A stretch of DNA of 64,000 bases. Source: an uncultured Candidatus Saccharibacteria bacterium (lineage in GTDB: Bacteria; Patescibacteriota; Minisyncoccia; Phycocordibacterales; Phycocordibacteraceae). Positions 1 to 64,000 of this stretch are shown piece after piece (the stretch's first letter is position 1; every line of letters starts with the position of its first letter). Where the stretch lies: the NCBI GenBank assembly GCA_964507275.1, contig CAZDPG010000001.1, positions 468,577 through 532,576 on the forward strand, given 5' to 3'. The translations under genes were made by a program, and so were the position numbers. The notes below the pieces were generated by a model. That model did no database searches. It worked only from the letters and a program-made list of their open reading frames with translations, and had not been told where the DNA came from.

Positions 1-53
1 GATGATCGCGAATACGACCAAGAGCTCGACGAGTGTAAACCCTCGTGCCGTTT

Positions 54-833
54 TCATTGGACGGTCATAAAGGGCAGAGCCGCGATGAGAGTAAGAGGAT
101 TCCATTGGGTAAAGTACGCGAGGAGGAAGCCAGCGGCCAGAAATGGCGCGAACGGCACCTCAACTCCCATTCTAGAGCCAGCAGGCCTCCTAGCCAACAG
201 TGCTATGCCGATAACTGCCCCGATCCAGAACGAAAACATGAAGCCTGAGAGCGCAACGGGACCAGTAAGGAGCGCGAGACCGAATGCAAGTGGCGCGTCT
301 GCGAATCCCATCGCGCGTCCGCGCGAAAACACATGGAGCGCAGCGAGAAACATCGCAATAAGGAGGGCTGTGAGAAGCGTTGTGGACAAGACATCCTTCG
401 AAGGGGACGCGAAGAAAGCGGACAAAGCGCTTGCTGCAATAAACACATAGAGAAGCGGGGACGGCAGTATTTGATGCAAGAGGTCATACGAAACAAGCGC
501 GAGGAGCAACGAGAGAGAGAGGAGTGTCCAGAAGAGCGCCGCGGACACCCCAAGCGTGAGATACGCAAGAACAAAAAGGCTTCCGAGAAGGACTTCGGAA
601 AGCGGTGCGACGTACGAAATACGAGACTTGCAACAACGGGAGCGTCCGCGCGAAGCGACATAGGAAATGATAGGCAGCAGGGATGCATATTTGAGTGTGG
701 AATTGCAAGCATCGCAGCGCGAATGTCCGGTCAGGAAACTCTGCCCGGTATGAAGACGAGCGACAATCACTCCGACGAAACTCGCAATGGCTGCGCCAGT
801 CAAGAAAAAAGCGCCCGGTACCACTAACGTCAT
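54..833 (-). CDS. pilD: Prepilin peptidase (A24 family, PilD-like)
   Basis: Polytopic membrane protein. N-terminal CxxC...CxxC motifs (CDAC, RCC) typical of the prepilin peptidase zinc-binding domain. Sits at the end of the pilus operon. Confidence 0.75.
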   Translation of the reverse strand: MTLVVPGAFFLTGAAIASFVGVIVARLHTGQSFLTGHSRCDACNSTLKYASLLPIISYVASRGRSRCCKSRISYVAPLSEVLLGSLFVLAYLTLGVSAALFWTLLSLSLLLALVSYDLLHQILPSPLLYVFIAASALSAFFASPSKDVLSTTLLTALLIAMFLAALHVFSRGRAMGFADAPLAFGLALLTGPVALSGFMFSFWIGAVIGIALLARRPAGSRMGVEVPFAPFLAAGFLLAYFTQWNPLTLIAALPFMTVQ

Positions 834-897
834 ATGCTAGCCAGTATAACGTAACAGACCCTGTCAGAGACAGGGTCTGTTAGCTCAAAACGTATCG

Positions 898-1347
898 TTA
901 GCAGTTGGTTGCTGTAGCTGTGAGAGCTGCAGCGGTCGTCGTCCCCGCACCAGAACTGTCGACGCAGAAGAACGTGCCCGGTGTCGAAACGAGTTCGGCT
1001 GACACGGCGTATGCTGCCCCGTCTGCGGCGACATTACACACTACTGAACCTGTCCCATTCGCGGTATCAGCTGCCTGTACCTGCCTCAGGATGGTCGTAT
1101 CGGCGAAAAGGTTATCAGCTGCGGTACAACTACTCTCGACAGTAGCGTTCGTGCCGTAATTATTGTTGCTCGTGTAGTAGATCTGAGCCTGAGTGCGAAC
1201 CCCGGCAAGATCAGACTGGATAGCAGCATCGCTTCCCTTCGAGCGCGCGGTGTTGAGGGAGGCGAGCACGACTGACGAGAGGATACCGATGATAGCGATA
1301 ACGACGAGCAATTCGATGAGGGTGAAGCCTCGGTGAGTGCGGTTCAT
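898..1347 (-). CDS. Type IV pilin (prepilin-type N-terminal cleavage/methylation domain)
   Basis: N-term RGFTLIELLVVIAIIGILSSV is the canonical class III signal plus hydrophobic helix. C-terminal Cys pair. Confidence 0.85.
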   Translation of the reverse strand: MNRTHRGFTLIELLVVIAIIGILSSVVLASLNTARSKGSDAAIQSDLAGVRTQAQIYYTSNNNYGTNATVESSCTAADNLFADTTILRQVQAADTANGTGSVVCNVAADGAAYAVSAELVSTPGTFFCVDSSGAGTTTAAALTATATNC

Positions 1348-1369
1348 GATGATAGAGGACTACGAACGA

Positions 1370-1819
1370 TTAGCTTGCTGGGCAAACCGTAGCACCCGCG
1401 ACAAGATTCGTCACTCTTGAGCCACCGAAACCGGTCGAGTCGACGCACCAGAAGGTCGAAGCTGAGGACGAGAGCGGCGAAGAGATTGCGTAGGCGGTGC
1501 CTGAATTTCCGCACACCATAGCGCCAGCACCGTTCGCAGCGTCTGCGCCAGTAATAGCCTTTGCGATTGTTGTGTCAGCAAAGAGACTTCCTACAGCGGT
1601 ACAGGTCGAGCCGGTCGTACCATAGGAGTTGCTCGTACTACCATAGAAAATCTCAGCCTGAGTCTGGATGGTTGAGAGGTCAGATTGAATAGCGGCGTCA
1701 TTACCCTTCGAGCGCGCGGTGTTGAGGGAGGCGAGCACGACTGACGAGAGGATACCGATGATAGCGATAACGACGAGCAATTCGATGAGGGTGAAGCCGT
1801 GTGAACGATTCTTGGACAT
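1370..1819 (-). CDS. Type IV pilin, tandem paralog
   Basis: Same N-terminal about 45 aa as the neighbour (HGFTLIELLVVIAIIGILSSVVLASLNTARSKG), with a divergent C-terminal domain. Confidence 0.85.
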   Translation of the reverse strand: MSKNRSHGFTLIELLVVIAIIGILSSVVLASLNTARSKGNDAAIQSDLSTIQTQAEIFYGSTSNSYGTTGSTCTAVGSLFADTTIAKAITGADAANGAGAMVCGNSGTAYAISSPLSSSASTFWCVDSTGFGGSRVTNLVAGATVCPAS

Positions 1820-1894
1820 AATATGTTGTATGCGGTTAATAGCTAAATTGTACGCTATGCGAACCCTGAAAGGAACCGGGGTGTGGATAAACTG

Positions 1895-3100
1895 CTAGAG
1901 CGCCCCGGCGAGATTGTAGATAGGCAGGAGCACAGCGGCAAGGAGCGTTCCGACGCCGAGACCGAGGAGGACGATCATAATCGGCTCAATGAGGCCAACC
2001 AGCGTGTCCACAGCATTCATCACTTCGCGGTTATAGAACTTCGCAAGCGTCGAGAGTATTTTGCCGAGTTCTCCTGTCTCTTCGCCGACCTTCGTCATCG
2101 CGACCATAATGCTTGGGATTTCTGGATGCTTGTCGAGTGCGGCAGAGATAGGCGACCCGCCCTTCACATCCAACGCAACGTCAGCAAGAACCGCTTCATA
2201 CGCAGCATTACCAACGACCGAGCCGGTGATATCGATGGCTTCAACAACCGAGATGCCGGAAAGGAGCATGGTGGAGAAGTTGTCCGCAATACGAGAGAGA
2301 TAGAGCTTCGTATACAGATCGCCGATATAGGGGACGGTGACTTTCACTCTATCGAGGACGAGCCGACCGGATTCAGTCTTGCTGAGCTCCCATAGATAGA
2401 AGCCGCCAGCTATGATCGCGATGAGGATGAAGATTCCGTAGTGCACGAGGAAATTAGAGAAGTTTATGACGATACTCGTATAGAGTGGTATCGCCTGGCC
2501 AGAATCGACTAGAACGGCACTAATCTTCGGAATCACGAGCGTCAGCATGAGCCCCATCACGCCGAAGAAGACCGCGACGACGAAAATCGGGTAGATGAGC
2601 GCATTCTCTGCCTTGTTCATGATCTCGTATGTGCGGTCGAGATAGTCTGCAAGATAGGAGAACGTCTCTGACAGTTTTCCTGATTCTTCACCGGCACGAA
2701 CCATGTTCACATAGAATGTTTGGAAGACCTTCGGGTGGCGTGCGAGCGCTTTATGGATTGGCGTACCTCCCTGGAGGTCGTCGCCAACCGCAGAGAGGAT
2801 GATGGCGAGTTGCTTATTCTCCACTTCGGAGGCAAGCAGACGAAACACGCGCAGTGCGGAGACCTGCGCCTCGAACAGTGTTGCTATCTGCCGCGATAGG
2901 ATAACGACTTCTTTGTTACTGATGCGACTGAAGAATGAGATGTTGAGCTCGAGGAGCGAGCTTTTTTCGGCGGACTCGATCGATGAAATGATAAGATTGC
3001 GCCGCTGGAGCGACGAGACAGCAATATCCTGCGACGGCGCTTCTATCGTGCCCTGCCGTTCGTGTCCGTCTTGATCGATAGCGTGGTAGGAAAAAAGCAT
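1895..3100 (-). CDS. pilC: Type IV pilus platform protein PilC (GspF family)
   Basis: 401 aa with two GspF repeats and 3 TM segments. Typical PilC sequence features. Confidence 0.9.
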   Translation of the reverse strand: MLFSYHAIDQDGHERQGTIEAPSQDIAVSSLQRRNLIISSIESAEKSSLLELNISFFSRISNKEVVILSRQIATLFEAQVSALRVFRLLASEVENKQLAIILSAVGDDLQGGTPIHKALARHPKVFQTFYVNMVRAGEESGKLSETFSYLADYLDRTYEIMNKAENALIYPIFVVAVFFGVMGLMLTLVIPKISAVLVDSGQAIPLYTSIVINFSNFLVHYGIFILIAIIAGGFYLWELSKTESGRLVLDRVKVTVPYIGDLYTKLYLSRIADNFSTMLLSGISVVEAIDITGSVVGNAAYEAVLADVALDVKGGSPISAALDKHPEIPSIMVAMTKVGEETGELGKILSTLAKFYNREVMNAVDTLVGLIEPIMIVLLGLGVGTLLAAVLLPIYNLAGAL

Positions 3101-3109
3101 AGGAATCGA

Positions 3110-4171
3110 TTATAGATAATTCTCGAAGGTCTTCGGGTCGAGCGCGTGCTCATACGCATGCTCGACCGTCACTTCCCCGCGCTGTACAAGCTCGGCGAGC
3201 GAGCGGTCCATGTCGATCATGCCTTCCTGCGAAGAGGTCTGGACCACGGCGCTAATCTCATGCGTTCGCGAATCGCGAATGAGAGTGCTCACGGCGCTGT
3301 TGTTGATGAGAAGCTCGCACGCCGGAATGAGCCCTCCTGATATGCGAGGAATGAGACGCTGGGAGAAGATGCCTGCGAGGCTTCCTGCGAGCTGTACGCG
3401 CACCTGACCCTGCTGCTCTGCAGGGAACATGTCGATGATGCGATCGATAGTCTGCGCGGCATTATTGGTGTGCAGCGTGGATAGCACGAGGTGACCAGTC
3501 TCGGCGGCGGTCACCGCCGAAGAAATGGTCTCGTAATCGCGCATTTCACCGACCATGATGACGTCGACGTCTTCGCGGAATGCGCCTTGTAGTGCGGTGT
3601 GGAAATCCGGCGTATCGATATAGATCTCGCGCTGATGAATGAGCGACTTTTTCGGTGCGAAAAGATATTCGACAGGATCTTCAATAGTGAGGATGTGCTC
3701 TGAGCGCGACTCATTGATACGGTCGATCATAGCGGCGAGCGTTGTCGATTTCCCCTGCCCCACCGGCCCAACGACGAGGAAGAATCCCTGCTTATGCTGC
3801 GTAAAGGTCTCAAGGATAGAAGGGAGATTCAATTCGGTGAACGTACGAAGTGCATGTGGTATGAGACGGAGCGCGAGCGCGATCGTTCCCTGTGCGTAAA
3901 AACCGTTGATGCGGAAACGCGAGTCCGACTTGTGCGTATAAGAGAGATCGATAGCCTGATTCTCCCTGAAAGCTTCCCATCGATCCGACGGCACGAGGCT
4001 TTTCAATATCGCTTCGGTCTCCTCGCTGGTAAATGCTGGGTATTTCGTGATGGGAATGAGCGTGCTCGCGACACGGATCATCGGCGACCCACCGGCAAAA
4101 ATATGGAGATCCGAGCCGCCCTGACTGACGACGAGATCCAAAAGCTCCTCGAGACGCTTGTCGCTTGTCAT
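3110..4171 (-). CDS. pilT: Twitching-motility/retraction ATPase PilT
   Basis: 353 aa. Walker A GPVGQGKST, Asp box, His box. PilT-like length and motifs. Confidence 0.9.
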   Translation of the reverse strand: MTSDKRLEELLDLVVSQGGSDLHIFAGGSPMIRVASTLIPITKYPAFTSEETEAILKSLVPSDRWEAFRENQAIDLSYTHKSDSRFRINGFYAQGTIALALRLIPHALRTFTELNLPSILETFTQHKQGFFLVVGPVGQGKSTTLAAMIDRINESRSEHILTIEDPVEYLFAPKKSLIHQREIYIDTPDFHTALQGAFREDVDVIMVGEMRDYETISSAVTAAETGHLVLSTLHTNNAAQTIDRIIDMFPAEQQGQVRVQLAGSLAGIFSQRLIPRISGGLIPACELLINNSAVSTLIRDSRTHEISAVVQTSSQEGMIDMDRSLAELVQRGEVTVEHAYEHALDPKTFENYL

Positions 4172-4572
4172 AGCATTACCGGGGTTGGCGCGTTCAGTCC
4201 AAGAATACGCACCGTCTCCGCGAACACTTCCGAAGGGATTGCCGATGCTTTGATGATGTAGCCATCTGCGGCAAGCTGTTTCGCTTTCTCGACATCCGAA
4301 TCCTGTCCTTGGTTCGAAAGGAAGATGATTTTCGCCCCCTTGGCGAGACCTTCTTTCCGTATCATCTCAAGCGTCTCAAACCCTGTCATGCCCGGCATGA
4401 TGACATCGAGCAGGATCGCATGCGGTGCGGCCACTCCTTCCTTCCGAAGAGCAGCCAGGAGTTCTTCACCGCCGCCGAACACACTGACTTCATGTCCGGC
4501 ACTCTTAAACTTCACCGCGTAAAGATCGAGAAGGAATCTGTCATCATCGACAAGGTATACACGATAGACCAT
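4168..4572 (-). CDS. Stand-alone response-regulator receiver domain (CheY/PilH-like)
   Basis: 134 aa. VYLVDDD...D...LLDVIMPGMTGFE...K is receiver-domain architecture. Start overlaps the pilT stop by 4 nt. Confidence 0.8.
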   Translation of the reverse strand: MVYRVYLVDDDRFLLDLYAVKFKSAGHEVSVFGGGEELLAALRKEGVAAPHAILLDVIMPGMTGFETLEMIRKEGLAKGAKIIFLSNQGQDSDVEKAKQLAADGYIIKASAIPSEVFAETVRILGLNAPTPVML

Positions 4573-4630
4573 GCGTACAAGTATACTATATATTCCTCGT
4601 CAATTCGTATCCCCACACTTAAAACAGCGG

Positions 4631-6421
<1,791 letters not shown>

Positions 6422-6423
6422 CC

Positions 6424-6720
6424 TTATTTTTCTATAACGCCAGGGATAGGAGCAAAAGGATCGATACGCCCGGGCGTTTCAGGCGTGACGGGCGTCGTAA
6501 TATCAACAAGCGACATGAAATTCGGATCGGAGAATATCGCGCTATTGAACGAAATCGGCTTCAGTTCGCTCACGAGCACCTGAAACTGTGTTTGCGCAGC
6601 ATTCTGAGAAGAAGATGTCGTAAGTGCTGGCTGCTCCCCCTCCCCGGTGGACATAAACCAATACGCGCCGGCTGCAACGACGAGCGTGACGATGATGAGC
6701 GTTACAGGATTTGTTTTCAT
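6424..6720 (-). CDS. Small membrane-anchored pilus-operon protein (PilP-like?)
   Basis: 98 aa with an N-terminal TM anchor, then a periplasmic Ser/Thr/Pro-rich region. Sits between pilB and the pilO-like gene. Confidence 0.4.
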   Translation of the reverse strand: MKTNPVTLIIVTLVVAAGAYWFMSTGEGEQPALTTSSSQNAAQTQFQVLVSELKPISFNSAIFSDPNFMSLVDITTPVTPETPGRIDPFAPIPGVIEK

Positions 6721-6738
6721 AGCGTGAAGGAATCGATC

Positions 6739-7293
6739 TTATCGCAGCCAATAAAGGCGAAGCGCCATCTGATAATCATACACACCAGTATTAGAGCCTC
6801 GCACGACAAGATCACGGACATCGAGGAGACGCGCGCTCCCTTCGACACCTCGTAAGAAGGTCTGAAGAGCGGTGAACGTGCCGACAGCTGAGAGAGAAAG
6901 GTCGACCGAGCCCACGAGATCTGTCGTCGCTGGCAATGCACCCGAGCTCTGGCTCCGTGCGGAGGAGTCCCCGGTGACGACATCGATGTTTGCGACCGAG
7001 AGCCCCGAACGAGCCGCGAGGGCGTTGAGATCAAGAATGAGTCCGACATTATCAACCGAATCAGGCAAGAAGATGGCCAATGAGGATAGGTTCGATGGAT
7101 CGATAGAGTCACGAGCGGCGGCAAGCTGGTTCTGCTGGGCTGAATACTGCTGGGCAGCGGCAAGCGCTTCATCATCAAAGGCAATTGATTCTTTCGTGGA
7201 AGCAATCGAGCCGTTCCATACCGGATTCACATACACGAAGAATATGCCTACGGCGATGATGAGAGCTATCGAGGGAAGGATGCGGCTGTTCAT
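6739..7293 (-). CDS. PilO-like pilus assembly protein
   Basis: 184 aa with an N-terminal TM anchor and a Gln/Ala-rich coiled coil followed by a C-terminal domain. Position and architecture of PilO. Confidence 0.55.
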   Translation of the reverse strand: MNSRILPSIALIIAVGIFFVYVNPVWNGSIASTKESIAFDDEALAAAQQYSAQQNQLAAARDSIDPSNLSSLAIFLPDSVDNVGLILDLNALAARSGLSVANIDVVTGDSSARSQSSGALPATTDLVGSVDLSLSAVGTFTALQTFLRGVEGSARLLDVRDLVVRGSNTGVYDYQMALRLYWLR

Positions 7294-7892
7294 AGAGAAG
7301 GTACGGGGGCTTCGCCCGGAGAGAAGACGATCAGCTTCGGATCAAGCGACGCGGAGAAACCGAAAGAGACAGAAGAGTCTGGGAGAATGCCTATCTTCGA
7401 GAAGATAACGTCCTTGATGCGTCCATCAGAAGCGAAGGCCGCCGATGCGGCTGCGAGCGCATTAAAGTTTTTTGCAGCCCCTGATCCCTCAACCCGCGCT
7501 TTCCCCGTTGAGTCGATGGATATATGCAAAGAGGAGAACCGGACATTCGCAGGAAGGAGCTCCTCGAGCGACGAAAAGAAGTTGGACAAGGCGACATGAT
7601 TCTTCAGGAGCGATTGGCTCGCGTTCAACCGGTCGCGCAGTCGGACAAACCCTTCGACCGTGGCCGGATCGATGGCGGCGGCGGCCTTCGCAAGCGCTGC
7701 TTCACGAGACTCGAGTGTCGACGAAAGTATGCGGCCGTAGAAGAAAACACCGATCGCGAGAATGAAGATGATGCCGAGAACTGCATACGCGAAGATATCA
7801 AACAGACCAGAAAGGTTCGCGCGCGGACGTGCACGCGACGCCAATGTCTCGCGTGGCACGAATGATGTGGGGATTGTAGGAAGAAGTGCCAT
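7290..7892 (-). CDS. PilN-like pilus assembly protein
   Basis: 200 aa, single TM anchor plus periplasmic domain. Translationally coupled to the pilO-like gene and follows pilM. Confidence 0.55.
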   Translation of the reverse strand: MALLPTIPTSFVPRETLASRARPRANLSGLFDIFAYAVLGIIFILAIGVFFYGRILSSTLESREAALAKAAAAIDPATVEGFVRLRDRLNASQSLLKNHVALSNFFSSLEELLPANVRFSSLHISIDSTGKARVEGSGAAKNFNALAAASAAFASDGRIKDVIFSKIGILPDSSVSFGFSASLDPKLIVFSPGEAPVPSL

Positions 7893-7958
7893 CTCGCTTT
7901 TCAGTATACGCTACCTGTTCAAGCTACGGCGGTAGCATCTGTGCAAAACCGCGTGCAA

Positions 7959-9035
7959 TCAAATCTCTTCGAGCTTGCGGAGCGCCAGGCCGACGGCTAC
8001 AGCGAACTCCGGACCGATCTCCTCAAGGACTGGGCGCATGAATGCCGGCGCTTCGGTCTTTACAAAAGGATCCGCGACGCGCACATCGATTGAGAACGTC
8101 TCTTTCGCATAGGCGGCAAGCTCCTTTGTAACGCCGCCACCGCCAGTGAGCACGATCGAAACGACCGATTTCTTATGTGATGTCTCATACTGCATGAGCA
8201 CGCGGCGCGCCTCTGAGAATATCCGCGAGAAGACGAGCTCCGGACTTCCGAGAGGAGCATCCCCATCCCCGAGACCTTTTTCCTTCTTCAGAGCTTCAGC
8301 ACGGGCGAGCGAGACGCCACTCGAAATCGAGATAGCGCGTGTGATGTCCTGACTACCCGTACTGATAGCGTGCGAAAGAGCCACGATTCCGTGCTCGACG
8401 ACATAGGTCTTCGTCGAAGCCGCGCCGATGTCGAGCACCATGACGGGCTTTATCGGTTCATCGACGACCGCGCGTATGGTGCTGAATATCTCAATCTCAA
8501 AGAAGCTTGCATTGAGTCCTGCGCCGGCAGCGACTCTCTGAAGCAGGGCGAGCTCGTCGTTATGGACAGCCACAACAAGCACTTCTACGGTCTTGCGCTC
8601 TTCTTCCTTCTCCGAGGGGTCCATCTTCGGCACGACGAACCAATCGAGCTGAATCTCGCTCATCGGTACCGGGATATACTTCCGCGCCTCGAGCTCGATG
8701 ATGGTCTTCTGCTCTTCTTTATCCTTGCTGTACGGCAGCTCGACGAGAGAAAGGAGCGAACGAGCGAATGGAACGGAGACGCCGCAGCTTGTCGTCGTCA
8801 CTTTCGCTTCGCGCAGAAGATCTGTCAGGGTCTCGGTAACCTGCTCGGCGGAAAGATTCGTGGCTTGTCCCACTTCCCCGCCCCCATACGGACCGAGCGC
8901 AAGCTCTCCATACGTCTCGAGTATCGCCTTGCCTCCCTCCTTGCGCAGCTGCACTACCTTCAAAGAAGAAGAGCCTATATCGACGCCGAGAACGCTCTGT
9001 TCTTTCTTTGCGAATAGAAAATCCAAGAATGCCAT
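7959..9035 (-). CDS. pilM: Type IV pilus assembly protein PilM (actin-like ATPase fold)
   Basis: LGVDIGSSSLKVVQL N-terminal actin-fold motif. Start chosen at MAFLDF, since the ORF-track start at 9083 would overlap comF. Confidence 0.85.
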   Translation of the reverse strand: MAFLDFLFAKKEQSVLGVDIGSSSLKVVQLRKEGGKAILETYGELALGPYGGGEVGQATNLSAEQVTETLTDLLREAKVTTTSCGVSVPFARSLLSLVELPYSKDKEEQKTIIELEARKYIPVPMSEIQLDWFVVPKMDPSEKEEERKTVEVLVVAVHNDELALLQRVAAGAGLNASFFEIEIFSTIRAVVDEPIKPVMVLDIGAASTKTYVVEHGIVALSHAISTGSQDITRAISISSGVSLARAEALKKEKGLGDGDAPLGSPELVFSRIFSEARRVLMQYETSHKKSVVSIVLTGGGGVTKELAAYAKETFSIDVRVADPFVKTEAPAFMRPVLEEIGPEFAVAVGLALRKLEEI

Positions 9036-9049
9036 GTGAGAATAATACC

Positions 9050-9667
9050 ATGTTACGATTTTTCGACTTCCTCTTTCCTCCACGTCAGGATGAGATCACC
9101 TTGCGAGCGGTCTCTGATGACGGGTTCCTTGCACGCACCAATCCACAACTCGTGCCCCACACAGAGCCGGCGACGATCGCTCTCTTCTCGTTTTCAGACG
9201 ACGTAGTGCGTGCGGCAATCCACGAAGCCAAATATCACGGGTCATCGCGTGCCTTTCGCCTCCTTGCGCTCGCGCTCTCTGAATACCTTCGCGACGCCGA
9301 TGATCTAGGACGAGGTACGCTCTATATCGTGCCGATACCGCTCGGGGAGAAGCGGAAGAAAGAACGGGGTCTGAACCAAATCGAGGAAGTGGTACGACGG
9401 TCGCTGTCCGGTGGCTCATCTACATTTTCTTTGGAGACCGACCTCCTGCGACGTACCCGGGAGACGGCTTCGCAGGTCACCCTTCCCCGTACTGAGAGGG
9501 AGGAGAACATGCGCGGAGCCTTTTCTGCGATATTCCCCGCCAACCCTGCGCACACATATATCGTCATCGACGACGTTATCACCACCGGCGCGACGCTCCA
9601 AGCCGCTATCGATGCGCTCCGCGACGCCGGGGCGCATCATATCGTCCCGCTCGCCTTGGCGCATTAA
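9050..9667 (+). CDS. comF: ComF family phosphoribosyltransferase-domain competence protein
   Basis: C-terminal PRTase motif YIVIDDVITTGATL. Divergent from pilM. Start uncertain, 9008 or 9050. Confidence 0.75.
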   Translation: MLRFFDFLFPPRQDEITLRAVSDDGFLARTNPQLVPHTEPATIALFSFSDDVVRAAIHEAKYHGSSRAFRLLALALSEYLRDADDLGRGTLYIVPIPLGEKRKKERGLNQIEEVVRRSLSGGSSTFSLETDLLRRTRETASQVTLPRTEREENMRGAFSAIFPANPAHTYIVIDDVITTGATLQAAIDALRDAGAHHIVPLALAH

Positions 9668-9707
9668 AGAGTTAAAAATGGTCTGTTCGACATGGTAGAA
9701 TGGAGGT

Positions 9708-10709
9708 ATGGCTAAACAGTTGAAAGATAGAAGAGCCGTATTCCCCGCTGGTAAGCAAAAGTTCTTTTTAGAAAGCGTCGGACAAAAGATGACGATCGTG
9801 GACATGGCTCGCATCTGTCACTGCTCCGAACGCACGATTCGCGATTGGCGGCGAGAAAAGTTTTCTATGCCGCTTCCAGCGGTTCATACACTCTCAGCAC
9901 GAACACAGGTTTCAATTCCTAAAAACATTGAGATTAAAGATGCATACGCGCATATCGCAAAAGCAAGCAGGATGGGTGCTGCCGCAACCATTGAGAGATA
10001 TGGTCGCATTCCTCGCGATGAGCAGTACCGTAAAGAGCAGTGGCAAGCCTGGTGGGAATCAGAAGGTAAGTTCAAGAAGAATCCGATTCTTGAATCAAAA
10101 GAAATTGATAAACCAAGACGCAGCGTGGAGCTCGCAGAATTCATCGGAGTCATGATGGGCGATGGAGGCATCAGTACCTATCAGGCTACCATCACACTCC
10201 ATCACGAGGATGACCTGGAATACGCCGCCTTTGTAACAAAACTTATCAAAAGACTCTTTAAGATAACGCCGAGCGTTTATCATTTTCCGAAGAGATCTGT
10301 AAATAACATCGTCGTATCTCGGAAAGAATTGGTTGAGTATTTGTGTGCGCTTGGATTACCTATTGGAAACAAGGTGAAACAGCAACTCAATATCCCCGAA
10401 TGGATAAAGAGAAATCAGAAATTCTCGATTGCCTGCTTACGAGGACTTGTCGATACCGATGGGTGTATTTTCACCCATCGGTATCGTGCGAAAGGCATCT
10501 GGTACGCTTATAAGAAAATTTCTTTCACGAGCGCTTCAGAGCCATTGCGAAAGTCAGTCCACGCCATTCTGCAAGAACTAGGATTTCATCCACGAGTAGC
10601 TACTCACGATGTACGCCTCGATCGGATTGAGGATGTGAAGCGATATTTTGCAATCATCGGCAGCCATAATCCGAAACATTTGAGAAGATACGGAAATACG
10701 CTAGGATAG
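9708..10709 (+). CDS. LAGLIDADG homing-endonuclease-like protein with N-terminal HTH
   Basis: Two LAGLIDADG-type motifs, FIGVMMGDGGIS and LRGLVDTDGCIF. N-terminal 60 aa are HTH-like (MARICHCSERTIRDWRRE). Lower GC than neighbours. Confidence 0.7.
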   Translation: MAKQLKDRRAVFPAGKQKFFLESVGQKMTIVDMARICHCSERTIRDWRREKFSMPLPAVHTLSARTQVSIPKNIEIKDAYAHIAKASRMGAAATIERYGRIPRDEQYRKEQWQAWWESEGKFKKNPILESKEIDKPRRSVELAEFIGVMMGDGGISTYQATITLHHEDDLEYAAFVTKLIKRLFKITPSVYHFPKRSVNNIVVSRKELVEYLCALGLPIGNKVKQQLNIPEWIKRNQKFSIACLRGLVDTDGCIFTHRYRAKGIWYAYKKISFTSASEPLRKSVHAILQELGFHPRVATHDVRLDRIEDVKRYFAIIGSHNPKHLRRYGNTLG

Positions 10710-10716
10710 CCATACG

Positions 10717-10805
10717 GGATGGGTGACTGAGTGGCCGAAAGTACCACACTGCTAACGTGGCAGGGGCGTTAAAACCCCTCGAGGGTTCGAATCCCTCCCC
10801 ATCCG
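10717..10805 (+). tRNA. tRNA-Ser (anticodon GCU)
   Basis: Acceptor GGATGGG/CCCATCC, anticodon loop CUGCUAA, long variable arm, T-loop GGTTCGAATCC, discriminator G. CCA not encoded. Confidence 0.85.
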
Positions 10806-10814
10806 CACATCAAT

Positions 10815-10847
10815 ACAACAGCCGGCGCATGTAGCGCCGGCTGTTGT
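10815..10847. terminator. Stem-loop between convergent tRNA and DUF378 gene (possible bidirectional terminator)
   Basis: Perfect inverted repeat ACAACAGCCGGCGC-ATGT-AGCGCCGGCTGTTGT. Weak U tract. Confidence 0.4.
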
Positions 10848-10876
10848 ATATGTCCGCTAAAGCGCGGAAGGAGTTT

Positions 10877-11107
10877 CTACATCCCTGCTGGGTTGCATTC
10901 GCGGCAATCACCCTTGTGCGAGAACATGAGGGAAAGTGCTGAGAGACCGACAAGCAGGTAGACGAGGTTCTCGACTGCCGGCCATGAGCCGAGGACGAGG
11001 TTTACGACGTTCCAGTTGGCGCTCATGTATGTGCCGAGTGCGACGAGACCCCAGTTGAGTCCGCCGATAACGACGAGAGCGAACGAAATCCAATGCAATG
11101 ATTTCAT
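10877..11107 (-). CDS. DUF378-family small membrane protein
   Basis: Two TM helices with the GGLNWGLVAL motif typical of DUF378. Start taken at MKSLHW. Confidence 0.55.
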   Translation of the reverse strand: MKSLHWISFALVVIGGLNWGLVALGTYMSANWNVVNLVLGSWPAVENLVYLLVGLSALSLMFSHKGDCRECNPAGM

Positions 11108-11199
11108 GCTGGTGAGTATATTACTGCGGGGGATAATCCGCTTCCTATAGTATGACTCTCTTTGAGACCGCAAAAAGTCCTCCTGTGCAAAACTCGATA

Positions 11200-11601
11200 T
11201 TACTCAAACTTAATCTGGAAACCGTACATTCCCATAGAACAGAGCCCTTGCAGGGTGCCATTCGCCTTCTCCGCGGGAATCAGTATCTCTTCCGTGCCGG
11301 ATGAACCGAGGAATTTCTGATACGAGAGGCTCGGAATGACCAAGCTCGCCGAGCAATCGAACGTACCGCTCGTATTCACCCGCAGTACGGTCGGCATACC
11401 AGCCTTCGCCACCACGACGCGCGGCGAGTAGCCACCCTTCGCGGTGATATCGACGATCTGTTGACCATCGACGATGACTGCGGTCGGTATAGCCCCCTCG
11501 ACGTCAGCGTCCTCCGGTCTTGCAGAAACGAGCCAGAATGCCCACCCCACAAGAGCAATACTTATTGCGAACGAGATGAGGATTCGTATGTTCATACGCA
11601 T
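11200..11601 (-). CDS. Secreted beta-sandwich (cupredoxin-like) protein, possible metal-binding
   Basis: Signal peptide. C-terminal GxxQGLCSMGMYGF resembles the cupredoxin Cys/Met ligand region. Co-operonic with csoR and the HMA transporter. Confidence 0.4.
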   Translation of the reverse strand: MRMNIRILISFAISIALVGWAFWLVSARPEDADVEGAIPTAVIVDGQQIVDITAKGGYSPRVVVAKAGMPTVLRVNTSGTFDCSASLVIPSLSYQKFLGSSGTEEILIPAEKANGTLQGLCSMGMYGFQIKFE

Positions 11602-12620
11602 TAGAGATTAAAGAGTGGATTGATAATCCCTGCAGTAGCGAGCGCATTCGCAAGGTTCAGGAGTGCGAGCACGATGACGATGATGCCTGCGGTCTTGAAG
11701 AATATCCCCTTCCACGATTGGTGCGCGATATTAAGCGAGCCGAAGGAAAGAACGGCGAGCATCGGGAGCGTCCCGAGCGCGAAGACGAACATCGTGAGCG
11801 CGCCCTGCATGAAGCTTCCAGTCGAGAGCGCATAGAGCTGCATTGACTGGGTGAATCCGCATGGAAGGAAGAAGGTCCCGATACCAACCAAAAGCGGTGC
11901 GAGATAATGGTCGTGCGTGCTGCCCGCTACGACCCGCTTCGAGAAGCGTGCCGGCATCGTAAGCTGTAATCGCTTCGTGAAATGAAAGACATCGAGCAAG
12001 TTAATGCCGAGGATGAGCATCACGAGCGCGACGATGCCGGCGAGTATTGCATTCGCCGTGAGACCGAGATGTAGCGAGTTCCCTAGCAAGCCGACCAGGC
12101 CGCCGAGCAAGAAGAATCCGCCGATCCGTCCGATATGGAAGAACCCCACCGTCCGCCAGGTACCGCCCTCGCGCGCCGAGCTTGCCGAGAGCGAGAGCAC
12201 CAGTCCGCCAACGATAGCGAGACAAGAGGAAACGGAGGCGATGAGGCCGATGAAGAATGCCGTTCCGTAGCTCACGTCCGAAGACGTAATGAGGTTCGTC
12301 AGTCCGGCCTTCTGCAAGAAGATAAACGCCGCTATGAGCAGGAGCGCGATAGGGAGCGCGTAGGTGAAATCGCCCCATCCGGCATCGTGCGAGCCCTTCT
12401 CCGCCCTGATGACATACCCATGCTCGCTCACCAGCTTCGTGAGCTCTCCCGCGACTTCTTCCGATGAGCCGATGAAGTCCCCCTCCACGGACACTTGCTG
12501 CTTCCCGAACGACACTTCGGCAGTCGCCACTCGCGGATCATCTTTGATAGCCTGTTCTATCCGCAATGCGCACGATGCGCAGTGCATGCCTCGTATGTGA
12601 AAAGTATTCTTTGTTGTCAT
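11601..12620 (-). CDS. Heavy-metal-associated (HMA) domain fused to CcdA/DsbD-family transmembrane thiol-disulfide transporter
   Basis: N-terminal GMHCASCALRIE (GMxCxxC HMA motif). Six or more TM helices, with single Cys in SCLAIV and FLPCGF, typical of DsbD/CcdA. Confidence 0.75.
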   Translation of the reverse strand: MTTKNTFHIRGMHCASCALRIEQAIKDDPRVATAEVSFGKQQVSVEGDFIGSSEEVAGELTKLVSEHGYVIRAEKGSHDAGWGDFTYALPIALLLIAAFIFLQKAGLTNLITSSDVSYGTAFFIGLIASVSSCLAIVGGLVLSLSASSAREGGTWRTVGFFHIGRIGGFFLLGGLVGLLGNSLHLGLTANAILAGIVALVMLILGINLLDVFHFTKRLQLTMPARFSKRVVAGSTHDHYLAPLLVGIGTFFLPCGFTQSMQLYALSTGSFMQGALTMFVFALGTLPMLAVLSFGSLNIAHQSWKGIFFKTAGIIVIVLALLNLANALATAGIINPLFNL

Positions 12621-12622
12621 AG

Positions 12623-12904
12623 CTATTTCCGCTTGAGCTTATACACCTTCAAGACCTCCTGAACCGCTTTCCCTGTCTGACCGGAAGTCATTTGTTTGTG
12701 CACACAACTATTTAAGTGATTCTCGAGGAGGATATCCTCCACGGTCGAGAGTCCCTGCTTAATGGCTGAGGTCTGCGCGATAATGTCGATACAATATGTG
12801 CTCTTCTCAAGCATTGAGACAAGTCCGCGCACTTGCCCTTCGATTATTTTCAATCGCCGCACCAACTTCGACCTCTCCGTATCGGACATATGCGTCATGT
12901 GCAC
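12623..12904 (-). CDS. csoR: CsoR/RcnR-family metal-sensing transcriptional repressor
   Basis: 93 aa, all-helical. The conserved CsoR Cys/His ligand signature is present. Confidence 0.8.
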   Translation of the reverse strand: MHMTHMSDTERSKLVRRLKIIEGQVRGLVSMLEKSTYCIDIIAQTSAIKQGLSTVEDILLENHLNSCVHKQMTSGQTGKAVQEVLKVYKLKRK

Positions 12905-12928
12905 TCTACTCTATACCCCCAGGGGGTA

Positions 12929-13906
12929 TTATTCAAGCTCTGTTGGTAATTCGCTGATGCGTGCTGAAAGCTTCCATGCATTCCCATGCCGGAGCATCCC
13001 CCGATACGACGCAACCGTGGCTTCGCTCGGATTACCACTCATCGCCCGCAGCATCCTCCTCTTCGTACTCGTGCGGAGTACGCGATGGTCAGGAAAATGC
13101 ACCCAGCCGAGAAAATCGATGCCTGAAGTGAGCGTTGCTATGGAGACTTTTTTTGGATGTAGCTCAAGCTTTAGTTTCTCGTGCAAGAAGTCTCGGATGC
13201 GTGGCAGAAGCGAGACAAGCTGATCGCGGTCACGAGAGAGGAAGACGAAATCATCAGCATAGCGGATGTAGTGTCTCGCTTTCAGTGTGTGTTTCGCAAA
13301 TTGATCGAACTCGTTCATATAAATGTTCACGAGGAGCTGGCTTGTGAGGTTACCGAGCGGGAGACCCTTCCCTGTTTCTGTGCTTGAGAAGCTTCCGATG
13401 ATGTTCTTCATGAGCGAGAGAGTACGTTCGTCGGGAATATATGAGTGCAGTATCTCCATGAGTGTTTGCTGGTCAATGGAAGCGAAGAACTTCCGTATGT
13501 CGCATTTGAGTACCCAGCAGATGCGTGTATCGTTCTGCGATACTTTCTGAGCACATGATCGGAATTGGTTCATCGCCCGGTGCGTACCCTTCCCCACGCG
13601 ACAGGAATACGAGTCAGCGACAAAGGTACGGTCGAAGAATGGGTAGAGCTGGCGATAGAGGGCATGGTGCACAAGCCGGTCGCGGACTGAGGCCTTGTGA
13701 ATGTCGCGCGGCTTCGGGTCCGCAATCTTGAAGTGGTGGTAGCCGCCGTGCTGATAGGTGCCAATGGCGAGGTCGTGATGGAGCACGAGGATGTGGTGCA
13801 TTAGATGTCGACCGAACTCCTGCACGTCAGCACGCTTCTTCTTTCCTCTTACGAATTCCTGCCACGCATCGAGAAGATTTTCGATTGAGATGATATCCTC
13901 ATACAC
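12929..13906 (-). CDS. Diversity-generating retroelement reverse transcriptase
   Basis: 325 aa. Closely parallels Bordetella phage bRT: IENLLDAW, PKPR...DRLVHHAL, GLPLGNLTSQLL, RYADDFVFL (YxDD), GIDFLGW. Starts at a GTG codon. Confidence 0.92.
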   Translation of the reverse strand: MYEDIISIENLLDAWQEFVRGKKKRADVQEFGRHLMHHILVLHHDLAIGTYQHGGYHHFKIADPKPRDIHKASVRDRLVHHALYRQLYPFFDRTFVADSYSCRVGKGTHRAMNQFRSCAQKVSQNDTRICWVLKCDIRKFFASIDQQTLMEILHSYIPDERTLSLMKNIIGSFSSTETGKGLPLGNLTSQLLVNIYMNEFDQFAKHTLKARHYIRYADDFVFLSRDRDQLVSLLPRIRDFLHEKLKLELHPKKVSIATLTSGIDFLGWVHFPDHRVLRTSTKRRMLRAMSGNPSEATVASYRGMLRHGNAWKLSARISELPTELE

Positions 13907-13958
13907 AAGACTCCATGAGCAACCCCCCCCCCGACAGTTTCTTCCGGTACTTGAGAGA

Positions 13959-14306
13959 TTGAAAAGTGCATACCTGCTTTGGTATGGATATTATCAGACA
14001 CTCCCTAAGACGCATCGCCACACACTCGGCGGAAGAGTGGACACGCTTTTTGTCGAAGTAATCGAGGCGATAGCTTCAGCGACATTTCTCTCCCGTAGCG
14101 AGAAGCAGCCCTGGGTGCGGCTCGCTATCCGAAAACTCGACACGCTGAAAGTACTGCTTCTCGTGCTCTGGGAGACCAAATCTCTTGAGACGAAAAAATA
14201 CGCCGCACTTTCGCTCCCGCTTGAAGAGGTTGGCAAAATGCTCGGCGGATGGAATGGACAGCTCACGAAGCAAAACTCAACCCCGCTAGTGCGGGGCGAA
14301 GAGTGA
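13959..14306 (+). CDS. avd: DGR accessory variability determinant (Avd, four-helix-bundle)
   Basis: C-terminal LEEVGKMLGGW matches the bAvd AEVGRILGSW motif, and LPKTHRHTLGGR matches IPRKHGVAR. Opposite strand to the RT. Start ambiguous: TTG at 13959, or ATG at 13915, which is out of frame unless the C10 tract 13923-13932 becomes C11. Confidence 0.7.
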   Translation: MKSAYLLWYGYYQTLPKTHRHTLGGRVDTLFVEVIEAIASATFLSRSEKQPWVRLAIRKLDTLKVLLLVLWETKSLETKKYAALSLPLEEVGKMLGGWNGQLTKQNSTPLVRGEE

Positions 14307-14312
14307 AGATAG

Positions 14313-14421
14313 TTGCGGGCAGGGACACCGGACAGGAACCAGTTGTCGTTCCAATCGTTGTCGTTGCGATTGCAGTTCACGTTCCGATCGTCATTCCAAC
14401 GATTGAACGTCAGGTAGCAAT
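14313..14421 (-). repeat. DGR template repeat (TR), 109 bp
   Basis: 97 of 109 identical to the 3' end of the target gene. All 12 mismatches fall at TR adenines on the coding (minus) strand. Rich in AAY codons. Confidence 0.9.
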
Positions 14422-14682
14422 GTGTGGAGCGCCATCCGTATCACCACCCTTCGAGTACTCTCAGGGCTGTCTGCGGGGGTTCCGCGGTCTTCGGCATCAT
14501 AATGCCATAGCACTCCACACCAAGTATCTTCATTTTTTGAAGTGTCTGCGTGCATCCTCCATGTGCAACCGTAATCACAAATGTTCTCAACGCACGGATA
14601 CTGGGTTCAGCAGGAAGAAACCATGATCGCCCCCATATTCGCCTACTACCGTGTGTATACTATCAAATACAAAATGGGCCCG

Positions 14683-14710
14683 CATTCCGGAGAATGCGGG
14701 CCCAAGGACA
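14683..14710. promoter_or_regulatory. GC-rich hairpin downstream of VR
   Basis: GGGCCCGCATTC-TCCG-GAATGCGGGCCC, a 12-bp GC-rich stem with 4-nt loop. Lies about 50 bp 3' of the VR end in coding direction. Confidence 0.5.
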
Positions 14711-14756
14711 AAGTCTCAAGGTTCCAAAGAGAACCGAGTGACCGAGCCCCGAGTAC

Positions 14757-15353
14757 CTACTTGCGGGCAGGGACACCGGACAGGAACCAGTAGTCGAGCC
14801 AAGCGCTGTCGTAGCGATTGCAGCCCACGCCCCGACCGTCACTCCAACGATTGAACGTCAGGTAGCAATTGTCGCCCCACTGCGAGCCATTCGGGTACTT
14901 GTCGGCGAAAGCGGGATCCTCTTCGTTCACTGCGGCTGTCGCGCGCGGGTCAGGCACGAGGCCATACTGCGCGAGAAATGCCGGAACCTCGGCCACGGGC
15001 ACAAGGCGCTTGGTCGGAACGAAGTACACATCGACTTCGTCACCCTCACCTTGCGGCATCGTGGCGACCACATCGTCGTTCAGGTACTTGTTGCGGCCGG
15101 TCTTATCGATGACTTCCTGCGGAGTGCGAGTGCGATCGACGCGGACGCGGCGGATGATGATATCGCTCTGTGCTTCGACATACTTGCGGAGAGTCGCAAC
15201 CATCTCATCGATAGCCGGATTCCCGGGCATCTCGAGGACTTTCTGCACACTTTCCGACAGAAGACCGGACTCGCGAAGTTTCGTTGCAAGCCGGTCATTG
15301 ATCTGGCCAATCTGGCCGTTGGTGATGGACTGGGTCCTGACATTGGTTGTCAT
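14757..15353 (-). CDS. DGR variable (target) protein with C-terminal VR
   Basis: 198 aa. C-terminal 36 codons are the VR (CYLTFNRWSDGRGVGCNRYDSAWLDYWFLSGVPARK). No signal peptide. N-terminal region has no recognisable family. Confidence 0.85.
   Translation of the reverse strand: MTTNVRTQSITNGQIGQINDRLATKLRESGLLSESVQKVLEMPGNPAIDEMVATLRKYVEAQSDIIIRRVRVDRTRTPQEVIDKTGRNKYLNDDVVATMPQGEGDEVDVYFVPTKRLVPVAEVPAFLAQYGLVPDPRATAAVNEEDPAFADKYPNGSQWGDNCYLTFNRWSDGRGVGCNRYDSAWLDYWFLSGVPARK
14761..14869 (-). repeat. DGR variable repeat (VR), 109 bp
   Basis: Aligned to TR 14313-14421. Ends 2 codons before the stop, with a GC-rich 3' end GTCCCTGCCCGCAA shared with TR (IMH-like). Confidence 0.9.
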
Positions 15354-15549
15354 TACGTTATCCTCTCAAGGAAAGCTGTACGACTCGACCCAGACGGGTT
15401 TTCGCCACAGCAGAAAAAAGCTTAGCGAATATGCCGTTTTCTGCTGGGGCGAACACTGGTCTCAAAGAGCGGAATAACTAGGACATAGTATACACGATAT
15501 ATGTATCCTGTCAATAGCCTTGGTACTACATCAGGAGATGCCGTGCCCA

Positions 15550-16257
15550 TCAAATGCGTTCGTCAGAGACAATCTTACCATCATCGATCTTGATAATGCG
15601 CTCGGCGAATCGCGAGAACTCCTCCTCGTGCGTGACCATGATGATGGTCTGCCCTCCGGCATGCAGCTCCTTAAAGATATTCATGACGGTCGCGGAAGAC
15701 TCGAGATCGAGGTTCGCGGTCGGCTCATCGGCGAAGAGGATGTCCGGCGTATGCGCGATGGCGCGGGAAATAGAGACGCGCTGCTGCTCGCCGCCAGAGA
15801 GCTGACTTGGGAGATTGTTCAGGCGACTACCGAGACCGACTCGGCTGAGCGCCTCAGCAGCCTTCGCTTCTGCGGCACTCTTCGATGACCCCTGCATGTA
15901 GAGCGGCAGGGCGACATTCTCTATCGCTGTCAGCTCCGGCAAGAGCGCATAATCCTGGAACACATAGCCGAACTCGGCGAGTCGGAACAGCATCTTCTCA
16001 TGCTCGCTCATCAGATGGGTCTCTTTCCCGTTGATGCGTATCTCGCCGCTGGTCGGCTCATCAAGGAGCGACAGCTGATACAGGAGCGTGCTCTTCCCTG
16101 CTCCCGAGCGACCCATAATCGCGATGAATTCCCCGTCTCTTACGGAGAGGTCAATACCCTTCAGCACGCGCGTCTCAATCGGGCCGTCCTTGAACGACCT
16201 GGTGAGACTTTTTATTTCCAGAAGCTGTGGTGATGAGGATGGTTGAGACATATTCAT
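15550..16257 (-). CDS. ABC transporter ATP-binding protein (MacB/LolD-like)
   Basis: Walker A GRSGAGKST, signature LSGGEQQR, Walker B ILFADEPT. Confidence 0.9.
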   Translation of the reverse strand: MNMSQPSSSPQLLEIKSLTRSFKDGPIETRVLKGIDLSVRDGEFIAIMGRSGAGKSTLLYQLSLLDEPTSGEIRINGKETHLMSEHEKMLFRLAEFGYVFQDYALLPELTAIENVALPLYMQGSSKSAAEAKAAEALSRVGLGSRLNNLPSQLSGGEQQRVSISRAIAHTPDILFADEPTANLDLESSATVMNIFKELHAGGQTIIMVTHEEEFSRFAERIIKIDDGKIVSDERI

Positions 16258-17514
16258 TTAATTGCGGCCGAGAATGGCGTCGAGTGTATTGCGTCGCACA
16301 ATCATGCGCGATGGCAAGTATCCTGCGATGACGGTCGTGAAGACCAGTAGTAGGACGCGCACGAATGTCCCGTCGATCGGGGCGACGAGGATGCCATCGC
16401 TAAACGGGAAATCGATCGGGTGCGCCGCTACCACCGGCACGAGGATGCCATACAAGACGAGTAGCCCAAGTGCTGATCCGATGACAGCATAGAAGAGCGA
16501 CTGGAAGATATACGAAATCTCGATAGCTTCGCCCGAGATGCCGATACCCTTCAGGATGCCGATGAATTTCCGCCGTGTGATTGCGTTGATGAAAATGACG
16601 ATGAAGATCGTGATGGCCGCAACGACAAGTCCAATGGAGCTGAAACCGTTTCCGAGCATAGCAAAGGTCGTCTTGACGTCGGCGACGCCGTTCGGAATGG
16701 AATCTTCGAAGGTTTGCACCTTCGCTTTCTTTCCGATGCCGCTTGAAAGCAGGAAGTTCTTGAAAGCAACCGGATCATTCCCGGGCATGAGACGTATGGC
16801 TATCTGCGCAACATTCTGGTCGGCCCGCCCCATGAGCGTGCGGAGCTCAGTGGCAGGTATGAAGACACTCATCCCCAGTTCGCTGATTTTACTTTTCACG
16901 ACACCCTTCACGATGACTTCGCGAGTCACACCGTTTACTGTCAACCGTACTTTAGTTCCAGGAGCCACATCGGTGAGCGGCGTAAGACCTGGTTGTTCAC
17001 CGAAAGCATAGTTCGCGAGCAAAAAATTGCCGATGAGTATCTGGTCATAGTCACCTTCGGCGAGATACTGTCCTTCGATAACATGATTGCTGAGACCGGT
17101 AAATGCATCTTCAGCAATTGGTTCGACACCGATGATCTGTGCGCCCGTCGCATTCGGTTTGTCCCTATCGCTCGTACGGGAAAGATAGTTCGCCTCGATC
17201 GTACCGCCTGTCTGATATCGCTTGGTCAGAAGCTCTACTTGCGGCAACGTCTTAATGAAAGCGACGACGCTCGGAGTGTCTTCGATATAGTCCTTGGTCG
17301 AGAGAGCGGAGAGGATGACATCTCCCGTGTACTGAGTACGGTAGCTTTCGTTGATGCCTTCGATGAGCCCGACCAGCACGCCCGTGACAACGACAAGGTT
17401 CAAGAACGTAAGCAACATCACGAATACGATGAGGCTCGTCGTCCACAAGCTTGCACGGCGAAGTTGCCGCACGGCGAGATAGAAACCGACGCGAATGTTG
17501 AGCAGTGAGAACAT
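16258..17514 (-). CDS. ABC transporter permease (FtsX/MacB-type)
   Basis: 418 aa. N-terminal TM, large periplasmic domain, C-terminal 3-TM FtsX-like domain. Confidence 0.85.
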   Translation of the reverse strand: MFSLLNIRVGFYLAVRQLRRASLWTTSLIVFVMLLTFLNLVVVTGVLVGLIEGINESYRTQYTGDVILSALSTKDYIEDTPSVVAFIKTLPQVELLTKRYQTGGTIEANYLSRTSDRDKPNATGAQIIGVEPIAEDAFTGLSNHVIEGQYLAEGDYDQILIGNFLLANYAFGEQPGLTPLTDVAPGTKVRLTVNGVTREVIVKGVVKSKISELGMSVFIPATELRTLMGRADQNVAQIAIRLMPGNDPVAFKNFLLSSGIGKKAKVQTFEDSIPNGVADVKTTFAMLGNGFSSIGLVVAAITIFIVIFINAITRRKFIGILKGIGISGEAIEISYIFQSLFYAVIGSALGLLVLYGILVPVVAAHPIDFPFSDGILVAPIDGTFVRVLLLVFTTVIAGYLPSRMIVRRNTLDAILGRN

Positions 17515-17519
17515 GGGCG

Positions 17520-19031
17520 CTAGGGCGCAGGAGCGAGGAGAATGACGTCACCCGCAGAAAGACCCGAGAGAATATGCGCCTGTCCGAGCATCGGAGACGC
17601 TCCAGTCGTGACCGGGCGGTTTTCTACCTCCCCTCGACGGAGGACCGACACATAGGGCGCACCATCATTCGTACCGACCGCACCGGCAGGAATGACGATC
17701 GCGTCCGGCAGCATACCGGTCTCCATGATGACATTCGCCGTCATACCGCTCCGAATGCGAGCGTCTTTCGTGAGAAATGCGAGCGTCGTCTTATATGCCG
17801 GGATACCGTCCTTCACCGTCTCGGCAGGATCGACCGCGATGACAACTGAGGGGAACTCGACTGATGACCCGTATGCATCGAGCGTCGTTGTCGCAGGATT
17901 GCCCACCGCAACACGCGCGATAGACACTTCAGGCACATACGTCTCTATCTGGAAGATGCCGTCGCTCTGCATCGATATCTTCGACGCGTCTGACGAGACC
18001 GCCTCGCCGACCTTTGCATCCATGCGAGTAACAATACCGCCAAACGGAGCGATGATGCGTGTCTTTGCGAGCAATGCGCGCGCGCTCTCGACATCAGCCG
18101 CCGCCGCCGCGACCGTCGACTCTTGCGCGGCTATGGCCTCGGCCGTTGAGCCAGCCTGTTTCAAGGAAAGATTCTTTTGTGCTGAGTTGAGTGCCGTGCT
18201 ATCCGTCGTGAGCGCCGATGCGGCACTGTTCACGTTCGTACGAGCGGTGGCGAGTGTCGTCCCGTATGACGTGAGCGTCGCCGCCGTAGTGACCGAGTCA
18301 GGCACTCCTTGGTTTACGGCGATGTTCATGTCTGCGAGAAATGTCGTTATCTGTGCAAGATATGCCTGAGACTGTCTGGCCGATTCGACAATGTTCGAGT
18401 CAGCGAGAGTAGTGACAAGAAGTGCCCACTTCGCGAGCATCGGTTCTATGGCCGCGCGCTGACTTTCAACCCCCGTCTCCAAACTCGCATTCGATACTGT
18501 GAACGAGAGGTTCGGATTCGTCCGCGGATTGGTGAAGAGAGCGTCCGACTTGTTATGAATGGCATCATCAGAGGAGGTGTATGCACTCTGTATCGCGTCG
18601 GCGAGTGCAGCCTTTGCATTCGCAACGGAAGCGGCTGCGACGGAAAGTTCTTCCGGTCGTGTGCCAGAACGAAGCGAAGCAAGATCCGCCTCAGCTCCTG
18701 CGAGCACTGACCGTTTCTGTGTGAGTGCGGCAACGAGATCGCCATTCTCTATCTCTGCAAGCACTGTTCCCTGCGCGACATACTGGCCAACTTCCGCATA
18801 CACACGAGCAAGCCGACCGTTTGTCGCAAATCCGAGGGCGACGTCCTTGGCTGCAATGACTGTACCCGACACACTCACCTGCTCCCTGAAGTCACCTGAG
18901 GAAACGGTGAGTGTCGCTCCCTGCTCACTCCCCCTCCCGAAAAAGAAGTACCCGCCTAGAACGAGAACAATGAGGGCGGCGACCATGAGGCGCCATTGAG
19001 GAACTGCGGAAATCTTGAAAGGTAACTGCAT
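17520..19031 (-). CDS. HlyD/MacA-family periplasmic adaptor (membrane fusion protein)
   Basis: 503 aa with N-terminal anchor, long Ala-rich coiled-coil hairpin, beta-barrel C-terminus. Forms an operon with the ABC pair. Confidence 0.8.
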   Translation of the reverse strand: MQLPFKISAVPQWRLMVAALIVLVLGGYFFFGRGSEQGATLTVSSGDFREQVSVSGTVIAAKDVALGFATNGRLARVYAEVGQYVAQGTVLAEIENGDLVAALTQKRSVLAGAEADLASLRSGTRPEELSVAAASVANAKAALADAIQSAYTSSDDAIHNKSDALFTNPRTNPNLSFTVSNASLETGVESQRAAIEPMLAKWALLVTTLADSNIVESARQSQAYLAQITTFLADMNIAVNQGVPDSVTTAATLTSYGTTLATARTNVNSAASALTTDSTALNSAQKNLSLKQAGSTAEAIAAQESTVAAAAADVESARALLAKTRIIAPFGGIVTRMDAKVGEAVSSDASKISMQSDGIFQIETYVPEVSIARVAVGNPATTTLDAYGSSVEFPSVVIAVDPAETVKDGIPAYKTTLAFLTKDARIRSGMTANVIMETGMLPDAIVIPAGAVGTNDGAPYVSVLRRGEVENRPVTTGASPMLGQAHILSGLSAGDVILLAPAP

Positions 19032-19103
19032 ATACTTACGAGTGTACCACTCGGCTTTGCTGCGTGCATCATGCCCCGCTAGGCGACCCGCATGCGTTTA
19101 CTA

Positions 19104-19140
19104 AAAACAATACGACGCCCTGGGCGCCGTATTGTTTTTC
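19104..19140 (-). terminator. Intrinsic terminator after groEL
   Basis: AAAAACAATACGACGCCC-TGG-GCGCCGTATTGTTTTTC hairpin with flanking T runs. Confidence 0.6.
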
Positions 19141-19167
19141 TTTATCGTACTGGAATTGGATTGTGGA

Positions 19168-20808
<1,641 letters not shown>

Positions 20809-20823
20809 TTAGGAGATAAGCGA

Positions 20824-21129
20824 CTAATTCACGATGCCGAGAATGTTTGACTCTGAAAGGATGTAGTATTCCTCACCTTCGATCTTCACTTCGTCATAGC
20901 CATATTTACTGAAAATCACCGTATTGCCGACCTTCACCTGCATCGGGACGCGTGTGCCGTCTTCGTATTTGCCAGGACCGACAGCGACGACAACGCCCTG
21001 AGCTGGCCGCTCTTTATCGACAGTCTCAGGAATGATGATGCCCGACGCGAGTTTCTTCTCCCCTTCCTTTCCGGCGGGCTTCACAAGGATGCGATCGCCA
21101 AGCGGCGTAAGTGACAGTTTCTTTGCCAT
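20824..21129 (-). CDS. groS: Co-chaperonin GroES
   Basis: 101 aa. LKPLGDRILVK motif. Confidence 0.95.
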   Translation of the reverse strand: MAKKLSLTPLGDRILVKPAGKEGEKKLASGIIIPETVDKERPAQGVVVAVGPGKYEDGTRVPMQVKVGNTVIFSKYGYDEVKIEGEEYYILSESNILGIVN

Positions 21130-21307
21130 AGTCCTATATATAAATGAATAAAACTCCCCTACGCACCAGTAGCATGAGTATAGCGGAAGTCAGAGAGCAA
21201 CAGAAGTTGACATATAGAGAGATTCCGGCATAATAGCCCCAGAATCAGCTTTTGGCTGATAGGTGCGCTTCGGCGCTTTTGTAGTTCCCTGATATGAGGA
21301 GGATCAA

Positions 21308-21835
21308 ATGAAATTCCCAGATGCCTACACCATCGGTCGGCACTTGCAAACGACGACAGCAAGTCTCGCCTTTGCCCTGCTCTGCGGAGCCATAGTCGCT
21401 GTGGCCGCACTTACGGACTACTACTCGCACGAAAATCAGTTGCGGCTCAAGAGCGCACAAGCCGCCGGGAAGTTCGTCGCCACAACCGAAACCGACTTCC
21501 CGAGGAACCGGGTCTCCGTCCTGTACGCCCTGCACGATATGCGCTCGGCATACGAAGAGACCGGAGAGAACGACCCTGTCCGCCTCGGGCAACTCGCTCG
21601 ACTCGAGGACTGGCTGGTGCGGTCGCATACGGCGGGCGAGGAGCAAGCGTTCCTCACCGAGGTCCGCCTCCACGGCAAGGTCGCAGCACTGTCACTATGG
21701 TTCGGTTCCCCGGGCAGAATTTCGATCTCGGTTCTCGTCGCCAGCATCTTCGGATTCCTCTTCCTTATGGCGCTAAACGCGATTGTCGGACAGATGGATC
21801 CTCGTCTACGGCCGAGCCGCGCGGCCGGCTGCTAA
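21308..21835 (+). CDS. Hypothetical membrane protein
   Basis: Hydrophobic segments at both ends. Competing antisense ORFs exist in this GC-rich stretch, so the strand call is uncertain. Confidence 0.3.
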   Translation: MKFPDAYTIGRHLQTTTASLAFALLCGAIVAVAALTDYYSHENQLRLKSAQAAGKFVATTETDFPRNRVSVLYALHDMRSAYEETGENDPVRLGQLARLEDWLVRSHTAGEEQAFLTEVRLHGKVAALSLWFGSPGRISISVLVASIFGFLFLMALNAIVGQMDPRLRPSRAAGC

Positions 21836-21925
21836 ACCCTCCTGCACAGGAGTTACACGGGCCGTCCTGACTTTCAGGCGGCCCGTATCTTTTTATATGC
21901 ACAGCTTGCACAGCCTTCCATTATC

Positions 21926-22186
21926 ATGGTATCTTTAGCGCTACAGATGGAGGCACTCGTATCGGCACTACCGTACGCGGAAATCATACTCTCAATACTC
22001 CTCATCGTCGGCATCGTGCTTCAGCGGCGCGGTGCGACTCTCGGAGGAGCCTTCGGAGGCGATAATTTCGCATCGACATTCTACAAGCGCAGAGGCGCTG
22101 AGAAGTTCCTATTTAATGCGACCGTTCTTATCGCGATTCTCCTCGTGCTTGCGGCTATAGCGAACTTCCTTCTGGCGGGGTCATGA
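21926..22186 (+). CDS. secG: Preprotein translocase subunit SecG
   Basis: Two TM helices flanking LQRRGATLGGAFGG...F..RRGAEKFL, the SecG signature. Confidence 0.7.
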   Translation: MVSLALQMEALVSALPYAEIILSILLIVGIVLQRRGATLGGAFGGDNFASTFYKRRGAEKFLFNATVLIAILLVLAAIANFLLAGS

Positions 22187-23916
22187 TCGACCTAGACCGT
22201 TCTCACTGGCGAGAACAACTTGCGCTTACGCGAAGCATTCCTATGCTCGATCGAGTAAGCACCTATATCAGTTCGCTTTCGTCAGGTGATCGGGTCGTCT
22301 TCTATATCCTCACGACTATCGTCGGCATCGCCTCTCTTTTGAGCTTGTACGCCCTTGAGCAGTCTCTCCTCACGGAGATACCTGCATATGGAGGAACACT
22401 CATTGAGGGCGAGATCGGAAATCCTCAGTTCATAAACCCATTGCTCGCTATCAGCGATGCGGACCGCGATCTCTCGACTCTGACCCATTCCGGACTCATG
22501 GGACTCTCGAAATCAGGTTCTCTCGTTCCCGTCCTCGCTGAGAGCTACGACGTGAGCCCTGACAGCAAGACGTATACGTTTATTCTGAAGGAGGGCGCAA
22601 AGTTCACGGATGGCTCGCCTGTCACCGCGAACGATGTCGTGTTCACCGTAAGGAAGGCTCAAGATCCAGCGCTCAAGAGCCCTGAATACGCAAACTGGTC
22701 GGGAGTGAACGTCGTCGCCGTCGACCAGCAGACCGTCCGCTTCACACTCTCCAAACCCTACGCCCCGTTCCTCGGTCTCACGACACTCGGCATCCTTCCG
22801 GCGCGGCTCTGGCAGAACATTTCGGACGCCGAATTCCCATTCTCTTCCCTTGAGACGAATCCGGTCGGAACCGGCCCGTTCAAAGTCGCAGATGTCTCTC
22901 GCGATGCACGCGGACTGATCCAGAGCGTGTCGCTTGTCGCAAACCCGAATTATGTGCTCGGCCGTCCGTACCTTGATAGTATCCGCTTCAACTTCTACTC
23001 GAATGCTGAGGATCTCGCGCGAGCAATCAAGAGCGGTGCGGTCGAGAGCGCGTATGGCGTCATGGGACAGAAGGTTCTGACGGCCCCCTATGCGCGGGTC
23101 TTCGGAGTGTTCTTCAACCCGAATGAGAAGCAGGTGTACACCCGCATCGAAGTCCGCAAGGCGCTCTCACTCGCTCTTGATCGAACGGCAATCATTGCTT
23201 CAGCGCTCGGAGGATATGCGACGCCCATTGCGGGTCCCGTGCCGCCGGGAGAAAGCGTGAGGCAGTTCCCGGTTCCGCAATCGAGCGACTTCACAGCCGC
23301 GGCAGCCAAAACTCTCGAATCCGCCGGATGGATCTATGACGGAGAAGCGCGGATGTGGAAGAACGCGAAAGCAAAACAATCGCTCGATACCATCACGATT
23401 CGCACATCGAACGTACCCGAGTTGAAGAGTGTCGCAAGTGCTGTGAAGAGCGATTGGGAGAAGCTCGGTATCGCTGTCGATATAGAGCTCTACGAACCAG
23501 GCGATCTCTCTCAGAATGTCATCCGCCCGCGGAAGTATGGTGCACTCCTCTACGGCATGGTGATCGGCCGCGATCAGGATCTCTACGCTTTCTGGGATTC
23601 CCAGGAACGCAATGATCCGGGTCTCAATATCGCGCTTTATGCAAACAAGAACGTCGATGCTCTGCTCGAACACGCACGGAGCACGGCCGATGAGGCCAGT
23701 CGCGTGAAAGATCTTCAGAAAATCGAAGATATCATCGCGGCGGACTATCCAGCAGCGTTCATCTATGCACCAAATTTCATCTATACCCTTCCAGAAGACA
23801 TGAAGGGCGTGGACCTCCCTCAGATCATCACTCCTGCCGACCGATTCGCGACCGTAGCATCATGGTACCGATTTACTGATGCCGTCTGGCCATTTTTCGA
23901 TCGGAGGAATCAGTAA
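22183..23916 (+). CDS. ABC transporter substrate-binding protein, family 5 (Opp/Dpp-like), membrane-anchored
   Basis: 577 aa with N-terminal TM anchor. PVGTGPFKV motif and SBP_bac_5 architecture. No adjacent permeases. Confidence 0.8.
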   Translation: MIDLDRSHWREQLALTRSIPMLDRVSTYISSLSSGDRVVFYILTTIVGIASLLSLYALEQSLLTEIPAYGGTLIEGEIGNPQFINPLLAISDADRDLSTLTHSGLMGLSKSGSLVPVLAESYDVSPDSKTYTFILKEGAKFTDGSPVTANDVVFTVRKAQDPALKSPEYANWSGVNVVAVDQQTVRFTLSKPYAPFLGLTTLGILPARLWQNISDAEFPFSSLETNPVGTGPFKVADVSRDARGLIQSVSLVANPNYVLGRPYLDSIRFNFYSNAEDLARAIKSGAVESAYGVMGQKVLTAPYARVFGVFFNPNEKQVYTRIEVRKALSLALDRTAIIASALGGYATPIAGPVPPGESVRQFPVPQSSDFTAAAAKTLESAGWIYDGEARMWKNAKAKQSLDTITIRTSNVPELKSVASAVKSDWEKLGIAVDIELYEPGDLSQNVIRPRKYGALLYGMVIGRDQDLYAFWDSQERNDPGLNIALYANKNVDALLEHARSTADEASRVKDLQKIEDIIAADYPAAFIYAPNFIYTLPEDMKGVDLPQIITPADRFATVASWYRFTDAVWPFFDRRNQ

Positions 23917-23976
23917 TCATTTTCGTACGGGTTTATCTTTATTCATTTTGCAAGCCCGAATAACCAACTAATCGTT

Positions 23977-25896
23977 ATGAATCCAGCACCAGCTCCCGCT
24001 CCCGCACCGACACCGGCACAGCCGAACCCGGCACGAAGAGCGCCGACCGAGCACGAGCGTCCGGCCAAGCGCTTCACGCGCGGCGGCGATCGCACAGGCC
24101 GCGCGACACCACGACCAGGCGGCGCGACCAGGCGCATACAGCGCATCTTGCGTCGTCCGACCTCGTCGTCCTCTCCGCGTGCGCATGCCACGGCAGATTA
24201 TTATCCGGAACAACCAGGACCGACGACGGTCCGCATCATCCCGCTTGGCGGTGTCGAAGAAGTCGGACGCAACATGATTGCGGTCGAAGTCGGTGCGACG
24301 GGCGATATCATCGTCTTCGACGCCGGCTTCCAGTTCGTCTCTGAAGACACGTCTCCAGGAGTTGATTACATCCTTCCGAATACGAAATATCTCGAGAAGA
24401 ATGCACATCGGGTGAAAGGTGTCGTCATTACGCACGGACACCTCGACCACATCGGCGGTATTCCCTTCATCCTGCCGCGCTTCGGCACGCCGCCTATCTA
24501 TACCCAGAACCTTACGTCCGTGATGATCCAGAGACGGCAAGAAGAATATCCTGACGTTCCAAAACCGGAGATGAACATCGTCGAGGTCGGCCAGACCGTA
24601 ACCATCGGCTCAACGCGTGTGAAGTTCTTCCCGGTCACACACTCAATCCCTGATTCCATGGGTGCTTCGGTGGAGACGCCGCAAGGAAACGTCGTCATCT
24701 CTGGCGATTTGAAACTCGACCATGATGACAGCATCCCTTCCGCGCGAGAAGTGAAGACGTGGGGCGAACTCGGCAAAGACAAGAACATCTTCATGGTTGC
24801 CGATTCGACCAACGCCGAGAAGGATGGTTTCTCCATTCCTGAAATACGTGTCATTCAGACACTCGAAGACATCATCAAGACCGTGTCAGGCCGCCTCATC
24901 ATCGGGACGTTCGCCTCGCAGTTCGAGCGCATGATTCACATCATGGAAGCTGCTGAGAAACATAATAAGAAGATTGTCCTCGAGGGACGATCTATCAAGA
25001 CCAACCTCGAGATTGCTGAGAAAACAGGGCTTCTTAAGATTAACAAGAGCACCTTCATACAGGCGCAAGAGTTGAGCGATTATCCACCGGACAAGGTTGT
25101 CATCCTCTCGACGGGCGCGCAGGGTGAGGAATTCGCAGCGCTTATGCGCATCGCAACGCGCCAGCATAAATACATCACGTTGAACGAGCGCGATACCATT
25201 GTCCTCTCCTCTTCGGTCATTCCGGGGAACGAAATCGCCGTGCAGAAGCTCAAGGATAACCTCTACCGTCACGGAGTGACGCTCATCCATTACCGCTCGA
25301 GCGACGTCCACTCGACCGGCCACGGAAACACCGGTGAACTCGTCTGGATCAATAAGCAGGTGCACCCGACATTCTTCATGCCAGGGTACGGCTATCGATC
25401 GATGACGACCTGTCATGCGAAAGCGGTCGAACAATCGGGCTTCCCGCGCGAGAATATCATTCTCGCAGACAATGGCACGGTCATCGACATTGAGGACGGC
25501 GTCCGACTGAATGTGCACAAGCAGAAGGTTCCCTCTTCCCCGATGGTCGTCGACGGATTCACAATCGGCGATATACAAGAGGTGGTCATTCGTGACCGCC
25601 AGTCGCTCGCTAAGGACGGTATGTTCGTGATTATCGCGAGCGTGAACTTGAAGACGGGCAAGCTGCGCAAGTCCCCGGACATCATCAGCCGCGGATTCGT
25701 GTATCTGCGCGAGTCGCAGATGCTTCTGAATGAAGCGCGTCTTCTCATTAAGAAAACAATCGAGGATTCGACCCGCAACATGAACCCGGTCGATCTTGAT
25801 TACGTAAAGAACAATCTCACCGATGTTATGGCCGGATTCCTCTTCGCGCGCACCAATAAGGCGCCGATGGTGATCCCGGTGTTGATTGGAATGTAA
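23977..25896 (+). CDS. rnj: Ribonuclease J (MBL/beta-CASP) with Ala/Pro/Arg-rich N-terminal extension
   Basis: VITHGHLDHIGG metallo-beta-lactamase motif, beta-CASP and C-terminal domain. The first ~90 aa are low-complexity (APAPAPAPTPAQ..., Arg-rich). Confidence 0.9.
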   Translation: MNPAPAPAPAPTPAQPNPARRAPTEHERPAKRFTRGGDRTGRATPRPGGATRRIQRILRRPTSSSSPRAHATADYYPEQPGPTTVRIIPLGGVEEVGRNMIAVEVGATGDIIVFDAGFQFVSEDTSPGVDYILPNTKYLEKNAHRVKGVVITHGHLDHIGGIPFILPRFGTPPIYTQNLTSVMIQRRQEEYPDVPKPEMNIVEVGQTVTIGSTRVKFFPVTHSIPDSMGASVETPQGNVVISGDLKLDHDDSIPSAREVKTWGELGKDKNIFMVADSTNAEKDGFSIPEIRVIQTLEDIIKTVSGRLIIGTFASQFERMIHIMEAAEKHNKKIVLEGRSIKTNLEIAEKTGLLKINKSTFIQAQELSDYPPDKVVILSTGAQGEEFAALMRIATRQHKYITLNERDTIVLSSSVIPGNEIAVQKLKDNLYRHGVTLIHYRSSDVHSTGHGNTGELVWINKQVHPTFFMPGYGYRSMTTCHAKAVEQSGFPRENIILADNGTVIDIEDGVRLNVHKQKVPSSPMVVDGFTIGDIQEVVIRDRQSLAKDGMFVIIASVNLKTGKLRKSPDIISRGFVYLRESQMLLNEARLLIKKTIEDSTRNMNPVDLDYVKNNLTDVMAGFLFARTNKAPMVIPVLIGM

Positions 25897-25954
25897 TCGC
25901 AAACACAGTGTTTGAAGAAAGTGCGGCTCGCTAAAAGCGAGTCGCACTTTCTAT

Positions 25955-27127
25955 ATGCTATCCTCTACCACAATGCATCCGCGCGTCATACTCTTTGTCG
26001 GGAACTTCTTCTTCTCGATATTCACCGCTCTCACGATCTACATTCTCCTCCCCTTCCTCTCTTCGTTTATGCCAGCGGCATACACCGGACTCGTCGTTGC
26101 GTGCGGAGGACTCGTTGCGCTCATCCTCTTCCCGTACTTACCGCGACTCGTCGCACGCCATGGCGCCCAACAGATGGCGCTCGTCTTCGCGATTATAGAA
26201 ATGGTCGCCCTCTTCGCTCTCGCGGTAGCACCAGGGGCAATCTCGGGCTCGCTCCTCATCATTGTCGCGGTAGCACTCCAGCCCTTTATCTCCTACGAAC
26301 TCGACCTCCTGCTTGAAGCTGTCGATACTCCGAAGGAGATGGTCGGTCGTGTACGTACGACATTCCTCACCGCACACAACTCAGGTTCACTTGCCGCGCC
26401 ACTTCTCCTGGGAGCGCTTCTCGTGAATTCGAACGCCTATGGACGAATCTTCCTTGCGGCTGCGGCGATGCTCGTGCCGTTCATCGTCCTGCTCGCTGCA
26501 CGAAGTCTCCCGAAAGGGATCCCGCATCAACATGCGCACATGAAAGACACACTCATTTGTATCTCCCGTGACCGTGATTTGTCTGCCGTTACGTTCGCTC
26601 ACTTCCTCCTATACCTCTTCTACATCTGGGCGCCGCTCTACGCACCAATCTATCTGCACACAGTACTCGGCATTCCCTGGTCGACGCTCGGCTGGATGTT
26701 CTCGATTATGCTCATCCCCTACGCACTCCTTGAGTATCCGGCAGGATGGGTCGCTGACCGATTCCTCGGAGATAAAGAACTCATGTTCGCGGGATTCGTC
26801 GTCGCTGGGAGCGCACTTGCCGCACTGGGAACTCTTTCTCCCGCGTCTTCCATTCCGCTCATATTACTCATCCTTGTGAGCTCACGCATAGGAGCAGCAC
26901 TCATCGAAGGTATGACCGAGGGACATTTCTTCCGACGTGTCTCAAGCGAAGACATCAACTCGATGAGTATCTTTCGCGGCATCTGGCCCCTCGCGAACGT
27001 CATCGGACCCACGGTTGGCAGTTTGATTCTCTACTTCGGAAACTATTCTCTCTTCTTCTTCATCACCGGAGGATTTATCGCAGTCGCTGGCGCGGTTGCA
27101 ACTCTTTTCATCAGAGATTTCCGCTAA
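25955..27127 (+). CDS. MFS transporter
   Basis: 390 aa, 12 predicted TM helices. Confidence 0.8.
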   Translation: MLSSTTMHPRVILFVGNFFFSIFTALTIYILLPFLSSFMPAAYTGLVVACGGLVALILFPYLPRLVARHGAQQMALVFAIIEMVALFALAVAPGAISGSLLIIVAVALQPFISYELDLLLEAVDTPKEMVGRVRTTFLTAHNSGSLAAPLLLGALLVNSNAYGRIFLAAAAMLVPFIVLLAARSLPKGIPHQHAHMKDTLICISRDRDLSAVTFAHFLLYLFYIWAPLYAPIYLHTVLGIPWSTLGWMFSIMLIPYALLEYPAGWVADRFLGDKELMFAGFVVAGSALAALGTLSPASSIPLILLILVSSRIGAALIEGMTEGHFFRRVSSEDINSMSIFRGIWPLANVIGPTVGSLILYFGNYSLFFFITGGFIAVAGAVATLFIRDFR

Positions 27128-27924
27128 CGTGGGAGGGCATATCGGCCCGCCCTGACCTGCACGAGACCTTCGGCACAGAGGGCACTGAGCGCTCGAAGAG
27201 TCTGTTCGCGCCGAGGAGCTCCTAAGAGCTCTGCTATCTGCTTTTTGCTCCGCACCCCCTTACTCATGAGCTCGCGAAGAATCGCGCCGCGCGCCTCTCG
27301 AAGCGATCCTGTGAACTTTGACTGCTTCGTATGGGTTGTGCTTCGTGCATTGTGCGAGATGCCGGAACGTTTTAGGTATGCCCCATAATCCATGAGCGCG
27401 CTGTACCACTCACGCGCCTTCCCTTTCGGCAGAACCTCCATCAAAATCTTCTTTATCTCTGTATCTGAAACCTTCTTCTTGCGAGGGAAGAAATGATGTA
27501 TGACCGCAGTACGAATATTCGTCTCGATGACGGTGACGTCTTCATTAAACGCAAATGCCGCCACGGCGCGTGCCGTGTACGGTCCCACGCCCGGTAGTGT
27601 TTCCAGTTCAGGGACTGTCGTAACTTTCCGGGCAGAAAGCTCGTGTGCGGCAACATGCAGCATCAATGCACGGCGGTTATACCCAAGCCCTTGCCAGCTC
27701 GTGAGCACCTCTCCAAGCGACGCTGCAGCAAGTCTTTTCGCTGTCGGGAACTTCTTAATGAAATCGACATAGAACGGCAGGGCCCGTGCTACCTGTGTCT
27801 GCTGTAGCATAATTTCAGAGACAAGAATCTTGTAGGTATCATGTGTCTTCCTCCACGGCAGATCATGTCGCCCGTGCGTGCGATAGTGTTTCCACACGAG
27901 CGAACGGAACTTTGTCGGCGTCAT
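27124..27924 (-). CDS. MutY-like HhH-GPD adenine glycosylase lacking the Fe-S cluster loop, with C-terminal winged-helix-like tail
   Basis: N-terminal LPWRKTHDTYKILVSEIMLQQTQV and GLGYNRRA are MutY signatures. No Cys cluster and no NUDIX-like domain. C-terminal KQIAELLG...LVQVRAGRYAL. Confidence 0.7.
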   Translation of the reverse strand: MTPTKFRSLVWKHYRTHGRHDLPWRKTHDTYKILVSEIMLQQTQVARALPFYVDFIKKFPTAKRLAAASLGEVLTSWQGLGYNRRALMLHVAAHELSARKVTTVPELETLPGVGPYTARAVAAFAFNEDVTVIETNIRTAVIHHFFPRKKKVSDTEIKKILMEVLPKGKAREWYSALMDYGAYLKRSGISHNARSTTHTKQSKFTGSLREARGAILRELMSKGVRSKKQIAELLGAPRREQTLRALSALCAEGLVQVRAGRYALPR

Positions 27925-27927
27925 AGA

Positions 27928-28596
27928 TTATTTCGCCTTCGGCCAGCGAAGCGCAGCTGGAGGCCAGAGTTTCGTGAGCGGGTGCTCTGCGCATTCATGC
28001 GGCCGCGCTGGGCACACATACCGACCATAAAGCACGAAACCATTATTCACATACTTCCAATCCTTTTTTGGGATGAGCGCTTCGAGATCTTTCGAGATTT
28101 TCGTGAGATCGGAATTATCCGTAAGGTCAAAGCGTTTTGCAAAACGCCTCACATGCGTGTCGGTCGCAATACCCTCCCAGACGCCATAGAGCTCACCGAG
28201 GATGACATGAGCTGTCTTATATCCCACGCCCGGTAGCTCGATAAGCTCAACTTCTGTTTTCGGTATCTTCCCGGCAAATCTTTCGATCACCACCTTCGCT
28301 GCACCGAGTATCGCCTTCGCTTTATTACGGAAGAACGGGATAGAGGAGATCTCTTTCGTGAAGACAGCAAGATCCGCTTCGGCGAAGTCACGGGGGGTCT
28401 TATATTTCTTGAAAAGCGATGCCGTCAACTTATTCACAGCCTTATCCGTGCACTGTGCCGAGAGAATCACTGCAACGACGAACTGAAACGGTGTTCGGTG
28501 TACGAGCTCGCTTGAAGGGTTTGGATACGCCTTCTTCAGGAAAGAAACCAGTTTTCTTGCACGAGTCTTCCGCTCGATGTCTTTCGTAGAGACCAT
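27928..28596 (-). CDS. nth: Endonuclease III (Nth) homolog with degenerate Fe-S motif
   Basis: HhH-GPD with LPGVGYKTA. C-terminal CPARPHECAEH...W retains only 2 of the 4 cluster cysteines. Confidence 0.8.
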   Translation of the reverse strand: MVSTKDIERKTRARKLVSFLKKAYPNPSSELVHRTPFQFVVAVILSAQCTDKAVNKLTASLFKKYKTPRDFAEADLAVFTKEISSIPFFRNKAKAILGAAKVVIERFAGKIPKTEVELIELPGVGYKTAHVILGELYGVWEGIATDTHVRRFAKRFDLTDNSDLTKISKDLEALIPKKDWKYVNNGFVLYGRYVCPARPHECAEHPLTKLWPPAALRWPKAK

Positions 28597-28599
28597 CAG

Positions 28600-29784
28600 C
28601 TACCGTGCTCCGACGTCACTACCCTCATGGCGAGGGAACGCGAATCGGAAGAAAGTCTGGAGAAGTATCCCTGCCGCAAAAAGCATGAGGAGGAGCGCGA
28701 TGGGCGGACCAATGACCGGCACGAGCGCAATGAGCGAGAGTATCGCCGTCCCAAGGACGCCATCATGCCACAGGATTTGTTCGCGTTTGATGAAGCGCCG
28801 GGAGAGCATGCCGCCTATCAATATACCCGCATAGACGAGAGAGAGGAGGAGGAGAAGCGCATAGAGAATGAGGATGAGCAGAGCGAGACCGATGCCTACA
28901 AACGTGAGCAGGAGCATAGCCACGACAATCGGCGTCGCGACGAGTATAGCGAATCCAAGAAGCTCAGCCAGGAGAATATCACGCGGACGATCTTGGAAAA
29001 CACGATCAACAATCGCTTCTGCGAACTTTGGGAAAAGACCAGCGAGGATACCGGCGAGAATGAGTGCTCCGATAATCCGCGCGATGATGAAAAAGCCAAT
29101 ACTCACAAACGCAAGCATGCGCGATGTACTGACATCAGGAAGATACGCGGCGTTCGTATAGGTAATGCCACCGACAACCGTCGCCGATGCAGGGATTACC
29201 GCCTTGTCCGGCGACTCATACGCGAGACTGCCACGGATCATCGTGCCAGGAGCGAGTGCGACACGGCCGCTCGCGATAATCGAGACATCACTCGAGAAAT
29301 CTCCAGCGAGTGAGATGTTGTTCCCGTAGATGGTGACCGGCCCGAGAGCGCCATCGCTTATAGTTGCGTTCGCCGCGACAATGAACACACTTCCTCTGAC
29401 ACGACCTGTATCACGCACGGAGTAGCCGAGAGCAACGAGATCGCCCGCAATAGACTCATTGACGTCGATGCTTCCACCAGCGGCCCTGAAGTCACCCTTC
29501 ATACTTGCGCGTGAGCTTATGGACCCGGCGAGGATGAAATTATCCCCTGAAACCGGAGCCGCGATGATGACCGATCCCCCGCACGCGAGGAAGTCACCGG
29601 CAACCGGAGCGGTCAGTACGATTGAAGCACCCGCAGCGTATGAGTTTCCCGGTGAAGAACTCGTGGCGACGAGTGACTGTGCTGCCGAGAACGATGCTGG
29701 AGCAGCGATTGCCTGACGCGTGATGATAGTGGCGCCCGCCGGTATGAGACAGAGAGCGATGACAGCAAGAACGGCGCGCTTCAT
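28600..29784 (-). CDS. Membrane protein with periplasmic beta-helix-like repeat domain
   Basis: Signal peptide. Repeated AGDxxxxGGSVxIxAxVSGD units resembling bactofilin or beta-helix polymer repeats. C-terminal multi-TM region. Start taken at MKRAVLAV. Confidence 0.45.
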   Translation of the reverse strand: MKRAVLAVIALCLIPAGATIITRQAIAAPASFSAAQSLVATSSSPGNSYAAGASIVLTAPVAGDFLACGGSVIIAAPVSGDNFILAGSISSRASMKGDFRAAGGSIDVNESIAGDLVALGYSVRDTGRVRGSVFIVAANATISDGALGPVTIYGNNISLAGDFSSDVSIIASGRVALAPGTMIRGSLAYESPDKAVIPASATVVGGITYTNAAYLPDVSTSRMLAFVSIGFFIIARIIGALILAGILAGLFPKFAEAIVDRVFQDRPRDILLAELLGFAILVATPIVVAMLLLTFVGIGLALLILILYALLLLLSLVYAGILIGGMLSRRFIKREQILWHDGVLGTAILSLIALVPVIGPPIALLLMLFAAGILLQTFFRFAFPRHEGSDVGAR

Positions 29785-29791
29785 GGCAGGA

Positions 29792-30289
29792 TCAGGACAC
29801 CGGTGGCATCGGAAGATGCGGCGGACTCTCTTTCGGGAGATTACCCACAAAGGAGTGCTGCTCCTTGCTGCGACTCAATGGTTCAATGAGACTCGCAAGG
29901 ATGAATATGAAAAGCGCGATAAGAGAGGACGCGAGGCAGTATATGCAGAATGCACCGATGAGGAAGACTTGTACGCCGGTGAAGTAGAGCGATGCAAGAA
30001 TGCCGGCAAAGGAGACGCCCTGCAAGACGCGGCGCAAGAGCCGATCAAAAAGGACGAGCTCGAGTGCGGCAAGGACGAAAAGTATCCCGTAGAACAGGAC
30101 ACCGTATTCGGCGAGCGGTATGCCAAAAAGCTGAGAATATTGGCTGTTAGCGACAATATTACAGCCGGAAAGATTCTGGATATTGCAGAGGAGCGGCGTA
30201 CCGCTGATCCTGCTTTGGGCGATGTACGTGGCATTCGCAATCCCACAAAAGGCGAGGATTAATATACCGACAACTCCAATGCGTTTCAT
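29792..30289 (-). CDS. Vitamin K epoxide reductase (VKOR) family protein
   Basis: 4-5 TM helices. Loop Cys pair (CNIQNLSGC) and TM CxxC (CIYC), the VKOR active-site arrangement. Confidence 0.7.
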   Translation of the reverse strand: MKRIGVVGILILAFCGIANATYIAQSRISGTPLLCNIQNLSGCNIVANSQYSQLFGIPLAEYGVLFYGILFVLAALELVLFDRLLRRVLQGVSFAGILASLYFTGVQVFLIGAFCIYCLASSLIALFIFILASLIEPLSRSKEQHSFVGNLPKESPPHLPMPPVS

Positions 30290-30383
30290 ACCCTAAAGGA
30301 TACGCGCCTTACGAGCTCTACGCAAATGGCGTATGCCGCCCTGCGCCTCGATGAAAGGAATCTGTTAGACTGGAGCGATTCAC

Positions 30384-31016
30384 ATGATTGAGTCCTTTTT
30401 CCTTTCCAATCTCATAGCAGGCTCTGCTAGCAGTGCCGCGCTTCTCGCGCTCCTAATCGTCGTGGGGGTCATCTTCCTCGAAGATACCACCGTAGTGGTG
30501 GTCGGTATGCTTGCCGCCGACGGACTCCTGTCTATACCGTTCGCGCTCTTTTCGCTCTATGTCGGCGTCGTGATTGGCGACATCGCGCTCTACTCCCTCG
30601 GACGTCTCGCACGCACCCACCCACGTCTCGCGCACTACGTCGATCATGATTTCACCGCTCCATTCCGCATATGGCTCGAGACACGGTTCGTACTCACTGT
30701 ATTCTCAGCACGGTTCATCCCGGGTGCGCGCTTGCCGGCCTATACCGCGAGCGGATTCTTCCATTCGCCTCTTTCCGTTTTTCTGTTCACGACAATCGGC
30801 GCGACGGCTATCTGGACGACATTCTTGTTCTCCGCCTCCTACCTGTTCGGAAATCTCACTGCAGGATGGATGGGACCGGCGCGATGGGGTATCGCGCTCG
30901 GATTCCTCATCGCCCTCTTCCTCATCGGGAGGCACAATGTCCTCTCGTATCGCGCTAGAAGGGACGGTGCTGATACCTGCGCCGATACTCATGCGCCGTC
31001 AGCAGAAGGAGAGTAA
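30384..31016 (+). CDS. DedA/VTT-domain membrane protein
   Basis: 210 aa. DedA-type motif GxxxGDxxxY and a reentrant loop pattern. Confidence 0.75.
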   Translation: MIESFFLSNLIAGSASSAALLALLIVVGVIFLEDTTVVVVGMLAADGLLSIPFALFSLYVGVVIGDIALYSLGRLARTHPRLAHYVDHDFTAPFRIWLETRFVLTVFSARFIPGARLPAYTASGFFHSPLSVFLFTTIGATAIWTTFLFSASYLFGNLTAGWMGPARWGIALGFLIALFLIGRHNVLSYRARRDGADTCADTHAPSAEGE

Positions 31017-31458
31017 AGTCGAAAGCCGCAATCGCCTTGAGCAGAGTCTCGTCGAGAATGAATCCTCGATACGCTTCATACGACCCGAAGATTGCAAGCG
31101 AGATCATGAAGAGCGGGTACGCGGCCTTCTTCTTGGCGAAGATGCCGAGCACGAGCAGGATCTTTATGCCGCCATGGAGTGCGAGATACAAGGCGAGGAA
31201 ATAGTGCGAGTGCACGGCAAACGCGGCCGCTGAACTTTGAATAGCGGTCGCGATAGGGTCGTCGATATCCTGTGCGAGCTCACGGCTCGTCGCGAATTCA
31301 GCGAGCTTGAGTACGAGCGATGGGGGAACGAAGAGTACGAGGAGCGCCGCGAGCGCTTCGAGCGCACCATTGACGATCTTCAGTATGAGCGCGAGATCGA
31401 AGAGCCAAAGAATGTTCTTCTCGACTCTCTCCTCCTTCATTTCAGGCGATGGCTCCAT
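30955..31458 (-). CDS. DUF2127-like membrane protein
   Basis: 167 aa, 4 TM helices, C-terminal HEYRRRY. Convergent 62-nt overlap with dedA. Confidence 0.45.
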   Translation of the reverse strand: MEPSPEMKEERVEKNILWLFDLALILKIVNGALEALAALLVLFVPPSLVLKLAEFATSRELAQDIDDPIATAIQSSAAAFAVHSHYFLALYLALHGGIKILLVLGIFAKKKAAYPLFMISLAIFGSYEAYRGFILDETLLKAIAAFDFTLLLLTAHEYRRRYQHRPF

Positions 31459-31470
31459 CGCCGTAGCGTA

Positions 31471-32004
31471 TCACGCCACGCGGTTTCCCAGTGTCTCAAG
31501 CGCCTTTGTGAGTAATTCTTTTGTCGAAGCGTCGGTGATGTTCCCCTCCCCGTCAAACACCTCGCTTGCCGGACCGATGTAGAGCTCAGGCTGACCAATC
31601 ACCTGCATATCAAGATAGGCGAGGACCTGCTTCAGATGATTCTGTGCAACGGCTGTGCTTATCTTCCCCACCGAGACACCCATAGTGAGTACCGGTTTGC
31701 CAGCAAATGAGTTCTTGCCCCACGGGCGGCTTGCCCAATCAATCGCATTCTTCAGGACACCCGGGAACGAGCGGTTGTACTCCGGCGTCGCGATGATGAT
31801 GCCGTCTGCCGCTTCAATACTGTCCTTAAGCATCTGTGCAGTGGCCGGGAACGACGCTTCTTCATCCTGGTTGAAGAACGGCAGCGCGCTGATATCAACA
31901 ACCTGTATGTTCATACCCACCGGCGTGAGTGCTTGGAGTGAGCGCAAGAGCGCCGTATTAAACGAACCCTTTCTCAAGCTCCCCGAAATGGCGACTATGT
32001 TCAT
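31471..32004 (-). CDS. NAD(P)H-dependent FMN reductase
   Basis: MNIVAISGSLRKGSFNTAL is the flavodoxin-like NADPH-FMN reductase N-terminus. Confidence 0.85.
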   Translation of the reverse strand: MNIVAISGSLRKGSFNTALLRSLQALTPVGMNIQVVDISALPFFNQDEEASFPATAQMLKDSIEAADGIIIATPEYNRSFPGVLKNAIDWASRPWGKNSFAGKPVLTMGVSVGKISTAVAQNHLKQVLAYLDMQVIGQPELYIGPASEVFDGEGNITDASTKELLTKALETLGNRVA

Positions 32005-32062
32005 AGTGATTCAAATTATTTAACTTACTGTTTGAGCCTACCTTACTTGAAAATGAAGCCGT

Positions 32063-33031
32063 GTGGGGATAACTAGTTATTCTCTCGCCCTGGGAGAATC
32101 GACTGCCGGGTATACTGAACGTATGAAGCAGCGACTTATTCGCGCAAGCGCGGCGGCGTTCATCGCCTTTGCAGCGGGATTCATCGGCTATTCTGCGGGC
32201 ACAGGAGTACAAGCAGCGGGCGTGAGCATTCCAGCGCAGACGGTGCCTGCACCCGTCGCCGGCTCGACACGCATTATCTACAGTCTCGATCAGAAACAGA
32301 ATGATCAGGAGCTCATCGCGCTCATCAATGAGGCAGAAGACCATATCTTCTTCGCTATCTATACCTTCACCCTCCCCTCTATCGCGGACGCCCTCGTCGC
32401 AGCAAAGAAGCGCGGTGTGGACGTACGCGGCATCATGGACTCAGAGCAGAGTAGCAACAGTTACGGCGCTCCCATCACCGCACGCCTGCGTGCTGCAGAC
32501 ATTCCCCTCTTCGTGGAGCGCCATGCAACCGGGAACGGAATCATGCACATCAAGCTCCTGGTGACCGAACAAGCATATGCATTCGGCAGTTACAACTGGA
32601 CTCGATCCGCGACAACAATTAACGATGAGATCATTGAGATCGGCACTGACCCGGCACTTCGGCAAGCATACGAGAACATAGTAAAGAAACTGCTCGACGC
32701 CTATAAAGGCAACGCGGCCGCGGGAGCGGCCGCGCCCGTTTCTATCGGCACCATCGACTACACCGATGCCAGCAAACATATCGGCGAGTACGCCTCGGTG
32801 CACGGCACGCTCGTGAAGGCGCATACATCGGCAAGCGGCACGGTCTTCCTCGACTTCTGTGCCAACTACAAGACCTGTCCCTTCTCGGGCGTCATCTTCG
32901 CCGACGATGCCAAGCAGTTCGGTGACCTCTCCCGCTACAACGGAACGACCGTGACCCTCACGGGCAAGATACAGAGCTATCAAGGCAAAGCGGAAATCGT
33001 CCTCTCTGACCCGAATCAACTTTCAAATTGA
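32063..33031 (+). CDS. Secreted phospholipase D-family nuclease (Nuc-like) with C-terminal OB-like domain
   Basis: Signal anchor. HxK motif HIKLLVTEQAYAFGSYNWT (PLD HKD). C-terminal about 100 aa extra domain. Confidence 0.75.
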   Translation: MGITSYSLALGESTAGYTERMKQRLIRASAAAFIAFAAGFIGYSAGTGVQAAGVSIPAQTVPAPVAGSTRIIYSLDQKQNDQELIALINEAEDHIFFAIYTFTLPSIADALVAAKKRGVDVRGIMDSEQSSNSYGAPITARLRAADIPLFVERHATGNGIMHIKLLVTEQAYAFGSYNWTRSATTINDEIIEIGTDPALRQAYENIVKKLLDAYKGNAAAGAAAPVSIGTIDYTDASKHIGEYASVHGTLVKAHTSASGTVFLDFCANYKTCPFSGVIFADDAKQFGDLSRYNGTTVTLTGKIQSYQGKAEIVLSDPNQLSN

Positions 33032-33107
33032 CGTTCATCTGACTCTGTGCTTTTATCTTTCCAGAACAATCCGTTCTTGCGATACTCAACCAACCGAAGG
33101 AGGCGTC

Positions 33108-33599
33108 ATGCCCGAACTGTTACCTGAATTCCCCACCAAAGGGATTGCTGCAAAAATCATGGCGGATGTCGCCCTATTCGTCGCCGGTTCTTTCTCGATA
33201 AAGCGGGAAACATTCCACATCGTCATGCTGGTACCCTCGATGGACACGTCAGGGACCTATCCCGACTACCCCATCAAGCCGCACCTGCTCGCCGAGTACT
33301 CGTATGGCGGCAAGAACGGTTGGGAACACGATTTCGCCAACATCGCGCAATGCAAAGCTCTCCAGCTCTGGCACGACCGGAATGACGGCGGCCCCGACTC
33401 AGTGGCCCACCTACTCTTCCCGGGCGATACGCCTTTCTGGGGTGGCGTGAAGCGCAGCGGTATCGTCGTGGCCTGCTCGGGAGTACAGCCATGGTTCGAC
33501 CGGATGATTTCCGGCATGGTGGCTGACGCCTATATTGCGGTCGCACACGGTGAGAAAGTCGCTTGGGCAGAAATGCACCCTCGCGACGGATTCATCTGA
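33108..33599 (+). CDS. Hypothetical protein
   Basis: 163 aa. Codon usage consistent with neighbours. No recognisable motif. Confidence 0.5.
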   Translation: MPELLPEFPTKGIAAKIMADVALFVAGSFSIKRETFHIVMLVPSMDTSGTYPDYPIKPHLLAEYSYGGKNGWEHDFANIAQCKALQLWHDRNDGGPDSVAHLLFPGDTPFWGGVKRSGIVVACSGVQPWFDRMISGMVADAYIAVAHGEKVAWAEMHPRDGFI

Positions 33600-33691
33600 C
33601 TACCTTCGCTTCATAGCGCCGACCCCTGGGTCGGCGTCTTTGTTTCTATTGCGTATTCCCGCCTTTTTGTGCTATATTTATGTGACTTCCA

Positions 33692-34270
33692 GTGGCTACC
33701 GACCGACTTCGCATAAATAACGAGATACGCGCGGCTGAGCTGCGCGTTATTGGCGCAGAAGGCGAAAACCTGGGAGTTCTCTCGCTCGAAGCGGCCCTCG
33801 CGGCAGCCAAGACGGCCGGGCAGGATCTTATCGAGATTTCGCCCTCAGCCGTCCCGCCCGTTGCGAAGATCATGGATTATGGTAAATTCGAATACGAGCG
33901 AAGCAAGAAGGAAAAGGTAGCAAAAGCCAAGGTAAAAGTGTCGGAAACGAAGGAGGTCCAGATCAAAGTGGGCACCGGAGACAACGATATGGCGCTGAAG
34001 GCTAAGAAGGCCGCTGAGTGGCTCGCAGAGGGCCACCGAGTGCGCGCAGAGCTCTTCCTGAAGGGTCGCTACAAGGGAATGAGCGAGGAGTTCCTCAAGG
34101 TTCGCCTTGAGAAGTTCCTTTCTCGCATCCCGTACGCGTATAAGATCGCCGAACCGATCACTCGCAGTCCGAAAGGATTTGCCGGCGTCATCGAACGCGA
34201 TCTCATAGCGCAAGCGAAACGAGAGAAAGGAGGGGCAGCCGTTGAACCACAACCACAATATGAAAACTAA
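33692..34270 (+). CDS. infC: Translation initiation factor IF-3
   Basis: INNEIRAAELRVIG...LIEISP...KIMDYGKFEYE are canonical IF-3 N- and C-domain motifs. Confidence 0.9.
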   Translation: MATDRLRINNEIRAAELRVIGAEGENLGVLSLEAALAAAKTAGQDLIEISPSAVPPVAKIMDYGKFEYERSKKEKVAKAKVKVSETKEVQIKVGTGDNDMALKAKKAAEWLAEGHRVRAELFLKGRYKGMSEEFLKVRLEKFLSRIPYAYKIAEPITRSPKGFAGVIERDLIAQAKREKGGAAVEPQPQYEN

Positions 34271-34445
34271 CAAATCTTATACGAAACGGATCCGCGTCAC
34301 GCGCACGGGTAAGCTCATGGCGCGCAAAGCGGGCCAGAACCATTTCAATGCAAAGCAGAGCGGCTCAACTCGCTCCGGCAAGCGCCGCGCGGTCACCATC
34401 ACTCTCACAGCAAAGGTGCAGCGCCGCTTCCTTCCAGGAACCTAA
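34260..34445 (+). CDS. rpmI: 50S ribosomal protein L35
   Basis: Small Lys/Arg-rich protein MKTNKSYTKRIRVTRTGKL in the infC-rpmI-rplT operon position. Confidence 0.85.
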   Translation: MKTNKSYTKRIRVTRTGKLMARKAGQNHFNAKQSGSTRSGKRRAVTITLTAKVQRRFLPGT

Positions 34446-34463
34446 TTAAGTAATCATTTACGT

Positions 34464-34811
34464 ATGACAAGAATCAAAGGTGGAGTACACGCGAATAAGC
34501 GCCGCAAGAACATCCTCGAGAGAGCGAAGGGATATCGCGGCATCCGCTCCAAGAAGCTCAACTTCGCCCATGAAGCCCTCATGCGCGCCGGCCGCTACGC
34601 GTTCGCTCACCGCCGCGACAAGAAGACCGACTTCCGCCAGCTCTGGATCGTCCGCCTGAATGCCGCTGTCCGCGCAAACGGCCACGCTTCCTACAGTACG
34701 TTCATCAACAAGCTCAAGAAAGCCGGGTTCGCGCTCGACCGTAAAGTCCTCGCTGAATTCGCAACTGATCGTCCTGAGATATTCGAACGCATCAGTAAGC
34801 AAGTCGTCTAA
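34464..34811 (+). CDS. rplT: 50S ribosomal protein L20
   Basis: [26 protein letters not shown] is the canonical L20 N-terminus. Confidence 0.93.
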
Positions 34812-34819
34812 CCGACATG

Positions 34820-34847
34820 AAAACCGCCCGAAAGGGCGGTTTTCATT
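34820..34847 (+). terminator. Intrinsic terminator after rplT
   Basis: AAAACCGCCC-GAAA-GGGCGGTTTTCATTT. Confidence 0.7.
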
Positions 34848-34917
34848 TACGCGTTGACAAACACCTCCACCAGGAACAGGATAAAAGTCTGTTCTTTAAG
34901 AGGAGGTAAGCACAATC

Positions 34918-35280
34918 ATGGAAATGCCGACCATCACAACCCTGCTGGACCTGCTTCACGCCCTGCACATCGACATCTTCCACGGCAGAAAGACGGCCGC
35001 GTACGTAGTGAGTTACCGGCAAGGAGAAGCCGAGGTCCGGGAGCACTTCGACGACGGGAAAGGACACTCTGGCGCTTTCACGTGCGATACGTCGCCATTG
35101 GACTGGACCGTGTTCGCAGAAGCGAAGGACGCGAGATATATCACTGGTGTCCTCGAGCCAGGACGTGTCTCCACCACCAAGTTCAAGCTCTCCGAGCAAG
35201 GGGAACGAGAATTGTCCCGACTCATTGAAGAAGCCGCCGTAGCGCACATTGCGGGAGCGGCCGAATCAACAGCGGAATAG
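34918..35280 (+). CDS. Hypothetical protein
   Basis: 120 aa with a strong SD (AGAGGAGG) 8 nt upstream of ATG. No known motif. Confidence 0.5.
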   Translation: MEMPTITTLLDLLHALHIDIFHGRKTAAYVVSYRQGEAEVREHFDDGKGHSGAFTCDTSPLDWTVFAEAKDARYITGVLEPGRVSTTKFKLSEQGERELSRLIEEAAVAHIAGAAESTAE

Positions 35281-35356
35281 AAACCCGCACCCATCCAGGT
35301 CACCGTTCGCGGTGGCCTGGTTTTCTTTCGCACCGCCTTATATCTTCTTTACTGAC

Positions 35357-35396
35357 TCTTTCGTAATCTCCCACGTCTGCCCTGCCTCAGGGACGA
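35357..35396. repeat. 40-bp perfect direct repeat (second copy 36027-36066) within a ~70-bp diverged duplication
   Basis: TCTTTCGTAATCTCCCACGTCTGCCCTGCCTCAGGGACGA occurs twice. Copy B is the 3' end of the MBL gene. Copy A is an out-of-gene remnant encoding ...VVPEAGQTWEITKESVKKI*. Confidence 0.75.
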
Positions 35397-35474
35397 CTGC
35401 ACTCGCATCATTACCTATCCCTTATTCATCACGGTCGTGAAGTATAGAGGATAAGATTGCTCGGAAACATGTCG

Positions 35475-35999
35475 TCATGCTATCGATTTCTTCAATATCC
35501 CATTTATGAATTCGATTTTCCGTCGATAGTACTCTCTCACACTTAGTCCAGCACTTCTTTCCTTCAACTTCCGATATGCATCCAAATCATCAGGATGATT
35601 CTTCAGATGAGTTTCAAAGGCGATACTCCTGAGCCAGTCATCACTGCTCTCAGTGATTAGGAATACATCCGCGTGTTTACCATCCACATCCGTCACGAAT
35701 CGAGCTCTCCGCAAAGGATACGTACTTCGCGGCTCTCCGAACAGCTCTTTCAATAATTCGAGAAACGCATCAAATTTTTCCATTGGTATGGGCACATAAA
35801 TATCAATTTCATCTTGTCCTGAAATCCCTAGGCTCGCCGCACCATGATGTTCAACTGGCACATACGCGCCAAGCGCTGACCGAATTCGTTCTTTAACAAA
35901 AATGAATTTCTCTTCTGCAGTTTGATCAAACGGAACGATTGAGATTGTGTCTGTATCGGAAAGATGATCTACCCACTTCTGCTGTTCGGACGTCAACAT
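35475..35999 (-). CDS. GrpB/UPF0157-family protein (nucleotidyltransferase-like)
   Basis: EHHGAASLGISGQDEIDIYV matches the GrpB HxGSTxxxGxxAKPxIDI region. Lower GC. Start taken at MLTSEQ to avoid overlap with the MBL gene. Confidence 0.7.
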   Translation of the reverse strand: MLTSEQQKWVDHLSDTDTISIVPFDQTAEEKFIFVKERIRSALGAYVPVEHHGAASLGISGQDEIDIYVPIPMEKFDAFLELLKELFGEPRSTYPLRRARFVTDVDGKHADVFLITESSDDWLRSIAFETHLKNHPDDLDAYRKLKERSAGLSVREYYRRKIEFINGILKKSIA

Positions 36000-36007
36000 C
36001 TGAATAT

Positions 36008-37399
36008 TTAGACCTTCTTCACCGATTCTTTCGTAATCTCCCACGTCTGCCCTGCCTCAGGGACGATGGCAGAGCCGCCGAGGTAGTCGTGGATGCGCTG
36101 GGCGAGGAATCGTTCGGCAGAAGGCTCGCCATGAGCTGTGAAGATGGCTTTCGTCCGTTTATCGGCAAGCGCTGCTTCGGCAAATGCGAGGAGCCCGTCG
36201 CGATCGGCATGGGCTGACCAGCCTTCAAGTTTCTCTATCTTCGCCTTTATCTTTACTTCAGCACCGGCGATACGCACACTCGATGCGCCCTCCATCATGC
36301 GTCGCCCCGGCGTGCCAGGGGCCTGGTAGCCGACCATAAAGAGCGTGGTGGCGGGGTCGGGCAGATAGCGTGTCTCCCAGCGACCGATGCGGCCGCCATG
36401 ACTCATCCCCGCGCCGGCGATGATGATTTTCGGCCCCGGTACCTTCTCTATCGCCATCGACTCTTCGCTTGAAAGTGTCTGTTTCAAGAATGGGAATTCG
36501 AAAATACTCCCTTCTCGCCTCATCTCATCCTCTGTCTCTTTTTTGAAGTATGTCATCCCCCACTTCTCGTACACTGCAGTCACATGTATGGCGAGTGGTG
36601 AATCGAGAAAGACGGGAACCTTCGGCAGATCTCCTGCGTCAAAGAAGTTGGAGAGCTCGTAGAGCATGAGCTGAGTGCGTTCGACCGAGAAAGCGGGAAT
36701 GAGGATTGTACCTCCTCTTGCTATGGCTCGCTTCATCTCTTCAAGCAAAAGAGGTCCGCGATTTTCTTGATTCGGGTGCTGTTTGTCTCCGTACGTGCTC
36801 TCCATCACAAGCGCATCAGCATCCGGCACTGGCTCCCAGTCAGGGAGAAGCGGCGAAGGAGAGTTACCGATGTCGCCGGTAAATGCGACACTCGTCCCTT
36901 CCTCGTCTCTGATGCGCACACTCGCCGAGCCGAGGATGTGACCCGTGTTGCGCAAGTAGGCCGAGAGCCCGGGCGCGACCTCTTTCTCCGTATGATATTC
37001 GAGCGTCTCGACGAGCGAGAAGGCAGTCTCGACATCGTTGATGTCGTATAAAGGAAGCCTCCCTAGACGCCCAGCTTCTTCTGCGAGGATGTGCGAGGAA
37101 TCGAGCAGGATAAGAGCTGCGAGGTCCCGCGTTGCTGGCGTCATGAATATCTTTCCACGGAAGCCATCCCGCACAAGCTTCGGTATGCGACCGACATGGT
37201 CGAGGTGAGAATGCGTCACGATAAGAGCGTCAATCGTTGTGACGTCATACGGGAACGGCCCGTACATGCACTCTTCGCAGAAGTCACCTCCCTGCTCGAT
37301 ACCGCAATCAACAAGAATCCTTCCCTTCGCTCCGGTGATTAAAAAGTTTGAGCCGGTCACCTTGCCTGCTCCGCCGTAGAAACCGAGTCGTAATGCCAT
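36008..37399 (-). CDS. MBL-fold beta-CASP RNA-metabolising hydrolase
   Basis: 463 aa. HSHLDHVG (HxHxDH) and beta-CASP motifs. Typical bacterial MBL fold metallo-hydrolase RNA specificity domain protein. Confidence 0.85.
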   Translation of the reverse strand: MALRLGFYGGAGKVTGSNFLITGAKGRILVDCGIEQGGDFCEECMYGPFPYDVTTIDALIVTHSHLDHVGRIPKLVRDGFRGKIFMTPATRDLAALILLDSSHILAEEAGRLGRLPLYDINDVETAFSLVETLEYHTEKEVAPGLSAYLRNTGHILGSASVRIRDEEGTSVAFTGDIGNSPSPLLPDWEPVPDADALVMESTYGDKQHPNQENRGPLLLEEMKRAIARGGTILIPAFSVERTQLMLYELSNFFDAGDLPKVPVFLDSPLAIHVTAVYEKWGMTYFKKETEDEMRREGSIFEFPFLKQTLSSEESMAIEKVPGPKIIIAGAGMSHGGRIGRWETRYLPDPATTLFMVGYQAPGTPGRRMMEGASSVRIAGAEVKIKAKIEKLEGWSAHADRDGLLAFAEAALADKRTKAIFTAHGEPSAERFLAQRIHDYLGGSAIVPEAGQTWEITKESVKKV

Positions 37400-37436
37400 G
37401 TAGCAACTTTACCATGGAGCTATTGCTACTAAGCGC

Positions 37437-37465
37437 AAAAATCCCGTCTTTTTGAGACGGGATTT
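37437..37465. terminator. Hairpin with flanking T/A runs (bidirectional terminator-like)
   Basis: AAAATCCCGTC-TTTTTGA-GACGGGATTTT. Same family as the hairpins at 37655-37679 and 51253-51273. Confidence 0.5.
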
Positions 37466-37470
37466 TTGCG

Positions 37471-37684
37471 GAACTGTCCTCTCCGGCAACTTTATTGTGC
37501 CAGGTGGGATAAACAACGGCGGCTATCGGATTCCTTCACAGGCTTCACCAAGCACGTCTTAATAGTTATTCTCCCTTGTAGGAAGTAAGTTGCGTTTTTA
37601 AGAACAGCTCCACTTACTAGTATACCTGCTCCCCGGAGTGGGCGTGTGGAAAACAAAAATCCCGCCATGAGCGGGATTTTCTGT
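37471..37684 (+). ncRNA. Candidate small RNA (terminator-bounded intergenic transcript), paralog of 51247-51431
   Basis: Bounded upstream by a hairpin+T run and downstream by the AAAATCCCGC-CATGA-GCGGGATTTT terminator. Shares CTGTCC...TATTGTGCCAGGT 5' motif with the second locus. Ends can pair (CTCCGG/CCGGAG). Confidence 0.3.
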
Positions 37685-37703
37685 CTATCCGAACAAATGT
37701 TCC

Positions 37704-38180
37704 CTAGAACGCCTCTTCGGCGCTGATGAAGTCGAAATCATTACGCTTGTATCCGAAGAGCTCATCTCCTTTGAAGAAGCGTTCTACTTCCACAATCCCA
37801 TTCTCGATACTGTCAGATGCGTGGACAAGATTCGATTGTGTCGAGAGCGAGAGGTCGCCGCGGATGGTACCTGCTGCGCCTTCGTAGGCTTTCGTCGGCC
37901 CCACGATAAGTCGAGTTGCGGCAACCGCATTTATACCCGAAAGCGCCAGCACCACCACCGGCGACGTCTTCATGAACGTCTTGATGCCGGAGAAGAACGG
38001 CTTGTCCTTGATGTGTGCATAGTGCGCTTCAAGGAGTGCGTCCTCGAGCTCAATCATTTTCATGCCTACAATCCTCAGCCCTTTGCGTTCGAAGCGGCCA
38101 ATAACCTCTCCCATGAGTCCGCGATGCACTGCGTCCGGCTTCAATATAATGAGTGTCTTTTCTTCTTTCGGATGTGCCAT
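37704..38180 (-). CDS. ndk: Nucleoside diphosphate kinase
   Basis: LIILKPDAVHRGL...NAVHASDS are NDK motifs. Confidence 0.93.
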   Translation of the reverse strand: MAHPKEEKTLIILKPDAVHRGLMGEVIGRFERKGLRIVGMKMIELEDALLEAHYAHIKDKPFFSGIKTFMKTSPVVVLALSGINAVAATRLIVGPTKAYEGAAGTIRGDLSLSTQSNLVHASDSIENGIVEVERFFKGDELFGYKRNDFDFISAEEAF

Positions 38181-38218
38181 AGTTTTTTAAAATAAATACC
38201 GCCAACAGGCGGACACGG

Positions 38219-38983
38219 TTATATCGTTATGATACGCGCTCCCTGCTTTTCCAGCAAGATAGTATGCTCGAAGTGAGCGCTCTTGCTGCCATCCTTGGTG
38301 CGGAACGTGTAACCGTCCGGGCACAGTATGACCGCCGCTTTCCCGGCGGTTGAGATAGGCTCGAGTGCTAGCACCATACCCTCTTCGAGTAGCTCACCCT
38401 CTCCTTTGCGCCCATAATTCGGGATGAACGGATCTTCGTGCACAACATCGCCCACACCGTGACCGCCGAGCTCCTTCACTACTTTGAATCCGGCTCTTTC
38501 GATCACTTCCTGAATCGCGTGCGAGATATCACCGATATGATTCCCCGGAACGGCCGCATCGATGCCGGCGGCAAGCGCTTCTTCCGTTACTCGAAGAAGC
38601 TTCTTCGTCTCCTCGCTCACCGTGCCCACCGGTACCGTGATGGCAGCATCGACGATGATGCCATTGTGCGTGAGTCCAAGGTCGAGCCCGACGATATCAC
38701 CCTCCTTCAAGGTCTTCACCGATTCATTCGGTATACCATGCACGACTTCATCATTTATCGAGACGCAGAGCGTTGCTGGATACGGACGATTCCCTCCTTC
38801 AGGCGTATAGCCGAGGAAGCATGGCTCATCGCCGCCATCGCGAATCATCTGTTCTGCCAGGTCATCGAGTTCCTCAGTCGTGACGCCCGGCGCAACCTTC
38901 GCCCTGAGGGCGGCGAGCACGGCAGCAAGCCGCTTGCCGCCTTCGATGAGATTCGCCCGCTCGGTATCGTTTCTGATAATCAT
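38219..38983 (-). CDS. map: Methionine aminopeptidase type I
   Basis: 254 aa. Pita-bread fold metal ligands (D..D..H..E..E) in canonical spacing. Confidence 0.92.
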   Translation of the reverse strand: MIIRNDTERANLIEGGKRLAAVLAALRAKVAPGVTTEELDDLAEQMIRDGGDEPCFLGYTPEGGNRPYPATLCVSINDEVVHGIPNESVKTLKEGDIVGLDLGLTHNGIIVDAAITVPVGTVSEETKKLLRVTEEALAAGIDAAVPGNHIGDISHAIQEVIERAGFKVVKELGGHGVGDVVHEDPFIPNYGRKGEGELLEEGMVLALEPISTAGKAAVILCPDGYTFRTKDGSKSAHFEHTILLEKQGARIITI

Positions 38984-39553
38984 TTAAATCTTGAGGATAC
39001 TCCTCACTTCCTCTGCGATAACTTCAGGCGGCCGATGGCCATCAACCTCGGTGAGGATACCTGCCTGGCGCAGATAGTCGATTGCTCCTTCTGTGCTTGA
39101 GTAATATTCCTCAAGACGCTTGTGGACGACCTCTGCATGGTCGTCAGGCCGAGATCCGTTCTCGCGACGCAGCGCGATACGCGTATGAACCTCTTCATCG
39201 GGGACACCGAGATGGAAGATGTAGAACGGTCGGTTGAGCCACTTGAGCGACTCGGCAACGATTTCTGCTTCAGGCACGGTACGGCTTGTACCATCGAAGA
39301 TGACATTTCCACCCTCCGGGATACCGAAGAGGATTTTGAGGTAGACGTACGAAGCGAACCAGTAAGGAGTAAGCATTCCGGTATCCATGGTCTCCTTGAG
39401 CTTGTGCCCGACGGGACCGCCTGTCGCCACGATCTCGCGTAGTCCACCGCTCGTGCCAACCACCGGCCAGCCCGTCACATCTGACAGTAGCTTGGCCTGC
39501 GTCCCCTTCCCGCTCCCCGGTTTCCCGATAAAAAATATGATTGGCTTTTCCAT
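38984..39553 (-). CDS. adk: Adenylate kinase (short form)
   Basis: P-loop GKPGSGKGTQ. 189 aa. Confidence 0.9.
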   Translation of the reverse strand: MEKPIIFFIGKPGSGKGTQAKLLSDVTGWPVVGTSGGLREIVATGGPVGHKLKETMDTGMLTPYWFASYVYLKILFGIPEGGNVIFDGTSRTVPEAEIVAESLKWLNRPFYIFHLGVPDEEVHTRIALRRENGSRPDDHAEVVHKRLEEYYSSTEGAIDYLRQAGILTEVDGHRPPEVIAEEVRSILKI

Positions 39554-39621
39554 CTGCCCACTCTAGCATCACAACACAAAACACGCGACAGCAGAGCTGT
39601 CGCGTGTTTTGTGTTGTGAAA

Positions 39622-40896
39622 TTAGTACTCGCGGAGGGAAACTTGCGCGTCTATCTTGCGAGCAAGATCAAGTGTGACCTGGACAGCGATGAGGAGCGCA
39701 GTGCCGCCGAGGACGAGCGTCGTGACACCCGTGAGACCCTGAATGATCGACGGAGCAACCGCAAGGAGGCCGAGGAAACACGCGCCAGGGAGCGTGATAC
39801 GGTTCACGACGTTCCCGATGTACTCCTCAGTCTCGCGGCCAGGGCGTACGCCTGGGACGAAGGCTCCTGTCTTCTGGAGGTTCTCAGCGACACGCTTCGG
39901 TTCGAAAGTGACGGCCGTGTAGAAGTACGTGAAGAGCACGACGAGCGCGAAGTAGACAGCTCCGTACTTCCAAGGATTAGAGAGGAAAGCCGTGTACCAG
40001 AGCGCCGCCGAAGAGGCGAAGGATACATGGATTGCATTCAACATCGAAAGCGCCATCTGCGGCACAAGAAGAAGCGAGAGTGCGAAAATGATAGGAATCA
40101 CGCCTGCCTGAAGGAGGCGAATCGGGAGGTACGTCGCCGCACCCTGCGCGAGCGCCGCGCCGCGCATCGCCCGAGCATAGGCAATCGGGATAGAACGCTC
40201 AGCATCAGAAACAACAACCACCGCATAGACCAGTGCCGCGGCGAGGAACGTAAATGCCAAGTACGAAGGGATATTCGCGGCAGTCGCGGCAAAGATAGTC
40301 TGCGCGATGCTTGCCGGGACGCTCGCAAGGATGCCCGAGAGAATAATAAGTGAGACGCCGTTGCCGATGCCGAACTCGGTCACGAGCTCGCCAATCCACA
40401 TAAGAAGGAGTGATCCGGCGGCGATAAGCGCGATATTCGCGATGAGTGCGACCGTATCGAGCTGCCCTATGACATTCTGACCCTGGAGAAGGAAGAGGAA
40501 TCCAACGGCCTGCAATACTGCAATCGGGATTGTCAGGAGACGGCTCCACTCGATGAATTTCGCGCGGCCGGCCTCCCCTTCCTCAAAATATGCGGTCTTC
40601 ACCTGTGGGAAGATGATGGTCGCGAGCTGCATGATGATCGATGCAGTGATGTATGGACCGACGCCGAGCATTACGATAGAGAGCTGAGCGAGACCGCCGC
40701 CCGAGAAGATATTCAAAAGACCGAAGAACTGGTTGCTCGCGAAGAAAGATGCGAGCGCAGCTTTGTCGACGCCCGGGATAGGCACGGCAGCGAGGAAGCG
40801 GAAAAGCGCGAGTGCGCCGATGACGAACAAGATGCGAGCGCGGATTTCTGAATCGCCAAAAGCGAGTTTGACCTTGCGAAAGAAGGAGTTAATCAT
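39622..40896 (-). CDS. secY: Preprotein translocase SecY
   Basis: 424 aa, 10 TM helices, conserved SecY plug and hinge regions. Confidence 0.95.
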   Translation of the reverse strand: MINSFFRKVKLAFGDSEIRARILFVIGALALFRFLAAVPIPGVDKAALASFFASNQFFGLLNIFSGGGLAQLSIVMLGVGPYITASIIMQLATIIFPQVKTAYFEEGEAGRAKFIEWSRLLTIPIAVLQAVGFLFLLQGQNVIGQLDTVALIANIALIAAGSLLLMWIGELVTEFGIGNGVSLIILSGILASVPASIAQTIFAATAANIPSYLAFTFLAAALVYAVVVVSDAERSIPIAYARAMRGAALAQGAATYLPIRLLQAGVIPIIFALSLLLVPQMALSMLNAIHVSFASSAALWYTAFLSNPWKYGAVYFALVVLFTYFYTAVTFEPKRVAENLQKTGAFVPGVRPGRETEEYIGNVVNRITLPGACFLGLLAVAPSIIQGLTGVTTLVLGGTALLIAVQVTLDLARKIDAQVSLREY

Positions 40897-41341
40897 GGCT
40901 GGTCCCGCCGACCGCGAGAAGCGCCGTACGCGCTGCGGTAGACAAGGTGCAGTTCCTGATGACGAGAGCTTTCGTGAGGGTGCCAGTGCCGAGAATCTTC
41001 ACGACCGGCGCGCGACCCTTTGCGCGTCGCACGAGTCCTCGCGCCACGAGTGATGCTGGCGAAACGGTCTCTCCTGCCTTGTAGGCTGCCTCGAGCGCTG
41101 TGAGGTTCACCGCTGAATCAGCGATGCGATTAGTTCGTACGGTGCGTGCGCGATTCTTGCCGTGTCCGCGGCGCTTCGGAAGCTTCTTGATGAGATCACG
41201 AACTTCCGGACGAATCTTGTGTCCCGCGCGTGCAGTCTGTCCTTTGCCGCCACGACCAGACGTCTTGCCGCGCTTGCCGCCACGACCGACCGGTTCTGGC
41301 TTGTTTACTTTCGTGCGAGGAGAAATGGTGTTCAGTTGCAT
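40889..41341 (-). CDS. rplO: 50S ribosomal protein L15
   Basis: Gly/Arg-rich N-terminus GRGGKRGKTSGRGGKGQ. Confidence 0.9.
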   Translation of the reverse strand: MQLNTISPRTKVNKPEPVGRGGKRGKTSGRGGKGQTARAGHKIRPEVRDLIKKLPKRRGHGKNRARTVRTNRIADSAVNLTALEAAYKAGETVSPASLVARGLVRRAKGRAPVVKILGTGTLTKALVIRNCTLSTAARTALLAVGGTSHD

Positions 41342-41351
41342 ACGTAAATGA

Positions 41352-41984
41352 TTACTTCGCGCGGAGCTTCTTCAATGCTGCGACCGTAGCGCGTGCGATA
41401 GTGAGCTTGTTCTTCGAGCGAGAGTGGATCTTCGTGACGACATCGGTCACGCCAGCGAGATCGAGGACGGTGCGCATCGCCGAGCCAGCAACGAGACCGC
41501 GACCGCGTGACGGGATGATCTCGACGGTCGAAGACGCATACTTCGTCGATACTTCATGCGGAATCGAGCCAGATGCTGTACGAGGAATCGTAAAGAGATG
41601 CTTCTTCGCATCACGCGTCGCCTTATCAATAGCGAGCGCCGTATCGATACCCTTACCGAGACCGACGCCAACGCGACCCTTGCGATCACCAATGACGACA
41701 ACGAGGCTGAAGTTGAAGCGGCGACCACCTGCCATAACACGAGCGACACGGCGTGCATCGATTGTAACCTGATCGAACTCGCCACGCTCACGTGGTGGAC
41801 GCGCGCCTCGACTCCCGCCGCGGGATGCATGCGGGGAACGTCCGCGAATCGGTCCGCGTGCACCCGGGCGTGCCGCCGGAGCGACGACTCCTTCTACGGC
41901 CTCTGCGACAACAGGCGTAGCTGGCGTCTCAGCAACGCTTTCCACGGCTTCCTGAATTACTTCCTGTTCTGGTGTCATAGTCAT
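41352..41984 (-). CDS. rpsE: 30S ribosomal protein S5 (with Arg/Gly-rich N-terminal extension)
   Basis: FNFSLVVVIGDRKGRVGVGLGKG is the S5 dsRBD motif. Start at MTMTPEQ. Confidence 0.9.
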   Translation of the reverse strand: MTMTPEQEVIQEAVESVAETPATPVVAEAVEGVVAPAARPGARGPIRGRSPHASRGGSRGARPPRERGEFDQVTIDARRVARVMAGGRRFNFSLVVVIGDRKGRVGVGLGKGIDTALAIDKATRDAKKHLFTIPRTASGSIPHEVSTKYASSTVEIIPSRGRGLVAGSAMRTVLDLAGVTDVVTKIHSRSKNKLTIARATVAALKKLRAK

Positions 41985-41988
41985 GATA

Positions 41989-42339
41989 TTAAAATGTGAG
42001 ACCTCCTTCGCGAGCTGCGTCCGCAAGCGTCTTCACCTGGCCGCCGTAGCGGTAGCCAGCTCGGTCGAAGACAATCGCACCGATGCCGAGTGCCTTTGCC
42101 TTCGCTGCGATTGCGGAGCCGACTTCCTTCGCCTGCACCGACTGCGGGCCCTTGAATTCGCGACCGTGCGCTGCGGCAAGCGTCTTCCCTGCTGCATCGT
42201 CGATGAGCTGTGCTGAGACGAAGCGATTGCTGCGGTACACCGCCAAGCGCGGTCGCTCTGCAGTACCTTTGATCGTAGCTCGCACGCGCGCGTGGCGGCG
42301 CTTGCGGAGTACACTTTTCGTTGCGGGTGCGTGTTGCAT
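41989..42339 (-). CDS. rplR: 50S ribosomal protein L18
   Basis: RLAVYRSNRFVSAQLIDD is the L18 signature. Confidence 0.9.
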   Translation of the reverse strand: MQHAPATKSVLRKRRHARVRATIKGTAERPRLAVYRSNRFVSAQLIDDAAGKTLAAAHGREFKGPQSVQAKEVGSAIAAKAKALGIGAIVFDRAGYRYGGQVKTLADAAREGGLTF

Positions 42340-42345
42340 AAATGA

Positions 42346-42876
42346 TTAGACTGCTTTCTTACCCTGCTTGCGGCGGATAACTTCCCCATCGTAGCGGATA
42401 CCCTTGCCGAGATACGGCTCAGGCGGCTTCACGCGGCGGATGTTCGCGGCGAACTGACCGACTGACTCCTTGTTGATGCTCTCAAGCTTGATGGCGTTCT
42501 TCTCGACCGTTGCGGTGACATCTTCCGGAATTGCGAGTGGCACCGTGTGCGAGAAACCGACTGTGAGCACGAGATCCTTGCCCTTGAGTTCAACGCGATA
42601 ACCGACTCCTTCGAGGATGAGCTTCTTCATGAACGGCGTCTCAACACCCTGGACCATATTCTTCACATGGGAAGCGAATGTGCCCGTGAGCGCCTTGGCG
42701 AGGCGGGAACGGTCCTTCGGCGACACTGTCACCTTCCCATCTGCGACGGCGATATCGATCGTCGGATGCACGCGCTTGGTGAGCGTACCCTTCGGACCCT
42801 TAACGGTCAGGACTCCACCGGCGACCGAGACATCGGTCTTTCCTATTACTGTTGGTTTTTTTGCGAGGCGGCTCAT
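42346..42876 (-). CDS. rplF: 50S ribosomal protein L6
   Basis: MSRLAKKPTVIGKTDVSVAGGVLTVKGPKG. Start trimmed to avoid overlap with rpsH. Confidence 0.9.
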   Translation of the reverse strand: MSRLAKKPTVIGKTDVSVAGGVLTVKGPKGTLTKRVHPTIDIAVADGKVTVSPKDRSRLAKALTGTFASHVKNMVQGVETPFMKKLILEGVGYRVELKGKDLVLTVGFSHTVPLAIPEDVTATVEKNAIKLESINKESVGQFAANIRRVKPPEPYLGKGIRYDGEVIRRKQGKKAV

Positions 42877-42880
42877 AGTA

Positions 42881-43285
42881 TTACCAGATCTCAAAGAGAT
42901 TCTCTCCACCTGTGTTGGTCTTGCGCGCCTCAGTATCAGTGATGACACCTGCTGACGAGGAGAGGATGCGTGCACCCGTACCACCCTTCACGCGATGCGC
43001 TTCCGCAGACGGAACATACAGCCGACGACCCGGCTTACTGATACGCTTTACGCCACGAAGCTTCGCCTGTCCGCGTTCGTCAAAGGCGAGTGTTACCAGA
43101 ATATCCTTCTTTACGTCACTCTCCCCCTTTGTCTTCACTTCTACTGAAGCGATGAACCCAAGCTCTTTGAGTTTCTTCGCAATTGCGAGGACGTGCGAAG
43201 AGTGCGGGACAGACACCAACGGCTTGCCGATCTTAGCGGCATTCTGGAGACGGATTATGAAATCGCCGATGCGGTCAGTTACCAT
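42881..43285 (-). CDS. rpsH: 30S ribosomal protein S8
   Basis: [16 protein letters not shown] is the S8 N-terminus. Confidence 0.93.
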
Positions 43286-43548
43286 GATGCTTTCTTTACG
43301 CCTGGTATCTTCCCTTCAAGCGCGAGCTCGCGGAACTGAATGCGTGAGAGACCGAACGCGCGCATATAGCCGCGGGAGCGGCCCGTGATCGCACAGCGGT
43401 TCTTCAACCGCACTGGCGAGGAGTTCTTCGGAAGCTTCTGGAGTCCCGCAGAATCACCCGCAGCTTTGAGGGCTGCGCGCTTAACTGCATATTTCGCGAC
43501 GAGTTTCGTCTTTTTGACGAGCCGAGCGAGTTGGGACTTTTTTGCCAT
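43279..43548 (-). CDS. rpsN: 30S ribosomal protein S14
   Basis: C-terminal [27 protein letters not shown]. 89 aa, non-zinc type. Confidence 0.85.
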
Positions 43549-43584
43549 AAAAAATAAAGCTCCGAGGAGCGTATTCAGAGATTA

Positions 43585-44136
43585 TCAGCGTTTTACGCCC
43601 GAGTCAACGATGAGCGGCATTCCGAGGTGGCGGAGGAACGCTTCAGCTTCGGCCTTCGACTTGGCAGAAGTAACAATGGTGACGGCGAGACCGAAGACAT
43701 CCTTCAGGTCCTCATCGCTCGTCTCCGGGAAGATTGTGTTGTCTTTGATACCAATAGTGAAGTTCCCCATGGCATCAATCGCCGACGCCTTCAATCCGCG
43801 GAAGTCGCGCGTACGTGGAAGCGCAATATGAATCATCTTGTCGATGAAGTCATACATGCGCGCGCCGCGGAGCGTCACCTGCATACCGACGATATCGCCC
43901 TCACGCAGCTTGAAGGAAGCGATTGAGAGACGTGCCGGTCGGAGCGCTGGCTTCTGACCCGTAATCTTTGCGAGCCGATCCTGGATGAGCTCGAGCTGCT
44001 TCTTATCACGCTTCTTGCCGACGCCGGAAGATACGATTACCTTCTCGATGCGCGGACCCTGCATCGTGCTGGTATAGCCGAACTGCTCCGCAAGTGCGGC
44101 ATAGGCTGTCTGCTGTTTTTGTTTGGTGATAGACAT
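43585..44136 (-). CDS. rplE: 50S ribosomal protein L5
   Basis: MQGPRIEKVIVSSGVGK is the L5 signature. Confidence 0.92.
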   Translation of the reverse strand: MSITKQKQQTAYAALAEQFGYTSTMQGPRIEKVIVSSGVGKKRDKKQLELIQDRLAKITGQKPALRPARLSIASFKLREGDIVGMQVTLRGARMYDFIDKMIHIALPRTRDFRGLKASAIDAMGNFTIGIKDNTIFPETSDEDLKDVFGLAVTIVTSAKSKAEAEAFLRHLGMPLIVDSGVKR

Positions 44137-44137
44137 A

Positions 44138-44359
44138 TTATTTTCCTTCAACACGCTGCACGTTCGACACGTGAATCGGGCGCGGGCGCTCACTGATGTG
44201 GCCAACCTTCCCTCCGACGCCCTTCACGTGGCGCTTCGCGATTGCGATACCCTCGATAACTACTTTATCGTCCTTCGGCAGAGCGCGCAGAATGACGCCG
44301 GACTTCCCTTTGTCCTTCCCTGCGATGATCTTCACTTTGTCTCCTTTTTTTACGTGCAT
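44138..44359 (-). CDS. rplX: 50S ribosomal protein L24 (short, KOW domain)
   Basis: [21 protein letters not shown]. 73 aa, lacks the usual C-terminal tail. Confidence 0.8.
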
Positions 44360-44369
44360 ACTGAAAATA

Positions 44370-44747
44370 TTAGACGACTTCTGGGGCGAGAGACACGATG
44401 GAGTGCCATCCCATCTCGGAGAGCTCGCGGGGCACCGGACCGAAGATACGGTTCCCTTTCGGACCCATCTCCTTACCCTGCTTCTCGATGAGCACGACCG
44501 CGTTCTCATCGAAGCGCACATACGAACCGTCCTTACGACCGAAAGGCTTCACCTGGCGCACGACAATCGCGCGGAAGATATCCTTCTTCTTCACTGCCTT
44601 ACGCGGCTCCGCGCTCTGGATAGAGACGACGACCGAGTCACCAATCTCCGCATAGCGGCGCTTGCTGCCGCCGAGCACCTTGAAGATGCGCGCGACCTTG
44701 CCGCCGGAATTATCTGCAACTGTGACGATGGATTGAGGCTGCAACAT
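44370..44747 (-). CDS. rplN: 50S ribosomal protein L14
   Basis: [18 protein letters not shown]...[10 protein letters not shown] is near-canonical L14. Confidence 0.95.
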
Positions 44748-44752
44748 ATATA

Positions 44753-45025
44753 TTATTCGCCGCGTTCTGCGGAAACCGTCTTGGTCGGATCAATCGCGAA
44801 GCTCTTCAGCTTCGAGATCGGGCGCACCGCGACGATCGTAACCGTGTCCCCTACCTGTACGGTGTTCCCCGGATCATGCGCGAGGAACTTCTTCGAGCGC
44901 ACGAAATACTTCTTGTATTTCGCGTTCTTCACGTAGCGATCGACTTTGACCGTAGCCGTGTCCTTCATCGCCGTCTTAACGACAGTACCGACGAATGATT
45001 GGGGGCGGGAGATTTTTTGTTCCAT
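44753..45025 (-). CDS. rpsQ: 30S ribosomal protein S17
   Basis: GTVVKTAMKDTATVKVDRYVKNAKYKKYF is the S17 OB fold. Confidence 0.9.
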   Translation of the reverse strand: MEQKISRPQSFVGTVVKTAMKDTATVKVDRYVKNAKYKKYFVRSKKFLAHDPGNTVQVGDTVTIVAVRPISKLKSFAIDPTKTVSAERGE

Positions 45026-45030
45026 ATGAT

Positions 45031-45231
45031 TTAAATAGCGGTGAACGTACGAGCGTGCTTCTCGGTGAGAACGCGGGCGACCACAGCACGGAACTTCTTC
45101 GGCGCATTGCTGTCCTTGGCGCGGGCGCCAGCCGCAGAGAAGCGGACCGTGCGGAGTTCCGCGCGTGTGTCAGCGAGGAGCTTGGTGAGCTCCTGATCGG
45201 TTTTCTTCGTCATTACTTCTTTTTTTGTCAT
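45031..45231 (-). CDS. rpmC: 50S ribosomal protein L29
   Basis: 66-aa helical protein at the L29 position of the S10 operon. Confidence 0.85.
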   Translation of the reverse strand: MTKKEVMTKKTDQELTKLLADTRAELRTVRFSAAGARAKDSNAPKKFRAVVARVLTEKHARTFTAI

Positions 45232-45250
45232 ATATGGAGAGAAAAAGCAA

Positions 45251-45679
45251 TTATTGGCGCGTGACGATTGCCGTCTTGACTGGCAACTTCATGCCCGCCT
45301 GGCGCAGGTGCGCGCGAGCGATATCTTCCGGTACGCCGTCCATCTCGAAGAGGACGCGCCCAGGGCGCACCTGGAACACATAGTGCTTCGGGTCGCCCTT
45401 GCCGCTACCCATGCCGACCTCAGCAGGCTTCGCCGTCACCGGACGATCAGGGAAGATGCGGATCCAGAGCTTACCAGTCTTCGCCGTTGCGCGCGTAAGC
45501 ACTTTACGTGCCGACTCTATCTGATTGCTCGTCACGCGAGCCGGCGTGAGCGCCTTGAGTCCAAACGAGCCAAACACGACACTGATGCCGCGAGTATCGG
45601 GGCGATTGAGGCGCTTCTCGCTCAAACGCTGCGTCTGCCACTTACGATGTTTTACTTTTTTAGGAAACAACATATTCAA
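45251..45679 (-). CDS. rplP: 50S ribosomal protein L16
   Basis: [13 protein letters not shown]...[13 protein letters not shown] is canonical L16. Confidence 0.95.
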
Positions 45680-45682
45680 ATA

Positions 45683-46387
45683 TTAGCCGCGAGCCGGAGC
45701 CGCTTCAGGCATGCGAACCGATGCCCGCTTGTCCTGGTACACATTGCCGCGGAAGATCCACACCTTGATGCCGATGACGCCGTACGGAAGGTACGCCTGC
45801 TCGTGAGCGAAGTCGATGTCAGCGCGGAACGTCTGGAGCGGGATGCGACCCTTCTTCAGCTCCTCCTTACGGCTCATTTCTGCACCGCCCAAGCGGCCTG
45901 AAACGGCGATACGCACACCCTCGACCTCGCGGGCGGCTATCACCTTCTCGATCGTCTGCTTGAGCACGCGACGGAACGGCATGCGCTTCTCAAGACCCTC
46001 AGCAACCATATAAGCAACAACAGCAGCGTCGGTCTCAGGCTGGCGAATCTCGACGATGTCGAGCTTGAGCGTGCGGCGATCCAGCGGCGCTACCTTGTGC
46101 ACAACAGCACCGAGTTCAGTGCGTAGTTTCGTCGCGTTCTCGCCAGAGCGACCGATGACGAGCCCTGGGCGTGCCGTCGAAATCATGACGCGCAGCTCAT
46201 TTGCCGAGCGCTCAATCTCAATACCGCTTGTATAGGTACCGCGCAACTTCTTCGTGAGGAAACGGCGAATGGTCTCATCAACCTTGATATTTTCGCGATA
46301 GCTCTTGCTGTCAGCAGCGAACCAACGGCTCTTCCAGTCCCGGATGATGCCGAGGCGGTGTGCGTAAGGATGTACGGTGTGTGTCAT
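45683..46387 (-). CDS. rpsC: 30S ribosomal protein S3
   Basis: HPYAHRLGI...KH domain...GIKVWI is the S3 signature. Confidence 0.95.
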   Translation of the reverse strand: MTHTVHPYAHRLGIIRDWKSRWFAADSKSYRENIKVDETIRRFLTKKLRGTYTSGIEIERSANELRVMISTARPGLVIGRSGENATKLRTELGAVVHKVAPLDRRTLKLDIVEIRQPETDAAVVAYMVAEGLEKRMPFRRVLKQTIEKVIAAREVEGVRIAVSGRLGGAEMSRKEELKKGRIPLQTFRADIDFAHEQAYLPYGVIGIKVWIFRGNVYQDKRASVRMPEAAPARG

Positions 46388-46393
46388 GGAAAA

Positions 46394-46714
46394 TTACGAG
46401 AGCGTTACGATGACGCGACTCTTGCGGCGGCGGATAGGTGCAGCACGGCCGAATGCGCGCGGCATGTACTTCTTCATCATGCCGGCGCTCTCGACGATGA
46501 TGTTCTTAATCGTGAGCTCGTCAGGATTCTGGCCTTGAGACTTCGCGTTCGCAGCGGCACTCTTGATGACCTTTGCGACCGGTTCAGAGGCACGGCGCGG
46601 GAGGAACTCGAGCGCGATGAGCGCGGCAGGGACTTTCTTCCCTTTGACGAGATCAGTCACAAGGCGGACCTTGCGCGGGGACTGGTTATGACTCTTGAGG
46701 GTTGCGTTTGCCAT
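46394..46714 (-). CDS. rplV: 50S ribosomal protein L22
   Basis: SPRKVRLVTDLVKGKKV and C-terminal SRVIVTLS are L22 motifs. Confidence 0.9.
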   Translation of the reverse strand: MANATLKSHNQSPRKVRLVTDLVKGKKVPAALIALEFLPRRASEPVAKVIKSAAANAKSQGQNPDELTIKNIIVESAGMMKKYMPRAFGRAAPIRRRKSRVIVTLS

Positions 46715-46717
46715 ATA

Positions 46718-47071
46718 TTATTTCTTCTTCGCAGGAGACTTTGCTGGCGCAGCCTTTGCAGCCTTCGCAGAAGCTATCTCAGCCTGCTGCTTCTTCTGCT
46801 CGAGCTCCTTCTGCATCTTGCCGCCGTGTCGGATGAACTTCTTGGTCGGAGAGAACTCGCCAAGACGATGTCCGACCATCTCTTCGGAGATGGTGATTTC
46901 GATGTGCGACTTGCCGTTATGCACTCCGAACGAGAACCCGACCATCTCCGGACTTATTTGGCTGCGACGCGCCCATGTCTTTATCACGCCGGCGGTTGCC
47001 GGTTTCTTGTCGAGGATCTTCTTCATGAGCTTAGCGTCCACGAAGGGTCCTTTCTTGAGTGAGCGTGACAT
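46718..47071 (-). CDS. rpsS: 30S ribosomal protein S19 (with Lys/Ala-rich C-terminal tail)
   Basis: [12 protein letters not shown]...[13 protein letters not shown] is the S19 core. About 25-aa KA-rich extension. Confidence 0.9.
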
Positions 47072-47222
47072 GGAAGTAATGAAAAGCCCGCGCAGCGGGA
47101 TACTGCAAAGATACAGGAAGCCGTCCACGGAGTCAAATGTACCGTTCCGAAACACCCTCATAAATCCTACGCCGTTTCAGAACCTTGACATATACGGAAA
47201 GTAAGTCGTGAGATAAAAACAT

Positions 47223-47245
47223 GACCCGGACACATGTGCCGGGCC
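47223..47245 (-). terminator. Terminator-like hairpin after the dapD-like gene
   Basis: On the minus strand, an imperfect GC hairpin (CCCGGCAC/GTGCCGGG with a bulge) followed by TTTTTAT. A TTGACT-17-TATCTT promoter-like element for rpsS sits immediately downstream. Confidence 0.45.
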
Positions 47246-47269
47246 ATAAAAACCTCAAGAATGGGGACT

Positions 47270-48412
47270 TCAGGAACGCAGAAGACTGTTGAGGGCTGTC
47301 GCCGCGTCCGTCTGCTCGTCTCGGTATTTCACGATGTGCGGACAGATGAGGCCGTTCTCGGGATTGACCCCCATCATGACGACCGCGTACGGGGGGACTT
47401 CGCCGCGAATGACGCGGTTCCCGGCGGTACGATCAACAATCGGCGTATTCTTGCCGATGAAGACGCCCATGGAAAGAACTGCCCCGGTGCGGACAATCAC
47501 CCCCTCGACCACTTCCGAGCGCGCACCGATGAAGCAATTATCTTCGATGATCGTCGGATTGGCCTGCAGAGGCTCGAGCACGCCGCCGATGCCGACACCG
47601 CCCGAGAGGTGGCAGTTCGAGCCGATCTGCGCACAGGAACCGACCGTCGCCCACGTGTCGACCATCGTACCTTCATCGACATACGCGCCGATATTCACGA
47701 AGCTCGGCATCAGCACGACATTCTTGCCGATGAAGCTGCCCCGCCGGACGACCGCGCCAGGGACGACGCGGAAACCCGCCTCGCGGAAGGTCGTTTCTTT
47801 CCAGCGCCTGAACTTGAGCGGCACCTTGTCGAAATACAGAGGACCGTCATCAAATCCCACCACGCCGGTATCGCCCATCACCTTGTTATCGCTCAGCCGA
47901 AAGGACAAAAGCACGGCTTTCTTCAGCGCCTGATTCGTAAACCATCCGTCCCCGAGCTTCATGGCAGTGCGCCATTGACCGCTGTCGAGCATGCTCATTG
48001 CCGTGTCGACGGCGAGGAAGAGGTCCTTCGGCGCATTCTCCGGCGAAAAGCTCGCGCGGTCTTCCCAGGCATCCTCGATAATCTTGAACGGCGAATGGAG
48101 ACGAATGCCGCCGTCGTAGAAGGTCACCCCGGACAAGCCCTGCTTCAGGAAGGCGCGGATGTTCGGATGATTCGTTCCGTCCGGGTCTTTCAGGACCTCT
48201 TCGGCTGCCTCACCGAACAGGGAGAGCACCTGGTCTTCCCTCAGACCATACAGCTTCGCAAAGCCAAGGATCGTGAGCGACCCCATGTTTTCGCCAGAAG
48301 CGTTACGGTGCAGACCAACCGAGAACCCTTGTACGGGGACGTGGTGGACTGACTGGATTGCCTTGATGTTGGCTTCCAACTTCGGATACTTCGCGGGTTG
48401 AGCATGGCTCAT
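47270..48412 (-). CDS. dapD: 2,3,4,5-tetrahydropyridine-2,6-dicarboxylate N-succinyltransferase (DapD), long proteobacterial-like form
   Basis: Hexapeptide beta-helix. Long stretches identical to gammaproteobacterial DapD ([65 protein letters not shown]), plus a ~110-aa N-terminal extension. Located between rplB and rpsS. Confidence 0.85.
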
Positions 48413-48560
48413 GGTTTCTCCTTCAGAGAGTGTGCCGTTTACACGGCGGATTGAGATGTTTTTGTGCTTCTATTCCTCGAGCATATGAACACAGGATGTT
48501 GTAAAAAGCAAAACTCGCGACCATAAGGTCGCGAGTTTTGCTTGAATCGTGAAATGAGTC

Positions 48561-49403
48561 CTAACGCTTCTTGCCGACTTTGCGGCGGGAGACGATGAAG
48601 ACGTTCGAGTACTTCTTCGGGGTGCGAGTCTTCTGTCCCTTGCCGGACGGCTTGCCCCACTTCGTCTTCGCGCGTCGGAGTCCTCGGCCCTGACGACCCT
48701 CGCCGCCGCCGTGCGGATGGTCAACCGGGTTCATCGCGGTACCGCGGACGGTCGGACGGATGCCGAGCCAGCGAGAGCGGCCTGCCTTGCCGATGACGAC
48801 GAGATTGTACTCTTCGTTGCCGACCGCACCGATAGAAGCCCAGGCGAGGTCAGAGACTTTGCGAATCTCGGTCGACGGCAGCTTGATCTGCGCATAGCCA
48901 GCATCGTGCGCGACGACCTCGGCGAAGTTGCCTGCCGAGCGAACGAGGGAAGCGCCGGTTCCCGGAGCAATTTCGATGTTGTACACCGCGGTACCAACCG
49001 GGATCTTGCCGAGCGGAAGGCGATTGCCGGTCGTGAGCGGAGCGTCTTCTGCGACGATGAACGTGCTACCGACTTTCATCTCCTTAGGGAGGATGACGTA
49101 GCGGCGCTCGCCGTCTCGGTAGAGCGCGAGGCCGATGAATGCCGAGCGGAACGGATCGTACTCGACCGTCTCGATGACTGCCGGAATGCCCTTCTTGTTG
49201 TATGAGAAGTCGATCTCGCGCAGGCGACGCTTGTGTCCGCCTCCCTGATGACGCACTGTGATGCGACCGAACGCGTTGCGACCCGCGCGATTCTTGTTCT
49301 TCGAAAGCAGCGGCTTGTACGGCTTATCACCAGAAAGAAGCTCCTTGTACGGCAAGGTGGTCATCTGGCGGCGGCTGTCGGTTGTTGGCTTGTACGTTTT
49401 CAT
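48561..49403 (-). CDS. rplB: 50S ribosomal protein L2
   Basis: Canonical L2 motifs (GGGHKRRLREIDF, VDHPHGGGEGR). Start at MKTYKP. Confidence 0.95.
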   Translation of the reverse strand: MKTYKPTTDSRRQMTTLPYKELLSGDKPYKPLLSKNKNRAGRNAFGRITVRHQGGGHKRRLREIDFSYNKKGIPAVIETVEYDPFRSAFIGLALYRDGERRYVILPKEMKVGSTFIVAEDAPLTTGNRLPLGKIPVGTAVYNIEIAPGTGASLVRSAGNFAEVVAHDAGYAQIKLPSTEIRKVSDLAWASIGAVGNEEYNLVVIGKAGRSRWLGIRPTVRGTAMNPVDHPHGGGEGRQGRGLRRAKTKWGKPSGKGQKTRTPKKYSNVFIVSRRKVGKKR

Positions 49404-49413
49404 ACGGAAATGA

Positions 49414-49779
49414 TTATGCGAACTGGATGCTGTCGCCCGCATTCAGGTAGACATAGGCCTTCGTGCGCGCTGCACGCGTGCCAACACCGCGGCGGGTACG
49501 CATCGCCTTCGTCTTAGCGGGAAGGTTCACGATGCGGACAGCCTTCGGGGCGACATTGTAGATCTCCTTGATAGCACCGGCGATCTCTGACTTGGTCGCG
49601 CGCGGCGAGACCGCGAAGGCGTAGACGCCTTTCTCAGTCGCGATGAGCGCCTTCTCCGAGAACCACGGTGCGCGGATGATGTCGTGCGCAGCACCCTGCC
49701 CCGACTTGATAGCGTGCGCGTGATGCTTCACGACCACACCTTCCTTCTTTACTTTCTTTTTGTCGCCGAAGATTGCCAT
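49414..49779 (-). CDS. rplW: 50S ribosomal protein L23 (N-terminally extended)
   Basis: IIRAPWFSEKA...YAFAVSPRATKSEI is the L23 core. Confidence 0.85.
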   Translation of the reverse strand: MAIFGDKKKVKKEGVVVKHHAHAIKSGQGAAHDIIRAPWFSEKALIATEKGVYAFAVSPRATKSEIAGAIKEIYNVAPKAVRIVNLPAKTKAMRTRRGVGTRAARTKAYVYLNAGDSIQFA

Positions 49780-49785
49780 AATGAT

Positions 49786-50502
49786 TTATTTAGCTTTCGC
49801 CCGAGCGATGAGCGCGGCGAACGACTCCTCCGGCTTCTCGATGACGAGGTACTTCGCCGTCATCACGTTAAGCGGATTCAGATTGCGCACTTCCTCGGTC
49901 ATCACGTTGCCGAAATTGCTGAAGCTCTTGATCGCGTTCAGGTCGTACGAAGCGAGTGCGAGGAGCGCTGCGTTCTTCTTCTTAGACACGAGATAGGTCG
50001 CTGCTGCGCCCTCGGCGAGCTTGCCGAGCGCCAACTTCGCTACCTTCGCCTTCGGCTCTGCGAACGCGAACTTGTCGACGAGGATAAGTTCGCCATCCTT
50101 TGCCTTGCGCGAAAGTACCGAAATAAGTGCCTGCGTACGCATCTTCTTATTGATCTTCTCGCTGTAGTCGCGTTCTGAGCGTGGGCCGAACGTGACACCG
50201 CCGTGACGCCAGATTGGCGAGCGCGTGGAGCTGTGGCGAGCCTGGCCAGTGCCCTTCTGCGCCCATGGCTTCTTGCCGCCGCCAGACACCTCAGAGCGGT
50301 CCTTGGTGTTCGCGCGGTTCTGGCGAGCATTTGCCTGCATCGCAGTGGTGACCTGGTGCACGAGGTCTGCGCGCCATGGTGCGGTGAAAAGGCTCTCCGG
50401 AAGAGTGAACATACCAACCTTTGTGCCGTCCATGGAGAAGACCGGCATCTCGAGCGAGACTGCTACTTTTTCCTTCTTCGTCGTTTTCTTTGGAGTAGTC
50501 AT
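49786..50502 (-). CDS. rplD: 50S ribosomal protein L4
   Basis: GGGKKPWAQKGTGQARHSSTRSPIWRHGG is the L4 signature. Start at MTTPKK. Confidence 0.9.
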   Translation of the reverse strand: MTTPKKTTKKEKVAVSLEMPVFSMDGTKVGMFTLPESLFTAPWRADLVHQVTTAMQANARQNRANTKDRSEVSGGGKKPWAQKGTGQARHSSTRSPIWRHGGVTFGPRSERDYSEKINKKMRTQALISVLSRKAKDGELILVDKFAFAEPKAKVAKLALGKLAEGAAATYLVSKKKNAALLALASYDLNAIKSFSNFGNVMTEEVRNLNPLNVMTAKYLVIEKPEESFAALIARAKAK

Positions 50503-50512
50503 GGTATGAAAA

Positions 50513-51127
50513 TTATGCAGACACGACTTCGAGCAGCGTGCCGCGGCGGCCCGGTACGGCACCCGAGATGACGATATGGCCTGCCTTCGCATCGACCGCG
50601 AGGACCTTGAGGTTCGTGACGGTTACCCGGTCCGTACCCATACGGCCGGCCATCTTCTTTCCCTTCACGACACGACCGCCAGCGCGACCGCCTGAACCGC
50701 CGATAGAACCAGGGGAGCGCTCGGTGTGCTTCTGACCGTGACTGCGCGGACCGCCATGGAAACCGTGGCGCTTCACGACGCCTGAGAAGCCCTTACCCTT
50801 GGAAAGGCCTGAGACACGTACGACATCACCGACTGCAAAAGTCGATACGTCGATAACCGCTCCCTCCTCCACGCCTTCTGCGCCACGGAATTCGCGGAGC
50901 GCTTCAAAGCCCTTGCCGTCCGTGTGACCGAGGACCGCCTTACTCACGTTCTTCGTCTTGCGAGAACCCATACCGACCTGGACAGCTGCATAGCCGTCCT
51001 TCCCCGTCTCAGTCTTCACCTGCGTGACCGTCACCGGAGCGACATTCAGAATCGTACCTGCATAGGCACGACCATCATCCGCGAAGACGCGGATCATATT
51101 CTCTTTGGTGGCGAGGATGAATTTCAT
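50513..51127 (-). CDS. rplC: 50S ribosomal protein L3
   Basis: MKFILATKENM...GKGFSGVVKRHGFHGG is canonical L3. Confidence 0.93.
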   Translation of the reverse strand: MKFILATKENMIRVFADDGRAYAGTILNVAPVTVTQVKTETGKDGYAAVQVGMGSRKTKNVSKAVLGHTDGKGFEALREFRGAEGVEEGAVIDVSTFAVGDVVRVSGLSKGKGFSGVVKRHGFHGGPRSHGQKHTERSPGSIGGSGGRAGGRVVKGKKMAGRMGTDRVTVTNLKVLAVDAKAGHIVISGAVPGRRGTLLEVVSA

Positions 51128-51246
51128 TTTTTAAAGCAAAACGCGCGACAGCAAATCGCGTCGCGCGAGTTGCCATAGGTCCGAGCTGACTGCAGCTCGT
51201 ACGTAGCTTTAGGAGCACTCTACACGAACCCAGAAAAAGATGCAAG

Positions 51247-51431
51247 AAACACAAAATCCCGCTAAGCGGGATTGTTTCGTGAAAGATCAATAGGGAGCGA
51301 AGGCCTCCGAGGGTCGTGTGCGCATCTGCCTTGAGCGAGAGCCCGTCGACTGGGATGGCACAAAGTGGCGCCTGAAGCACACACGAATCCCCGGAGGTTA
51401 CCTGGCACAATAGCATGCTCGGACAGAAAAA
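51247..51431 (-). ncRNA. Candidate small RNA or leader element between rpsJ terminator and rplC, paralog of 37471-37684
   Basis: On the minus strand: rpsJ terminator, TTTTTCTGTCC, GCTATTGTGCCAGGT, about 130 nt, then terminator AATCCCGC-TTA-GCGGGATTTTG. Same bounding architecture and motifs as the 37.5-kb locus. Confidence 0.3.
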
Positions 51432-51461
51432 CACACAACCGCCTTTACGGGCGGTTGTGTG
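51432..51461 (-). terminator. Intrinsic terminator after rpsJ
   Basis: Minus strand: CACACAACCGCC-loop-GGCGGTTGTGTG followed by TTTTTCTG. Confidence 0.55.
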
Positions 51462-51480
51462 AGCTGTCTTATGGCGATAG

Positions 51481-51861
51481 CTAGACCATCTTGACGTCGA
51501 TCGTCACTCCACTTGGGAGATTGAGGTTCGTGAGGGCCTCTATCACCTTCGGTGAAGGATTCATGATGTCGATGAGGCGCTTATGGATGCGCATTTCGAA
51601 CTGTTCGCGAGCGTCTTTGTGGACGAACGTCGAACGGTTCACTGTCCAACGCTTGATCTCAGTCGGGAGCGGCACGGGGCCGACGACGACAGCATCGAAG
51701 CGGGCTGCAGTATCCATAATCTGCTTCACCGAGAGATCAAGAATCTTGTGCTCATAGGCACGGACGCGGATACGGAGCTTGTGCTCCACCGGAGCAGCTG
51801 TCGCAGCTGCCTTCTTCGAAACACGTTTTGCTTTTGGCTTTGTCTCCGTCTCTGTTTCCAT
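51481..51861 (-). CDS. rpsJ: 30S ribosomal protein S10 (Lys/Ala-rich N-terminal extension)
   Basis: KLRIRVRAYEHKILD...SPHVDKDSREQFE pattern. About 25-aa N-extension. Confidence 0.9.
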   Translation of the reverse strand: METETETKPKAKRVSKKAAATAAPVEHKLRIRVRAYEHKILDLSVKQIMDTAARFDAVVVGPVPLPTEIKRWTVNRSTFVHKDAREQFEMRIHKRLIDIMNPSPKVIEALTNLNLPSGVTIDVKMV

Positions 51862-51884
51862 ATGAGTTTCGATTCACTCCAGGC

Positions 51885-53084
51885 TTACGCCGTAATCTTC
51901 GTCACGACACCTGCACCGACGGTCTTGCCGCCTTCGCGGATAGCGAAGCGCTGCTGCTCCTCAAGAGCAACCGGGGCGGTGAGCTTCACCTTGAAGGTGA
52001 CCGTATCGCCCGGCATGACCATCTCCTTGCCTTCTGGAAGGGTGACTTCGCCAGTCACGTCCGTAGTACGGATGTAGAACTGCGGCTTGTAACCCGAGAA
52101 GAACGGAGTGTGACGTCCGCCTTCATCCTTGGAGAGGATGTAGACTTCCGAATCGAATTCAGTGTGCGGCGTGACCGAGCCGGTCTTTGCGAGCACCTGG
52201 CCGCGATGCACGTCTTCCTTCTTTGTACCGCGGAGAAGGATACCGGCGTTGTCGCCTGCCTGGCCTTCGCCGAGCTGCTTGTTGAACATTTCGATGCCGG
52301 TGACGGTCGTCTTCATCGTCGGCTTGATACCGACAATCTCGACTTCCTCGCCCACCTTGATCACACCGCGCTCGATGCGGCCGGTAACCACGGTGCCGCG
52401 ACCTTCAATCGAGAAGATGTCCTCAATCGGCATAAGGAACGGCTTGGAGACTTCACGCTCCGGCATATCGAAGTACGAGTCCATCGTGTCGATGAGCTGC
52501 TTCGCCTTCTGTGCCCACTCGTCAGAGACATCCTTTGCTTCGAGCGCCTTCAAGCCCGAACCGCGGATAATCGGCGTATTTGCGCCGTCGTAGCCCTGCT
52601 TCGTGAGAAGCTCGCGGATTTCCTCTTCGACGAGGTCGATGAGGTCAGGCTCTTCCACCATGTCCACCTTGTTCAAGAAGACGATGAGCTTCTTAAGGCC
52701 CACCTGCTTCGCGAGGAGGATGTGCTCGCGCGTCTGAGGCATCACGCCGTCAGTTGCTGCGACCACGAGGACTGCGCCGTCCATCTGAGCGGCACCAGTG
52801 ATCATGTTCTTGATGTAGTCAGCGTGACCCGGTGCATCGATGTGCGCGTAGTGACGGTTCGGTGACTCATACTCCGAGTGGTGGAGCGCGATAGTGATAC
52901 CGCGTGCCTTCTCCTCCGGTGCGGAGTCGATGTTATCGACACCTTCGACGCGGGCGCTGTAGCCCTCAGCGGTCAACATCGAAAGGACATTGAGGATGCC
53001 GGCGGTAAGGGTCGTCTTGCCGTGGTCAACGTGGCCGATGGTGCCTACGTTCAGGTGCGGCTTGTTGCGATTGAATTCTGCCAT
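51885..53084 (-). CDS. tuf: Elongation factor Tu
   Basis: [23 protein letters not shown]-motifs. 399 aa. Confidence 0.97.
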
Positions 53085-53365
53085 AGTGAATCGGTTAATT
53101 TATTGGTTAAATCACGAATTAATCCGACGCTAGTCGGAAAAAGCTCCGGCCAGCTGATTACAGAAAGCAGACAAGCCAAAGAGCGACGCCAAGATGCGTT
53201 ATAGAGACTATACGCAAGGGTGGTAAGAAATGCAACTTGTCGCAGGGACAAAACAACGGCCGCGGCCTTCAATCATGCAGGGTATTGCATATTAATAAAT
53301 ATGTGCTATCATACTAAACGGTGTGCAGTTATGCACCGCCCTTTCCACTGTTATTGGAGACTACT

Positions 53366-53896
53366 ATGTCCAACGTTCTTATGGTTCCAACAAAGCTGTA
53401 TCAGATTAACAGTTACGACGGTTCTGAACTATCGATTGCAGGGTGGTGGAAGATCCCGAAGAAACTCTTCCCGAGTTCGTTACCTCAGCCGATTGGAAGC
53501 AATTTCGACCTACTGTACCTGTGCCTCGAGCTCAAGGTCGTCCAAGATGAAGAGAGCTGGCAGGATGATGGCCCTTTCGTTGCCGAACTAGAGATCGGCA
53601 CGGTGGAGGTGGGCTTTCTTTCCCCACCAATCTTTCTTGCACACAGGACTCTCTCCATCGGACACTTGTGGTCCATAAACGATCGGCGATCTGGGTTTCC
53701 AATCAAACTCCCCGTACCGGCTTATGGAAGGGCGACGTTTGAGGGTTTCCAAAACGAACTGTTCACGAGCATGCTCGCTGGAATCATTCGGAGTCCGAAG
53801 GCCACAGTGCGCTGGGACGAAGAAGGCCTGGTCGCCACGATTAACTTCGGAAACACGTACATTTCGACGCGCGAACACGCAGTAGAGCCAGATTGA
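53366..53896 (+). CDS. Hypothetical protein (lower-GC insertion between tuf and fusA)
   Basis: 176 aa from an ATG with GGAGA SD 6 nt upstream. Upstream TTGCAT-16-TATCAT promoter-like element, own terminator downstream. Lower GC than flanks. No known motif. Confidence 0.5.
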   Translation: MSNVLMVPTKLYQINSYDGSELSIAGWWKIPKKLFPSSLPQPIGSNFDLLYLCLELKVVQDEESWQDDGPFVAELEIGTVEVGFLSPPIFLAHRTLSIGHLWSINDRRSGFPIKLPVPAYGRATFEGFQNELFTSMLAGIIRSPKATVRWDEEGLVATINFGNTYISTREHAVEPD

Positions 53897-53911
53897 TTGG
53901 CTCTGAAGCGC

Positions 53912-53944
53912 AAAACGGCAAGCCATCTGGCTTGCCGTTTTTAC
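53912..53944. terminator. Bidirectional intrinsic terminator (plus-strand hypothetical gene and fusA)
   Basis: AAAACGGCAAGCC-ATCT-GGCTTGCCGTTTTTAC. Confidence 0.65.
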
Positions 53945-53992
53945 TTTTGTGAAATTCCCTGTGCATACCAGGTATGCACAACAAGAATCGAG

Positions 53993-56140
53993 TTATTTAC
54001 GCGACGCGATGATATCCGTCGCGACGTTCGTCGGGACGACATCGTAATGATCGAACTCCATGGTCATGTTGCCACGACCTTCGGTCATCGAGCGGAGCGT
54101 GGTCGTGTAGCCAAACATTTCGGAGAGCGGAACCTTGGCATGAACGGCTTTGTTCATACCACGATCCTCCATACCCTCGATCTGTCCGCGCTTGCCCGAA
54201 ATCGAGCCTGTGATGTCGCCCATGAACTTCTCTGGCACGACAACTTCGACACGCATAATAGGTTCGAGGATGACTGCCTTCGCTCGGCTTGCCGCCTCCT
54301 GGAACGCCATAGAAGCAGCGATCTTGTAGGCGATTTCTGAAGAGTCGACATCGTGATACGAGCCGTCGTAGAGGTCGATAGAGATATCCACCATCGGGAA
54401 GCCGGCGAGCACGCCGCGGCTCATCGCTTCGCGCATACCCTTCTCGACAGGGTTGATGAATTCCTGAGGAATGGCACCTCCCTTGATGTTGTTGATGAAC
54501 TCGAAATGCTCCTCGCGCGTGACGTTCTTCGCGACCTTCGCTTCTGGGTCGACTGGCTCCATCTTCTTCATGCGGATCTTCACATGGCCATACTGACCCT
54601 TCCCTCCAGTCTGCTTGATGTACTTGCCCTCGGCCTCGGACGAACCGAGAATCGTCTCGCGGTATGCCACCTGCGGCTTCCCCACATCAGCAACGACGTT
54701 GAATTCGCGCTTCATGCGGTCAACGAGAATCTCAAGGTGCAGCTCACCCATGCCCGAGATGATAGTCTCATTCGTCTCTTCGTCGGTTTTGATGCGGAAG
54801 GTCGGATCTTCGTCAGAGAGCTTGCGGAGTGCAATACCCATCTTCTCCTGATCAGCCTTGGTCTTCGGTTCGATACGGAGGCTGACCACCGGCTCAGGGA
54901 ATTTGATTTCCTCGAGAATGATCGGGTTCGCCTCGTCGCAGAGCGTATGCGAGGTCTTCGTATCCTTGAGACCCACGGCAGCAGCGATTTCTCCCGTAAA
55001 GACCTTTTCGACTTCTTCGCGCTTATCCGCCTGGAGGCGCACGATGCGGCCGACGCGCTCCTTGGTGCCCGTCGTCGAGTTATACACATACGAACCGGCC
55101 GTAAGCGTCCCTGAGTAGACACGGAAGAACGTGAGCGCACCAACGAACGGGTCAGTCTGGAGCTTGAAAGCGAGCGCGCAGAACGGTTCATCGTCGCTTG
55201 CATGACGCTCAACCGGCTCGCCAGTCTTCGGGTTCGTGCCGGTGACCGGCTTCAAATCGAGTGGGGATGGCAGATAATCGACGACGGCATCGAGTACGAG
55301 CTGCACGCCCTTATTCTTGAGAGCGCTACCGCAATACACTGGGAAGATATCATTATTGATGACCGCCTTGCGGAGAAGGGCGTTCAAAACCTCGAGCGAT
55401 GGCTCGACGCCCTCGAGATAGGCGCTCATCGCAGTATCGTCCTGCTCGACAATACGCTCGACGAGAAGAGCGCGGTATTTCTTCGCATCTTCAAGAAGAT
55501 GCTCAGGAATTTCGCCCTCGATAACCTCCTCGCCCATAGAACCTGCGTAGGAGTATGCCTTCATCTTGAGAAGATCAATCGCACCCTCGTGCTTTTCTTC
55601 CTCGCCAACAGGGATCTGCATGCGAATAGCTTTCGGAGAGAGACGATCGATGATGCTTGCGTACGAATTCTCAAATGATGCGCCAGTGCGGTCGAGTTTA
55701 TTGATAAAACAGACGCGCGGCACAGCGGCCTCGTCGGCATAGCGCCAGTTCGTCTCGGACTGCGGTTCGACACCAGCAACGCCATCGAAGACGACGATAG
55801 CGCCGTCGAGCACGCGCATCGAACGCTTCACCTCAGCGGTGAAGTCGATGTGTCCCGGGGTGTCGATGATATTGAAACGGAATTTCTTGGACGTGTCCTT
55901 CTTATCCTTCTCGGCGGTCTTGGTCCAGAAACAGGTGATTGCGGCCGACGTGATGGTGATACCGCGCTCGCGCTCCTGTTCCATCCAGTCGGTCGTGGTC
56001 TCGCCCTCGTGCACTTCGCCGATCTTGTGCTGGCTGCCAGTATAGAATAGGACGCGTTCGCTGGTCGTCGTCTTACCGGCATCGATGTGGGCGATGATAC
56101 CGAAGTTGCGCACCTTCTCGAGTGGATAGTCGCGATTCAT
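53993..56140 (-). CDS. fusA: Elongation factor G
   Basis: 715 aa. [21 protein letters not shown], and conserved domain IV/V sequences. Confidence 0.97.
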
Positions 56141-56280
56141 AAAGGATTTGAAAAAATAATCCGCCTACTGGCGGACGCCGAAGCGTTGCTTAGAGGATAG
56201 CCCAAACCGGAGAAATTGCAAAGCGTGACCGGACGAAGTACTATCGTAGACGGAAGTCCAACAACAACTGGAGAAGCATC

Positions 56281-56529
56281 ATGGCACGCGAGAAACCAGA
56301 ACTTGAAATAGACCTTGACTGGGTCGAACGTGAAGTAGCATTGGTTGCCAGGCAGGGCGACCAGAAACTACGGGCGTTCGTGGAAGACACTACCCAGAGA
56401 CTGCAAGCAGGCAGGACACATTTCGAAAGGATCCATTCGGGGAAACCCATCGGGAACAATCTTCTGATCATGCAGCTCCATTTCTTCATTCTCGAGAAAA
56501 TCGGACATGGAGACCCCGGCCCTATATGA
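56281..56529 (+). CDS. Small hypothetical protein (plus-strand ORF between rpsG and fusA)
   Basis: 82 aa. GGAGAAG SD 5 nt before ATG. Followed by a terminator hairpin. No homology recognised. Confidence 0.35.
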   Translation: MAREKPELEIDLDWVEREVALVARQGDQKLRAFVEDTTQRLQAGRTHFERIHSGKPIGNNLLIMQLHFFILEKIGHGDPGPI

Positions 56530-56546
56530 TCTTGCTCCATCAATGA

Positions 56547-56570
56547 AAAGCCCGTCTCACGACGGGCTTT
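56547..56570. terminator. Bidirectional intrinsic terminator (rpsG and small plus-strand ORF)
   Basis: AAAGCCCGTC-TCAC-GACGGGCTTT with T runs on both strands. Confidence 0.6.
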
Positions 56571-56592
56571 AGACTTTTCTATCAAATGTTTA

Positions 56593-57060
56593 TTACCAGG
56601 CGAAGTGGGCGAAGGCCTTGTTGGCATCAGCCATGCGATGCATCTCGTCCTTCTTCTTGATAGCATCGCCTTCATTCTTGGCAGCAAGCAGGAGCTCGGC
56701 GGCAAGTTTTTCTGCCATCGGCTTCCCTTTCTTATTGCGCGCGGCATTGATAATCCAACGGAATGAGAGCGCGAGACGACGGTTCTGCGGAACTTCGCGC
56801 GGGACCTGATAGTTCGCGCCGCCGACGCGACGGCTGCGCACTTCCATGAGCGGGGACGCATTGCGGAGCGCTGATTCAAAGGTCTCGAGGGCGTTTGCGC
56901 CATCGGTCTCTTCTATCTTGGCAAATGCACCGTAGACGACTGCACGAGCAGTATCCTTCTTACCGTCCCACATGACGGCGTTGATGAAACGAGTGAGCGT
57001 CTCTGAACCGTACTTGAGGTCCGGTCGCCAGGTTCGCTGCTTTTTAAGAGGTCGGCGCAT
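56593..57060 (-). CDS. rpsG: 30S ribosomal protein S7
   Basis: Canonical S7 (PDLKYGSE...LVTRFINAVM). Confidence 0.95.
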   Translation of the reverse strand: MRRPLKKQRTWRPDLKYGSETLTRFINAVMWDGKKDTARAVVYGAFAKIEETDGANALETFESALRNASPLMEVRSRRVGGANYQVPREVPQNRRLALSFRWIINAARNKKGKPMAEKLAAELLLAAKNEGDAIKKKDEMHRMADANKAFAHFAW

Positions 57061-57068
57061 AGAAAATA

Positions 57069-57476
57069 TTATTTAGGACGCTTCGCGCCATATCGCGAAC
57101 GGGATGTGCGGCGCTTATCGAGACCGGCAGTGTCGAGCTTGCCGCGCACGATCGTGTACTGCACGCCGATGTCTTTCACGCGACCGCCACGAAGGAGGAC
57201 GACGGAGTGTTCCTGCAGGTTGTGCGTCTCGCCTGGGACATAGGCAGTTACTTCCATGCCATTGGTCAGGCGGACGCGGGCGATCTTACGGATAGCGGAG
57301 TTCGGCTTGCGTGGGGTCTTCGTGGTCACCTTGGTGCAGACGCCGCGCTTGAAAGGCGAAGCGTAGAAGGTCGGACGATTCTTGAGCGCGTTGAAGCCGC
57401 GGGCAAGCGCAGGCTTGCTCGTCTTCGAGGTCTTGGTCGTGCGTCCCTTCTTGGACAGCTGATTGATGGTTGCCAT
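57069..57476 (-). CDS. rpsL: 30S ribosomal protein S12
   Basis: MATINQL...[10 protein letters not shown]...VRGG is canonical S12. Confidence 0.95.
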
Positions 57477-57538
57477 TTAGAAAACCCGCGAACGCGGGAT
57501 ACAGGCACTATATATAAAGGTGCGAGAGAATGCAACTA

Positions 57539-58375
57539 TCAGCCCTTATCCTCATCAATTGGCTCGCGGTACGGGTCGGTAGCATAGGACCTATTGGAAG
57601 GGAGAGGGGCAGGCTTTGGCGTTTCGACTGAAAGAGGAGTGCTGGGTTCTGGCTGCGACGAAACAGTCGGCATAGACACCTCCGGCAGGGTGCCCGGAAG
57701 ATTCACCGGAATGGAGTTTGGGACAATTCGGCTTCCGAAAACCTGTGGCTGTTCGTCCTTCTTTTCGATTACCGAAGGGGTCTTGGGCGGCTCTGCAGGC
57801 TTTGGGGTCGGAGTCTCTATACTCTTGAGCGATGGAGAAGGCTCTTCATGATCTTCGAGAAGCAGTCTGCTATCAAGCAGCCTCGCTGGCGCAAGCAAAA
57901 CGGATCGCACAACATCCCCGAGCGTTGTTGAAGGACGGGCGGGTTTCGTCGGCTTCGGTGGTAGCGGCGTGAGAGGTTCGTCTTTCTTTATCAGATTGGT
58001 AATGCCTTTCGGCGGCATGATTGCCGGCTCCGACATCTTGCTCATGCCGATTTTCTGCTCCTCGGTGCGAAGCGGTATGAACACCTGCTCGTTCACATCG
58101 AGCGCGATACTGTCGACTATTTTCTTATCAAGTCGCGCTTCTTCCGTAAGCGCCTGTGCGAACTCTTGCGGAGTCTCAATACCCATAAGGAGAAGCATGA
58201 TTTCGCGCTCGAGAACGCCTGCCTGATCAATACGCAAGCCGTATTTGGTCGTGAGATTCCGTGCGACTGTGGTGTATTTCCCCGCCGACAGGTAGTCCCG
58301 TATGATCGGCGGCAGTGTCCGCATCACCTGCGAGATGCTTTCTTCAAGATTTGGTGTTTGTTGGTCTTCGTTCAT
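57539..58375 (-). CDS. Hypothetical protein with Pro/Thr/Lys-rich C-terminal half
   Basis: 278 aa. Structured N-terminal ~110 aa, then low-complexity PxP repeats (PKPTKPARP, TPTPKPAEPPKTP). Confidence 0.5.
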   Translation of the reverse strand: MNEDQQTPNLEESISQVMRTLPPIIRDYLSAGKYTTVARNLTTKYGLRIDQAGVLEREIMLLLMGIETPQEFAQALTEEARLDKKIVDSIALDVNEQVFIPLRTEEQKIGMSKMSEPAIMPPKGITNLIKKDEPLTPLPPKPTKPARPSTTLGDVVRSVLLAPARLLDSRLLLEDHEEPSPSLKSIETPTPKPAEPPKTPSVIEKKDEQPQVFGSRIVPNSIPVNLPGTLPEVSMPTVSSQPEPSTPLSVETPKPAPLPSNRSYATDPYREPIDEDKG

Positions 58376-58382
58376 AGCTCAA

Positions 58383-60308
58383 TTAGTGTGCCGCTTCGGC
58401 TTTTGGCTCTTCTTTCTTCTCTTCCTTCGGTTTCTCCTCCTTGGCTTTCTCCTCGATAAGTTTCTTGAAGTTTTCGAAATCCTTTTCTGCCTTACTCTTC
58501 TTCGCTTCCTTGAGAATATTCTCAGCGGCTTTCGTATTACGGAGTGGGTTGAGCACGCCGACCGCTCCTCTCAGGAATCCTCCCTTTTCTTTGTCTATGT
58601 ATAAGTTGAGACCCTTTGCGTATCCCGCTTGTGGAGCTATCTTAATATTCTTTACTTCAGCCTGCGCTCTCCCTAGTGCACCCTCAGCCGTTTTTATAGC
58701 AGCTTCATCATTTCCGGACTTTGCGACCCTAAGATTAGCTTCCGCGGCCCTGACTTCAGCTTCCGCATCTTTCTGTTTATCAACTTCTCCCTTTGCATAT
58801 TTCAGCCCCATAAACTTACCCGTCGTCTGCTGGAGATCCTTCGCATAATCCTCGCGTTCTTTGGTCTTCCCCTTCTCCCAGTCACGGAATCCTCCCTTCT
58901 GCGCCGCACCGGCATCGACACCAATACCTTTCAGGCCACCTGCAATCGCAGCGCCACGAACATCAAAATTCGCTTTCGCTCCGCTATCAAGCGCACCAGA
59001 GACCGCCCGGCCTATGATCGGAGCGCGAGAAAGAGCTGTCTTCCTCCACCCTGTCGAAGCGCGCTGGAGTCCCCATCCCGCCGTCCCTCGCAAACCTGCA
59101 GCAGTGAGACCGAACGAGAGTTTACCGGCCGTCTGCGACGCCCATCCAGCACCGAACGCAGAGAGCTTCTTCGACGCAACCACGACGAAGAGGAGAAGTC
59201 CCATTGCGACGAGGAATGAGAGCATGACACCTCCGAACCCTGCAAGATTATTGTTATTAACGAAATCGAGCAGACCTCCTTTCGTCGGATTGAAGCCAGT
59301 GAGGAACTGGGCATCGGTAATCACCGCGAGCGCTACATAGAGCATGAGCAAAAGGACCGGCGCGGTAAGCGTCTGCTCGAAGAGCGCGTCCCACCACTGC
59401 TTTGCCCGTGCGCGAAGCTGCGGCACCGCCAGTCCGGCGAACCCGACCGGCGCAAGGATGATGAGGAATATAAGTATGACAAAGCGTGCTATGAGCACGA
59501 AGGCGAGCGAGAACATCACGAATGCCGTGACGATGAAGAGAAGGATACCCATGAACCCGATGAGCCACGGACTCGTTCCTGCAAATACTTCTTTGTTCAC
59601 CTTCCCGCTATTCACGTTGTAGAGGGTCTGAAGACCGAGCTGCGCCATGAGCTTGTTCGAGATGCCCTCATTCTGCACCGTTGCGGACTGAGTCATCGCG
59701 GCTGTCGGGAGATTACCTCCGTTTATCTGCTTATAGAATTGCGTTGCGAAGAGATTGCCCGTATCGATCACCGCCTCAGTGATGAAAAGAGAAAAGTTGA
59801 GGAAGATTGCTCCGATAAATAGCATGGGGAGCATCTTCTTCCCCCCGCCATACCACTCGACGTTCAATATCGTGGTGATGCCGATGGCGAGGAAGCCGAA
59901 TATGAGCATGATGTTCCCGACGTCGCGCAGGATACTCCAAGCGACACCGATAGCGGCGAGCTTATTCACGTAAGCTCCCATCTGAACCACGGTATAGAAC
60001 ACCGCAGTATCGAGCGTGAGCGCCGCCACACCGACGAGCCACGCGAAGAGCTCCATGATCTTCTGCATGACGATGTTATATGCGTCATCAGAGGATGCCT
60101 TGGGAGTTATCGGCGTTCCTCCTCCCGCACTCTGCGCAGTACTTGCGGTCGCGGCCGCCGAAAGAGCCTTCGTGTCGGCGGCGCTTGCTTCGGCTGGCGT
60201 AGAATACGCGTTTCCGAAGGCATCATAAGAATTGGTTTGTGCATTCACCTCAGGAACGCCCGCGAGAAGTGCGAGTGAGAAGAAGAAAGTGATGAGGATT
60301 CGGCGCAT
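58383..60308 (-). CDS. Polytopic membrane protein with signal peptide and Lys/Glu-rich C-terminal tail (VirB6/TrbL-like architecture?)
   Basis: 642 aa from MRRILITFFF. Signal peptide, about 6 TM helices in the middle, C-terminal charged coiled-coil tail (KAKEEKPKEEKKEEPKAEAAH). Confidence 0.5.
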   Translation of the reverse strand: MRRILITFFFSLALLAGVPEVNAQTNSYDAFGNAYSTPAEASAADTKALSAAATASTAQSAGGGTPITPKASSDDAYNIVMQKIMELFAWLVGVAALTLDTAVFYTVVQMGAYVNKLAAIGVAWSILRDVGNIMLIFGFLAIGITTILNVEWYGGGKKMLPMLFIGAIFLNFSLFITEAVIDTGNLFATQFYKQINGGNLPTAAMTQSATVQNEGISNKLMAQLGLQTLYNVNSGKVNKEVFAGTSPWLIGFMGILLFIVTAFVMFSLAFVLIARFVILIFLIILAPVGFAGLAVPQLRARAKQWWDALFEQTLTAPVLLLMLYVALAVITDAQFLTGFNPTKGGLLDFVNNNNLAGFGGVMLSFLVAMGLLLFVVVASKKLSAFGAGWASQTAGKLSFGLTAAGLRGTAGWGLQRASTGWRKTALSRAPIIGRAVSGALDSGAKANFDVRGAAIAGGLKGIGVDAGAAQKGGFRDWEKGKTKEREDYAKDLQQTTGKFMGLKYAKGEVDKQKDAEAEVRAAEANLRVAKSGNDEAAIKTAEGALGRAQAEVKNIKIAPQAGYAKGLNLYIDKEKGGFLRGAVGVLNPLRNTKAAENILKEAKKSKAEKDFENFKKLIEEKAKEEKPKEEKKEEPKAEAAH

Positions 60309-60309
60309 A

Positions 60310-62073
60310 TCAGAAGACGGTCGCCTGTGCCGGGGTACAGACCGAAGTCTTGAGCGCAGTCGCATTGGCACTCAAGAGATTCATCTGATCGACAGTCGAG
60401 GAAGACCCTGCCACAATTGAGAGCGAACCCGCTGGACTTGCAGTCGCATTACCGAATGCTTGCGCGTTCTGCTGTGCTCGTGCGACGTCCTGCGGCGTCG
60501 GCGGCATAGTCTGCAGTCTTTGCATGTCAGCAGCATACGTACTCCCTACCCCTTCCGATCCAGACCTGAGATCGTTCTGAACTTTCAGTATCATCGCATT
60601 CGCCCCGGCGATGACGAGAGACGCATCGATAGATTGTTCAAGCACGGGAGCAATAAGTGTCGCGAGAGCAGCGTCCGCTGCCGCAGCCTGCGCGAGACTC
60701 GCGTCCCTGAACAAGGAGAGAGAAGGGTCTGACTTTGCAGTGTTCGCAGCATCCAAACAGAAACTTGCGAGCGATGCGACGCTTGAAGACGCTGTCTGCG
60801 TAGCAGCGGTTATGGTATCCCATGCACCCTGATATAGCGCGATTTGGTTTGCCATGTTCGAACCATTGATATTCCGGTCGACGGCGGCGCTCTGATACAC
60901 GCTTGCAGCGGTACCACCGAGAGACGGAGCACTCTGGAACTCCGCAAGCCGCGAAGTCGAATTCGACCCGGAGCCGCTGTCGACGCCGAACAACCCACCT
61001 GAACCGCTTCCTCCCAAGAGGCTCGCTGCAAAGTTCACGGTCTTCATAATCGACGCGATGTTGCCCAGAATCTGATTGATCTGCGGACCAACATTACCCA
61101 TGCGAACGATCTGGTCCTGTTGACCGCCGAGCACCTTGTCCAGCGTCGCCTTGATAGTCGAACCAGGAGTCCTGATCGTGCCCGGAGTACCATCGCTATT
61201 GGTGCAAGGATCGCCAGGGTTTACACCAGCGGCAGACTGCTCATCTGGGTTATTGCCAGCAGCGTATGTGTCTGAGGACGCTTCATCCGGGTTATTCCCC
61301 GCTGGCTGTGTAGCCGTATCGCTCGCGCCGCACCACGACATGAAGCCCTGGCCCCAATCGAGCTGCGCCGCACGCACGCCGACCGCGCCGCCGCCGCCAG
61401 GAGGACTACCTATCACGCCGGCGAGCTGGGCCTGCGAGTTCTGGTAGAGACGATAAGGATTATTCTCCGATCGCGTCGTGAGCGCGAACCACGCCGCGAC
61501 GCCGCCCTGCGACCAGTTTCCCGAGAGATATGCCGGCACGTTCGGTGACGAGGCCGCGAGAGAATTCATATTCGCCGCCCAGAATCCGGAGAGGCTCGAT
61601 TTTGTGAGGTAATCATTACGCAAAGCGGAAGAGATCGAGCCAGCAAACGGTGAATTCGTATTATTCACTTGCTTCAGATATGAAAGAGCAGCGCTATCCG
61701 CCACAGTCTGATACGACTTCATCACATCGACCACGAATTGCGGCGCGCCGGTACCGTTGGCCTTGCCAATGACGAACGCTATGACACCCGCTGTGAGCGC
61801 TTTCATCAAGTCTCCCGAGAGTACGAAAGCGAGCGGCTGGAGCACATACGCATCGATTTGCATCGCGACGTTCGCTGCGGCGCTTATAGGAGTAGCGATG
61901 GCAGTGATGGTGTTCTGGATAGCGCTGATGGTACTCTCGACCAAATTCTTTCCCACCTCAACCACGGCATACTGCGCGTGCACCTTCTGCGGAGCAACGA
62001 GAAACGCCGATGGCACTATGAAAGAGATGGTGAGGAGTATCGCGAGCACCGCCGAGAGAGGTCTCTTGCTCAT
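60310..62073 (-). CDS. Large secreted low-complexity protein (Ala/Ser/Gly/Asn-rich)
   Basis: 587 aa with signal peptide. Repeats AGNNPDE(A/Q)S. Tightly packed with flanking genes. Confidence 0.5.
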   Translation of the reverse strand: MSKRPLSAVLAILLTISFIVPSAFLVAPQKVHAQYAVVEVGKNLVESTISAIQNTITAIATPISAAANVAMQIDAYVLQPLAFVLSGDLMKALTAGVIAFVIGKANGTGAPQFVVDVMKSYQTVADSAALSYLKQVNNTNSPFAGSISSALRNDYLTKSSLSGFWAANMNSLAASSPNVPAYLSGNWSQGGVAAWFALTTRSENNPYRLYQNSQAQLAGVIGSPPGGGGAVGVRAAQLDWGQGFMSWCGASDTATQPAGNNPDEASSDTYAAGNNPDEQSAAGVNPGDPCTNSDGTPGTIRTPGSTIKATLDKVLGGQQDQIVRMGNVGPQINQILGNIASIMKTVNFAASLLGGSGSGGLFGVDSGSGSNSTSRLAEFQSAPSLGGTAASVYQSAAVDRNINGSNMANQIALYQGAWDTITAATQTASSSVASLASFCLDAANTAKSDPSLSLFRDASLAQAAAADAALATLIAPVLEQSIDASLVIAGANAMILKVQNDLRSGSEGVGSTYAADMQRLQTMPPTPQDVARAQQNAQAFGNATASPAGSLSIVAGSSSTVDQMNLLSANATALKTSVCTPAQATVF

Positions 62074-63131
62074 GATTTCTTCGCCGCCTGTTTATCAGCG
62101 ACGTCCTGTATGAGATTCACGAACGACGCCCCGGGGGCACCCTTCGGGAGCGTAATACCCGCATTCTTGTAGATAGTGCCTATCCGTATGAAAGCGTTGC
62201 CGAGATCGAGCACGGCTTGTGGATATTGCTGGAGCGCAAGCATCGTCGCAAGCGGGTCAGTATGCACCCGAGAGAAGTCGGTTGTTATCTCACCCACGCG
62301 CATGAGCGCGTTCACGAGCGCCAGATCTTCCGTAGCGAGCTCTGCCGGCACCGGGAGCACCGCAAGTCCTGCCGCAGAACCGCGGTAGGCCTTTGCTATC
62401 GAGACAATGTGCGCAAGCGCCTCGGCGTCATCGTTCTGGACAGCTGCCGTCAGGTAATGTATCTCGCTTGTCGTCGCATTGCTCGTGTTCTTCAGGAGGA
62501 TTGCCTCGGCACTCACTGCAAATGCGAGGAGTGCCTCACTGCCCGACCCTGAAACCAGAATGTCGCTCGCTTTCTTATAGTCAGGAGCGGCAGACATGGT
62601 CGACGCTAGCGAATTCATGGCTTCCGTTGCAACATCGTTCATCTCGCTTTCAGAAAGATCGCCACCACCATTCTTCTGCTTCGCTTCTAGGAAGAGCGTG
62701 AAGAAGGTTTTCGCGAATGCCGCAGTAAGTGTCCCTTCTGCTGGAGGCGGAGGGAGACCGTCCGAGTCAAGAGAGGATGGGGATGATGCTGCAATCGGAA
62801 CATCCGCGACTGCTTTCGGCACGACGAGCCCTTTCGCAACCGCCTCGCCATCCGTCATCCCGAGGTGGAACGTATCGGTGCTACGCGAATCCGATCCATA
62901 CAGCGACTCCTCCCAATCCGGGAGACCGTCAGCATCGGTGTCTTTCGTCGCGATAGCCTTCAGGAGTTCCGATTCGGCTGACGCTTCCGCCACGCGCGGC
63001 TGCTCGACGCCCCGTGCGAGCACATATGCGCCGATGATGAGCACCGCCGAAAAGAGCGTTGCAGCCAGTACGCGTCGATTTACGGAAATGCCCGCTTCCA
63101 TTGCTCTAAAGTATATCACTCCGCGCTGCAC
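62070..63131 (-). CDS. Membrane-anchored extracytoplasmic hypothetical protein
   Basis: N-terminal TM anchor and a DTDADGLPDWEE calcium-binding-like motif. 4-nt overlap with the upstream gene. Confidence 0.5.
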   Translation of the reverse strand: MQRGVIYFRAMEAGISVNRRVLAATLFSAVLIIGAYVLARGVEQPRVAEASAESELLKAIATKDTDADGLPDWEESLYGSDSRSTDTFHLGMTDGEAVAKGLVVPKAVADVPIAASSPSSLDSDGLPPPPAEGTLTAAFAKTFFTLFLEAKQKNGGGDLSESEMNDVATEAMNSLASTMSAAPDYKKASDILVSGSGSEALLAFAVSAEAILLKNTSNATTSEIHYLTAAVQNDDAEALAHIVSIAKAYRGSAAGLAVLPVPAELATEDLALVNALMRVGEITTDFSRVHTDPLATMLALQQYPQAVLDLGNAFIRIGTIYKNAGITLPKGAPGASFVNLIQDVADKQAAKKS

Positions 63132-63178
63132 AGGCGTGGAGAATGTGGTGATATGAACTGGTCAGAACAGCCTCTCAA

Positions 63179-63925
63179 TCAGGCTCGCAGTACAGAGAAC
63201 CATACTGAGAGCGGCAAATCTTCGGCACGGGCTTTTTCTGGAATGTCGCCACACGGGAGCCCTGCTTCCGATAAGTTCTTCCTCACGAATTTGCGCTTAT
63301 GCGCGAAACCGGCGTGCAAGAGCGTAAAAAACATCTCTTCTTCAGAGCGAGAAGAGAAATTCTTCCGTGAAATATCTCTGACGGAGAGCACTGCTGAATC
63401 CACCTTCGGGGCAGGCCGGAAAGCCCCGCGAGGAACCGTGAATTCATATTTCGGCATACCGTAGGCCTTTACTGAAAGCGAGAGGAGGCTCTCTTTGTCT
63501 GACCGCGCGATACGTTCGGCGACTTCTTTCTGCACGAGGAGGGTCATCGCTGCTGGCTGATTATCCGTTTCTAGGAACATCCTGAATATCTCACCGGTGA
63601 GGTAGTACGGGATATTCGCGACAAGCAAATATCCGTGTGGAAGCGTCCTTATGTCAAACGTGCGGATGTCGCCGCTTATGAGTTCCAACCGCCCTTCTGC
63701 TATTTCATCCGCGAAACTAGTTTGCAGTGTATTAAAAAGCTCGTAATCCGCTTCAAGTGCGATGACTTTTTTCGCAAGCTTCAGGAGTTCTCGCGTGAGC
63801 ATGCCCGTGCCCGGTCCTATCTCAAACACGATGCCGCCCGGAGTGATGTCGGCGGTGATAGCAATACGTTCAGCGATGCGCGCGTGCATCAAGAAATTCT
63901 GTCCGAGTGATTTCTTAGCGTACAT
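63179..63925 (-). CDS. rsmA: 16S rRNA (adenine1518/1519-N6)-dimethyltransferase RsmA/KsgA
   Basis: KKSLGQNFLMHARIAERI and FEIGPGTGMLT SAM-binding motif. Start at MYAKKS. Confidence 0.85.
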   Translation of the reverse strand: MYAKKSLGQNFLMHARIAERIAITADITPGGIVFEIGPGTGMLTRELLKLAKKVIALEADYELFNTLQTSFADEIAEGRLELISGDIRTFDIRTLPHGYLLVANIPYYLTGEIFRMFLETDNQPAAMTLLVQKEVAERIARSDKESLLSLSVKAYGMPKYEFTVPRGAFRPAPKVDSAVLSVRDISRKNFSSRSEEEMFFTLLHAGFAHKRKFVRKNLSEAGLPCGDIPEKARAEDLPLSVWFSVLRA

Positions 63926-64000
63926 AGTATCTCTACCTGATAACCCAATCATCATCTGTCTCTCGCGTCGACCCTGTCTCGTCATATACCAGAAGCGAGT

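Follow-up and report, generated by a model that had tools for sequence, protein, structure and literature searches.

Between the genes for ribosomal proteins S10 (rpsJ) and L3 (rplC), the window, by which we mean the whole 64,000-nucleotide stretch of DNA analyzed here, contains a structured element that we are inclined to read as an accessory non-coding RNA module, neither a leader of the L3 gene nor a copy of a locus at 37.5 kb. The most likely product is predicted to be a small accessory RNA; in broader terms, the element appears to be a previously undescribed candidate for a narrowly distributed structured small RNA or transcript-end module. A preliminary description of the flagged interval (51247-51461) had proposed an independent sRNA lodged inside the S10 operon and had drawn support for it from kinship with the 37.5-kb locus. 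We recovered the discrete structured non-coding unit, bounded by two predicted terminators (T1 and T2) and present in three other lineages, and abandoned the argument from kinship.

In the list of open reading frames (ORFs) of the window, all genes at this locus lie on the minus strand, in the order fusA, tuf, rpsJ, a 353-nt spacer, rplC, rplD, rplW and rplB (Table 1). As only 23 nt separate tuf from rpsJ, we placed the two in one predicted transcript, and rpsJ is probably co-transcribed with tuf. The spacer folds far more strongly than shuffled sequence (z = -6.6). The best-matching L3 proteins come from MAGs labelled Kaiserbacteria, Paceibacterota or Parcubacteria, and groundwater metagenomes contain proteins identical to those of the window; judged by its proteins, the lineage appears to be a Kaiserbacteria-like member of the Patescibacteria (CPR). 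The rpsJ-rplC regions of approximately 45 related genomes and contigs were compared. Rfam models run over the whole window at the gathering threshold gave a tRNA-Ser at 10717-10805 as the sole match, and the spacer and the element had no match at E values up to 10 in the window and up to 1 in three relatives. The subthreshold matches obtained at permissive E values, covering the present locus, the 37.5-kb locus and the three relatives, were terminator look-alikes.

Table 1. Coordinates of genes and predicted features at the rpsJ-rplC locus of the window
Feature	Position	Strand	Description	Basis
tuf	51885-53084	minus		
rpsJ (ribosomal protein S10)	51481-51861	minus	126 aa, N-terminal extension	ORF list; PF00338 on identical protein
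rpsJ-rplC spacer	51480-51128	minus	353 nt	
T1, intrinsic terminator of tuf-rpsJ	51461-51432	minus	CACACAACCGCC-CGTAAA-GGCGGTTGTGTG, then TTTTT	
Linker	51400-51431	minus	poorly conserved	
Long bipartite hairpin of the element	51304-51397	minus		folds; covariance-model matches in L001, L008, L153
P1, outer stem of the element	51397-51389 with 51312-51304	minus		
P2, inner stem of the element	51386-51377 with 51323-51314	minus		
Invariant TCTTTCACGAA / UCUUUCACGAA	51276-51286	minus	partly T2 lower stem	window/L008/L001 alignment; cmsearch alignments
T2, extended terminator hairpin	51250-51281	minus	lower stem CACGA/TTGTG; U-rich tail to 51246	
rplC operon promoter	51245-51217	minus	-35 TTGCAT 51245-51240, 17 nt, -10 TAGAGT 51222-51217	
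rplC 5' leader	51128-51216	minus	single-stranded GCUCCUAAAGCUACG, P2, CCUAUGGCAA, P3, UUUUGCUUUAAAAA	
Leader P2, variable hairpin	51198-51183	minus	sequence and size vary freely among lineages	
Leader P3, terminator-like	stem 51167-51160 with 51149-51142	minus	extended by GGCAA/UUGCU	
rplC (L3)	50513-51127	minus	heads L3-L4-L23-L2 unit; ATG at 51127	
P3-like terminator closing L3-L4-L23-L2 unit	48547-48504		after rplB	

The two predicted terminators each combine a G+C-rich stem-loop with a U-rich tract at a conserved transcript-end position. T1 begins 20 nt past the rpsJ stop codon and forms a 12-pair stem (8 G-C) around a 6-nt loop, with the tail TTTTTCTGTC; it is present after rpsJ in nearly all close relatives, where the sequence identity of its stem is 85-97%. 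The preliminary description had given rpsJ an intrinsic terminator of its own and had considered the S10 and L3 genes uncoupled by it, and on both points the 12-pair stem with its TTTTT tract, predicted between rpsJ and rplC, agrees. The string and the hairpin reported beyond it are also in place, TTTTTCTGTCC-GAGCATGC-TATTGTGCCAGGT following directly after T1 at 51431-51400 and the upper stem of T2, AATCCCGC-TTA-GCGGGATT, occupying 51273-51255, with 127 nt between it and the rplC ATG. T2 has 8 pairs (5 G-C), a loop of 3 nt and the tail TTGTGTTTCT. An outer helix around T1, GACAG/CUGUC, is not conserved in L153, a relative described below.

The window slot, measured from the rpsJ stop to the rplC promoter, is 235 nt long and consists of T1, a 27-nt linker and the module of approximately 150 nt (51403-51250). 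A comparison of this spacer among related genomes, as the preliminary description had suggested, found the module conserved with compensatory changes at the same position in L001, a UBA6033 MAG (E 1.5e-10), L008 (E 2.7e-5) and L153 (E 4e-49); the L3 proteins of these carriers are, respectively, 85, 80 and 98% identical to that of the window. The shared architecture has five parts: the stems P1 and P2, an apical AGUCGACG, the invariant UCUUUCACGAA and the extended T2, which closes the element in all three relatives too. The apical region of the long hairpin is variable and carries the invariant AGUCGACG / AGTCGACG at 51351-51344. The rebuilt covariance model R2 scored the homologues at 93-163 bits and picked up no additional copy elsewhere in the 64-kb window, across 629 kb of related loci or among the 14 viral contigs with a match to the element's motif.

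Among the 19 pairs of P1 and P2, 4 show compensatory changes and 6 one-sided variation, and paired cells amount to 95.7% as against 30-60% in slid controls, all these counts being made on four sequences in an alignment fitted to the model structure. The cleanest evidence for structural conservation comes from comparing the window with L153. The two differ by 6 changes in the 155-nt element, of which 2 form a single compensatory pair converting G-C to A-U, 3 lie in loops and 1 lies in a linker. Outside the element, there are 10 changes in the 27 nt of the upstream linker and none in 104 nt of the rplC leader; the evolutionary rate of the element is thus approximately tenfold below that of the adjacent linker. 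No ORF on either strand is conserved in frame or in sequence among the four homologues, and a small ORF or type I toxin was rejected on this ground. In all four homologues, folding favors the sense over the antisense strand by 4-13 kcal/mol, and the helices contain approximately 12 G-U pairs, which on the opposite strand would be A-C mismatches. The folding advantage and the G-U pairs point to selection acting on a minus-strand RNA rather than on a DNA palindrome. The candidate thus combines, as would be expected of a trans-acting sRNA, an apparent lack of coding capacity with sequence and structure conserved across lineages, and the palindromic apical AGUCGACG, its most constrained part, suggests a loop-loop or protein contact.

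One further RNA class was considered and dropped. The string CAAGGCAGAUG is, we presume, common to the element and E. coli 4.5S RNA; an SRP RNA was rejected as there was no Rfam SRP match at E values up to 10 and no GNRA-capped domain IV, and CAAGGCAGAUG is also not conserved in L001 or L008.

The distribution of the element is narrow, with 4 lineages carrying it compared with approximately 25 in which rplC has its leader. Among seven further close L3 relatives (one of them, L182, with little upstream DNA), we found it in L153 only. L152, with a nucleotide identity of approximately 91% on both sides of the slot, holds other cargo in its place. Because close relatives such as L152 do without the element, any function it has is dispensable. 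A scan for TCTTTCACGAANNAATCCNGC in a metagenome collection without the window's own sequence gave 44 matches, all unrelated and mostly coding.

Across the relatives, the slot ranges from 53 to 2010 nt. The shortest ones (53 nt in L005, L012 and L165) correspond approximately to T1 alone, and in these three and in L017 T1 directly adjoins the rplC promoter. The contents of the others are of at least 12 unrelated kinds and include a HicB-HicA pair (HicAB), an NYN-domain gene with a 146-codon ORF, a TrmB-like gene, a 188-codon ORF, a 665-codon protein that is putatively peptidoglycan-binding, and several small ORFs. We take the ancestral state in the clade to have been rpsJ and T1, followed by the rplC promoter, the leader and rplC.

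How the element would be transcribed is less clear-cut than its structure. The genome's promoter consensus is TTGCAT-17-(GC)TAnnnT, and a TTGCAT -35 box is absent upstream of the element in all four copies. At similar distances upstream of P1 there are -10-like hexamers, TATTGT in the window, TATCGT in L153, TACTAT in L001 and TATAAG in L008. The window's hexamer, carried by the linker as GCTATTGT (51412-51407) at the start of the 13-mer singled out in the preliminary description (51412-51400), is preceded by GC, as in several promoters of the same genome. As none of the copies has the -35 box found in the bona fide promoters, an independent promoter of the element is doubtful.

We propose the following arrangement. 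T1 would end the tuf-rpsJ transcript as its genuine intrinsic terminator, and the few bases between T1 and the rplC promoter would serve as a slot in which insertions differ by lineage; in the window lineage and three others, the inserted cargo would be the RNA module. The element would be transcribed codirectionally with the ribosomal genes and, as it has no TTGCAT -35 box, its transcript might start from a weak -10-only promoter or arise by read-through of T1. Transcription would then stop at T2, giving a stable small RNA with the conserved apical loop as its functional surface. T2, which adjoins the rplC promoter, may also shield it from upstream transcription and so take over the role of T1. 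In this scheme the transcription of the element, the position of its 5' end and any function in trans are what we infer from the arrangement of the locus.

A serious rival is a pure 3' UTR or terminator role, which we consider appreciably less probable than an accessory RNA. Here the element would be an inert remnant or transcript-end module: either what follows a lost or retained cargo gene, namely its 3' UTR and terminator, or else the spacer of a tandem terminator. The hairpin would contribute to RNA stability or termination and nothing else, with no separate function for the RNA. As a remnant, it would have lost its cargo gene in the window and in L008 and retained it in L001; in the tandem-terminator variant, T1 and T2 together would keep the very strong transcription of tuf-rpsJ from reaching the rplC promoter. 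L001 fits this explanation well: the element there directly follows a 51-codon ORF, which recurs in L023, and as no terminator parts the two, the element could in that lineage simply be a 3' UTR. The inserted ORFs of relatives each have a T1-like hairpin of their own, which indicates that cargo units carry terminators, and the missing -35 box and the close relatives that dispense with the element weigh on the same side. On the other hand, the invariant AGUCGACG and the compensatory changes in the 19-bp stem exceed the needs of a spacer, the slow evolution of the element relative to its linker is hard to reconcile with an inert one, and many lineages manage with T1 alone.

An explanation at the level of DNA is unlikely. 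The long, imperfect palindrome with its central GTCGAC would in this case be a recombination or insertion site, or a MITE-like relic targeting the junction of terminator and promoter. The high gene turnover in the slot would suit such an element, as would the duplication of T1-like hairpins around inserted ORFs in L085, L087, L088, L090 and L015 and the similarity of the T1 and T2 tails, GTGTGTTTTTCT and TTGTGTTTCT. In two contigs the lineage changes precisely at the rplC promoter: from there onward L097 agrees with the window at 99.8%, against only 79.5% on the rpsJ side, and L086 is its mirror image, with identity to the window as far as the promoter and divergence past it. Both switches are at contig ends in the same sample, however, and the two may be real recombinants or metagenome assembly chimeras. 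L097, considered as a strain with an identical L3 and no element, was downgraded for its lineage switch and its position at a contig end; both contigs were excluded from the presence and absence calls, and their cross-lineage covariation in P3 of the rplC leader is unaffected. Against a DNA element we count the single location found by R2, unlike that expected of a multicopy mobile element, the G-U pairs, which make the hairpin strand-specific, and the lack of an adjacent transposase or integrase gene.

A bolder extension of the accessory RNA reading, and one that we regard as improbable, is that small selfish or defence cargo could have a dedicated landing pad in the rpsJ-rplC junction of Kaiserbacteria-like CPR bacteria, driven by read-through of the very highly expressed tuf-rpsJ genes, where an RNA-only accessory module would rival toxin-antitoxin and nuclease genes for a hotspot inside a ribosomal-protein cluster. 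If this were true, the module would be a regulatory or defence-type RNA, with the palindromic GUCGAC loop serving dimerisation or protein capture.

Downstream of T2, and outside the flagged coordinates, rplC appears to have its own promoter and an attenuator-like leader, which we put forward as a candidate ribosomal-protein leader. The promoter is kept in approximately 28 related loci, and promoter and leader together recur in approximately 25 relatives, with the element present or not; promoters of the same type lie upstream of tuf (53235-53207) and fusA in the window. Every close relative conserves roughly the final 120 nt ahead of rplC. Across relatives, the leader starts with a single-stranded GCYYYUAAAGCUACG; CCUAUGGCAA precedes P3, and UUUUGCUUU and then the start codon come after it. 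P3, the terminator-like hairpin immediately ahead of rplC (51167-51142), is the third in the spacer and had been overlooked in the preliminary description; it shows compensatory changes in 7 of 16 pairs among 15 distinct sequences, and the observed covariation score was reached in 0 of 500 shuffles. The P3 model, R3, matches upstream of rplC in all close relatives and found no P3 upstream of rplC in more distant Patescibacteria. P3 is very like two true terminators of this genome, one following rplB and the other in the secY-adk interval (39618-39572). The leader is thus, as far as the alignments go, a conserved and covarying structured 5' UTR directly upstream of ribosomal-protein genes, and it has no match among the curated families of Rfam.

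The preliminary description had offered, as its second option, an attenuator-type leader regulating the L3-L4-L23-L2 genes. Such a leader does seem to exist, with strong covariation, in the segment just described; the flagged element, which lies upstream of the conserved promoter, is very unlikely to be it, that is, to be a relocated L4-responsive S10 leader. T2 is indeed a terminator-like hairpin upstream of rplC, and the spacer does contain an attenuator-like leader. Yet the TTGCAT-17-TAGAGT promoter stands between T2 and rplC, so that a transcript starting there would not include the element, and the true leader occurs in approximately 25 lineages, most of them without the element, which accordingly does not co-occur with the operon. 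The element matches no Rfam leader model, and duplex energies between its conserved segments and the neighboring rplC leader are no better than those of shuffles, giving no sign of complementarity between the two.

The S10-operon leader of E. coli mediates both transcription attenuation and translational repression by L4. The rplC leader resembles it in having a terminator-like hairpin, P3, upstream of an operon that encodes L4. It differs in preceding rplC rather than rpsJ, the latter being predicted in the tuf transcript, and in matching no Rfam family in sequence or structure, and any ligand, L4 or L3, would be putative; the resemblance, moreover, concerns the rplC leader and not the flagged element. 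A parallel in position is the candidate L4 leader (Eckert and Weinberg 2020, PMC7247131) that precedes rplC-rplD-rplW-rplB in Archaeoglobi, likewise a structured leader directly upstream of rplC rather than rpsJ. That leader belongs to another domain of life, however; ours has no Rfam match, and the parallel concerns the segment 51128-51216 and not the element.

Another very unlikely explanation holds the element and the 37.5-kb locus to be two paralogous copies of one sRNA gene, as the preliminary description had assumed in calling the element a second copy. The locus in question consists of the 304 nt that separate ndk (37704-38180) from a beta-CASP nuclease gene (36008-37399), and what it has in common with the element is the 13-mer TATTGTGCCAGGT (BLAST E 0.77) and a terminator hairpin with the stem AATCCCGC...GCGGGATTTT, in the same order and at similar spacing. 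The window has 152 exact repeats of 13 nt or longer, compared with approximately 83 in Markov-1 simulated sequences, and with so many repeats one 13-mer joining two intergenic regions is to be expected. The interiors of the two loci, from 13-mer to hairpin, resemble each other no more than shuffled sequences do (z approximately -0.4, four scoring schemes), and the covariance models R1 and R2 reach the 37.5-kb locus through the hairpin only (R2 15.5 bits, E 0.23). Neither L001 nor L008 conserves the 13-mer, which is missing from 80 related loci and reads TATCGTG-CAGGT in L153, a relative of 93.5% nucleotide identity that has also lost the CTGTCC motif. Hairpins of this type are ordinary terminators at other sites, among them 37438-37466 and one in L015, and the 37.5-kb match lies on the plus strand, opposite to both ndk and the beta-CASP gene. 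From these comparisons we do not regard the two loci as copies of one element, and the paralogy falls away as an argument for an sRNA. A sigma-54 promoter in the reverse complement of the 13-mer (TGGCAC...) was rejected as well, as the spacing to the -12 element fits in neither locus and is not the same in the two.

Set beside terminator-ended sRNA genes and sRNAs derived from 3' UTRs, the element is similar in its length of approximately 150 nt, its apparent non-coding nature, its structured 5' hairpin, its conserved loop and linker segments and its Rho-independent terminator, and, like bacterial sRNA genes, it sits between two transcription units. The candidate departs from such genes in lacking a recognisable -35 box, in its narrow and patchy occurrence in four lineages and in occupying a slot that is otherwise protein-coding. 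To our knowledge, almost nothing has been reported on non-coding RNAs or gene regulation in CPR/Patescibacteria. The locus yields a candidate structured accessory RNA with compensatory changes and no Rfam counterpart, together with an undescribed candidate ribosomal-protein leader before rplC with a covarying terminator-like hairpin. The rplC leader further implies that the "S10 operon" is split in this clade, with rpsJ joined to tuf and L3-L4-L23-L2 under their own control. None of the three, RNA, leader or slot, overturns a known principle.

Variable genomic islets with conserved core flanks often carry toxin-antitoxin cargo. The hypervariable slot between rpsJ and rplC, which often holds HicAB, resembles such islets and integration hotspots in placing HicAB, NYN-domain and other unrelated genes between conserved core flanks. 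It is unlike them in lying within an otherwise conserved ribosomal-protein cluster, in being a hotspot only tens of bases wide and in the integrase genes and att-like repeats, of which we found none. Since contigs break or switch lineage at the slot, it matters for the binning of metagenomes and for phylogenies built on ribosomal proteins.

The junction between rpsJ and rplC is a hypervariable cargo slot, ranging from 53 to 2010 nt across the spacers of related contigs (L004-L015, L023, L085-L090, L152 and L154-L163). Its contents among relatives include HicB-HicA, an NYN-domain gene, a TrmB-like gene, a 188-codon ORF, a 665-codon protein and small ORFs, and a second hairpin resembling T1, the terminator after rpsJ, is often found 3' of the inserted ORFs. 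An ORF of ~51 codons with the peptide pattern MRYLI..GxRWPWFNRMTYRPFKGA..GFWY.LPWNR is common to the slots of two lineages (contigs L001, 53-208, and L023, 3488-3643); in L001, it lies directly 5' of the structured element found between rpsJ and rplC.

Downstream of the slot, window 51128-51245 (minus strand) is a candidate, previously undescribed ribosomal-protein leader for rplC-rplD-rplW-rplB. The leader was found in every close relative, compensatory changes affect 7 of the 16 pairs in its hairpin P3, and comparison with Rfam gave no family match. An A/U-rich tract, UUUGCUUUAAAAAAUG, precedes the rplC start codon in the window (51128-51140) and at the rplC starts of relatives, and no Shine-Dalgarno sequence was seen by eye at these same sites. 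Hairpins similar to P3, GCAAAACUCGCGACC...GGUCGCGAGUUUUGCUUUUU, seem to serve as terminators at two further places, one 3' of rplB and the other in the secY-adk interval, and the ribosomal cluster is therefore split into short units. The L3-L4-L23-L2 unit stops at 48504, and the next gene is nonribosomal (DapD/THDPS-like in the related contig L091).

Two related contigs (L097, 1-512, and L086, 3640-5456) switch in identity to the window between 99.8-100% and ~80%, and the switch coincides precisely with the rplC promoter or leader. Both contigs terminate near the switch point. The switch stems either from recombination at the slot or from a chimera formed in metagenome assembly.

The fusA-tuf gap (window 53085-53992) is also occupied and looks like a second variable slot. 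Its ORF of 176-191 codons gave no Pfam match, and contig L084 carries in its place a 101-codon ORF on the opposite strand.

The fold of the ndk/beta-CASP intergenic region (37400-37703) scores well (z = -5.7), and six strain-level contigs, all those in which the region was readable, carry an identical sequence. It is bounded by two AAAATCCCG-type hairpins (37438-37466 and 37656-37680) separated by ~190 nt. Seen from the minus strand, the second hairpin is no more than the terminator of ndk. While counting repeated 13-mers in the window, we also noticed three longer exact direct repeats.

Coordinates of features in the window
Feature	Position	Strand	Remark
rplC promoter, TTGCAT-17-TAGAGT	within 51128-51245	minus	conserved
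rplC leader parts	51128-51245	minus	variable hairpin P2; CCUAUGGCAA motif; terminator-like hairpin P3
P3-like hairpin	48504-48547	minus	after rplB
P3-like hairpin	39572-39618	minus	between secY and adk
176-191-codon ORF	53321-53896	plus	fusA-tuf gap
Bidirectional terminator	53912-53941		fusA-tuf gap
tuf promoter	53235-53207		gives 122-nt 5' UTR
Direct repeat, 74 nt	1235-1308 / 1704-1777		exact
Direct repeat, 31 nt	14313-14343 / 14761-14791		exact
Direct repeat, 40 nt	35357-35396 / 36027-36066		exact
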